Source: Eledone cirrhosa (lineage: Eukaryota). From it: DNA of 64,000 bases. The stretch spans positions 35,774,001 to 35,838,000 of the forward strand of contig OZ024753.1 in the NCBI GenBank assembly GCA_964016885.1, read 5' to 3'. Positions 1 to 64,000 of this stretch are shown here, piece after piece (within the stretch, counting starts at the first letter, position 1; each line of letters begins with the position of its first letter). The position numbers and the translations under genes are program-made. Under the pieces are notes generated by a model. The model did no database searches. It was given only the letters and a program-made list of their open reading frames with translations, and had not been told where the DNA came from.

Positions 1-3000
1 AGAGAAATGTCACTAGTCTTTATGGAAAGTTGGTGGTGAAAGAGAGAGAGAGTGTGTGAGAGAATGAGAGAGAGTGAGAGGTAGTGAGAGTGACAGAGAG
101 AGAAATGTCACTAGTCTTTATGGAAAGTTGGTGGTGAAAGAGAGAGAGAGAGTGTGTGAGAATGAGAGAGAGTGAGAGGTAGTGAGAGTGAGTAAGAGTG
201 ACAGAGAGAGAAATGTCACTAGTCTTTATGGAAAGTTGGTGGTGAAAGAGAGAGAGAGAGTGTGTGAGAATGAGAGAGAGTGAGAGGTAGTGAGAGTGAG
301 TAAGAGTGACAGAGAGAGAAATGTCACTAGTCTTTATGGAAAGTTGGTGGTGAAAGAGAGAGAGAGTGTGTGAGAGAATGAGAGAGAGTGAGAGGTAGTG
401 AGAGTGACAGAGAGAGAAATGTCACTAGTCTTTATGGAAAGTTGGTGGTGAAAGAGAGAGAGAGAGTGTGTGAGAATGAGAGAGAGTGAGAGGTAGTGAG
501 AGTGAGTAAGAGTGACAGAGAGAGAAATGTCACTAGTCTTTATGGAAAGTTGGTGGTGAAAGAGAGAGAGAGAGTGTGTGAGAATGAGAGAGAGTGAGAG
601 GTAGTGAGAGTGAGTAAGAGTGACAGAGAGAGAAATGTCACTAGTCTTTATGGAAAGTTGGTGGTGAAAGAGAGAGAGAGTGTGTGAGAGAATGAGAGAG
701 AGTGAGAGGTAGTGAGAGTGAGTAAGAGTGACAGAGAGAGAAATGTCACTAGTCTTTATGGAAAGTTGGTGGTGAAAGAGAGAGAGAGAGTGTGTGAGAA
801 TGAGAGAGAGTGAGAGGTAGTGAGAGTGAGTAAGAGTGACAGAGAGAGAAATGTCACTAGTCTTTATGGAAAGTTGGTGGTGAAAGAGAGAGAGAGTGTG
901 TGAGAGAATGAGAGAGAGTGAGAGGTAGTGAGAGTGAGTAAGAGTGACAGAGAGAGAAATGTCACTAGTCTTTATGGAAAGTTGGTGGTGAAAGAGAGAG
1001 AGAGAGTGTGTGAGAATGAGAGAGAGTGAGAGGTAGTGAGAGTGAGTAAGAGTGACAGAGAGAGAAATGTCACTAGTCTTTATGGAAAGTTGGTGGTGAA
1101 AGAGAGAGAGAGTGTGTGAGAGAATGAGAGAGAGTGAGAGGTAGTGAGAGTGAGTAAGAGTGACAGAGAGAGAAATGTCACTAGTCTTTATGGAAAGTTG
1201 GTGGTGAAAGAGAGAGAGAGTGTGTGAGAGAATGAGAGAGAGTGAGAGGTAGTGAGAGTGAGTAAGAGTGACAGAGAGAGAAATGTCACTAGTCTTTATG
1301 GAAAGTTGGTGGTGAAAGAGAGAGAGAGAGTGTGTGAGAATGAGAGAGAGTGAGAGGTAGTGAGAGTGAGTAAGAGTGACAGAGAGAGAAATGTCACTAG
1401 TCTTTATGGAAAGTTGGTGGTGAAAGAGAGAGAGAGAGTGTGTGAGAATGAGAGAGAGTGAGAGGTAGTGAGAGTGAGTAAGAGTGACAGAGAGAGAAAT
1501 GTCACTAGTCTTTATGGAAAGTTGGTGGTGAAAGAGAGAGAGAGTGTGTGAGAGAATGAGAGAGAGTGAGAGGTAGTGAGAGTGAGTAAGAGTGAGAGAG
1601 AGAGAAATGTCACTAGTCTTTATGGAAAGTTGGTGGTGAAAGAGAGAGAGAGTGTGTGAGAGAATGAGAGAGAGTGAGAGGTAGTGAGAGTGAGTAAGAG
1701 TGAGAGAGAGAGAAATGTCACTAGTCTTTATGGAAAGTTGGTGGTGAAAGAGAGAGAGAGAGTGTGTGAGAATGAGAGAGAGTGAGAGGTAGTGAGAGTG
1801 AGTAAGAGTGACAGAGAGAGAAATGTCACTAGTCTTTATGGAAAGTTGGTGGTGAAAGAGAGAGAGAGAGTGTGTGAGAATGAGAGAGAGTGAGAGGTAG
1901 TGAGAGTGAGTAAGAGTGACAGAGAGAGAAATGTCACTAGTCTTTATGGAAAGTTGGTGGTGAAAGAGAGAGAGAGTGTGTGAGAGAATGAGAGAGAGTG
2001 AGAGGTAGTGAGAGTGAGTAAGAGTGACAGAGAGAGAAATGTCACTAGTCTTTATGGAAAGTTGGTGGTGAAAGAGAGAGAGAGAGTGTGAGAGAATGAG
2101 AGAGAGTGAGAGGTAGTGAGAGTGACAGAGAGAGAAATGTCACTAGTCTTTATGGAAAGTTGGTGGTGAAAGAGAGAGAGAGAGAGTGTGTGAGAGAATG
2201 AGAGAGAGTGAGAGGTAGTGAGAGTGAGTAAGAGTGAGAGAGAGAGAAATGTCACTAGTCTTTATGGAAAGTTGGTGGTGAAAGAGAGAGAGAGAGTGTG
2301 TGAGAATGAGAGAGAGTCAGAGGTAGTGAGAGTGAGTAAGAGTGACAGAGAGAGAAATGTCACTAGTCTTTATGGAAAGTTGGTGGTGAAAGAGAGAGAG
2401 AGAGTGAGAGGTAGTGAGAGTGAGTAAGAGTGACAGAGAGAGAAATGTCACTAGTCTTTATGGAAAGTTGGTGGTGAAAGAGAGAGAGAGAGTGTGTGAG
2501 AGAATGAGAGAGAGTGAGAGGTAGTGAGAGTGAGTAAGAGTGACAGAGAGAGAAATGTCACTAGTCTTTATGGAAAGTTGGTGGTGAAAGAGAGAGAGAG
2601 AGTGTGAGAATGAGAGAGAGTCAGAGGTAGTGAGAGTGAGTAAGAGTGACAGAGAGAGAAATGTCACTAGTCTTTATGGAAAGTTGGTGGTGAAAGAGAG
2701 AGAGAGAGTGTGAGAATGAGAGAGAGTGAGAGGTAGTGAGAGTGAGTAAGAGTGACAGAGAGAGAAATGTCACTAGTCTTTATGGAAAGTTGGTGGTGAA
2801 AGAGAGAGAGAGTGTGTGAGAGAATGAGAGAGAGTGAGAGGTAGTGAGAGTGACAGAGAGAAATGTCACTAGTCTTTATGGAAAGTTGGTGGTGAAAGAG
2901 AGAGAGAGTGTGTGAGAGAATGAGAGAGAGTGAGAGGTAGTGAGAGTGAGTAAGAGTGACAGAGAGAGAAATGTCACTAGTCTTTATGGAAAGTTGGTGG

Positions 3001-3040
3001 TGAAAGAGAGAGAGAGTGTGTGAGAATGAGAGAGAGTGAG
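1..3040. repeat. Tandem satellite, 108-bp monomer with shorter (~98-bp) variants, ~28 copies, runs off the window start
   Basis: Constant core AAATGTCACTAGTCTTTATGGAAAGTTGGTGGTGAAA recurs at 211, 319, 417, 525 etc. (spacing 108/98), separated by (GA)/(GT)-rich linkers. Confidence 0.97.
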
Positions 3041-3161
3041 AGGGTGAGTGAGTGAGAGAGTGAGTGAGAGAGAGAGTGAGTGAGAGAGAGAGTGAGTGAG
3101 TGAGAGAGCTGTAACTCATCTTTATGTAAAGTGGGTGGATGGAAAAAGAGTGTATATATAT

Positions 3162-3313
3162 ACAAGGCCAACGATTACCCCAGTGCATTACTGTTACTTT
3201 ATTTTATCGACCTCGTAAGGATGAAAGGTAAAGTCAACCTCAGCATGCAAAGGGCCATAACTATGCTGCAAAGCAGTGTCTGACGCTCTACCGACACTAC
3301 CAAACCACCGCCC
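3162..3313 (-). mobile_element. tRNA-derived SINE family A, internally deleted copy
   Basis: Reverse complement matches the family A head (GGGCGGTGG) and body (TTTCATCCTTACG..GTCGATAAAATAAAGTA). Confidence 0.8.
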
Positions 3314-3332
3314 TGTATATATATATATATAT

Positions 3333-3530
3333 ATCATCATCATCATCATCATCATCATCATTTTACGTCCGCTCTTCCCCGCTTGCAAGGGTGGGCCAGG
3401 TCTTATTCAGCACAGCATCTCTCCACTTGTCACAGTCCTTCGTCATCTCCACCGTGAGCTTCAGCGATCTGAGGTCTGTTCTCACCACCTCCGCCCATGT
3501 TTTTCGTGGTCTACCTCTACCACGTCTTCC

Positions 3531-3533
<3 letters not shown>
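3333..3533 (-). mobile_element. RTE LINE family 1a, 3' end fragment
   Basis: Translates EGRRGRGRPRKTWAEVVRTDLRSLKLTVEMT, near-identical to the end of the ORF ending at 28460; (ATG)n tail; flanked by (TA)n. Confidence 0.9.
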
Positions 3534-3595
<62 letters not shown>

Positions 3596-3598
<3 letters not shown>

Positions 3599-3826
3599 CC
3601 AGACAGTCCACGCTGTAATGTGGCCGTGTAGGCAACACGGTAAAAACCTCCCAGCCCCACACTGTAAATGTGGTTGGTGTTAGGAAGGGCATCCAACTGT
3701 AGAAAACCCGCCAGACAGTCCTATGCGAGCAAGACAACCACTCCTGCCTCAAGTGGGAAAACCCCCGTCCAAACCCATGCAAGCGTGGAACACGGACGCT
3801 AAACCTGATGATGATGATGATGATGA
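3596..3826 (+). mobile_element. RTE family 1b 3' UTR/tail fragment
   Basis: Matches 6400-6616 (GGCCGTGTAGG..AGGAAGGGCATCC..CCATGCAAGCGTGG..GGACG..(ATG)n). Confidence 0.8.
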
Positions 3827-4917
3827 TATGTATATATACATGTGTATATATATTTACATAACTTAGTAATAAACAAAACACTTAAAATGTCATATTGATC
3901 TTTAAAACTTGGTTTGTTGCTAATTAAAAGCTGAAATTTCCACAGGGTCAGCTAGTAAACAATGAACTAGATAAGGTTAGAAATGGTCGGTTAACCATAT
4001 CACAATACCAGCTGTAAGGGTAATAATTGATTAAGACCATTTCCCCTGTGTAGCAGACATTCATGATAATCTTTATAGTTATTATGTTAAATGTTGTTGA
4101 TAATATTGATTTTAAAATGGAGAATGGCCTTTCATGGTAAACCAGTAAATATGACATTCCTTCAGAGGAAGGACCTGTGTGGGCGTGTGGGTGTGGTATG
4201 GGGGTGGGGTGGAGACAGAGAGGGGGGAGGGAGAGAGGTGGAAAAGGGAGACAGAGAAGGGAGAGAGAGAGAGGTGTATAGGGGATCGAGGGGGGGAGAG
4301 GAGAGAATGTGGTGGAGAAGGAGAGAGAGGGGGGGGGGGAGATATAAGTAGAGGGAGGAGGTGAGGGAAGGAGAGAGAGAAGCTGAGGTTTTGAGAGAAA
4401 GGGTGTCTATGGTTGGATGCATTTCTTTACTGTGAAAACAACTTTCAAAAGTATTTCAAAAGTCAATAAATTTATATTGTGTGTGCGTAAGTGGGGACAT
4501 GGAAATACTTGGTTCGGTGCCTGAGCACACGGTTAGCCGACCAGGAGTGAGAGACCCCCAGTCCTTGTTAGGACATCATTCTAGAAGTAGGAAAACTCTG
4601 ATGTAAAACCTGCAACTCAATCGCAGCCAATAATGTTCACCTGTTCTTCTTTGTAGATACCCCGTCACTGTTGTTCAGAGGGTGGGGTTGGTCCAGTGCA
4701 AGGCCTTTCCTCAGGTAAGAAAAGCTTCAAACGCAGGCATCACTTGATCTAACCTTCTTTCACATGTGTTGTGTGAAGATGGCATTTTCTCTTTTCTTTC
4801 ACTACAGCATATGCAGAAAGGGATCTAAGTCCTTGGCAGGGCTTAAAGGTCATGTTCGTGCCACCCACGTGTGAGAAAATGTCACGGGAAGGTAATTCAG
4901 CTATTATGTATATAGAT

Positions 4918-5180
4918 CATCATCATCATCATCACCTTTTTACATCCATTCTTCCACGCTAGCATGGGTTAGACGGGTTGTCCTGTTGTGGGCAGTGTCT
5001 GGTCGGCTGACCATGCCTTGCTCATACAGGAACTGATTTGGCTTGATTTCTACAGCTGGATGCCCTTCCTAACACCAACCTCATTTACAGTGAGTGCTGG
5101 GTGCTTTTTCGTGGCGCCTACACATCCACTTTACAGTTTGGGCTGGGTGCTTTTTTGCCGTGGCACCTCCACGACCACCT
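4918..5180 (-). mobile_element. SINE-like element with RTE-type tail (family C); second copy at ~7974-8244
   Basis: Shares the GGTCGTGGAGGTGCCACGG..AGGAAGGGCATCCAGCTGTAGAAA module with SINE B but has a different tail, CCCATGCTAGCGTGG..(ATG)n. Confidence 0.7.
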
Positions 5181-5540
5181 TGCGGTGGGGGGTGTGGGGG
5201 CATATTGTCTATATGCTTCAGCTTGTACCCATGGGAGGTCGGGTACTCTGTATTACTGCGTGACGCCAGAGTTCACGGTCGTGTGTCATTGCCTTTGAGA
5301 GGTGTAATTGGGTAAGGTCGGCTTTTATCACCTCATCCCAGGTCATCTTGGGTCTCCCCACTCCGCGGTTTCCATCGACTTCTAGTGCTCTGCACCTTTT
5401 TTACATACATATAAATATACCTATATATACAGATACATACATATATAAATGTAGATATATACATACATATATACACACACACACATATATATACATACAT
5501 ATATGAATGTAGATATATACATACATATATACACACACAC

Positions 5541-6616
5541 GCATAAAAGATGTAGTGGGATCACAGGTAAGCTAACTAAGAATATAGATTTTATATGTGG
5601 CCGGTGCTCTGGTGCAATAAGTAGCAGCAAGTGCCCACAGAATACTAGCTCATTCCATTGCACAGATGGTTCTATAGAAATAGTGGACAGCTTCCGTTAC
5701 CTGGGTGACAAAATCAGCAGTGGGGGAGGGTGCTCTGAAAGTACAGTAGCTAGAGTCAGAACGGGATGGAAAAAGTTCAGAGAGCTTATACCACTATTGG
5801 CCGCTAAAGGGTTCTCTCTAAAAATGAAAGGCAGGCTGTATGATGCCTGCATACGAACAGCAATGTTACATGGCAGCGAGACCTGGGCATTGTGTGCAGA
5901 GGATATACGCAGACTGGAGAGAAACGAAGCTTGCATGCTCCGCTGGATGTGTAATAGTAATATACGTGAACGGCAAAGCATAAACGAACTAAGGGAGAAA
6001 TTAGGAATAAGAGGGATCAGATGTTGTTTACTCGAGAGAAGATTACGTTGGTACGGTCACGTGATGTGCATGAAAGACGACAGCTGTATAAAAACATGCA
6101 GGGCGATAAAAATAGACGGTAGCCACGGAGTAGGCAGACCCAGAAAAACCTGGGACGGCTTGATAAATTCCGACCTCACACACTTGCACCTCTCTAAGAC
6201 AATGTCACTGGACCGAGATCTTTGGCGCTACACAGTCATACAGAAGACCGCCTTGCCTAAGTACAAAGCGAAATCTACAGTCAGTAGGCACCTCTAACAA
6301 AATACCCCCCCCCCCCCCCCCTAAATGTGAAGTTATGTTGGTACCACAACATCCAGTCCGAAACAAATGAGGTCGTGTAGGTGTCACGACAAAAAAAACA
6401 CACAGTCCATGCTGTAATGTGGCCGTGTAGGTAACACGGTAAAAACCTCCCAGTTCCACACTGTAAACGTGGTTGGTGTTAGGAAGGGCATCCAGCCGTA
6501 GAAAACCCGCCAGACAGTCCTATACAAGCAGGACAACAAATCTTGCCTCAAGTGGGAAACCTCCCGTCCAAACCCATGCAAGCATGGAAGATGGACGTTA
6601 AACAATGATGATGATG
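5541..6616 (+). mobile_element. 5'-truncated RTE LINE family 1b (RT C-terminal half, ORF ends 6297, long 3' UTR)
   Basis: IEIVDSFRYLG, RTGWKKFREL, AMLHGSETW, RRLRWYGHV, GRPRKTW motifs; (ATG)n tail; inserted in a (TA)/(CA) microsatellite. Confidence 0.93.
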
Positions 6617-6775
6617 ACACACACACACATATATATATACATACATATATATATACACAAACATATATATATATATACACACACACACACAAACATATAT
6701 CTATATATAGATACATACATTATATATATATATACCTATAGATACACACAAAAACACATTATTTATTTATATATA

Positions 6776-6963
6776 GGGCGGTGAATTGGCAGTATCGGTA
6801 GAGGGTTGGACGCCATGCTTTCTAGCACAGTTACATCCCTTTACAGTCTGAGTTCAAATCCCGCCGAGGTTAACTTTGCCTTTCATCCTTACGGGGTCGA
6901 TAAAATAAAGTACCAGTAATGTACTGGGTAATTTGCTGGCCTTGTGCCTAAAGTAGAAACATT
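6776..6963 (+). mobile_element. SINE family A
   Basis: Pol III A box TGGCAGTATCGG, B box GAGTTCAAATCC, shared body. Confidence 0.9.
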
Positions 6964-7060
6964 TATATATATATATATATATACCTATAGATAGATAGAC
7001 ACACACACACACACATATATATATATATTTATATATATATATATATACACCTATAGATAG

Positions 7061-7094
<34 letters not shown>

Positions 7095-7498
7095 TTATAT
7101 ATATATACTTTGGCATACATAATTGCTGCCACATCTGTTACATATTCCAATTTAGCCTATTTCACCAACATAGTAGTAAAGTGTAATTTGGACCAGTGCC
7201 AAATGAGGCAAAAATAACAACAAAAAAACCCCAGTAGGCTGATAAAGAGAGACAAGTTTAGAGACTAATTTTATTTTACACTCATTAGTAAAAGGAGTGG
7301 GAGAGAGACCACCATCAACCCTGTGGTCTTTTACATACACCCTAGTATATGTGGGTTGTGGAGAGCGGGGGGGGGGAGAGGGGGGTAATGCAAGGGGGGA
7401 GAGGTCATGAGAGAGAGGGGAAATGAGGAAGAGAAAGAGAGAGAGAGAGGAAATGAGGAAGAGAAAGAGAGAGAGAAAGATATATATATATATATATA

Positions 7499-7863
7499 GG
7501 CACATGGCTTAGTGGTTAAAGCATTGATTAAAGCATTGGCCTTGCAATCGAAAGGTTGTGAGTTCAATTCTCAGACTGGGTGATGTGTTGTTTCCTTGAG
7601 CAAGACACTTTATTTCACATTGCTCCAGTTTACTCAGCTGTAGAAATGAGATGATAGGGACCCCAGTCCCTATCATCTCATTTCTACTCCAAAAGTGGTC
7701 GTGGAGGTGCCACGGCAAAAAAGCACCCAGCACTCACTGTAAATGAGGTTGGTGTTAGGAAGGGCATCCAGCTGTAGAAATCAAGCCAAAATCAGTTCCT
7801 GTCCCACCCTTGCAAGAAGGGAAAAAGCGGACGTAAAATGAAATGATGATGATGATGATGATG
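7499..7863 (+). mobile_element. SINE family B (tRNA head, CORE-like domain, RTE-1a tail); 3' part repeated at 7864-7968
   Basis: A box TGGCTTAGTGG, B box GAGTTCAATTC, CORE-like CCTTGAGCAAGACACTT..CAGTTTACTCAGCTGTAGAAATG; tail nearly identical to the RTE-1a 3' end. Confidence 0.88.
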
Positions 7864-8243
7864 TTAGGAAGGGCATCCAGCTGTAGAAATCAAGCCAGAA
7901 TCAGTTCCCGTCCCACCCTTGCAAGTAGGGAAAAAGCGGACGTAAAATGAAATGATGATGATGATGATATATATCATCACCGTTTTACGTCCGTTCTTCC
8001 ATGCTAGTATGGGTTAGACGGGTTGTCCTGTTGTGGGCAGTGTCCAGTCGGCTGATCTTGTCTTGCTCATACTGCAACTGATTCTGGCTTGATTTCTACA
8101 GCTGGATGCCCTTCCTAACACCAACCTCATTCCTCATTTGCAGTGAGTGCTGGATGCCTTTTGTTCCATGGCACCTACACATCCACTTTACAGTGTGGGC
8201 TGGGTGCGTTTTTGCCGTGGTATCTCCATGACTACTTTGCAGT

Positions 8244-8290
<47 letters not shown>

Positions 8291-8381
8291 AGTCAGGACC
8301 CCGACGGCTGAGCTGTGGCTGTTTCGACAGCTAGATCCGAGTTGTCAAAACAGCCAGAGCTCAGCCGTCGGGGTCCTGACT
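8291..8381. repeat. 91-bp GC-rich foldback element (42-bp arms, 7-nt loop)
   Basis: Arms 39/42 identical in reverse complement; related half copies at ~11411-11450 and ~28517-28564. Confidence 0.9.
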
Positions 8382-8764
8382 ATAGAGAGAGAGAGAGCCC
8401 CCCCCCTCTTTCCTGGTAACTGGTCCCACATGAAGATGGTTTGTGTGTGTGTATTGACCACTATGCTAAGGAGCTGCTAATGTGATGGCACATGACATAG
8501 TTATTAGGGTGTTGTGCTGGGCTCACACTAACGAGGCTGTGAGTTCATTGCAAGGACCTGGCAGCATGTTGTCTCCTTCAGCAAGACACTTTATTTCACG
8601 TTGTTTCAGTCCACTTGTGGAATGCTCAGCCACTTACATGTTATAATTTCATGAGCAGGCTGTTCTGTTGATTAAAATCAACTGGAGCACTTGTCGTTGG
8701 CAGCAGCAGAAGTCCAACATATATTTGCATGTGTGTGTGTGTGTATGTTTATTAATCTGGTGTA

Positions 8765-8967
8765 TTAACCCTTTAGTATTTAAACCGGCAACAATTCTCT
8801 CACCTCTTTCTGTTCAAACCGGCCATAACCGACTGCTCATACAGATGTTAAGGTATTATTCTCAAAATAAATAATTTAAAAATCTCTTAAATTAGATATT
8901 ATGTGAAATAAAATGTTTACTATGAAAATACAATAGTATATAGAGTAATGTAAATGCTAAAGGGTTA
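8765..8967. mobile_element. piggyBac-type MITE; adjacent partial copy at 8975-9172
   Basis: TTAA-CCCTTTAG(C/T)ATTTA...TAAATGCTAAAGGG-TTA ends; interior shared with >10 copies in the window. Confidence 0.82.
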
Positions 8968-9630
8968 CAGCTGTTTGTATTTTCATGGTAAAGGCTTTAT
9001 CTCACATAATTATCTCACATAGTCTCAAGTCTATGAGATTTTGATAATGCTATTGTTTATTTTAAGAACGATATCTTAACAGCTGTGTGAGCTGCTGGTT
9101 ACGGCCAGTTTGAACAGAAAGAGGTGAGAGAATTCTGGCTGGATATGGCCAGTTTAAATGCTAAAGGGTTAAGTCTTTGGATAGCAAACCACTTGTGGTT
9201 TAGTTCAATATACTAAGCTATTTATTTCAAAGTGTTTATATTTATCTAAAAAAAACAACCTCCCATCATAATTTTATGTATTTTGGCATTAGGAAGGGCA
9301 TCCAGCCATAGAAAACCGAGCTAAAAATGGAAGGTGTGAGCAAGATGTGGTTACCTGAAGCTCACAGAGATGATGGTGAAGGAAAGCAATGAGTAGAGAG
9401 ATGGTGTGCTGAAAAGGACCTGTCCAACCCATGCAAGCATAGAAAAATGAATGTAAAGATGATGATGATATTCAAAATAGCATAGGTGTTATAATTTTTT
9501 TAATAAAATCTTCATTCTTAGAAATAGCACACTGTACATAGATAAAGACACCCACTTTCACACACACATACCCACACACAGGTGTGATATTTTTTATTTT
9601 GGTTCTTAGAAATATCACACAGCACATAGA

Positions 9631-9677
<47 letters not shown>

Positions 9678-10441
9678 CACACACATACACTCACACATAC
9701 ATCCACATACATACAGATACATATCGACAAATGTCATAGCACTTTTTGTTTTTTTTTAACAATGATCACTTGTGCATGTTTAAATGCACCTGTGCAGCTT
9801 ATGCTGGTTGCTATGCAGCTATTTGTATCCATTCATGATTCCCCCACCTAACTATCCATCAAAAACAAGAGTTAATTGTAGTTTCTAAAGATTATTATTT
9901 ATTGAATATGTTTGAATATTATTTGTGTTCAACCATATTGATATGAAACTGGCTCTGTGAGCTTCAGGTAACCCTGTCTTGCTCGCACATTCCATTTTTA
10001 GCTCAATTTTATATGGCTGGATGACCTTCCTAATGCCAAGATACATAAAATTATGATGGAAGGTTTTTTTTTAGATAAATATAAACACTTTAAAATAAAC
10101 AGCTTTGTATTATAGAATCACAAGTGGTTTGGTATAGAAAGACTTAACCCATTAGCATTCAAACCGGCTGTAACCAGCAGCTCACACCAGTTTAAACTCA
10201 TTAGACCATATGGTAAAAAGCTCCCAGTCCACACTGTAAATGCGGTTGGTGTTAGGAAGGGCATCCAGCCGTAGAAAACCTGCCAGATAGTCCTTTACCA
10301 GCGAGACACAGTCACCCAACCAATCTTGCCTAAAGTGGGACAATTCCCGCCTAACCCATGCTAAGGTGGAACATAGACATTAAACGATGATGATGATGAT
10401 GATATATATATATTACATATATTATTTAACAATGATAGTTA

Positions 10442-10765
10442 GTGCGGTGGATTGGCAGGATCGGTAGAGGGTCGGACGCCATGTTAGGGCGGTGGAGTGG
10501 CAGTATCAGCAGAGGGTCGGACACCATGTTAGGGCGGTGGAGTGGCAGTATCAGTAGAGGGTCGGACGCCATGTTAGGGCGGTGGATTGGCAGGATCGGT
10601 AGAGGGTCGGACGCCATGCTTTCCAGCATAGTTACGTCCCTTTACGATCTGAGTTCAAATCCCGCCGAGGTTGACTTTGCCTTTCATCCTTACGGGGTCG
10701 ATAAAATAAAGTACCAGTAATGCACTGAGTAATTGCTGGCCTTGTGCCTAAAGTAGAAACAATTA
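10442..10765 (+). mobile_element. SINE family A with four tandem 46-bp heads
   Basis: Four GCGGTGGA(T/G)TGGCAG..GTCGGAC(G/A)CCATG units then one body; 17-bp direct repeat ATTATTTAACAATGATA at 10421 and 10762. Confidence 0.9.
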
Positions 10766-11061
10766 TTTAACAATGATAACAAAGGCAGGTTATTTTACAT
10801 ATTTTATTCATTGTTTTACAATCGTTTCAGAGGGTTGATCATATTGATATACTGACTGATCTATAGCAGTTAGAGAACTGTATCCTATGAGACATAATAC
10901 ATGGGTTCGATCATAAATAATATGTAATATATCAGACTCTATATCTGAAAGATTAACCCAGCGAAACATGGAACCAATCTCTGGATTTCACTGAACTACT
11001 TGCTAACGGATTACATTGAGTTCTAACTATGGTATAGACCCTACTACGAAAGGTAGACCAT

Positions 11062-11102
<41 letters not shown>

Positions 11103-11106
<4 letters not shown>

Positions 11107-11385
11107 CTATATGCGCGAGACAAGGTCACCCGACCAATCTTGCCTCAAGTGCGACAATTCCCATCTAACCCATGCTAGCGTGGAAGATAGACGTTAAACG
11201 ATGATGATGATATATCATCATCATCATCATCATTTAACGTCCATCTTCAACGCTAGCATGGGATAGACGGTTTTGTTCCATTTGATGCGGGAATGGTCGG
11301 GAGACCATGTCTCAGTCGCATGGAAGTGTCTCTGGCAGGTTTTATTTTACATCTGGATGCCCTTCCTCACACCAACCACATTTAC
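11103..11385. mobile_element. Two RTE-type tail fragments, tail to tail
   Basis: + copy ends GACGTTAAAC(GAT)n at ~11210; - copy begins (ATC)n TTTAACGTCC at ~11215. Confidence 0.75.
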
Positions 11386-11444
11386 ATTACATATATATAT
11401 ACGAAATGATTCAGGACCCCGATGGCTGAGCTCCGGTCGAACTT

Positions 11445-11484
<40 letters not shown>

Positions 11485-12324
11485 TTCAACTGGTTTCAGT
11501 CACTAGGTGTTAAACAACACACGTTAAACACACACACACACACACACACATAATACACACTCTCTCTCTCACACACACACAAATATACACTCACATGCAA
11601 GCAAACTCATAAATATTCTGGAGTGAAGAAACTAGGTTGGAACCACAGAGGTAAAACAGAAGGAAACAAGAGGGTAGAGGGGAGCCTAGTGGCTGTGGGT
11701 GAGGCTGGGGCTGGGGCTGAGGGTTGGGTGATTAGATTAGATGCTAGAGGGAAAAATCTGGCTTCTTTATTGGATATAATGTTTCAGAGTAAAATGTAGG
11801 AACAAATAAAATAAATAAATAATTAAAAATGGAAGGAAAGAAAGAAAGAGAGAAATAAAGAACGACAGAACGAAAAGAATGAAAGAGGGAAGAATGAAAA
11901 AGAAAGAAAGAAAGAAAGAAAGAACGACATAACGAAAGAAAGAAAGAAAGAAAGAGAGAGAGAAAGAACAACATAACGAAAGAAAGAAAGAAAGAAAGAG
12001 AGAGAGAAAGAACTACAGAACGAAAAGAGAGAAAGAAAGAAAGAAGGAATGAAAGAAAGAATGACAGAAGGAAAAAGAAGGAAAAAGAAGGAAAAAGAGA
12101 GAAAGAGTGGAGAAAATTGCTGGCTTCCATTGATATGAAATTTCATAATAACGGATTAAGAAATGGTAAGATTTGAAAATATTGTTGGCAGAAAGTGGCA
12201 GAGTTTTGTGGAGTTAAAAAACCTTAGCCATTCCATGTCAGAGTGTGTCTCCTACAGAGAATATTGTCAAATGTTACATAGTCTGTTGACTGAGAAACTC
12301 AGAGCTTAACCCCAGGGTTGGGGT

Positions 12325-13020
12325 GGTGGTATTGATGGTGGTGGTGGTGTGTGGAGGGACCCTGAGCAGATCTAGGTTGTGGTGGTGGTGCAGTGTTGTT
12401 GATGATGATGGTAGCATAGTTTTGTTGGTTGCGTGGTGTTGGTGGCATGGTGTTGTTGATGGTGTTGGTGGTGTCGTGGTGTTGGTGGCGGTGTAGTGTT
12501 GTTGATGGTGTTGGTGGTGTGATGCTGATGGTGTTGGTGGTGTGATGCTGGTGGCGTGGTGTTGGTGGCATGGAGGTGTTGGTGGCATGGAGGTGTTGGT
12601 GGCGGTGTAGTGTTGTTGATGGTGTTGGTGGCATGGAGGTGTTGGTGGTGTCGTGGTGTTGGTGGTGTCGTGGTGTTGGTGGCGGTGTAGTGTTGTTGAT
12701 GGTGTTGGTGGTGTGATGCTGGTGTCGTGGTGTTGGTGGCGGTGTAGTGTTGTTGATGGTGGTGGTGGCATGGTGTTGGTGGTGTCGTGGTGTTGGTGGC
12801 AGTGTAGTGTTGTTGATGATGGTGGTGGCATGGTGTTGGTGGCACGGCGGTGTTGGTGGTGTTGTGGTTTTGGTGGTGTAGTGTTGTTGATGGTGTTGGT
12901 GTTGTTGGTACCATGGTTTTGGTGATGGTGACGGCGTGATGTTGGTGGTGGTGTAGTGTTGTTGATGGTAGTGGGGTGTTGTTGATGGTGGTGGTGTTGT
13001 TGTTGTTGTTGTTGTTGGTG
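12325..13020. repeat. GGT/GTT-rich degenerate minisatellite
   Basis: Repeated GGTGTTGGTGGCGGTGTAGTGTTGTTGAT-type units. Confidence 0.9.
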
Positions 13021-14194
13021 TGTAGTTAAGGCAGATGAAATGAAGGATAAGTGTGATGTAAGAAAATAGTGTTGAGGTGATCATTTTTTTTTTTTTTTTT
13101 TTTTTCAGTAAAGGAGAAAATTCAACCATTGTTATGTTGGAGGAGAGAAGTGAAATATTAAGACAAGCTGTTGTTTGAATGTGTGTGTGTATATATATAT
13201 ACATACATGTATCGTATGTATGTCTGAGTGTGTGTATATATATATATATATACACATACATGTATATATGTAAAAACATGTACATGTGTGTGTGTGTAAA
13301 AATGCAAGCATACACTCATGTATATATATATACACACACACACATATATATAAATGCATATGCCATTATCATTTGCCTATCTCTAACACATATAGATACC
13401 ACATGACATATATATATAGGCATATACATATGCAATGATATTCTCACCACACTAATATATATATATATATATATACAAACACACACACACATGTAAATAC
13501 TTACAAATCATGCACATAAATTTGAGCATATTTATATACAAATATATTCTTTCTCATACACACATATGCACGAACACACAGGCTTTATGTATCTCACACA
13601 TGCCTTGACATACACACACTCACACACACACACACACATGAGCAAAGTGATAACAAAGACTCCCTTTCTGACATATACACATGCCTACACAATCACTTTC
13701 TTTGGTAAATCGTTTCCACACTACAAACAAATGTATATTTTTTTTGTTTTATAAATCAAGTTATCTTTTGTATTTTGCCATAGTAACATCCTCAGGCAGC
13801 AAGTAAAACTAAGTTTTCTTTGTCACATTCAACACAAGCTTAACCCTTTCTTTTCCATATTTGTAATAAAACACTATATTTCAATATTCCCATTACTCTA
13901 TATATATATACTATCATATTTTCACGATAAAGGCTTTACATCACATAATTATCTCACATAATTTTGAATCTATGAGATTTTGATGATATTTATTTTGAGA
14001 ACAATACCTTAACATCAGTACGAGTGGCCCTTACAGCCGATTTGAACAGAAAAAGGTGATATGGCCGGTTTACATGCTAAAGCGTTAATATAAGTTCAAT
14101 AATGTATAGTTCAAGATTGTTATAAAAAATTCTTAGCATATTCGTAATTAAATAAGAATTTGAAGCCTTTTACTAAAATTATATTATTTCATTA

Positions 14195-14835
14195 TTAACC
14201 CTTTAGTATTTCCATTATTCTATATATATATAGGGGCGGTGGATTGGCAATATCGGTAGAGGGTCGGACGCCATGCTTTCCAGCATAGTTACGTCCCTTT
14301 ACGATCTGAGTTCAAATCCCGCCGAGGTTGACTTTGCCTTTCATCCTTACGGGGTCGATAAAATAAAGTACCAGTAATGCACTGGGTGATTGCTGGCCTT
14401 GTGCCTAAAGTAGAAACAATTATTCTATATATATATACTATCGTATTTTCGCGGTATAGGCTTTACCTCACATAATTATCTCACATAATATCGAATCTAG
14501 GGCGGTGGATTGGCAGTATCGGTAGAAGGTCGGACGCCATGCTTTGCAGCAAAGAGTTACGGCCCTTTACGGTCTGAGTTCAAATCCCGCCGAGGTTAAC
14601 TTTGCCTTTCATCCTTACGGTGTCGATAAAATAAAGTACCAGTAATACACTGGGATAATTGCTGGCCTTGTGCCAAAAGTAGAAACAATTATTTCGAAAC
14701 TATGAGACTTTGATATTATTTATTTTGAGAACAATACCTTAACATCAGTATGAGTGGCCAGTTACAGCCGGTTTGAACAGAAAAAAGTGAGAGAATTCTG
14801 GCCGGATATGACCGGTTTACATGCTAATGGGTTAA
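14195..14835. mobile_element. piggyBac-type MITE interrupted by two SINE A copies (14233-14422, 14500-14692)
   Basis: TTAACCCTTTAG left end, GGGTTAA right end; MITE interior resumes after each SINE; target duplication ATTATTCTATATATATA around the first SINE. Confidence 0.85.
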
Positions 14836-15618
14836 TATAAGCTCGATCATGTATAGTTCAAGATAAATATATAAAAAATTCATAGCTCTAAGCTAACAAG
14901 CCTGTATAAGCTAAACATTCTATAATTTCATCTTTCATTCTGTTGCATGCCAAATATTCCATAACAATTTTTATTTCCTGATATTTTACGAGCATTTTTC
15001 ACCTTGACAATCAGCACCCTTTGTACCAATTGCTATAAAATACTTGGCTTGTGTTAGAAGAAAGAAATCAAGTATCTCAGGTTTATACTAGTACAACACT
15101 AGAACATGTTATGACTTTTCTTAAGAATATCTTTATATTTTATAGAAGATGTTTATTATAATTTCTTTTTAGTAAGTACATTTAGAATTTCTGAAGAAAA
15201 TTTTTCTAAGGAATATATGATGTCTTCCTCTTGTACAGAGATGGCTGGAACTTAGTACCTCTAACATCAACTAAACATTAAAAATTAATTACAGAACATT
15301 AATTTCAATAATGAAAGGAAGCTGCTTCTCAGAAGGCATTGCAAACTAGATAATATTCTCAATCTAATTTGGACCAAGAATGAAAATAATACTAATGTCA
15401 CAAAAGATTGAAAAACTGGACAAAAAGAGAACGAAGCAAAATTCGAGGAAACTTGTTTTCTAAGAAACTGTAAATTAAGTGGCTGCGTTGACACAGTAGG
15501 TGTTTTTAAAAAAAAAATAAGCTGTTTATTTGAAAGCGTTTGTGTTTATCTAGAAATCTCCCACTGTAATTTTATGTAATTTTAACCTATGTTAAGCTCT
15601 TCTCTAAATATTAGATAA

Positions 15619-15811
15619 ATAATTGTTTCTACTATTGGCACAAGGCCAGCAATTATCCCAGTGCATTACTGGTGCTTTATTTTATCGACCCCGTAAGGAT
15701 GAAAGGCAAAGTTAACCCCGGTGGGATTTGAACTCAGACCGTAAAGGGACGTAGCTCTATACTGCAAAGCATGGTACCTGACCCTCTACCGATACTACCA
15801 ATCCACCACCC
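15619..15811 (-). mobile_element. SINE family A
   Basis: Full-length reverse-complement match to family A. Confidence 0.88.
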
Positions 15812-15899
15812 TTATCATACAAATAATGAAAGTTACTAAATCTTTGAATTCTAGATTATTTTAAAAATTATTTGGAAAAAACATAGACTATGTTTTCAT

Positions 15900-16190
15900 A
15901 ACAGATTATGAAAGATACTCTCATGGAATGACCAAACGAGGTTTATTTTTCAACATAGTCCCTGGACAGAAACAATGCACTTACTAATAAGAACTGAAAT
16001 TAATGCATGCAAGATTTCACAGCTCTAGCATCATTCCATCATAGTCAACATATGAACATTTCAGCCTACCCTTGTAGTCCCTAGAGAGAACCAATGCAGT
16101 TATTTATAAAAAGAATTGAAATTAATGCATTCACAGCTTTAGCATCACTCAGTCATAGCCAGCCTATAAACTTTTCAGCCTACCCTCCTA
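15900..16190. mobile_element. Mariner-type MITE fragments
   Basis: Right-end motif AACTTTTCAGCCTACCC and interior shared with 18054-18399 and 39568-40415. Confidence 0.65.
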
Positions 16191-17044
16191 TACCTAAACT
16201 AGTCTTGACTAAAGAAGAGAATTGGAAATAAATGTTCAACAGAAATAAAATATTACATTAATCAGCAGAGTTTTCTAAGAACACAGTAAAACGATTCTAT
16301 TAATTTAGGTTGAAAGTCGGCAGAAGATGAGAATTTTCACAGTCTATTTCAAATCTGCAGGCAAGAGAATGAAAATATTCTATCGAATCAATAACTGAGA
16401 TCTGATGCTACTGTTAAACACATCTACAGATGCCTAAATGTGATACATTTATTTGTCTTTGTTCATTCTTAAAGAAATTCCAGAATAATTTTTTTCTAAG
16501 GAAAATGTAGGAAAGATGTAGATACTTATTTCCTCTAAGGAAAAAAGAAAAAAAGTTTCTAATCTTTTAAACATCATAACATTATTTTCTACAAACACTA
16601 GAAAAAAAAAAAAAGGGGTGTATGTGTGGGTGTGTGGGGGGAATGACTGTAGAAATATTAACCCTTTCATTAGCATATTCGTAATTAACTAAGAATTTGA
16701 AGCCTTTAGTTAATCGAATCTATGAGATTGTGATATTATTTATTTTGAGAACAATACCTTAACATCAGTATGACTTGTCAGTTATGGCTGGTTTGAACAG
16801 AAGGAGGTGAGAGGATTCTGGCCGGATACAGCTGGTTTAAATGCTAAAGAGTTAAGATGGTATTTGTATCAAAACAATAGATTCTTATATAAAATCATGT
16901 TCAAAAGTTTTACTTAAAAATAAGAACCTTGAAAACAAAGACAACTTCAGAGTAGGTTGCTATCACATAAGATAGTAATCATAACTTAACAAAAGTTTCT
17001 TACATAACATTGTATTGGAAGGTTTTACTTAAAAATAGGAACAT

Positions 17045-17259
17045 TTAACTCTTTAACATTTACATTACTCTATATTTACTATTGTATTTTCAAGGTAACC
17101 CATTATCTCACATAATAGCGAATCTACATGTTTTTGATATTATTTATTTTGAGAACAATACCTTAACATAGGTATGAGCAGCCAGTTACGGTTGGTTTGA
17201 ACAGAAAGAGGTGAGAGAATTATGGCCGGATATGGCTAGTTTAAATGCTAAAGGGTTAA
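17045..17259. mobile_element. piggyBac-type MITE
   Basis: TTAA ends, TAAATGCTAAAGGGTTAA right end. Confidence 0.82.
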
Positions 17260-18053
17260 ACCATCATTATTTTGTTTTGGAGTGAATTACTCCCTTGCTT
17301 TGACAAGGTTTCCTGCTTTAAATTTTGGTGAGAAGGAATGAGGTCCACCACGAGGGACTTATGTGATCCTTCTTGAGGCAGTTTGGATTTTAAACTTTTG
17401 GTTAAATTTTATTCAACAAAATTTCAACTGGCCAAGGGTACATACTGTCACCACTCCTGTTCATAATCTTCAAGGACAGGATTGACATAGGCAGTCAGGT
17501 TGGAAGTGGTATCAAGACTGGTGTGTGTAGGATCAGTCGGCTGGAATTTGCTGACAACATGGTACTACTTCTTGTAGGCTTGTCGCCGAGTGTTGCACGG
17601 CAGGAATGAAAATCCGTGTTGCAAAGACTGAGACATTTGTCTTCTCAAGAAAACCTCTGCAGTGCACTCTGAAGCAGCTGGAGAAGGCTAAAGGGAAATG
17701 TGCAAGGAAGAGTTCTGGAAGCCGAGTGGTGTGCTAATGTGGAGGGGAATGTTGCTGTAACTGAAAGGAAAGATGTATGTTGTTTGTGTAGTTTGTAGCA
17801 TGATTTATGAGAGGAAGACATGGGTGATGAATGTAGAGAATGGAGAGAAAGTTGGAGAGAACGGAAATGAGAATGGTTCAGCAGAAGACAAACAATGAAT
17901 TGCAAAGGATGATGGGAATGGAGCCAGCGATGGATGTTGTGAAAAGAAATGGCGATAGGTGGCTAGGTGATGTATTGAGGAAGGATGACTGTGTTGGTGA
18001 GAGAAATAATAGGAATGAATGTAGAAGGAGATAGCGAAAGAAAACGACATAAC

Positions 18054-18399
18054 TATGAGGGTAAGCTGAAAAGTTCATAGGTTTACAGAGAAAGAGTGAT
18101 GCTAGAGCTGTGAAATCTTCCGTGCATTAATTTTAACTCTTCTTATTAATAACTGCAGTGTTTCTTTCCAGGGATTATGTTGAAAAATAAACTTCATTTG
18201 GTCATTCCAGGAGAGTATGCTGGTCAGACTATGAAGAAGTGATGCTAGAGCTGTGAAATCTTGCGTGCATTAATTTCAACTTTTCTTATTAATAACTACA
18301 TTTTTTCTTTCCAGGAATTATGTTGAAAAATAAACCTTATTTTGGCCATTCCAAGAGAGTATCTTGGTCAGCCTATGAACTTTATAGCTGGCCTTCGTA
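18054..18399. mobile_element. Tc1/mariner-type MITE
   Basis: TA-TGAGGGTAAGCTGAAAAGTTCATAGG...CCTATGAACTTTATAGCTGGCCTTCG-TA inverted ends with TA duplication. Confidence 0.8.
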
Positions 18400-18445
18400 A
18401 AGGTAATGAAGGATGAATTGAGGGAGCTGAAGAATTGATGTAGAG

Positions 18446-18603
18446 CAGTGGTTCCCAACCATTCCAACCTCACGGACCACTAAATTCATAATTTTTTAAT
18501 CCTGTGGACCATTAATATGGATTTTTTTTAAAAAGAAAAATACATTAAAATATTTCTGTGGACCACCAAAATTTTCTCACGGACCACCATTTGGTGACCG
18601 CTG
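18446..18603. mobile_element. hAT (Charlie-like) MITE
   Basis: Ends CAGTGGTTCCCAA / TTGGTGACCGCTG; 8-bp target duplication ATGTAGAG / ATGTAAAG. Confidence 0.85.
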
Positions 18604-19239
18604 ATGTAAAGGATAGGGCAAAAATAGAGAAAACTGTCGAGGGGCCTGCAAAGCTAGCTTCTGTTTTTGCAGAGAAAATGGTCTTAAAACACTTGTGTAT
18701 TTTTCAGTAAATATCTTAAAATAGAAATTCTAGAAGTTGCCAATCCAGTTCAGGTGTGAAAAAAGAAAAGAAAAGAAGGAGTTCACATAATTATACTCCA
18801 CTTAATAACAAAGATAAATATATTGTATTTCACAAGGAAACAAATGTTATTAGGAATACCACTTGACCTATTTCTCTTATACTTAATTGTGTTATATAAT
18901 ATAGGTACAAATATATAATATAGGTGTAGGTATATAATACAATATATATATGTATTGTTACACAATACATATAGAAAATAGATGTAGGTCTAATATATAT
19001 GTTATATGATACCTAGAAAACATAGATACAGGTTTATAATACACATATAATATATTGTTATATATATATATATTATAACATAGATGCAGGTATACAAAAC
19101 ATATCTACATTATATGTTATAATACCTATATAACGTGGGCATAGTATATAACATAATCATCATCATTTTATGTCCGCTTTTCCCTCCTTGCAAGGGTAAT
19201 ATATATACATATATAATACCTATCTAACATAGGTATAGC

Positions 19240-19300
<61 letters not shown>

Positions 19301-19398
19301 CGCACAGAGTAAAAAGCAAGTAAGCTAATCAGGAGAAGAGAAAAGTGATTAGTTATACAGATTACAAGCAGGTAGAGAGAAGGTTAGTGTGCTCAATG

Positions 19399-19429
<31 letters not shown>

Positions 19430-19674
19430 AAATGTATAGGAAAAACAAATGACTAGACATGGAGTATAGGTTAGATGAGAAGAATTTAATTAAAGTCCAT
19501 TTTTTAACACGTTTCAGTTCAGTATCATATATATATATATATATATATGTAGGAGGTGAGTTTTATTGTAGTACAATAAAGCAATGCAGATATCGGATAA
19601 GAAGCACTCTACAGTTTGTAGGACTGGAGTATACATAATATATAAGAACAAAAGATGGTTAAAAGAGTTCCATG

Positions 19675-19745
19675 TATTTTATTATGCGCATTTCAAAAAC
19701 AAATATCATCATGCAATAATATTTGTGTTTTCATCAGATAAAATA
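19675..19745 (-). ncRNA. Type I hammerhead ribozyme (family H1), intact core
   Basis: UAUUUUAU-CUGAUGA-long stem II-GAAA-UGCGCA (palindromic stem III)-UA-AUAAAAUA; 8-bp stem I. Confidence 0.75.
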
Positions 19746-19843
19746 GGAAGACATGATATGAAGGTTAAAAAACACTTGTGGATAGTGCAGTTTTAAAACT
19801 GCACTATCCACAAGTGTTTTTTAACCTTCATATCATGTCTTCC

Positions 19844-19914
19844 TATTTTATCTGCTGAAAACACAAATATTATTGCATGATGATATTTGTTTTTGAAATG
19901 CGCATAATAAAATA
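19844..19914 (+). ncRNA. Type I hammerhead ribozyme (family H1), core mutant CUGCUGA
   Basis: Mirror copy of 19675-19745 with A6-to-C change at 19855. Confidence 0.6.
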
Positions 19915-19969
19915 CATGGAACTCTTTTAACCATCTTTTGTTCTTATATATACATATATATATGTAGAT

Positions 19970-20208
19970 GGAGGCACATGGCTTAGTGGTTAGAGCATTG
20001 GCCTTGCAATTGAAAGGTTGTGAGTTCAATTCTCAGACTGGGTGATGTGTTGTTTCCTTGAGCAAGACACTTTATTTCACATTGCTCCAAAGTGGTCGTG
20101 GAGGCGACACGGAAAAAAGCACCCAGCACTCACTGTAAATAAGCTTGGTGTTAGGAAGGGCATCCAGCTGTAGAAATCAAGTTGTAGAATCAGTTCCCGT
20201 CCCACCCT
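19970..20208 (+). mobile_element. SINE family B, internally deleted; partial - strand head at ~20478-20580
   Basis: Same head and body as 62467-62814. Confidence 0.85.
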
Positions 20209-20744
20209 TTGTATCTGTATTATATAGATATTATATAACACACATACACTTGAGTAAATGCATGCAATCTTGTAGTTAAAGTGTTAGGCTAATGAGTTTA
20301 GTTCCTGGATTGGCAGGGATGTTATGTCCTTAAGCAAGACACTCTATTTCACATTACTCAGTCCACCCAGCTGAAAAAAAAAATTAGTTGCAGTGACAAA
20401 GATGAGAAGGACTCTTCAGCTATGTCAGCCATGACAACCTCCCCAGTGGTGATTTCACAATAAAATACACATGGTAGAGCTCAAGGAAACAACACATCAC
20501 CCGGTTTGAGAATTGAACTCACAACCTTTCGATTGCAAGGCCAATGCTCTAACCACTCTAACCACTAAGCCATGTGCCTCCATGTGCTGCATAAAATGGA
20601 AAGAAATTTCCTAGCCTGTCAAATGTGAGACACATTTCTCCATCTCAGGTAACTTTTAAAAAACCCATAAAACTGTGAAACCATTAAAGTTATTGTAAAT
20701 AAATCTTCTTAAAGACTCCAATTGCATTTTCAACTTCTTTTTCC

Positions 20745-21242
20745 TATATATAAATATATATATATATATATGTTTGTATATACATATATATATACATATA
20801 TAGATATATATGTTTTTATATACATATATATATATGTTTGTATATACATACACACACACATATATATATATACATGTTTGTATATACATATATATATATA
20901 TATACATATATAGATATATATGTTTTTATATACATATATATATATGTTTGTATATACATACACACACACATATATATATATACGTTTGTATATATATACA
21001 TACATGTATATATATACATATATATATATATATATGTTTGTATATATATACATATATATATATACATGTTTGTATATATATATATACATGTATATATATA
21101 CATGTTTGTATATATATATACATACATGTTTGTATATATATACATGTATATATATATATACATGTTTGTATATATATATATACATGTATATATATATATA
21201 CATGTTTGTATATACATACATATATATATATATACATGTTTG

Positions 21243-21274
<32 letters not shown>

Positions 21275-21282
21275 CATGTTTG

Positions 21283-21316
<34 letters not shown>

Positions 21317-21322
21317 CATGTT

Positions 21323-21385
<63 letters not shown>

Positions 21386-21416
21386 GTTTGTATATACATT
21401 CATATATATATATATA
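20745..21416. repeat. (TA)n array with CATGTTTG punctuation
   Basis: Direct reading of the sequence. Confidence 0.95.
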
Positions 21417-21418
21417 CC

Positions 21419-22090
21419 AGACAACAACACGACGGTAACATAGACAACATAGAAATTAGAATAATATCTAAACATAGAAATGACCCAGCAGATAGGCAAA
21501 TCAGAGAGGCCAGTGAAATAGAACTTAGAAGGCCAAGGCTAAACAGAAAAAATGAATGGAATAACAACAACACCCAAACAAACAACACTGACCTAAGAGA
21601 AGTATAAATAAATACATACACAAGCACAATAACAACAAACACATATAAACACACACTAGTAAAATAGAATACATTAACCAATACACAGTCAACCAATCAC
21701 GAACACACATCAAACAAAACACGATACACACATGCAAACGCATGTGCAAAGAAGACAAAAAATAAACAAATAAATAAATATATAAACAGACTAAATAAAG
21801 TTGGTGTAGAAAATACAATGCAACGGGAGGAAACAATAGCACCACTGACGATGTTGCAGATGTGCAACGAAAGAACTTTGATAAACTATATATATGTGTT
21901 TGTGTCTATATTGTATCTGTATTTTTGACCGTTGGTCAGTCAATGGCAACATTGAGGACCGAATAAATTAAATTAACCGATATAAAAGACACAGAAGCGA
22001 AAAGCGAAAACCAACCAAACAGTGAGTGTGTTCTGTTATTAATTCTGGCAATATTACACAAATATGACCCTCCCCAAGTATAACAATATA
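21419..22090 (+). mobile_element. Penelope-like element remnant: GIY-YIG C-terminus (21419-21607), UTR with hammerhead, start of ORF (ATG 22064)
   Basis: [44 protein letters not shown] fits the PLE GIY-YIG C-terminal R.I.EA..I....P.LN pattern; downstream part is homologous to 26190-26452 and 57790-58044. Confidence 0.72.
21843..21880 (+). ncRNA. Minimal type I hammerhead ribozyme (family H2)
   Basis: CA-CUGACGA-U-GUUGCA gaug UGCAAC-GAAA-GAAC-UU-UG; stem I is weak. Confidence 0.65.
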
Positions 22091-22127
22091 TATATACATG
22101 TTTGTATATACATACATATATATATAT

Positions 22128-22682
22128 GACGACAGCTGCATACAAAAGTGCAGGGCGATCAAAATTGATGGTAGTTACGGAGTAGGTAGACCCAGAAAAA
22201 CCTGGGATGATCTGATAAATTACGACCTCACACACATCTCTCTAAGGCAATGTCTCTGGACCGAGATCTTTGGCGCTACGCAGTAATACAGAAGACCTGC
22301 CTTGCCTATGTACAAAGCGAAACCTACAGTCAGTAGGCACCTCTTAACCAAATATACACCCCAATCCACTACCCCTACCCTATCCCCCCACTCCCACCAA
22401 CAGCACGAGAAAATGAGATCGAGTTCGTGTAGGTGTCACAACAAAAAAAAAAACACACACAGTCCACGCTGTAATGTGGCCATGTAGGTAACACGGTAAA
22501 AAGTTCCCAGTTCCACACTGTAAATGTGGTTGGTGTTAGGAAGGGCATCCAGCCGTAGAAAACCTGCCAGATAGTCCTATATGAGTGAGACACAGTCACC
22601 CGACCAGCCTTGCCTCAACTCCCATCTAACCCATGCTAGCGTGGAAAATGGACGTTAAACGAGGATGATGAGATGATGATGA
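22128..22682 (+). mobile_element. RTE family 1b 3' fragment
   Basis: DDSCIQKCRAIKIDGSYGVGRPRKTWDDL plus the same 3' UTR as 6297-6616. Confidence 0.88.
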
Positions 22683-22927
22683 TATATATATATATTTGTA
22701 TATACATACATATATATATATGTGTTTGTATATACATACATATATATATATATATATATATGTGTTTGTATATACATATATATGTGTTTGTACATACATA
22801 TATATGTGTTTGTACATACATATATATGTGTTTGTACATATATATATATATGTGTTTGTACATATATATATATATGTACAAACACATATATGTATGTACA
22901 AACACATATATATGTATGTACAAACAC

Positions 22928-22962
<35 letters not shown>

Positions 22963-23693
22963 TATATATGTGTGTGTGTGTATGTATGTATATATACCCA
23001 TATAATATATACACTGTATATATTCGAATATAAGTCAAGCTCCTATTTTACATCTGAGTAATGGGCAAAACTCCAAACACACTGTTTAGATGGCATAGTT
23101 TTGAAATTCTCATCAGTGGAGAAAATATTTACAAAGTTTTAATAATTTGATATTTAAAATGTTTCAAGTATTGTTGGGAGTATAGTTTTTGGATAAAATG
23201 GTAAAAAATTGTTACGTAATACAATTTTTTACCATTTCATCCGTTTTATAAAGTTTCAACAAGTTTCTTGAATTTTTGTTTACTTCCAGTTACTTATGTC
23301 ACAAAGAAAAAAACAGTTGGCATGCATATGATTGCATGTATGTGTATGTGCTTATGTGCATGTATGTGTGGGGGAATTTATGTATTAAAAGTTCAAATAA
23401 TAAACATTTTTTGGGAATGTTCTCACGGGAATTACAAATAACATTAATGACAATGTAGTAAATGTAGAACATTTGGAGACTTATATCCTTGGAGAAGACA
23501 GTGATAGGGAGTGAGGTAGGATGAAAGGCAGGGGTAGACTGCTTGTTACTAGCCAATGGAGGGAGGAAACTTCACACAAATCATCATCATCATCATTGTT
23601 GATTTTATGTCAACTTTTCCATGCTGGCATGAATTAGACAAGACCTTTGAAGGCAATGTTTTCCTTCTGGGTGACTTTCTCCACACAAACCCT

Positions 23694-23923
23694 TTAACCA
23701 TTTAGCATTCAAACCGGCTGTAACCGGCCAGAATTCTGTCACCTCTTTCTATTCAAATCAGCCCTAACTAACCACTCATACTGATGTTAAGGTATTGTTC
23801 TCAAAATAAATAATATCAAAATCTCATAGATTCAATATTATGCGAGATAATTATGTAAGATAAAGCCTTTACTGTGAAAATACAATAGTATATATAGAGT
23901 AATGTAAATGTTAAAAAGGTTAA
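23694..23923. mobile_element. piggyBac-type MITE
   Basis: TTAACCATTTAGCATT...GGTTAA ends, shared interior. Confidence 0.8.
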
Positions 23924-24454
23924 GGTTTTAAGGAAACGGAGTGATAGCTGCTGGCAGTATTGTCCATATGACAAATAGCAGTTACTATGGTGTAAGTAAC
24001 AAAAAAAAAAAAAAAATGTGTTGACTGATTTTCATATAAAGAAATACACAGAATTATAAAGCTAAAGCAAACATGTTTGGAACAGATGAAAATATATCGA
24101 TATGGACCAGTTGTGTTAGTTGACATAATGTAAGAAGTGTCTCACCTCAGTGCCACAGACACAGCATAGTAACTGGTTTAGGTCAGCTAGCACTAGACAT
24201 AATGGATAAATAGTTTTATGAACAGAGATATAACAAAAGACAGCATTGATAATTTCATTATAATATATAGAGAAGGTACAGGAGCAAGAGGGTTAGATTT
24301 TTAAAACTAAGTTAAAACACCCCTCTCACACCACCTCTCTACATATAACATTTCTTTATATATTGGTTTCTGATTTAGCAGAAGGCCAACAATTTAGGGG
24401 GAGGGGAAAGTTGATTAAATGTTACACACCATAATACACTATATATATATATAT

Positions 24455-25546
24455 CTATCTATCTAAGGCGGGTAAAATTCCCGAGATCCATGGACGAGTT
24501 CTCTCCAGCGGTCTCTGTCCCTCATTATCGCTGCCATGTCCTGCATCTCCAACAGACCAGTGTCTGTCCTTAGGGCATCAACATACGTTAATCTTGGTCT
24601 TCCTCTTCTAGTGTGTCCATGTAGGGGCTCCCAAAGGAGCACTGAGTGCAATGTCAACTCTGGATGTCGGTGAGCATGTCCAGCCAACCTCAGTCTCCTC
24701 TGTGTCACTTTTGAGCTGACTTTTGGGATGCTCCCATACAGCTCTGAGTTTTTCATCCTCAGTGTATACTGATTAATGTTCAGAGCCATCCTCAGCATTC
24801 TCGTGTAGCACCCATCCACCATCTGAGTGAGTTTCTTGGTCAGTGTCCAAGTCTCAGACCCATACAGCAGCACAGACTCCACTACAGCAATGAAGAGGCG
24901 GATTTTCAGGTCTCTACGAAGGTCCGACTTCCACACCGATCTCAAGCTGTGGCACGCCGCCCAGGCCTTGCTCTTCCTCTCAACTACATCATCCTCCGTA
25001 TTCCCAATCCTTGCTCCCAAATACAGGAAGTCCTCAACCAATTCCAGCGGCTTCCCGCCTACATTAGTGATCCCCTCTGGCTTCTCAACATTCTCTACCA
25101 GATATTTTGTTTTAGTCTCATTCATTCTCAGCCCCACACTCATCGACACAGTCTCAACCTCCCGCATCAAATCCTCTGCCTCCTTCACTGTATTTGTCAC
25201 CAAAACTATGTCGTCGGCAAATTCAGCATCCGATACCTTTTTCGCCCTAACTCTCCTGCTCTGAGCCGGTGCTACAGTAAAGCCAGAGTCCTGGTGTTTC
25301 TCCAGAGCAAGGCGCATACAATAGTCCACTATGATGATAAAAAGATAGGGAGCCAATGTATCTCCCTGGAGCACTCCAGCCAGTATCTCAAAGAACTCTG
25401 TCATCCCATCAGGTGTAATGACTTGGGCTTTGGTGTTGGTGTAGAGCAGTGATATCGGGTCCACTATCTTCTTGGGGATTCCATAAGCCTGTAAGATCTT
25501 CATCAGGCAGTAACGGTCCACAGAATCAAAGGCCGTCCTAAAGTCA
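24455..25546 (-). mobile_element. 5'-truncated RTE-clade LINE family 2, open RT ORF to the stop at 24463
   Basis: DFRTAFDSV, GVLQGDTLAPYLFII, FADD, FLYLG, VLLYGSETW, RLRLAGH, GRP motifs; uninterrupted frame; short (TAGA)/(TA) tail. Confidence 0.93.
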
Positions 25547-25557
25547 TATATATGTAT

Positions 25558-25746
25558 ATGTTAGGTAATTCCAAAGAAAAAGCAAATGAAAAAGAGTGCT
25601 CTATATATAGAACAGAGCTATTTAATTAGAAAGTGAACAACACAATATATAACATCTCTGTCTGATGAACGATCCAGATGTATATTAATATTGTCTAGAG
25701 TCCAGAAACCTTTGGTAATGAAGTAGTTATATATTGTGTTGTTCAC

Positions 25747-25754
<8 letters not shown>
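25558..25754 (+). ncRNA. Hammerhead ribozyme (family H3, core 25662-25717) clamped by a 29-bp perfect inverted repeat
   Basis: CUGAUGA...GAAA-CC uuu GG-UA; arms 25625-25653 and 25726-25754 are exact reverse complements; stem II is imperfect. Confidence 0.65.
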
Positions 25755-25798
<44 letters not shown>

Positions 25799-26048
25799 CG
25801 GCAATGAATTTGTTTTGCAAGGTTTTTGATATGAAATCGTGTGTCGAAAATATTGTTATACTTGGCGAGGGTCATATTGTTGTGATAATATTGCCAGAAA
25901 TAATAACAGAACACACTCACTGTTTGGTTGGTTTTCACTTCTGTATATTTTATATCTCCATAGTTAATTTATTTGGCAATCAATGTTTCTCATTGACTGA
26001 TCAACGGTTAAAAATACAGATATAAATATATATATATATATAGTCTAA

Positions 26049-26086
26049 CAAAGTTCTTTCGTTGCACATCTGCAACATCATCAGTG
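26049..26086 (-). ncRNA. Minimal type I hammerhead ribozyme (family H2)
   Basis: CA-CUGAUGA-U-GUUGCA gaug UGCAAC-GAAA-GAAC-UU-UG on the - strand. Confidence 0.65.
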
Positions 26087-26217
26087 GTACTCTTATCATG
26101 TTTCCTATTGTGTTGTATTGTAATGTTCACGCCATTTTTATTTTTATTTTATTGAAATAAAAATAAAAATGGCGTGAACATTACAATACAACACAATAGG
26201 AAACATGATAATAGTAC

Positions 26218-26255
26218 CACTGATGATGTTGCAGATGTGCAACGAAAGAACTTCG
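26218..26255 (+). ncRNA. Minimal type I hammerhead ribozyme (family H2), first stem I pair disrupted
   Basis: CA-CUGAUGA-U-GUUGCA gaug UGCAAC-GAAA-GAAC-UU-CG. Confidence 0.58.
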
Positions 26256-26534
26256 TTAGACTATATATATATATATTTATATCTGTATTTTTAACCATTG
26301 GTCAGTCAATGATAAACATTGATTGCCAAATAAATTAACTATGGAGATATAAAAGATACAGAAGTGAAAACCAACCAAACAGTGAGTGTGTTCTGTTATT
26401 ATTTCTGGCAATATTATCACAACAATATGACCCTCGCCAAGTATAACAATATATATATACATATATATATAATAATTAATATATAATTAAACATATATAC
26501 ATATATACTGATTAATGTATATATGTATATATGT

Positions 26535-26840
26535 TTAATCAGTATATACTGAGGATGAAAAACTCAGAGCTGTATGGGAGCATCCCAAAAGTCAGCTCAA
26601 AAGTGACACAGAGGAGACTGAGGTTAGCTGGACATGCTCACCGACATCCAGAGTTGACATTGCACTCAGTGCTCCTGTGGGAGCCCCTACATGGACACAC
26701 TAGAAGAGGAAGACCAAGGTTAACGTATGTTGATGCTCTAAGGACAGACACTGGTCTGTTGGAGACGCAGGACATGGCAGCGATAATGAGGGACAGAGAC
26801 CGCTGGAGAGAACTCGTCCATGGAATTTTACCCGCCTTAG
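26535..26840 (+). mobile_element. RTE family 2 3' fragment
   Basis: About 6 substitutions and one 8-nt deletion relative to the reverse complement of 24463-24776. Confidence 0.92.
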
Positions 26841-26871
26841 AGATACATATATGTTTAATTATTTAACTATA

Positions 26872-26937
26872 TCATCTGATGAATGGGCTGGACGTTTGTG
26901 TAAGGATCGTCTAGTTTCTTGAAACCTTTGGTAATGG
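26872..26937 (+). ncRNA. Type I hammerhead ribozyme (family H3); conserved 3' flank to ~27036
   Basis: UCAU-CUGAUGA..GGGCUGGACG/CGUCUAGUUU stem II..GAAA-CC uuu GG-UA-AUGG; 3' flank is homologous to the inverted arm at 25558-25653. Confidence 0.68.
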
Positions 26938-27044
26938 AATAATTATATTGTGTTGTTTATTATGTAATTAAATAGTTCGGTACTATACATAGAACACTTT
27001 TCTTTCATTTACCTTTTCTACAGAAATACTTAACATTATATATT

Positions 27045-27176
27045 ACGTCCCTTGCCATTCTGAGTTCAAATCCCGCCGAGGTTAACTTTGCCTTTCATCC
27101 TTACGGGGTCAATAAAATAAAGTACCAGTAATACACTGGGATAATTGCTGGCCTTGTGCCAAAAGTAGAAACAATT
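27045..27176 (+). mobile_element. SINE family A, 5'-truncated
   Basis: B box GAGTTCAAATCC plus body. Confidence 0.85.
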
Positions 27177-27188
27177 ATATATATATAT

Positions 27189-28487
27189 AATAAGCCACTA
27201 TACTTAGCCTTTGTTGACCTAGAGAAGGCCTTTGATAGGGTACCCCGATCTGTCATCTGGTGGTCCCTAAGGAAGCTGGGTGTTGAGGAATGGCTTGTAA
27301 GGACAGTGCAAACTTTGTACAGAGGTACTCTCAGTAAAGTCAGGGTAGGAATGGAGTTTAGTGAGGAATTCCAGATACAAGTAGGAGTACATCAGGGTTC
27401 GGTCCTCAGCCCGCTCTTGTTCATTATAGTCCTCCAAGCCATAACAGAGGAGTTTAAGACTGGCTGTCCATGGGAACTTCTCTATGCTGACGATCTGGCT
27501 CTTATGGCAGAATCAGTAGAGGAGCTAGAGAATAAATTCCGGCTATGGAAACAGCAGTTGGAAGCAAGAGGACTGAGAGTAAATCTAGCTAAGACAAAAG
27601 TGTTGATGAGTAGAAAAGAGGACAAAACCCTGATTCCGTCAGGGAAATGGCCATGTTCGATATGCAGAAAAGGAACTGGCATAAATTCTATAAAATGCAC
27701 ACAATGTAGGTCCTGGGTACACAAGAGATGTAGCGGGATAGCAGGCAAACTAACAGGTAGGGAGAAATATGTATGCAGTAGATGTACAGGGAAATTAGAC
27801 AGTAGAAGTCGCACTGATAGACACATTTTTCAAATGCGAGAGGGCGCTATAGAAGTGGTGGATAGCTTCCGGTACCTAGGAGATCAGATTAGCATGGGAG
27901 GAGGGTGTTCCGAGGCCATAGTATCTAGAATAAGGACGGGTTGGAAGAAGTTTAGGGAGCTGCTTCCTCTGTTGACGAAGAAGGGTTTCTCCCTGCGTAC
28001 GAAAGGCCGGTTGTATGATGCCTGTGTGAGGAGCGCGATGCTGCATGGTAGTGAGACATGGGCAGCTACCGCAGAAGATATGCGACGGCTGGAGAGAAAT
28101 GAGGCAAGCATGCTCCGTTGGATGTGCAGTGTAAATGTGCGTGAACGACCCAGCATAAATGTGTTGAGAGAGAAACTGTGTCTGAGAGGGATAGAATGTA
28201 GTGTACGGGAGAGGAGACTGAGGTGGTATGGACATGTGATGCGCATGGAGGATGACCGATGGGTGAAGAAGTGCCAGGAAATGCCAGTTGAAGGAAGACG
28301 TGGTAGAGGTAGACCACGAAAAACATGGGCGGAGGTGGTGAGAACAGACCTCAGATCATTGAAGCTCACGGTGGAGATGACGAGGGACCGTGACGAGTGG
28401 AGAGATGCTGTGCTGAATAAGACCCGTCCCACCCTTGCAAGCAGGGAAAAGCGGACGTAAAATGATGATGATGATGATGATGATGAT
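27189..28487 (+). mobile_element. 5'-truncated RTE LINE family 1a, open RT ORF to the stop at 28460, with internal PHD-like finger
   Basis: AFVDLEKAFD, GVHQGSVLSPLLF, LYADD, FRYLG, HGSETW, RRLRWYGHV, GRPRKTW motifs; (ATG)n tail. Confidence 0.95.
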
Positions 28488-29339
28488 ATATATATATATA
28501 CACACACATATATACATATATTATAAAGAGCTCAGCCGTCAGGCCCCCGGCTCTTTATAATATAGCCAGAATCTACTATCCCAAGTATCTAGTACTCTGT
28601 TGAGTAATGGTCTAACTAGTTTAAAAATGGTTCTATCCCAATATATATATTATATATATATAGTGTAGCAGGTTTAAGGCAACTGACTAAAGAGCACAAT
28701 CTACAAATCTACAAAACAGCAGTACACAATAGACAAAATGTTTTCTCATTTGTTGAAGTAATTTTGATTTTATCTTCCGTTTATAAAATGTTTAAATATG
28801 TAGCTAGGAGTGTTAACCCTTTTGATACCAAACCACCCGAAACAGCCCGTTTCTAAGAGATAAAACTGTTTGTTCTAAAATGTTTATATTTATCTAAAAA
28901 CTTCCCAGCATAATTTTATGTGCGAATCTGTGTTAATTAAACATTTCCAAACACCAACTTAACTCTTTTGATACCAAACCACCTGAAACATCCCCTGTTT
29001 CTATGAAGTGTTTATATTTATGTAAAAACTTTCCATTATAATTTTATGCAAAAATCTTAAGTTATGATCGAAAAACCAGCTGAACCCTTTTGATACCAAT
29101 ACACCAAAAACTGCTACTATTTCTATGAGATAAGACTTTATTCCGAAGTATTTATATTTATCTAAAAACACTCCATCATAATTCTATGTAAAGAACCTTT
29201 ATTATGTTTCAAACCCCAGCTTAATAATGAGAAAGTTTGTTATATTATTAAATCCTTCGAAATTCTTGATTATTTTCAAATTATTTGAAAATCATAGGTA
29301 AGAGTTTTATGAGAAATATGGTAACTAAGGATTGAATAA

Positions 29340-29696
29340 ATGGAGGCTACTTAAAAGAATCAAGTTGGTAACAAGGAGCACTTCAGCAGCGAATAATGGT
29401 TCCAGATATTCTTGAAACTTAAATGGTTGCTATAGATAACATCATCCAATAGTTATTCTATTGATTAATCTTTCAGCTGCCTTTGAAACTGTACAACATA
29501 ATATTTTATTGGATATTCTCCATAGGATATCACTGTTTGTAGTCTTCTTTGAAAGGCATTGCTTTTTTTTTTTTAGATATCTTTTATTTATTTTTGCCTT
29601 AAAGATCAAACAGAGAAAGGGGAGTCTTTATTGGAAATATCATTTCAAATTCCTTAGATCATGCACATATATATATATATATATATACGTATTTAT

Positions 29697-29734
<38 letters not shown>

Positions 29735-29790
29735 ATATATATACCTTGCTTCAAGGCTCAGTTTTGAGACCTGTATTATTCAATAACTTA
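29340..29790 (+). mobile_element. Decayed L2/CR1-group LINE RT remnant
   Basis: LLINLSAAFETVQHNILL resembles LLDLSAAFDTVDHNILL; QGSVLRPVLF resembles QGSVLGPLLF. Confidence 0.6.
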
Positions 29791-30089
29791 TTATCAATCG
29801 AAGGGTGGTTAGGATAGCCCCAATACTACAGCACTGGATTAAATTAGATAATACATTGCATTGTCCCATCTCAGTTAGTTTACAGTTCAAAATTTACCAC
29901 GGTTGAATTTTACCTTGCATCCCTCTAAGATCTCTAATACTGGTTATGTGTGGGTGGCAATGCCAATTATGTAATGGGATAGTGATCACTGCAGAGTAAT
30001 ATAGAAACCACTGGATTGCAGTCTGATGAAGTCTATTGCCTCCCCTGCCCTCATACCAGTAATTTGTGCAGGTTAGTTGTTGCTATGAT

Positions 30090-30360
30090 GGAGGCACATG
30101 GCCTAGTGGTAAGGGTGTTAGACTTACGGTCATAATGTTGTGGGTTCGATTCCTGGGTTGTGTGTTGAGTTCTTGAGCCAAACACTTCATTTCATGTTGC
30201 TCCAGTATACTCAGATGAAAATGAGTAACAGCAACAGCTGGGGGTTTAACCCTGCAATGGACTGGCATCCTGTCCAGGAGGAAGTCTTGTACTCTCAGTC
30301 GCTTTACGCCATGAAAGCATTGACCAAACGAGCCTTCTGGCTTAAGACAGACTTTTTTTA
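30090..30360 (+). mobile_element. SINE family D (tRNA head, CORE-like, V-domain-like)
   Basis: A box TGGCCTAGTGG, B box GGTTCGATTCC, CCCTGCAATGGACTGGCATCCTGTCCAGG motif; second copy at ~44070-44430 is split by a MITE. Confidence 0.75.
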
Positions 30361-30535
30361 AGTTGTTGCTATGCTGGATGTGTTTGAGTATGGTTTTGAA
30401 GGGCAGTATTGGTTTTCACCCTGGTAGGTTTATGGATAGTTTTGGTTCGGTTTAGATTTATTTGTGTTCAAGTTAAACCAGTGAATAATATCTACAGCTC
30501 AAGACATGTACTTCTGATGGGCTTCTGCACAGTTT

Positions 30536-30985
30536 CTTCTTCTTCTTTGCTCACTTATTTCTGAGAGGGTTGTGTGTGTGTGTGTGGGGTGGGTGGGCAG
30601 AGTCCTCAAACACTCCTTCAAGCAGGTCCTGTCAGAAGTAACCATCTCCAACTGATCTGGCTGGATCCCCAAGTGTGACCAACCAAACTCATGAATGTTA
30701 TCCGACCATCTTGCTCAGGGTCTACTCCTGGGTCTCTTGTCAGTTGGTTTTGCCCGTAAAACATGTCCAGTGATTCTTTCCTGCGACATTCTAACTACAT
30801 GCCCATAGTATTGGACCTGTGATCTCTCAATTCAGAAGAGTAGCGGCTATACCTGGAGCAACTCTCCAGTGATTCTTTCCTGAGACATGCTAACCACATG
30901 CCCATAATATCGGGGCTGTGATCTCTCAATTCGGAGAAGTAGTGGCTCTACCTGGAGTGACTCTGATCTCTGAGCTACGCCCTAT
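30536..30985 (-). mobile_element. Decayed RTE-like 3' fragment with (GAA)n tail; related + copy at ~47515-47745
   Basis: Residual YGHV..M..ER / GKRPR..PRARW-like translation and (GAA)n tail in both copies. Confidence 0.55.
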
Positions 30986-31492
30986 ATTTATGCACAAAGT
31001 TCCCGTCACTCAAATTTCACTGGCAAAGCTTTGGCAGAAGACACTTGCTTAAGATGCCACACAGAGGGATTGAAAGTGAAACCATGCAGTTGCCAAGAAA
31101 ACATATTAATCCCAATTCAAAGTTAAATATGCATAAGTCATTGCACTTTGATTTTTCGTCTATTGAAGTAAACAAACAATGTATTCAGATTACTGTAATC
31201 TGTCTCATCTTTTAATAAGAACAACCTCAAAAGTGTCAAATATTGTTATGCAAAATTCCTCTCCTCTCGTGTAATAATAATCAGAAGATAATATGGAAAA
31301 ATTCTTCTATAATGAACAATAAATGTTTGTGGCATTTATCTATACATTTCTCACTGCTTCCATATCAAATACCTATTTAAATTAGTCCTTATTGCCAATA
31401 ACAAATATGGGAATAAAGCCTTCTATTATTATACCACAAGTTATTGAAATGCTTTCCAGCTGCTCTCAAACAATCTAGCTTATTTTACTAGT

Positions 31493-31710
31493 TTAACCCT
31501 TTAATGTTCAAACCAGCCAAAACCGGCCAGAATTCTCTACCTCTTTCTGTTGAAACTAGTTACTCAAACTGATGTTAAGGTATTGTTCTCAAAATAAATA
31601 CTTTCAAAATCTCATAGATTCGATATTATGTGAGATAATTATGCAAGGTAAAGACTTTACCATGAAAATATAATAGTATATATAGAGTAATGTGAATGCT
31701 AAAGGGTTAA
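31493..31710. mobile_element. piggyBac-type MITE
   Basis: TTAACCCTTTA...TAAAGGGTTAA ends. Confidence 0.85.
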
Positions 31711-31969
31711 ATGTAACACTAAATGCAAGTTATTTAATCATCTCTGTTCCCCAATACTCTGATGGATCAATCACATCTCTTGCTATCTCTGATATGAATT
31801 GAATAATAATTCTTTTTTTATTTTATCAGAGCTGCTATCTTCCCCTTTCATTTCTCCTCTTTAAACACTTCAAGTATTATGAATAATAATATTATTTACT
31901 TATTTATTTATCAAAATACATGAAATAAAATGTTTAACATTCAAACTGACATGTATTATTACATCACCA

Positions 31970-32158
31970 GGGCGGTGGATTGGCAGTATCGGTAGAGGGT
32001 CGGACGCCATGCTTTCCAGCATAGTTACGTCCCTTTACGATCTGAGTTCAAATCCCGCCGAGGTTGACTTTGCCTTTCATCCTTACGGGGTCGATAAAAT
32101 AAAGTACCAGTAATGCACTGGTTAATTGCTGGCCTTGTGCCCAAAGTAGAAACAATTA
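31970..32158 (+). mobile_element. SINE family A, full length
   Basis: A/B boxes; flanking duplication ATTATTACATC(A/G)CCA. Confidence 0.92.
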
Positions 32159-32569
32159 TTACATCGCCATAAGGGTAATGGATTAATTATTGAAGAATTT
32201 TGAGGGGCTTACTAAAATTATTTATTATTACATTATTAAAATAGTAACATAATGTAAGGTTTTTATATAAAATTATATTGGGAGATTTTAATTCAAATTG
32301 GGAACCTTTAAAATGGGTGGTTTTATTTCATAGAACTAGACACAGTTTTGGCTGTGTTGCTAACTAAAGGCTTAAAAGATTCTTACATAAAATTATGATG
32401 GAAGCTTTTTAGATAAACATAAACACTTTAAAACAAAGAATTTTGTCTCATAGAACCAGGGCAGTTTCAAGTGGTTTGGTATAAAAATGGTTAAGTGGGT
32501 ATTTAGAAATACAGCTTAAAAGATTCTTACATAAAATTATGATGGAAGCTTTTAAGATAAACAAACACT

Positions 32570-32798
32570 TTAACCCTTTAACATTTAAACCAGCCGTATC
32601 TGGCCAGAATTCTTTCACCTTTTCTTTTTCAAACCAGCCACTCATACTGATGTTAAGGTATTGTTCTCAAAATAAATAATATCAAAATCTCATAGATTCC
32701 ATATTATGTGAAATAATTATGTGAGATAAAGTGTTTACTGTGAAAATACAATAGTATATATATATATATATAGAGTAATGTAAATGCTAAAGGGTTAA
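32570..32798. mobile_element. piggyBac-type MITE
   Basis: TTAACCCTTTAACATTTA...TAAATGCTAAAGGGTTAA ends. Confidence 0.85.
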
Positions 32799-33909
32799 CA
32801 GATTCTTACATAAAATTATGATGGAAGCTTTTAAGATAAACAAACAAAACACTTTAAAACAAATAATTTTGTCTCATAGAACCAGGGGCGGTTTCAAGTT
32901 GATTTGGGATCAAAAGAGTACATCCAAACCTTTCATAATTGACATCTAAACAGGATATTCTCTGAGTCCCATCCTTCAAGATGTCGGTGAGAAAATATTA
33001 CAAGAATAGTTAGTTGATTGACTCTAGAAATATTCCTATCAGCAAGAACAGAAACCAAGATGTCTTTTGGTAATTTTTTTAAATTTTATTATATATCTAT
33101 TTATTTGTTGACTTATTGTTTTTATTATTATTTCTCATTTTCCAGTATTGTGTTTTGGTTGAAAACGTATTGATTTTAAATGTTTTCATTTTTAAAACCT
33201 CATATTTGTAGCTTATATAGATTTACTTCATATCTTTCTTTTCAAAAATTTGCTCATTGATTTGTGTGTGAAACAAATCTTGCTTAAAAGTCTCTATCTG
33301 TGAGTGTATGTGTGTGTTTCTGTATGTATGGTTGTGTATGTGTGTGTGTATATCTGTATGTATGCATGTGTTTGTATGAGTGTGTGTGTGTGTGTGTGTG
33401 TGTGTTACTGTCTTTGTGTGTGTCTGTGTGTGAGTGGGTGTGTGTCTGGGTGTGTGTCTGGGAGTGAATGGGTGTGTGTCTGTATGTGTGTGAGTGTGTT
33501 TGTCATTGTGTTTGTATGCGTATATGTTTGTGAGTTTGTGTGTGTGTGTGACTGTGTTTGTGTCTGTGTGTATGTGTGTATGTTATTGTGATTGTGTGTG
33601 GGAGAGAGAGATAATGAGAGATGATAGTCTGAGACCCAGACATAGATAATAGACAGCCATCAGACGTAGTTGGAGAGAGTCTGAGGAGATTGGTAAGAGA
33701 GGGGGTGGGTGGTGGTGAGAGAGTAAATTATTAAGAGAAAGAGGAGGAGAGCGAGTGAAGTTGTAAGAGAAAGAGAGGGAGGAGAGAACTTTTAAGAGAG
33801 AGGGGGTGAGAAAGAGGGATAGATAGAGATGAAGAGAGAGAGAAGAGAGAGAAAGGCACATTCCCTATCTCTCTCTCACACTCTCTCTCTCTGCCTTTCT
33901 CTGTATGTG

Positions 33910-33989
<80 letters not shown>

Positions 33990-34053
33990 GATATATATAT
34001 ATATATAGAGAGAGAGAGAGTTAGAAAAAAGATATAGATAGATAAATAGAGAC

Positions 34054-34096
<43 letters not shown>

Positions 34097-34124
34097 TCTC
34101 TATTTATATATATATATATATATA

Positions 34125-34169
<45 letters not shown>

Positions 34170-34549
34170 AGAAAAAAGATATAGATAGATAGAGAGACAG
34201 ATATATATATATATATAAATAAATATATATATATATAGATAGAGAGAGAGATGATAAAATGTCTGACTATTTTTAGAATTTGTTTTTAACACAACACATG
34301 TCGATGATACTACCAACAATAAATTTACAATTTATTAAATAAATAAACGACAAGTAAAACTGACGGCGGCGGCGGTGGAGAAATTTCTGTGTGTACTTTA
34401 TCATCTAAGAAGTAAAAAGCACTTAGTTTTAGTAGTAACTGTAAGTGTTGAACTGGTTGGTCAAAATAGTAAGGATGTACGTAGTATTGAATTGCATAGC
34501 ACATTGTTTTGATTACTTAAGTCAATATATCTGAAAATAGCACATAATG

Positions 34550-36452
<1,903 letters not shown>

Positions 36453-37264
36453 ATTAATGTTTCCTTATACATTACAAATGTTACTGGATAATGAAAGCAA
36501 AACAGAAGCAAATATGCTGCGTATACTCGTAAATAAACTGTTTGTTTTTATTTTAATTTAAAAAAAAAATAGCAAACAGACAAACAAAAATAAAAACAAA
36601 CAAAACAAAAAAAAAAAGTATAAAAAACTGAATGCAACTTATCAAACCTTGTTCTAGGCTTGAAATTCACAGCACACCATCCTGGAACACACACATCAAC
36701 ACAGGAAAATGATTTAGTATATGGGGTATGCTGTTCAGGTCAACATTCTCTTTGTATGAATATCAGGTGTTGTAAACAAGAACATGATTGCCTGTCTAGT
36801 GCTGATGATTTACATAATAAAAACACCCAGAACAGGCTGTAAAGTGGTTGGTGTTAGGAAGGACATCCATCTGTAGAAAGCTTACCAAACAAGCTGATAG
36901 GAGGAACCTTTAGTTTGTGTCAAAAGACACAACTCCTTTGCACTCGATATGACCATACGTAAGTGAGATACAGACTCCTTGGCCTGTCTGTCAGGTCTGT
37001 AGCCCCGCTTTAGTACTGACTTGGTCTATGTAGACCTGCTCAATCCTTGCTAGCAGGGAAAGTGGACATTAAATGATGATGATGATGTAACTCTAACCAT
37101 ACTCTCCAGTAAATCTGAGTGAAATTTGGTAAACAGAAACTATGTGGAAGTCTGTTGTATGGATTTGTACTTGCTATTCGAAGGTCTAGCCATGTATTCA
37201 GCCTGAAAATTACTGTTATATTCTCAAATATAAGCCAAAGAATATGTGACCAAAAAATTGATTG

Positions 37265-37650
37265 TAGAGGACATGTATAGACTGGAGAGAACTGAAGCAA
37301 CCATGCTCTGTTGGATGTGCAATGTAAGTGTGAGAGAAAGGTAGAGCTTGGACAAGTTGAGGGAGAAGCCAGGTTTAAGAGGAATCCAAAGTGGTGTGCA
37401 GGAGGGAAGACTGCATTGGTTTGGACATATGATGCGCATGGACAATGATCGTTGGGTGAATAAGTGCCGGGAAATGCCAGTGGAAGGAAGCTGCAGTAGG
37501 GGACAACCAAGGAAATGCCAGTGGAAGGAAGCTGCAGTAGGGGACAACCAAGGAAATCCCAGTAGAAGGAAGCTGCAGTAGAGGCAGACCAAGAATGACC
37601 TAGTCAGATATTGTGAGAGCTGACCTCAAATCACTGAGACTCATAGGGAC
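37265..37650 (+). mobile_element. Decayed RTE family 1 fragment
   Basis: KLREKPGLRGIQ..RLHWFGHMMRMDNDRWVNKCREMPVEG. Confidence 0.8.
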
Positions 37651-38422
37651 TTCAATAAAATATAGCCAGTACACTCTATAAAGTGGTTGGGGTTAGGGAG
37701 GGCATCTAGCCAGAGGAACCATGCCAAAAAGGGTTGAAAGGACTTTCCAATTATATCACGAACATGGCAACCTCTTGAGTTCTATAGCCTCTATAAAATG
37801 TAGCCTCTACATTCTATAAAAGGTTTGGTGTTAGGGAGGGTATCCAGCCATAGAAACCATTGCAAACGAAAAGTTGTGAGAATCATATTATGACATGGTA
37901 GTGGAAATAACTTGTGGAATGATTAAGCATTGCATTTAAATGAAAATATTAAGTTATCGGTTACATAACTATCATGATCAAAGCTTTTTTTTATTTTCTT
38001 TGTTTGAGCTAGTCTATATAGTTACCATGAAGCACCAAGCAACAAGATTATAAAATAAAACTGCTGATACCATCGACAAAGACTTGCTTTATTCTTTCTT
38101 TTTTTAAAAATTTAGATGTTTATGGCAGTGAGATGGAAACTGTCATTAAAAAGAGGTTAAATATTTGACAATATTCCAACTATTACTAATATTTCTGGTT
38201 TTGATAATAATATTTGCAGCAACTCTTTCAATACCAGCCTGGCCTCAAAACCATCTTTGTTTCTATGAAACAAAACAACCCACTTTAAAGGGTTCCTAAA
38301 TAAATTAAAACTCAAACAATTTGATAAAAGGATCTTTTGTGAAATTATGTTACAAATACCATCTTCATAATTCTTTCTAGTTTGGGCATAAGGCCAGCAA
38401 TTTGAGGGAAGAGCAACATTTA

Positions 38423-38644
38423 TTAACCCTTTAGCATTTACACTACTCTATATATACTACTGTATTTTTGTGGTTGGTAAAGGCTTTATCTTACACAATT
38501 ATCTCACATAATATCAAATCTATGAGATTTTGATATTATTTATTTTGAGAACCTCAATATGACTGGCCAGTTACAGCCAGTTTCAACAGAAAGAGATGAG
38601 AGAATTCTGACCGGATATGGCTGGTTTAAATACTAAAGGGTTAA
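38423..38644. mobile_element. piggyBac-type MITE
   Basis: TTAACCCTTTAGCATTTA...TAAATACTAAAGGGTTAA ends. Confidence 0.85.
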
Positions 38645-39567
38645 ATTGCTCCCAAGTTACATTCCAGTCACAAATCTAATACTGGAAAAGTTAATTATAT
38701 TATATTAATTACTAAACCCATCTAAATTTGTGGTTATCTTAAAAATTATTTGAAACACATAATGTTTTTTTCATTGTAACAAAAGAGTTAAAATTATATC
38801 ACCCCCCCCCCCCCCCCCACCCCAAAAAAACCAATGGTAGTTTTACTCAAAGATTTCTTCCAATTGTAAGAATTGGCAAATACATCAAACCCGTGCCAAC
38901 ATAGGACCATTGGTGTGAAATTGAAAAGTCAATTAGCAATTAACTTCAGATTCAATGTTAAATGGTTAATTAATGTTACAAAAACCATTCAGTCATTAAA
39001 CACTTGCTCTAAAAATTTATGAAAGAGTGTAAATTTGGTAGAAGCAGCCAAGCAGAGATTGTAAAAATACACACAACAGAAGCATACACAAAAACCTACT
39101 ACTAGCATGGACAAATGGACGTTAAACAATGATGTTGTTGATGATGGTGATGATGATGATGTGAAAGAGAGAAGAAAAAACAAATGTAATCTTTGCTGTA
39201 GTTCAAAATAAGAAGTATAAGACATCATATTACATATTAACCCTTTTGTTACTGCATTTCTAAAGACAGACACTCCCTTACATTAGCAAGACATTCTTCA
39301 AAAGTATAAAACAGTACTATGACTGCAACACATTAAAAAGTCTATACTTTAGTGCAAATTTTCATACAATCTATCCACTAGTTTTTTTGTTGTATTTTTC
39401 ATTTTTTTTATTGATTTTTTTAAGATCCTAGACCTTATTTGCTTACTGACTGGGGTGGAATTTGTTAAATTGAACCAAGGAAACAATGTTTCCATTGGTC
39501 TTTCTATTGCTGATACTATCTACCGGTTGCAACTCCTGGCAGAAAGATGAACATGAAATAAAAATAC

Positions 39568-40415
39568 TACAAGGGCCAGCTGAAAAGTTCATAGACTGAC
39601 TATGAAGGAGTGATGCTAGAGCTGTGAAATCTTACATGCATTAATTTCAATTCTTCTTATTAACAACTGCATTGTTTCTTTTCAGTGACTCATTTCATTT
39701 TACGTCCGCTTTTTCCCTGCTTGCAAGGGTGGGACGGGAACTGATTCTGGCTTAATTTCTACAGCTGGATGCCCTTCCTAACACCAACCTCATTTACAGT
39801 GAGTGCTGGGTGCTTTTTTGCCGTGGCACCTCCATGACCACTTTGCAGTGGAATGATATGGACCCCAGTCCCTATCATCTCATTTCTACAGCTGAGTAAA
39901 CTGGAGCAATGTGAAATAAAGTGTCTTGCTCAAGGAAACAACACATCACCCGGTCTGAGAATTGAACTCACAACCTTGCGATTGCAAGGCCAATCTCTAA
40001 CCACTAAGCCATGTGCCTCCATGCTGAAAAATAAATGTGACTATGTTGAAAAATAAATCTCCCTTGGTCATTTCATGAAAGTATTGCAGTCATAGGCTGA
40101 CTAAGGAGGAGTGATGCTAGAACTGTGAAATCTTACATGCATTACTTTCAATTCTTATTAAAACTGCATTGTTTCTTTCCAGGGACTATATTGAAAAATA
40201 AACCTCATTTGGTCATTCCATGAAAGTATTGCGGTCATAGACTGACTATGAAGGAGTGATGTTAGAGCTGTGAAATCTTACATGCATTAATTTCAATTCT
40301 TCTTATTAATAACTGCATTGTTTCTTTCCAGGGACTATGTTGAAAAATAAACCTCCTTTGGTCATTCCATGAGAGTATCTCGGTCAGCCTCTGAACTTTT
40401 CAGCCTATCTATGTA
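39568..40415. mobile_element. Mariner-type MITE with internal repeats, interrupted by SINE B
   Basis: TACAAGGGCCAGCTGAAAAGTTCA left end, TGAACTTTTCAGC right end; three internal ~150-bp repeats. Confidence 0.78.
39691..40020 (-). mobile_element. SINE family B, full length
   Basis: Reverse-complement match to 62467-62814. Confidence 0.9.
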
Positions 40416-40592
40416 TAAACATTTGAACAAACCTGTTTTTAGATATTTAGATATTTCATGTGATACCATTACAGCATGTTAAGAGTTAAGATGGAGGAGA
40501 TATTTTATAGAAAACATCAGCAAAAAACAATCTTTTGTAGCTTGAACATAAAATTATGTAAAAACACATTTTTGTTGGTAATCTATGGCGGC

Positions 40593-40891
40593 ATGGATGA
40601 TGATGATGATGATGATGATGACGACTGTGGTGCTAATGATGATGATGATGATGATGACTGTGGTGCTAATGTTGATGATGATGATGATGATGGTGGTCAT
40701 GTTGTTGGTGATGACTGTGGTGGAGATGATGGCGATTAAGACAGTGGTGGTGGTGGTGGTGATGGTGATGATGTTGTTGGTGATGATGATGATGATGGTC
40801 ATGTTGTTGGTGACGACTGTGGTGGTGATGATGATGATGATGATGATGATGGCGATAGTGGTGGTGATGACGATGACGACGATGATGATGG

Positions 40892-40940
<49 letters not shown>

Positions 40941-42530
40941 AGTCGTGTTGTTGATGATGACAGTGGTGGTGATGATGATGGCATTGATGGGGGTTTTGGT
41001 GATGGTGAAGGTGATGCTGGTGGTGATGGTGAAGCTGGTGGTGGTGGTGAAGGAGGTGGTGGTGATGGTGAAGGTGATGCTGGTGGTGATGGTGAGGCTG
41101 GTGGTGAAGGAGGTGGTGGTGGTGGTGGTGATGGTGAAGGAGGTGAAAGTGAGGCTGGTGGTGGTGGTGAAGGAGGTGGTGGTGATGGTGAAGCTGGTGG
41201 TGGTGGTGAAGGAGGTGGTGGTGATGGTGAAGGTGATGCTGGTGGTGATGGTGAGGCTGGTGGTGGTGGTGATGGTGAAGGAGGTGGTGGTGATGGTGAA
41301 GGTGATGCTGGTGGTGATGGTGAGGCTGGTGGTGGTGGTGGTGGTGAAGGAGGTGGTGGTGATGGTGAAGGTGATGCTGGTGGTGATGGTGAAGCTGGTG
41401 GTGGTGGTGAGGGAGGTGATGGTGATGGTGGTGGTGATGGTGAGGCTGGTGGTGGTGGTGAAGGAGGTGGTGGTGATGGTGAAGGTGATGCTGGTGGTGA
41501 TGGTGAAGCTGGTGGTGGTGGTGAGGGAGGTGATGGTGATGGTGGTGGTGATGGTGAGGCTGGTGGTGGTGGTGAAGGAGGTGGTGGTGATGGTGAAGGT
41601 GATGCTGGTGGTGATGGTGAAGCTGGTGGTGGTGGTGAGGGAGGTGATGGTGATGGTGGTGGTGATGGTGAGGCTGGTGGTGGTGGTGAAGGAGGTGGTG
41701 GTGATGGTGAAGGTGATGCTGGTGGTGATGGTGAAGCTGGTGGTGGTGGTGAAGGAGGTGGTGGTGATGGTGAAGGTGATGCTGGTGGTGATGGTGAGGC
41801 TGGTGGTGGTGGTGAAGGAGGTGGTGGTGATGGTGAAGGTGATGCTGGTGGTGATGGTGAAGCTGGTGGTGGTGGTGAAGGAGGTGGTGGTGATGGTGAA
41901 GGTGATGCTGGTGGTGATGGTGAGGCTGGTGGTGAAGGAGGTGGTGGTGGTGGTGGTGATGGTGAAGGAGGTGAAAGTGAGGCTGGTGGTGGTGGTGAAG
42001 GAGGTGGTGGTGATGGTGAAGCTGGTGGTGGTGGTGAAGGAGGTGGTGGTGATGGTGAATGTGATGCTGGTGGTGATGGTGAAGCTGGTGGTGGTGGTGA
42101 AGGAGGTGGTGGTGATGGTGAAGGTGATGCTGGTGGTGATGGTGAGGCTGGTGGTGGTGGTGGTGGTGAAGGAGGTGGTGGTGATGGTGAAGGTGATGCT
42201 GGTGGTGATGGTGAGGCTGGTGGTGGTGGTGGTGGTGAAGGAGGTGGTGGTGATGGTGAAGGTGATGCTGGTGGTGATGGTGAAGCTGGTGGTGGTGGTG
42301 AGGGAGGTGATGGTGATGGTGGTGGTGATGGTGAAGGAGGTGAAAGTGAGGCTGGTGGTGGTGAGGGAGGTGAAGGTGAGGTTGGTGGTGAAGGTGATGC
42401 AGGTGGTGATGGTGGTGGTGGTGAGGTTGGTGGTGAAGGTGATGCTGATGGTGGTGGTGATGCTGGTGATGCTGGTGGTGATGGTGAAGGTGATGCTGGT
42501 GATAATGGATATGATGGCAATGATGATTTT
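40593..42530. repeat. Triplet-phased GAT/GGT/GAA minisatellite
   Basis: Higher-order unit GGTGATGGTGAAGGTGATGCTGGTGGTGATGGTGA(A/G)GCT(GGT)nGAAGGA. Confidence 0.9.
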
Positions 42531-42640
42531 AGGACTGACAGATGTTGATCAGTCTAATCAATGAGTGATCCATAATAATTGTTTCAGGCAAAAGATGGAA
42601 GTGTGTATGTTTAAAAAAATATACACATACATACATACAC

Positions 42641-42673
<33 letters not shown>

Positions 42674-42682
42674 TATATATAT

Positions 42683-42714
<32 letters not shown>

Positions 42715-43149
42715 GTACACACACACACACATATATATATATATACATATATAGACACACACACATATATATATACATATATAGACACACACACACACAC
42801 ACATACCTATACATACATATATATATAGACACACACACACACATATATTTATATATATACATATATGTAGCTTAAAATAAAATAGTAAAAGTTAGGAAAA
42901 ATATTTGCCTTTGAAGAAGATGAAAGTGAAGCAATCGTTTGACGTATAAACAAGTTCTATTTTATGACATGGTGTATATCAATATTGCTTTAGCAAATAC
43001 GTCAATATGTTAGCTAACTTTATCTTTTTACACAATGATTGATATTTTAATTATTGTTATTTTTAGTTTTTTTACTTCAACTCGATTACCAGCTAACATA
43101 TTTCAACACACCTCCCTTGTTTTCCTCAGAGGTAACACATTGCTCTTTC

Positions 43150-43500
43150 TACATTCTGTCCTCTGCTGCGACCACAAGGCAGCTTTACATTCTGTCCTCT
43201 GCTGCGACCACAAGGCAGCTTGTGTCAAGGGCTCTGTATGCCCAGAGAGCATATCTCTCTACAGTCTGTCCTCTGCTGCGACCACAAGGCAGCTTGTGTC
43301 AAGGGCTCTGTATGCCCAGAGAGCATATCTCTCTACAGTCTGTCCTCTGCTGCGACCACAAGGCAGTTTGTGTCAATGGCTCTGTATGCCAAGAGCATAT
43401 CTCTCTACATTCTGTCCTCTGCTGCGACCACAAGGCAGCTTGTGTCAAGGGCTCTGTATGCCAAGAGCATATCTCTCTACATTCTGTCCACTCCTGGGAC
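43150..43500. repeat. 72-74-bp tandem repeat; diverged extra copy at ~43650-43760
   Basis: CTCTGCTGCGACCACAAGGCAG at 43161, 43197, 43271, 43345, 43417. Confidence 0.92.
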
Positions 43501-44146
43501 CATGTCTGCCAGCGCATGAGCTCCCATTTGTTCACAATAGTGAGAGATGGGGAGAGACGGGGCAGTGGGAGTTTGGTTCGTTTGTGTTTAGAGCTGTTGT
43601 ATATATTTGTATATAAGAGAAAATGAGACTTAAACAAAGAAAACCAAAGAGGCTCTGTATGCAAGAGAGCATTTCTCTCCATTCTGTCCCCTGCTGGGAC
43701 CACAAGGCAGATTATGTCAGGGGTTCTGTATGCCAGAGAGCAAGAGCCTTCCCCTCTACATTGTCTAAGTATGTATCACTGGAAGTAGTTGATAGTATAG
43801 ATTGCTGATATTTATGCTTTCACACACATTAACTACACACTTTGATTATAGAAACAGTCATTTAACATCTCTTATTGATAGCTTTTCATGACGAGCTACT
43901 TGCTGATACACTTCTCTCTCTCTCTCTTCTCTTTCTCTTTTGTGTTAACTATCTATTTTGACATATTGATTTCTAATTTAAGCACAAGGTCAGCAAATTT
44001 AAGAGAAAGGGCAAAATTGATTAAATCAATCTTAGTACTTGACTGATACTTTGTTTTATCGACCCTGGAAGGGTTGTGTTGTGTTCTTGAACAAAACACT
44101 TCATTTCACTTTGATCCAGTATACTCAGCTGAGGTTTAACTGGAGT

Positions 44147-44361
44147 TTAACCATTTAACATTTACATTACTCTACATTTTCTATTATATTTTCATGGTAA
44201 AGGCTTTACCTCACATAATATCAAATCTATGAGATTTTGATATTATTTATTTTGAGACCAATACCTTAACATAAATATGAGTGGCCGGTTACAGCCGGTT
44301 TGAACAGAAAGAGGTGAGAGGATTCTGGTCAGATACGGCTGGTTTAAATGCTAAAGGGTTA
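44147..44361. mobile_element. piggyBac-type MITE inserted at a TTAA in a SINE D copy
   Basis: SINE D sequence GTTTAA|CC.TGCAATGGACT is split by the MITE (compare 30244-30262). Confidence 0.82.
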
Positions 44362-44709
44362 CCCTTGCAATGGACTTGCATCCTGTCCAGGGGGAACTCT
44401 TGTCTTCCCAGTCGCTTAATGCCAGAGAAATCTAGTGGACAGATCTTTGTGAAAATTTGCAGAATGAAAGTAAAGACGTAAATTTTTAATGTGATGTTTT
44501 CACAGTGCTTTATACTTTTCAAGACTGTCTTGTTAATGTGGAGGTGTGTGGCCTAGTAGTAAAGGGTGTTGGGCTTATGTAGGTTCCACTACTACCACTA
44601 CCACCACCACCACCACCACCACCACGACTACTACTACCACCACCACCACCACTACTACTACCACCCCACCACTACATTCTATTATTTATTACAGAGAGAG
44701 AGAGAGAGA

Positions 44710-44748
<39 letters not shown>

Positions 44749-44819
44749 TAGTTTATGATGTTAAATTTAGTTTATTATAACAGTTTTTGTCATAACAACA
44801 GAAATCCCTCCTTGCTAGC

Positions 44820-44971
44820 AGCAGCATACCACCACCACCACCATCACCAGCACCAGCAATAGCACCACCACCAGCACCACCACCACCACCACCACCATCA
44901 CCACTACCACCATCACCATCACCACCAGCACCACCACCACCACCATCACCAGCACCAGCAATAGCACCACC

Positions 44972-45004
<33 letters not shown>

Positions 45005-45037
45005 ACCACCACTACCACCATCAGCACCACCACCACC

Positions 45038-45070
<33 letters not shown>

Positions 45071-45265
45071 ACCAGCACCAGCAATAGCACCACCACCATC
45101 ACCAGCACCAGCAATAGCACCACCACCACCACCACCATCACCACCACCACCACCACCATCACCACCACCACCACCACCATCACCACCACCATCACTACCA
45201 CCACCAGCACCACCACCAGCACCACCACCAGCACCACCACCACCACCACCAGCACCACCACCACC

Positions 45266-45323
<58 letters not shown>

Positions 45324-45538
45324 CCATCACCACCACCACCACCACCAGCACCACCACCACCACCACCATCACCACCACCACCAGCACCACCACCACCAGC
45401 AGCATCACCACCACCACCACCACCAGCACCATCACCATCACCATCACCACCACCACCACCACCACCACCATCACCACCACCACCACCACCATCACCACCA
45501 CCACCACCAGCACCATCACCACCACCACCAGCACCACC

Positions 45539-45569
<31 letters not shown>

Positions 45570-45652
45570 GCAGCATCACCACCACCACCAGCACCACCAC
45601 CAGCACCATCACCACCACCACCACCACCACCACCAGCACCATCACCACCACC

Positions 45653-45683
<31 letters not shown>

Positions 45684-45800
45684 GCACCACCACCACCACC
45701 AGCAGCATCACCAGCACCATCACCACCACCACCACCACCACCACCACCACCACCACCACCACCACCACCAGCACCATCACCACCACCACCACCAGCAGCA
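44820..45800. repeat. (CCA)n/(GCA)/(TCA) triplet minisatellite (Gly/Ala/Asp frame on the - strand)
   Basis: Direct reading. Confidence 0.9.
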
Positions 45801-45879
45801 GAAGGTTCATAAAAACTACCAATAAAATACCAAATCAAAGAAATCATCAATTACACCTGAGATAAATAGCTTTATATAC

Positions 45880-46308
45880 TGTTGTTGTTGTTGTTCTGGT
45901 TGTTGTTGTTTGCAGGTGGTGGTGTTGATATTGTTGCCACTGTTATTGTTGTTATAGTAGTAGTAGTAGTAGTAGTGACTTTACTTACAATTACTCTAGT
46001 AGTAGTAGTAGTAGTGACTTTACTTACAATTACAGTAGTTGTAGTAGTAGTAGTAGTAGTAGTAGTGACTTTACTTACAATTACAGTAGTTGTAGTAGTA
46101 GTAATAGTAGTAGTTGCAGTAGTGACTTTACTTACAATCATTGTTTTTGTTGTAATAGTAGTAGTGACTTTACTTACAATCATTGTTTTTGTTGTAATAG
46201 TAGTAGTAGTAGTGACTTTACTTACAGTCATTGTCGTGGTAGTAGTAGTAGTAGTAATAGTAGTAGTTGCAGTAGTGACTTTACTTACAATCATTGTTTT
46301 TGTTGTAA

Positions 46309-46343
<35 letters not shown>

Positions 46344-46350
46344 ACAGTTG
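45880..46350. repeat. (GTA)n minisatellite punctuated by GTGACTTTACTTACA
   Basis: About 7 copies of the punctuating motif. Confidence 0.9.
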
Positions 46351-46943
46351 AAGTAGCCATATGATACCTAACTAAGATAGATGTATTTCATGGATATCAT
46401 TAGAGAATATAGTAAGAGATTTACTTGAAAAAAAATCAAACAACAACAAAACAACCCCAAAACAAACAAAAACAAAAAATAAAAATGTCTCACTGAATAC
46501 TCATAATTCAGAAGAGAAAGAAGAAGAGCAACAACAACAACATGACAAACACAGAAACATTTGTGTGTAGATTGCTTGCTATACACATATACACAATCAT
46601 ATACATACATACATACATAACAAAGTGCTTGTGTATATGATAAATAATAAATAGAGAGAGGGGGGAGTAGAGACAGAAAGAGAAGGAGAAGAGAGAGAGG
46701 GAGAGGAGAGAGGGAGAAGAGAGAGGGACAGGAGAGAAGGAGAGAGAGAGTCAGAGAAGCACCATCGACATTCAGGAAATTTCTATGAATATTTTTTTCT
46801 TATATTTTTGATGCCAACAAGTATATATTCTTGTAGAATTACTTTAACCACTCCATTACCATATTTCTAATGAAAGATATTGCCTTTCTATGATTTTTCA
46901 AATAATTTTGAAAATAATCAACACTTTTGAATGTTTAAAAGCG

Positions 46944-47508
46944 TTTAATGTTCAAACCGGCCAAAATTCTCTACCTTTTTCTGTTGAAACTGGCTGTAAC
47001 TGGTCACTCAAACTGATGTTAAGGTATTGTTCTCAAAATAAATACTTTCAAAATCTCATAGATTCGATATTATGTGAGATAATTATGTGAGATAAAGCAT
47101 TTACCATGAAACTATAATAGTATATATAGAGTAAAGAGTTAACCCTTTAGCATTTAAACTGGCTGTTCATACTTATGTTAAGGTATTGTTCTCAAAATAG
47201 ATAACAACAAAATCTCAGATTTGATATTATGTGAGATAATTATGTGAGGTAAAGCCTTTACCATGAAAATATAATAGTATATATAGAGTAATGTAAATGC
47301 TAAAGGGTTAAATAGGCTGTATCTGGTCACAATTCTCTCACCCCATTCTGTTCAAACTGGTCATAACCAACTGCTCGTACTTATGTTAAGGTATTGTTCT
47401 CAAAATAAATAATATCAAAATCTCGTTGATCCAATATTATGTGAAATAAAGTGTTTATCAAGAAAATACAATAGTAAATATAGAGTAATGTAAATACTAA
47501 AGGGCTAA
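46944..47508. mobile_element. Three tandem piggyBac-type MITE copies
   Basis: Middle copy 47139-47311 has TTAACCCTTTAGCATTTA / TAAATGCTAAAGGGTTAA ends; neighbours share the interior. Confidence 0.8.
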
Positions 47509-48196
47509 GGACTGAATCGCAGAACAGATTTTATGCGCAAAAACCAATTGGCAAGAGAGCCATAGGTAGCTCATGAGCAAAATGTCTGAATGATATCCAT
47601 AATCTTGGTTAGTCAGTCACACTTGGAGATCTAGCTGGATTATTTGGACACAGTGGCTTCTGATAGGACCCTTAGAACTGTGTATCTGAAGACTTTGCCC
47701 CTACAACCTTCTCAGGAGGAATAAGTAGGTGAAGAAGAAGAAGAATTAACCCTTTTCTGATACCAAACCATCCCCGGTTTTATGATACTGAGAAGCTGGT
47801 TTTAAAGTATTTATATTTAAATTTAAACCTCCCATAATTTTAAATTGGAACCTTTGTTAAGTTATGTTCCAAACATTAGCTTAACAATGACAAAGGTGGT
47901 CATGCTAGTAGTGTGATGTAATCATAGTAGTTTTGTCATAGCACCAACACTAGGGAGGCTGTGGGACATTGGCTCAACTAAAGAGCCTTCTCTACCCTAA
48001 GGGTGGGGAGATAGGAAGCATGATACCCCCCCCCCCCACACACACACGCATTAATAGATGAGATGTTACAAGGTCAGTAATATATCATCATCATCATACA
48101 TAGTTTTTCTATCTTCAGACAAACATTAACAACAACAACATCATCTATAAAAATGACTCCCACAGGGTCAGAACTGCCTCACCTGCATGAAATCAT

Positions 48197-48704
48197 GTAT
48201 ATATATACATATATATATATATGTGTATATATACATATACACACACACACATATATATACATATATATATATGTATATATACATATACACACACACACAC
48301 ATATATATGTATTTATACATATACACACATATATATATATGTATATATACATATACACACACACATATATATGTATTTATACATATACACACACACACAT
48401 ATATATATATGTATATATACATATACACACACACACATATATATGTATATATACATACACACACACATATATATGTATATATACATATACACTCACACAT
48501 ATATGTATTTATACATATACACACACACACACATATATATATGTATATATACATATACACACACACACATATATATGTATATATACATACACACACACAC
48601 ACATATATGTGTGTATATATACATATACACACACACACATATATATATGTATATATACATACACACACACACACATATATATGTATATATACATATACAC
48701 ACAC

Positions 48705-48737
<33 letters not shown>

Positions 48738-48746
48738 CACACACAC

Positions 48747-48779
<33 letters not shown>

Positions 48780-48983
48780 CACACACACATATATATATAT
48801 ATGTATATATACATATACACACGCACATATATATGTATATATACATATACACACACACACATATATATGTATATATACATATACACACACACACATATAT
48901 GTGTATATATACATATACACACACATATATATACACAAATGTATACATATATGTATATAAACATATACATATATATACATATA

Positions 48984-49037
<54 letters not shown>
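48197..49037. repeat. (TA)/(CA) compound array
   Basis: Direct reading. Confidence 0.95.
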
Positions 49038-49040
<3 letters not shown>

Positions 49041-49262
49041 TTTACTCAGCTGTAGAAATGAGATGATAGAGACTGGGGTCCCTATCATTCCACTGCAAAG
49101 TGGTCGTGGAGGTGCCACGAAAAAAAGGCACCCAGCACTCACTGTAAATGAGGTTGGTGTTAGGAAGGGCATCCAGCTGTAGAAATCAAGCCAGAATCAG
49201 TTCCCGTCCCACCCTTGCAAGCAGGGAAAAAGCGGACGTAAAATGAAATGATGATGATGATG

Positions 49263-49264
<2 letters not shown>
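49038..49264 (+). mobile_element. SINE family B, 5'-truncated
   Basis: Starts in the CORE-like domain, ends with the RTE-1a tail. Confidence 0.88.
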
Positions 49265-49295
<31 letters not shown>

Positions 49296-49328
49296 TACAT
49301 ACATACATGTGTGTGTACATCATCATGA

Positions 49329-49389
<61 letters not shown>

Positions 49390-49409
49390 TATATATATCA
49401 TATATATAT

Positions 49410-49466
49410 ATGAGATTCCTGATGATTTCTAAAGAATGAAACAGTTCTAGTCCTGTAGAATCTCAT
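49410..49466 (+). ncRNA. Type I hammerhead ribozyme (family H4)
   Basis: AUGAGAUUC-CUGAUGA-uUUCuaaaGAAu-GAAA-CAG uucuaguc CUG-UA-GAAUCUCAU: 9-bp stem I, 3-bp stem III, GUA site; stem II is weak. Confidence 0.7.
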
Positions 49467-49590
49467 CTATATTAAAACTTTTATACTCTGCAATGTATTG
49501 AGTACCTTACTTACTGTGGTTACCTCCGATTCAACCCGGAATAACGTACTTTTTAGCACTCTCTGTGCCCCCTTATAACCATCATCAAGA

Positions 49591-49632
<42 letters not shown>

Positions 49633-50144
49633 ATATAATATAATATATAAATATATATATATAAATATATATATGTATAATATTTATATTATATTATATG
49701 ATATTATATTATATCATGCAAAAAGTCATGTTTGTTGGTTGTTAGGTCAGATTGCACATTGGAACGGCTGGAGCTTAGGAGAGAGCGAGAGTTCTTGTGT
49801 TGTTCTGACACAAGAATAAGTATAGTAATACAATAAAACTGATATCTATTGGCTTAAAACAGGGTTAGATCTCTTCCAATGCCTCCTTCCTATGCTTAAA
49901 TACAAGCTGATCTAAGGAATGATTCAAATCTGCCTTTGTTTATGACTCATCAGACATAGCTCTGTGAGTGAAGAGAGAAGAGAGAAGATTGTTGTAATAA
50001 TGAACCAGTGCTGCTGTCCCATATTGGTTTGTCACCACTAGACAACACAGTGTGATCCTTGCTGAACTTCTGAGGGGAGAGATATAATATTAATAATAAA
50101 GGTAATGATAATAGTAATAATAATAATATCATATTTTATTAATA

Positions 50145-51255
50145 CTGCCACCATAACCATTGCTACCACCATTACTATTGCTACTATCACCACAACCACT
50201 ACTTACCACAACCACTACTACTATCACCATTACCACAATCATCACCACTGCCACCACAACCATCACCACCACCACAATTGCCCTTCCCACACTACTATTA
50301 CTACTACCACCACAACCGCCACTACTATCACCATTACCACTATCATCACCACTGCCACCACAACCATCACCACCACCACAATTGCCCTTCCCACACTACT
50401 ATTACTACTACCATCACCACCACTACTACTATCACCATTACCACTATCACCATCGCCACCACCATGATTGCCCTTCCCACACTACTATTACTACTACCAC
50501 CACAACCACTACTTACCATCACCACCACTACTACTATCACCATTACCACAATCATCACCACTACCACCATCGCCACCACCATGATTGCCCTTCCCACACT
50601 ACAACCACCACTGCCACCACCACCATCACCATCACCATCATCCATCCCCACCACTGCCACCACCACCACCACCATCACTACCACGACCACTACTACTACC
50701 ACCACCATCCCTCCCATACTACTACCATTGCCACAACCATCACCACCATCACTACTACTACCATTACCACAATCATCACTACTACCACTATTACTACTAC
50801 CACCACTACCATCACCGCCATCACCGCCATCACCACCACTACTTCTAGCACCACCATCACCACTACTACTACCATTACCACCACAACCATCACCACCATT
50901 ACAACTATCACCACTACCATCACCACTACTACTACCATTACCACCACCACCATCACCACCATTACCACAACTATCACCACCACCACCACCACTACCACCA
51001 CCATCACCACCACTACTACTACTACCACCACCATCATCACTACTACTACCACCACCATCACCACTACTACTACCATTACCACCACAACCATCACCACCAT
51101 TACCACAACTATCACCACCACCACTACCACCACCATCACCACCACTACTACTACTACCACCACCATCACCACTACTACTACCATTACCACCACAATCATC
51201 ACCACCACTACTACTACTGCTACCACCACCACCACCACCACTACTACCATTACTG
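50145..51255. repeat. (CCA)/(CTA)/(TCA) degenerate triplet array
   Basis: Direct reading. Confidence 0.9.
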
Positions 51256-51849
51256 TTCCTAACAAACTAATTAGTGATAATTAAACAACAGAAGAAAGCA
51301 ATGACTGGTGATAGACATTAGATATAACACTTTCTTTACCATATTTCTAATGAAAGACGTTGCTTATTTTCAATTAATTTAAAGAATAATCAAGAATTTG
51401 GAGGTATTTAGTAACATAACTAACTTTCTCATGATTAACCCTTTCAATATCATATTTCTAATGATATACATTCTATCTTAATTAGTAAATGAAGAATTTT
51501 GAAGGATTTACTAAAATTATCGATTATTTCATTACGTAGATTGTAACTTAATATAAAGTTGTTATATAAAATTATTTTGGAAGATTTTAATTTAAACAGA
51601 AAACTCTTTAAAATGAGTGACTTTATTTCATAGAATCAGAGCTGGTTTTGGCCAACTTGGTAACTAAAGGGTTAAGCTGTTGTTTGGAGCATAAAGTTTT
51701 AATGTGATGCAGTCATAGTGCTGAAACTTTTCAAGAATGTCTTGCTAATATGGTTTCATGTGGTTTGTTAATTAAAATGTTTATAGTATCTTTAGTAGCT
51801 GAGAGATCATTGTGAAAATTTCCACTATTTCAGTAAAGACTTATATATT

Positions 51850-52038
51850 TAATTGTTTCTACTTTAGGCACAAGACCAGCAATTACCCAGTACATTACTG
51901 GTACTTTATTTTATCGACCCCGTAAGGATGAAAGGCAAAGTTAACCTCGACGAGATTTGAACTCAGACCGTAAAGGGACGTAACTATGCTGGAAAGCATG
52001 GCGTCCGACTCTCTACCGATACTGCCAATCCACCGCCC
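51850..52038 (-). mobile_element. SINE family A, full length
   Basis: Reverse-complement match; flanking duplication TTATATATTTAAT. Confidence 0.92.
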
Positions 52039-52869
52039 TTATATATTTAATGGAATGCAGTCATAGTGCTGAAACTTTTCAAGAATGTCTTGCTAATGTG
52101 GTTTCATGTGGTACAGAATGTTAAGAGTTAAACTGCTAACATCAACATCAACATCAACCACAATAACAAAACATACAAGCTCCTCTGGTAAACAGTTCAC
52201 ACTAACATCTACCTAAATTTGCACAACCACTGTTCTTAGAATCAAACAATAAATGTAAAAACATTTAAATAATTCTATTAGATAATAGAAATCAGGAAAG
52301 GCAATAAATGTGAGATAAAAGAAGAAAAGAATACAAAAATATCTAAAAAGAGATTAAAAAATAATAATAGTGACAGACACAAATAAAGATTTATTGCTTA
52401 GAATTTTTTCAATCCAAAAGTATTTTTATATCATTATTTCCATGAAATAGTCAATTCGTTGTACATAATTTTAGACAAGACGTGCTAGTCTAGCTATTGA
52501 AACAGATAGAGAGAGAATGATAGACAGGTAGGGAGATGGATGGATAGATTGATAGATAGATAGATAGCTAGGGAGATGAATAGATGGATAGGCAGACAGA
52601 TAGACAACTGGATAGATAGATGAATTTCTATTTATTTGCCACGAGGGCACAAAAGAAAGGGACATATACAGGGGGGGGGGGGGGGGGGGCGGAGTTTACA
52701 TATAAATCGAGTAAACAAAAATGTAATAACAAATAAAATTAAAACAAAAAGGTCCTCAATAGGGAGGGATCGTTTTTGGAGTCACACACACCCCGAAAAA
52801 AAAATGTGCGACCCTTCTCTACGGGAGCACAAAGAGAGGGTGCTCCCTTCTTCCTTCATCCTTTTCCAC

Positions 52870-55800
52870 CTACAGGCTGATATAGAGAGAAGGCCCATTC
52901 ACACGGGCCATTCTCGCAACTTTCACCCACCTTTCATAAAACTGGCTGGGGTGCAGCACCTCTCTCTCCATCCTAATCCTTCTTCCGAAATGGTATCGGA
53001 AGAAAAGGACCAGTTGTTGGCCGGAAAGAAAGGTGTCTGACCTCAGCCCTTGTAGACGCATCTACCATACAACCTCTTTTACCATGGCTATTACACAGAG
53101 GAAGACCGCCTCTCCTTCATTTTTGAAGGGGGGAGGCGGCTTGATCTTACAATGGACTCGGTGGTCAACCTAATTGGTCCCACCCGTGACAGCAGTTGTT
53201 TGACATAGCCCCACAGATCGGTAACACCCAGGCAGTGTACCAATGCGTGCGCGATGGTTTCCTCGTCGCGCACGCATCTGGGACAGATCTTTTTCGAGGG
53301 GTCCCTACCCGGGCGCCCGTGTCTGTAGAGCTTATCCCGAACGGGCAGAGCCCCTCGGTATCACTGCCAGGCCAAGGACTTCTGGAAGTTGTCCATAGGT
53401 CTTGGGCCGAAAGTCCTAGCGAATAGGCTGGCCAGTTCGTCCTCCTCCATGCCTAGGGTTTCTCTGAGGGCGTCGTCGCACCTGCTAACCACCAGCCCTC
53501 TATAGAATGACGAGGTGGAGTCTCCACCGATAGCCGGGTCCGCCTGCCAGAGAGCCGTGAGTGCCTGGGCACACTTGGTGTGCCAGTCGCCCAGTTTTCT
53601 CGGTCTTTGCTTCACCCATGACTGCAGCTCGGTGAGCGAGACGAGACTTAGGAAGGCTCGTCTCACAAACGGGGCCCACACCGGTTGACCGGTGAGGAAT
53701 ACCTGGAGGTGCCGTAGCCTCAATGCGTGTTTACGCAGTTTTAGCCACGGCATCCCCAGCCCTCCTTTCAAAGGGTGTTGACAGCAGATGGATCTCCTCA
53801 CCAGGGGAGACCTCTTCTTCCAAAGGAAGTGAAAGAGAGCGCGCTCCATTTTGGCAAGGATCTCACCCAGGCAAGGCACAACAGTCAAGCGGTAATAGAT
53901 GATGGACGCTATGTAAGCGTTCGCCACCTCCGCCCAACCTTTCAGGGATAGTTTGCACTCGGCCCACTTCTGGGTCAGTGCAAGCACCCTATTCGTCACC
54001 TCACCCCAGTTTTTCTCCACTTGGAGGTCCAGTCCGAACCAGACCCCAAGCAACTTCACCGGGCCCTCCGTCCACAGTCCGACGATACCATCGGACGACA
54101 TCGGTTTGCCCCTCCACTCGATGAGTTGCAAAGCGACTGACTTGTCCCGGTTCAGCTTAGCCCCTGTCAACCTTTCGTACTCCTCCAGTAAGGTGCCGAT
54201 TGCCTCGATTACTGTTACCTCATCGGCATAGGCCGACACCGCTTTGCGCAATCCCGGTTTCAAAGGGACCCCCTGCAACAACTCCAACTTCCGCAGTAGT
54301 GGCTCGAGAGCAAATACATACAGAAGGGAGGAGAGAGGGCACCCCTGTTGGATGGAGCGGGTGATTTCGAACGGCTCCGAGAGGTAGCCGTTCACCTTGA
54401 CTCTAGAGCAGATGCAGCTGCTGTGCATGGCAGTGATCCAGCCCCTGAAAACGGGTCCGAAACCAGCCGCCGTTAGCACCGCATCCAGGTAACCATGGTC
54501 CACCCTATCGAAAGTTTTAGACTGATCTAAATTTATCAGGGCCCCACCAAAGCCGGGTTTGTTCCCAACCCTCTCTATGATGTATCACATGAGGTGGAGG
54601 TTGTCGTGGATGGGCCTGGATGGGATAGCGCATGTCTGCGCATCTCCCACCAGGCCCCCCACGACAAGCGCCAACCTTTTCGCTAACACCTTGGCCAAAA
54701 TCTTTAACTCTGCATTTAGCAGAGTTATGGGCCTAAAATTACTCATGTCATCCCCCTTGTTCTCGTCCTTCCTCACTAGTGAGACTACGCCCTTGATCAC
54801 AGAACAGGGAATTCTGCCTTTCTGTTGCCAGTTGCAGTAGACCCCCTCGAGGAGATCAGGGAACAAGTCCGGCATATTAATATATAGTTCGTAGGGCAGA
54901 CCATCGAGCCCTGGAGATTTGCGTTTGCCGCATAGGCTCAGCACGTCGCCTATTTCAGCAGCTGAGATCGGCCCGTCGCAGGACCTCGCCTCTTTGTCTG
55001 AAAGACGCGGCAGGCCGTCGAGGTATGGACCGAAATCCACATCTCCAACCGGCCCCCCCGCCCCTCCCGAACAATCGGGCAAAGTGCCTTTGAAAGGCCT
55101 CGCACATTTGCTTAGGTTCAAGGATCACCCGTCCATCCTGGTCTTGCAAAGACCGGATAGTGGATCTAATCCCACTTTTGGCTTCTGTCACGCGGGCCCA
55201 GCTAACAGCTTTGGTCCCCTCGTTTCCCGGAGCACGTATTTTGCTTCGGACAACACAGCCTTCATGTTTCACGCCGAAGAACTGGCTCAAGGCCGTTCTC
55301 GACGCTTACACTCTGGCCACGTTGCTGCTTCTCATTGCCTCTTCAACATTAACTACCAACACCCTTTCCTTCCTATTTCTATCTGAGGCTAACTTCTTAC
55401 TAACTCCTATTGAAACTACTCTAATCTCTCTTTTCAGAGAGCCCCACCACCTGCTGTTGACGATAGCGCCCGTCAACCGCTCCTTAACTAAGGTTCTAAT
55501 CCGGTCCCTGTAAGCTCTACTTGCCGGTAAGGACAAGTTGAGCTTCCAGTAACCGGATCCCTGCCTATGCATTCTATCAAAGTGGACTACGCAGGTCACT
55601 AACTTGTGGTCTGAATAGCCCACCATGAGCATTTCCGGACAACTTAAAAAGTCCCTATCCTTAATTCTAACTAAGAACCTATCTAGGTACGATCTAGATT
55701 GACCGCTGTAGTTTGTCCAAGTCCAGGTTGGCACAGTCGGAAAATCTAGTCAATATCTATTGGCCAGGTCAAATCGGCTGATTAACCCCTTGAGGTTGTT

Positions 55801-56263
55801 ACACCCCCCTCTATCGGGACATGCCCCTACATAGTCACAACGTGCATCTAGGATACCATTCCAGTCCCCCACTAAAAGAAGTCTCCAGACGATGGAAGAA
55901 GTCCGACCGCATTGCCCCAAAAGGGGCGTAAACGGCGGCCAGCCTAAAAGCTTCGCTTTCACCACTGCCAAGGTCCAGAACCACTAGTCGACCCTCCGGG
56001 TCCAAGTGTACCGTCTATGTGGCGAGGCCCAGATGTTTTTGCAGCAGAACGACAACCCCACCCCCACCTCCAGGCTGACAGAGAGATGCGTGCATCTCAA
56101 AGTCATCAAAGGTGGGGGTTAGTTGTTGCATGCTGCTGATCCGGGCCTCGCAAATAACCATCACATTTATACCTCGTGACCTGAGGTCATTTAGAAGTTT
56201 AGCTTGCTTCCAAGGTGAGCCCAAGCCACGCGCATTTAGACAACCTACTCTTAACACAGCCAT
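52870..56263 (-). pseudogene. Tx1/L1 ORF2 (AP endonuclease-RT), frameshifted
   Basis: GCLNARGL, VGDWN, SYLDRF, SDH, YWKLN, KSPGLDGLP, NFRPITLLN, QGCPLS, AYADE, EETIAHALVHC spread over at least 7 ORF pieces. Confidence 0.9.
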
Positions 56264-56286
56264 GTAGGTGGTAAAGAAAGAGGCAC

Positions 56287-57735
56287 TTACCTCTCTGCGT
56301 CCCGGGGTCCGGGCTGTTCAGTTTCCATGGGAGTGGTGGAGGGGTTGTTGGGTGGGGTGGTGGTTTGTGGTGGTGTGGGGGTATTAGTGTGTGGTGGGGT
56401 TGGGGTATTTGGAGTTGTGTGGGTGTCTGTGGAGGGGGGTGGGTAATCTTTTAAGAGGACGCGGTTAAACGGTTTGTTACAGGGGGGCCCCACGTCCTCT
56501 TTATAAACGTTTTTTAACGTTTGATAAAGGTTTATGGGGACCTTTATCATTTTGAGGTGTGGAGAGTCATCCACTGTCTTAAAATTTGGCCCTTCGGTGC
56601 AAACCGAAGGGTTGCTGTTTATTATATTGAGCAGTTTTGTTTTGTTTGTTGATGTAAGTGTACTGTAATGGTTTTTTTCTGTGATGCTGTTAGTGTTGTG
56701 TAATGGAGAGGGGTGCTTTGTGTTGTGTTGGTTTCTTCTGTGTTTGTTTGGTTTCTGTTAGTGGTATGTTTCCTTTTTTTCCTTTTTACTGGTCGGAATG
56801 GCTCTCCTTCATCTTCGCTATGCTCCGATGTAAGGAGATTTTCGTCCGTGTTCGGGGGTAGGGGGATATTTTGTGGTAGTGTTGTGTTGGTGTGTGTATT
56901 TTTGATTGTTTTCTGTGTGGGGTGGGTGGGTGTGACTGATTTGTTTCGTGGTCTTTGTTTTTATTGTTGTGATGGTGGTGCTGGAGGTGGTGTTGTTGGT
57001 TTTTGTTGTCGTTGTGGTGATGGTGGTGTATTTTGTTGTTTTTGTGGTGGTGGTGCTGGTTGTTTTTGTTGTTGTTGTGGTGTTTGTAGCAGTGGTTTTT
57101 TTGTTGTTAGTAGAGGGCAGGCAGTCCTCAGGTGACCTCTGCCAGCACAGTGGTAATGTGAGGGCCTCCTGCCTTCCACCGTAATATTAATGAAGGTTCG
57201 ACCATCCAGTAGTACTCGGTCGGGTATTCCGGCGATTCTCTCTGGTGTCATCTGTATGAGAACCTCCAGACTTTTCCCCCCGAACAGTCCACTAGTGGAC
57301 TCACCTGCTGATACTAGAATGTCCTTTTCTAGGTCCGTGAATTCTGTCAGGACGGACCAGATGTCTACTTCTGGCGGTGAGCTCCACATTCTTAGTCTTT
57401 GTGTTCTTCTTCCTTTATATGTGGGGAAGAAGGTGTATTGTGGTGACACTATAGGTGCCACCGAGCATTTTTGAGCCAGCATTTGGTCCTTCATTCAGAC
57501 CATAATGCTTTCAATAAAGAGTATGTCTTTTTTAATGTCTTTCAGAACCAGCTCAATTTGACTTTCTGTCAATTGAGCTGGTTTTCTTGTTGCATTGGAT
57601 ATAGTCCTGAAAGTTATAGTATTCCTATATGCCTGTTGACGAAATTCTTCTGGGGAGTTGATCGTAAAAGAACCATCCTCCCCAAAAGATACGTATTTTC
57701 TGGCATTTAGTAAGTTTTGCTTAGCGTTAGTAATG
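56287..57735 (-). pseudogene. Tx1/L1 ORF1 with degenerate zinc knuckle
   Basis: EGRRPSHYHCAGRGHLRTACP (CCHC with the first C replaced by H), then a Pro/Gln/Thr-rich tail; ends 23 nt before the ORF2 ATG. Confidence 0.75.
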
Positions 57736-57749
57736 TCTATGCCAGGACA

Positions 57750-59819
<2,070 letters not shown>

Positions 59820-60019
59820 NNNNNNNNNNNNNNNNNNNNNNNNNNNNNNNNNNNNNNNNNNNNNNNNNNNNNNNNNNNNNNNNNNNNNNNNNNNNNNNNN
59901 NNNNNNNNNNNNNNNNNNNNNNNNNNNNNNNNNNNNNNNNNNNNNNNNNNNNNNNNNNNNNNNNNNNNNNNNNNNNNNNNNNNNNNNNNNNNNNNNNNNN
60001 NNNNNNNNNNNNNNNNNNN
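59820..60019. other. Assembly gap, 200 N
   Basis: Run of N. Confidence 1.
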
Positions 60020-60310
60020 AGAGAGAGGGGGTTGAGGGGTAAATAACAGTAGTAGTTTTTGTGTAAATCTAATACATTCATAAATATTCATGATTTGTTT
60101 GTTTCAGCATCAGCAGCAGTCACTCTGGGGGTCATTACTTCAGTGTCAGGGAGAGATAGATATGTGATGGGGGAGGCTCTTTACCTCAGTGCCAGGGAGA
60201 GATAGATATGTGGGTGACAGGGCATGACAATAGAGATATGGGGGAATCTGTATTTGAAGAAAGAGTGAATAGGTAAGTTTTAAAATGAGACATATCTATA
60301 TCTCTCTCTC

Positions 60311-60349
<39 letters not shown>

Positions 60350-60411
60350 AGAAAGATAGAGAGAGAGGAGAGACGGGGGGGGGGGGGTTAGAAAGTGACA
60401 GGTAGATAGAT

Positions 60412-61385
60412 AAATTTCTTTATTAGCCACAAGGGCACAAAAGAAGGGGGCAAATACAAATGGGGAGTTTACATACAGGTATATGAAAATAAAACTATTC
60501 ATAAAATAACAAATAACAATTGAAATCCCCAATAGGGGGGAGGCGTTACACAGGGGTTGTACACACCCCGAAAAAATGTACAACCCTCATCTCCAGGAGC
60601 ACCAAGGTCAGGTAGATAGATAAATAGGTAGATAGAGAAGTAAAGAAAAAGATAGGTAGATATGTGGATAGATAGATATGTTTCTTTATTAGCCACAGGG
60701 GCACAAAAGAAGGGGACAAATACAAAGGGGGAAGTTTACATACAATAAAAACGTGTAAAATACTATCACAAATGTAGAGATAGATAGGTAGGTAGAAGAG
60801 ATAGATAGGTAAATAGATAATTCTCTTTTTATTTGCCACCAGGGCATCAAAAAGTGGGACAAGTACTATGGGGGAGTTTACATAACAAGGCGTCCTCAAT
60901 AAGGAGGAGGCAATAACAAAATATAAAAATAAAATAAAATATGACAAAATAAAATTTATAACAAAATCCTCAATAGAGCCTTGGGGGGTCGCACACACCT
61001 CCGAAAAAAAGTGTGCAACCCTTCTCCTCAGGAGCACAGAGACGGGGGGCTCCCTTGGTCTTTCATCTTCCTCACCTATAGTCTGATGTAGAGTGAAGGC
61101 CCATTCACACGGGCCATTCTCGCCACTTTCACCCATCTTTCATAGAAACGGCTGGGGTGCAGCACCTCTCTCTCCATCCTGATCCTTCTTCCGAAATGAT
61201 ATCGGAAGAAACGGACCAGTTGTTGGCCAGAGAGAAAGGTGTCTGACTTCAGTCCTTTCAGACGTGTCCACCATACAACCTCTTTCACCATGGCTATTAC
61301 ACACAGAAACACCGCCTCTCCTTCGTTTTTGAAGAGGGGAGGCGGCTTGATCGTTTCAATAGACTCGGTGGTCAACCGGATCGGT
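60412..61385 (-). mobile_element. Three stacked 3' fragments of the Tx1/L1 family (60412-60609, 60681-60772, 60820-61385)
   Basis: Each matches the 52622-52850 3' end; the longest encodes FFRYHFGRRIRMEREVLHPS; fragments are separated by (GATA)/(GGTA) repeats. Confidence 0.88.
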
Positions 61386-61530
61386 ATGGATAGATAGATA
61401 GGTAGATAGATAGATAGGTAGATAGATAGGTAATGTGAGAAGAGGGGAAGAAAGTGAGAGAAAAATAGAATTAAAGAGAAGCAGTGTAAGAAAAATCAAA
61501 AACAACAAAAAAAACAACATTAAAAGATGA

Positions 61531-61572
<42 letters not shown>

Positions 61573-62154
61573 GGGTGGGTAAGAGAGACAGAGTGTGTGG
61601 GAGAGAGAAGAGTGTGTGAGAAAGACAGATAGAGATTGTAAGATGAGGGAGAGAGAGAGAGATAAAGAGAACGAGAGCATAACATAAATAAAGAGGAAGT
61701 AATAAAAAGGGAAGAAATAAACAAAAAGTGAGAAAGAAAAAGAAGAGAAAGGGAGGGAGCAGTAGCGTGAGGTAATAAAGAAATTTAATTGTTTATTAAT
61801 TCGAAACTTAGCAGCAAAGGAGATGGTTTTGAAATAAGAGAGGGATCTATTATTAATACATATTTATTGTTGTTGTTAAATCCAAGAGATAGGAGAGAGG
61901 GACGGAGGAGGAAGATAGGAGAGAGGGACGGAGGAGGAAGATAGGGAGGAAGAGAGACAGAAGAAAAAGAAAGATAGAGGGGATGGGAAAGAAGTGAAAG
62001 AGATGATCTCTCTTTCTCTCTCATATATATATGTTTAAAAGTTAAACAAGGTTCAATGAATAAATCAAAGAATGAGTTTTACAATAGATTGGAAGCACTC
62101 AACAAAGACTGAATCTTAACCATCTACTATGTCAGGGTATGTCATGCATCATCT

Positions 62155-62221
62155 TATTTTATCTGATGAGGACGTACTGTTGAAGTTAACTCAGTACCTC
62201 TGAAATATGTATAATAAAATA
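62155..62221 (+). ncRNA. Type I hammerhead ribozyme (family H1 relative)
   Basis: UAUUUUAU-CUGAUGA-GGAcGUACUG..CAGUACcUCU-GAAA-UAUGUA-UA-AUAAAAUA. Confidence 0.72.
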
Positions 62222-62264
62222 TACTTAATCACAAGAATATCTATTTTGTTAATATTTTGAATTA

Positions 62265-62426
<162 letters not shown>

Positions 62427-62466
62427 GTATATTTATATATATATATTTATATATATATATCAAAGT

Positions 62467-62814
62467 GGAGGCACATGGCTTAGTGGTTAGAGCATTGGCC
62501 TTGCAATCGAAAGGTTGTGAGTTCAATTCTCAGACCAGGTGATGTGTTGTTTCCTTGAGCAAGACACTTTATTTCACATTGCTCCAGTTTACTCAGCTGT
62601 AGAAATGAGATGATAGGGACTGGGGTCCCTATCATTCCACTGCAAAGTGGTCGTGGAGGTGCCACGGCAAAAAAGCACCCAGCACTCACTGTAAATGAGG
62701 TTGGTGTTAGGAAGGGCATCCTGCTGTAGAAATCAAGCCAGAATCAGTTCCCGTCCCACCCTTGCAAGCAGGGAAAAGCGGACGTAAAATGAAATGATGA
62801 ATGATGATGATGAT
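62467..62814 (+). mobile_element. SINE family B, full length
   Basis: A/B boxes, CORE-like domain, RTE-1a tail; between (TA)n arrays. Confidence 0.92.
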
Positions 62815-62825
62815 ATATATATATT

Positions 62826-63038
<213 letters not shown>

Positions 63039-63092
63039 ATTTATATATATATATATTTATATATATATATATATATTTATATTAGATAGAGA

Positions 63093-63197
63093 TCATCATC
63101 ATCATCAACGTTTAACGTGTTCCACGCTTGCATGGGTTTGGACGGGGGTAGCCCCACTTGAGGCAAGAGTGATTGTCTTGCTCGCATAGGACTGTCT
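63093..63197 (-). mobile_element. RTE family 1b tail fragment
   Basis: Reverse-complement match to 3712-3826. Confidence 0.8.
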
Positions 63198-63560
63198 GAG
63201 ATATATATATATATATATAGATATATATATATATAGATATATATATATATATATATAGATATATATAGATATATATATAGATATATATATAGATATATAT
63301 ATAGATATATATATAGATATATATATAGATATATATATAGATATAGATATAGATATAGATATAGATATATATATAGATAGATATATAGATAGATATATAT
63401 ATAGATATATATATAGATATATATATATATATAGATATATATATAGATATATATATAGATATATATAGATATATATATAGATATATATAGATATATAGAT
63501 ATATATAGATATATAGATATATATATATAGATATATATATATATATAGATATATATATAT

Positions 63561-63908
63561 TCATTCATTCATTCATTCATTTCATTTTACGTCCGCTTTT
63601 TCCCTGCTTGCAAGGGTGGGACGGGAATTGATTCTGGCTTGATTTCTACAGCTGGATGCCCTTCCTAACACCAACCTCATTTACAGTGTGGGCTGGGTGC
63701 TTTTATGCCGTGGCACCTCCACGACCACTTTGCAGTGGAATGATATGGACCCCAGTCCCTATCATCTCATTTCTACAGCTGAGTAAACTGGAGCAATGTG
63801 AAATAAAGTGTCTTGCTCAAGGAAACAACACATCACCCGGTCTGAGAATTGAACTCACAACCTTTCGATTGCAAGGCCAATGCTCTAACCACTAAGCCAT
63901 GTGCCTCC
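63561..63908 (-). mobile_element. SINE family B, full length, inverted relative to the 62467 copy
   Basis: Reverse-complement match. Confidence 0.92.
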
Positions 63909-64000
63909 ATATATATATATATATATAGATATATATATATATATATAGATATATAGATATATATATATATATATATATAGATATATATATATATATATAT

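What the first reader, a model, noticed from the sequence alone, without database searches (positions are those of the whole stretch)
25798..26452. 600-bp head-to-head pLTR palindrome with two outward-facing ribozymes and two ORF starts
The arms are ~300 bp around a 3-nt loop at 26151-26153. Each has an H2 hammerhead about 70 bp from the centre and ends in MTLAKYNNI running into (TA)n. No RT or endonuclease sequence is included. The geometry (centre 55-70 bp upstream of divergent ribozymes) matches the unrelated H1 palindrome, which suggests a shared mechanism. Here too the + strand ribozyme carries a damaging change (first stem I pair, 26254).
Basis: partly seen in the sequence, partly recalled or inferred. 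Interest (0 to 1): 0.75.

Follow-up and report, generated by a model that had tools for sequence, protein, structure and literature searches.

The report
Back-to-back Penelope retrotransposon ends
The palindrome is real but ordinary: two short end pieces of a common Penelope-type jumping gene sit back to back in a TA repeat, likely because both sides of one DNA break copied the same RNA from two different start points.

Summary
The palindrome is real: arms about 97% identical, centre at 26150-26154, a hammerhead core 68 nt either side. Each arm is the 5'-truncated 3' end of a high-copy Penelope-like element (PLE; RT, CX4CxxC linker, C-terminal GIY-YIG, Neptune/Nematis type). Longer copies confirm the ORF start. 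An adjacent inverted copy is common in this family (55 of 167 sampled loci) and is a published PLE layout. Copies end at three fixed sites. In 25 of 25 unconditioned pairs with both ends at such sites, the two arms use different ones; a separate palindrome-selected set held one same-site pair. The window pair is tailed/untailed, as is H1. Partner arms share subfamily and rare variants. Best model: both strands of a (TA)n break prime reverse transcription on one template, and the two cDNAs are joined. A shared mechanism with H1 is supported. A ribozyme-set geometry is not: the centre is 102 nt from the predicted cut site, in an A-rich truncation hotspot. The junction is unique, so the palindrome does not move as a unit. 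Both ribozymes carry a stem I lesion. The scan has already noted this pattern on other DNA of this genome.

The parts
25795..26153 (-). Left arm: 5'-truncated PLE 3' end (A-rich tract, hammerhead, TA box, ORF start) ending at the outer site C, i.e. with the tail
25795..25850 (-). Tail: about 55 nt of extra ORF sequence present on the left arm only
   Evidence: same sequence continues into the ORF in L271-L273
25795..25875 (-). ORF start [26 protein letters not shown] (first codons of the PLE polyprotein; in-frame 3-nt deletion relative to other copies)
26040..26093 (-). Type I hammerhead motif, core C at 26084, predicted cut between 26051 and 26050; distal stem I pair broken at 26092
26150..26154 (.). 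Junction (TATTG) inside the A-rich tract; unique in the genome
   Evidence: spanned by one contig
26154..26452 (+). Right arm: same PLE 3' end, ending at the inner site A (AACAATAT), no tail
26211..26264 (+). Type I hammerhead motif, core C at 26220, extra U after A9, 6-bp stem II, 2-bp stem III, predicted cut between 26253 and 26254; first stem I pair broken at 26254
26427..26452 (+). ORF start MTLAKYNNI running into TA repeats
25753..25796 (.). (TA)n target, left side
   Evidence: sequence
26453..26530 (.). TA-rich target, right side; no target-site duplication can be told apart
   Evidence: sequence
19545..19951 (.). H1 palindrome (unrelated family, comparison only): zero-loop centre 19794/19795 on TTTAAA, left arm tailed, right arm untailed

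Best explanation
This is one insertion of a Penelope-like retrotransposon in which two 5'-truncated copies of the element's 3' end lie head to head in a TA repeat, likely made when both strands of one cut each primed reverse transcription on the same template, from two different fixed start sites, and the two cDNAs were then joined. Shown: family identity, discrete 3' ends, different ends on the two arms, shared variants between arms, imprecise and unique junctions. Inferred: nicking of both strands at (TA)n, use of one RNA molecule rather than two RNAs from one source locus, termination of both cDNAs in the A-rich tract, and microhomology end-joining. The hammerheads are passengers of the pLTR. 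The insertion is likely inert: it has no RT or EN, each ribozyme has a stem I lesion, and read-through RNA is predicted to fold into one 300-bp hairpin.
For: Family: 807 exact copies of a 40-nt core and 1575 of a 41-nt downstream stretch. L006 carries RT (YVDD) and EN (YIGET) frames directly upstream of a pLTR 95% identical to the arm. Full-length sister copies run from M(T/P)LPKYNNICFDTRFHIKNLAK through RT to the EN. L272 shows the textbook layout: inverted tailed piece, partial tandem, full ORF, untailed 3' end. 3' ends fall at ATG+26, +71 and about +81. 69 of 196 unique loci have an adjacent inverted copy (55 of 167 in the two sets not chosen for a tail). Of the 69, 32 have both ends at canonical sites; 0 of the 25 unconditioned ones share a site (label permutation 1 of 200000), and 7 of 7 pairs chosen for a C end have an A partner. 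Some partner arms do not overlap at all (L086). In 9 of 32 pairs the tailed arm reaches further 5', in 19 the untailed arm, in 4 about equal. So both ends needed their own priming. Partners agree at subfamily-diagnostic columns (28 of 37 in the best quarter of the null, 2 of 37 in the worse half), and the window arms share three variants seen in at most 2% of copies. H1 family: 14 of 15 pairs long/short. Literature: inverted 5'-truncated copy and a tail at one end (PMC8557442). A purified PLE protein cleaves and extends both strands, is predicted to be a dimer, starts at two internal sites that define the tail, and does not need the ribozyme in vitro (PMC11167929).
Against: Near-symmetric junctions exceed independent truncation (12 of 69 against a permutation mean of 6.6, p 0.016; but 3 of 26, p 0.35, in one subset), and short fold-back pieces occur at some junctions (L060, L067, L046). 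So snap-back copying of the first cDNA may contribute. One A/A palindrome (L340, duplicated as L341) and one pair ending at the same non-canonical site (L139) appear among 24 distinct ribozyme-to-ribozyme junctions. 37 of 69 pairs were left out of the end count because one end was non-canonical or cut short. End classes were defined after seeing the data. By overall identity the partner was the best match in only 4 of 17 pairs. Two of the three samples come from contig C1 only. PMC11167929 saw no difference in start site between top and bottom strands, and did not test pairing within one event.
Confidence: 0.72

Rival explanations
1. Snap-back: one cDNA stops in the A-rich tract, folds back and copies itself, then switches onto a short cDNA primed from the other side of the break. 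Both ends are still primed separately, but most of the second arm is a DNA copy of the first.
For: Excess of near-symmetric junctions; 25-55 nt inverted duplications at the 5' end of L060, L067, L046, L296; 3-nt loop in the window; three shared rare variants.
Against: Most pairs are asymmetric (57 of 69) and some do not overlap. Zero-loop centres on self-complementary words (H1 TTTAAA and CATATG, L093) fit annealing of two 3' ends better than a hairpin. The T-rich cDNA end offers little self-pairing.
Confidence: 0.17
2. Self-priming on an antisense transcript makes the palindrome first, and the palindrome then inserts (proposal in PMC3846280).
For: Head-to-head palindromes at PLE inverted junctions were read this way in PMC3846280 (passage). 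The antisense strand is T-rich at the centre, and a TA box follows the ribozyme.
Against: It does not explain why the outer ends sit at two different fixed sites in 25 of 25 pairs, nor non-overlapping arms, nor junctions spread over more than 1 kb of the element.
Confidence: 0.05
3. One reading: the ribozyme sets the centre 55-70 nt upstream, or the palindrome moves as a unit.
For: At least 34 exact-core head-to-head pairs with 100-160 nt spacing (18, 16). Paired copies end in -100..-30 more often than unpaired ones (27 of 55 against 28 of 112, Fisher p 0.003). H1 centres are 60-83 nt from the core.
Against: The cut site is 102 nt from the centre. The junction is unique, and junction sequences differ between loci except within identical duplicated flanks. 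Symmetric centres also occur at +182, -217 and -530. 5' ends peak at each AT-rich tract. Requiring two ribozymes selects centres just upstream of them. The H1 sample was biased by its query.
Confidence: 0.04
4. Assembly or read fold-back artefact, or a later DNA rearrangement of a single copy.
For: Palindromes in AT-rich repeats are a known source of artefacts (own knowledge; PMC8557442 notes assembly problems).
Against: The arms differ at 7 places, with derived changes on both arms (4 left, 2 right, plus a TA indel). They end at two different canonical sites. A contig of run X1 spans the junction.
Confidence: 0.02

Closest known systems
C-terminal EN+ Penelope-like elements of the Neptune/Nematis type (PMC8557442; passages read)
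   Same: Single ORF with RT, CX2-5CxxC linker and GIY-YIG EN; pLTR with hammerhead and ORF start; partial tandems; inverted 5'-truncated copy at the 5' end; tail at one end; microsatellite targets.
   Different: Here both copies are so short that only pLTR remains, so the inverted layout looks like a free-standing palindrome. The tail is 45-55 nt with two outer sites, against 30-40 bp described. Neptune versus Nematis was not resolved.
Poseidon_Ac in vitro mechanism (PMC11167929; parts 1-2 of 4 read)
   Same: Internal RT initiation at fixed sites inside the ORF start; AT-rich targets; both strands cut and extended; ribozyme dispensable.
   Different: Different clade. That paper does not show that one insertion uses both sites; the genomic pairs here indicate it does.
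Adineta vaga Penelope insertions (PMC3846280; passages read)
   Same: Head-to-head inverted pLTRs, palindromes at the inverted junction, optional tail, TATATATA box, asparagine-rich ORF inserts.
   Different: Those palindromes are 18-38 bp and were explained by antisense self-priming. Here the arms are 300 bp and the end pairing favours priming from both sides of the break.
Minimal type I hammerheads of metazoan PLEs (PMC4209133; passages read)
   Same: [quoted passage not shown]
   Different: Loop 3 (AA) is not palindromic, N17 is U in 198 of 208 instances, and stem I has an internal loop. Activity is untested.
L1 twin priming (recalled; only a search listing seen)
   Same: Both target strands prime on one RNA and give an inversion with an imprecise junction.
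   Different: In L1 the second primer anneals at variable internal sites and the arms barely overlap. Here both starts are fixed and the arms can overlap almost fully.

Membership tests
EN+ Penelope-like element | Single ORF with PLE-type RT and C-terminal GIY-YIG EN in the parent element | tested here: met
   RT motifs (DKSG, DVVSLY, QNEGAAIG, YVDD) and VVY..C..C..YIGET..HW..EH in L006, L058, L199, L209, L271. Pfam RVT_1 E 7.6e-5, 22.9 bits, below its cut-off of 29.6; no Pfam hit on the EN piece. Motif names partly recalled.
EN+ Penelope-like element | pLTR formed by partial tandem and including the ORF start | tested here: met
   L271 (95.7% over 464 nt) and L272 (99.2% over 1043 nt), sister subfamily about 78% identical to the window arm
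EN+ Penelope-like element | Inverted 5'-truncated copy next to the 5' end, with a tail at one end | tested here: met
   55 of 167 unconditioned loci; window arms end at C and A
Neptune/Nematis clades | CX2-5CxxC linker plus CCHH motif in the EN | tested here: met
   HCTNKKCVIC / HCTNRKCIIC and two Cys inside GIY-YIG followed by two His; definition
Neptune/Nematis clades | RT phylogeny placing the family in one clade | not tested
   No reference sequences were fetched
Type I (minimal) hammerhead ribozyme | CUGANGA, GAAA, UH core with stems I-III | tested here: met
   208 instances: stem III pairs in 201 and 198, proximal stem I pairs in 198 and 194, distal stem I pairs in 171-190. Stem II was part of the search pattern. 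Copies are close relatives, so covariation is thin. Another family at 57794 pairs GTCA/TGAC in the same register.
Type I (minimal) hammerhead ribozyme | Match to an Rfam hammerhead model | tested here: not met
   No hammerhead family at E<=10 on either arm. MFE folds do not give the hammerhead shape.
Type I (minimal) hammerhead ribozyme | Self-cleavage | not testable with these tools
   No raw RNA reads of this stretch were available
Non-LTR retrozyme | At least two tandem direct repeats each with a hammerhead | tested here: not met
   The two units are inverted, not tandem; definition from bioRxiv 10.64898/2026.07.22.740005 part 1 of 5
MITE or other palindromic mobile unit | Many copies with the same junction and ends | tested here: not met
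   43-nt junction pattern with 2 mismatches matches only this locus

The most novel reading that the evidence does not exclude
Twin priming on a single RNA is the default integration route of Penelope-like elements: one enzyme dimer starts one cDNA at the inner site and one at an outer site from the two sides of a (TA)n break. The long-known inverted pLTR with a one-sided tail is then the direct footprint of that reaction, and palindromes like this one are its shortest product.
Probability: 0.5. Interest if true: 0.55.

Novelty: new member of a known kind. Interest (0 to 1): 0.3.

Why it matters
The locus itself is an inert retrotransposon stub of a described layout. Its value is statistical. 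How PLEs form tandem and inverted insertions is named as an open task in PMC8557442. The end-pairing rule (different start sites on the two arms, shared template variants), seen here in two unrelated families, gives a sharp prediction that an existing in vitro system can test. I found no paper stating the pairing rule (searches; subscription journals are not covered and no supplements were read). Earlier agents of this scan reached a similar reading on other loci of this genome.

Tried and rejected
Rfam on the whole window listed only hairpin-like miRNA models in its best 150 of 408 rows; on each arm it gave no hammerhead. My first descriptor missed these ribozymes because of the extra U; a relaxed one found them. 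The window-wide inverted-repeat scan was swamped by satellites. Searching for a full-length copy by the tail pattern gave only truncated copies; walking upstream from the RT found them. Ribozyme cut site as a truncation point: 2 of 87 copies begin at +34 (L213, ambiguous, and L233) and about 7 begin in the TA box just behind it; a small contribution is not excluded. Overall arm identity as a same-template test was uninformative; diagnostic columns replaced it, where some of the 37 rows are duplicates or widely spaced pairs. No RNA holder listed. The RAD-seq run X21 and run X4 did not cover the junction bin. Rows dropped: L048, L120 and L151 as repeats of an insertion already in the set, then 14 of 210 rows as duplicates. 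Pairs with a gap over 45 nt were counted as unpaired (L032, L079, L101; L101 may be a tail/tail pair). Copies longer than the references are censored, so pair counts are lower bounds. PMC13282606 has no mention of palindromes or ribozymes. The findings look-up by sequence returned nothing.

Full report
Observation. The palindrome is there. The arms align over about 300 nt with 6 substitutions and one 2-nt TA indel. The centre is TATTG at 26150-26154. A hammerhead core lies 68 nt either side (26084 minus, 26220 plus); the 28-nt core has 3 matches in the window and none in 100 shuffles. The arms are unequal: the right arm stops at 26452 after MTLAKYNNI, while the left runs about 55 nt further. 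A 65-nt contig of run X1 spans the junction without differences; X1 may be the source sample.

The ribozymes. The motif reads as a type I hammerhead: stem I of 2 bp, an internal loop and 5 bp; CUGAUGA plus one extra U; 6-bp stem II; GAAA; 2-bp stem III; N17 = U. These pairs hold in most of 208 instances, but the copies are close relatives and stem II was in the search pattern. Rfam does not recognise the motif and free folding does not give it. The extra nucleotide and weak stem III match the minimal PLE hammerheads of PMC4209133 (passages), which cleave poorly in vitro. The plus copy has lost the first stem I pair (26254) and the minus copy a distal pair (26092). RNA read across the locus is predicted to fold into one long hairpin (-481 kcal/mol for 666 nt).

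The family. A 40-nt core occurs exactly 807 times in G000 and a downstream 41-mer 1575 times. Upstream of such copies lie EN and RT frames; L006 has both in front of a pLTR 95% identical to the arm. Walking upstream gave full-length sister copies whose ORF begins M(T/P)LPKYNNICFDTRFHIKNLAK, passes an asparagine-rich stretch and the RT, then a CX4CxxC linker and a GIY-YIG domain with the CCHH pattern. Pfam gives a sub-threshold RVT_1 hit and nothing on the EN piece. By the motif definitions in PMC8557442 (passages) this is a C-terminal EN+ PLE of Neptune/Nematis type; I built no tree. L272 shows the published layout: inverted tailed piece, partial tandem, full ORF, untailed 3' end.

How common is the layout? 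I sampled three sets: 100 core matches on contig C1 (96 loci), 87 of the first 100 downstream-motif matches on C1, and 30 of 79 long-tail matches. After removing duplicates 196 loci remained; 69 have an inverted copy directly at the 5' junction, 55 of 167 in the two sets not chosen for a tail. Among the first 100 core matches, 8 lie in 4 head-to-head pairs (two pairs are identical duplicates), where chance is about 2e-5 per copy by my arithmetic. Pattern searches found 18 and 16 exact-core head-to-head pairs at 100-130 and 131-160 nt spacing (lower bounds). The window's junction occurs once. So the enrichment is real, but each palindrome is a separate event.

The end rule. Copies end at three sites after the ATG, +26 (A), +71 (B) and about +81 (C), each followed by TA repeats. 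Of the 69 pairs, 32 have both ends at such sites. None of the 25 unconditioned pairs uses the same site twice (24 have exactly one A; permutation 1 of 200000), and all 7 pairs chosen for a C end have an A partner. The window is C/A. Among 24 distinct ribozyme-to-ribozyme junctions, 13 have both ends canonical: 12 differ and one is A/A; one further pair ends at the same non-canonical site (this set overlaps the others). In the unrelated H1 family 14 of 15 pairs are long/short and one is unresolved, including the window's H1 palindrome. Some partner arms do not overlap (L086), and the tailed arm reaches further 5' in 9 of 32 pairs, so copying of one cDNA alone cannot account for both ends.

Same template? 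By raw identity the partner is the best match in only 4 of 17 pairs. At 19 subfamily-diagnostic columns, partners agree far better than random copies: 28 of 37 rows are in the best quarter, 2 in the worse half (some rows are duplicates). The window arms share a 3-nt deletion and two substitutions seen in at most 2% of copies; the later changes split 4 left and 2 right. This fits one RNA, or two RNAs from one source locus, or later conversion between arms; I cannot separate these.

What sets the centre? Not the predicted cut site, which is 102 nt away. In the set anchored downstream of the ribozyme, 5' ends peak at the TA box (+25 to +50: 10 of 87), in the 100 nt upstream of the core that hold the A-rich tract (29 of 87) and at a second A-rich tract (-300 to -200: 11 of 87), with 4 of 87 between those two tracts. 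Paired copies end in -100..-30 more often than unpaired ones (27 of 55 against 28 of 112). Near-symmetric junctions are about twice the permutation mean (12 of 69 against 6.6), and they also occur at +182, -217 and -530. Junctions are imprecise, with short overlaps or a few added bases. H1 centres sit on self-complementary words. The similar distances in H1 and H2 therefore follow from where such words and tracts lie, and from requiring that both arms contain a ribozyme.

Mechanism. Most likely the element's protein cuts both strands of a (TA)n target; one 3' end primes at the inner site and the other at an outer site of the same template; both cDNAs stop in the A-rich tract and are joined. 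PMC11167929 (parts 1-2 of 4) shows each ingredient for another PLE: both strands cut and extended, a predicted dimer, two internal start sites that define the tail, and no need for the ribozyme. The pairing within one event and the joining step are inferred. Snap-back copying is the main rival for symmetric cases, and short fold-back pieces at L060, L067 and L046 show that something like it happens. Antisense self-priming (PMC3846280, passage) does not explain the end rule.

Verdict. A new member of a known kind: an inert, doubly truncated PLE insertion. The layout is in print; I did not find the pairing rule in the searched library, and earlier notes of this scan describe the same pattern elsewhere in this genome. 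I had written my reading down before that look-up; the notes agree with it and are not independent evidence. Interest 0.3.

Noticed in passing
window 25550-25753: A third family directly left of the palindrome shows the same layout: a short inverted arm with a longer end (25550-25653, minus) joined to a plus arm with a CTGATGA...GAAA motif ending in (TA)n. A related plus-strand copy lies at about 26870-27043.
   Followed up: partly
window 24449-25550 (-) and 26535-26852 (+): Two 5'-truncated copies of one LINE-type RT element (RTE-like by my recall), 94.8% identical over 328 nt, face outward on either side of the PLE stubs: another head-to-head pair, or two insertions into the same TA-rich site.
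   Followed up: no
window 21403-22089 (+): Longer 5'-truncated copy of a sister subfamily (EN remnant, hammerhead at 21845, ORF start, end at site A), about 79% identical to the arms.
   Followed up: partly
window 57794 (+), 62163 (+), 43129 (-): Further hammerhead-like cores of other families; the one at 57794 shares GAAAGAACTT-TG and pairs GTCA/TGAC in stem I.
   Followed up: no
L189-L207, L271-L273: The family ORF has a long asparagine/histidine-rich stretch between the N-terminal region and the RT, reminiscent of the N-rich inserts in Adineta vaga Penelope ORFs.
   Followed up: no
L271:1455-1700: A 246-nt palindrome heads a full-length copy, centred on an A-rich tract about 217 nt upstream of the ribozyme core.
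   Followed up: partly
L049, L066, L089 and others, about 860-930 nt upstream of the core: An inverted repeat of about 75 nt inside the coding region recurs in alignments to one reference copy; it may be a hairpin or a feature of that reference.
   Followed up: no
L119/L120; L340/L341: Identical palindromic junctions at two places on one contig. L119 and L120 are identical over all 4182 nt, which points to segmental duplication or assembly duplication, not mobility.
   Followed up: partly
window 27132-28460 (+): A 442-codon stop-free RT frame of another LINE family.
   Followed up: no
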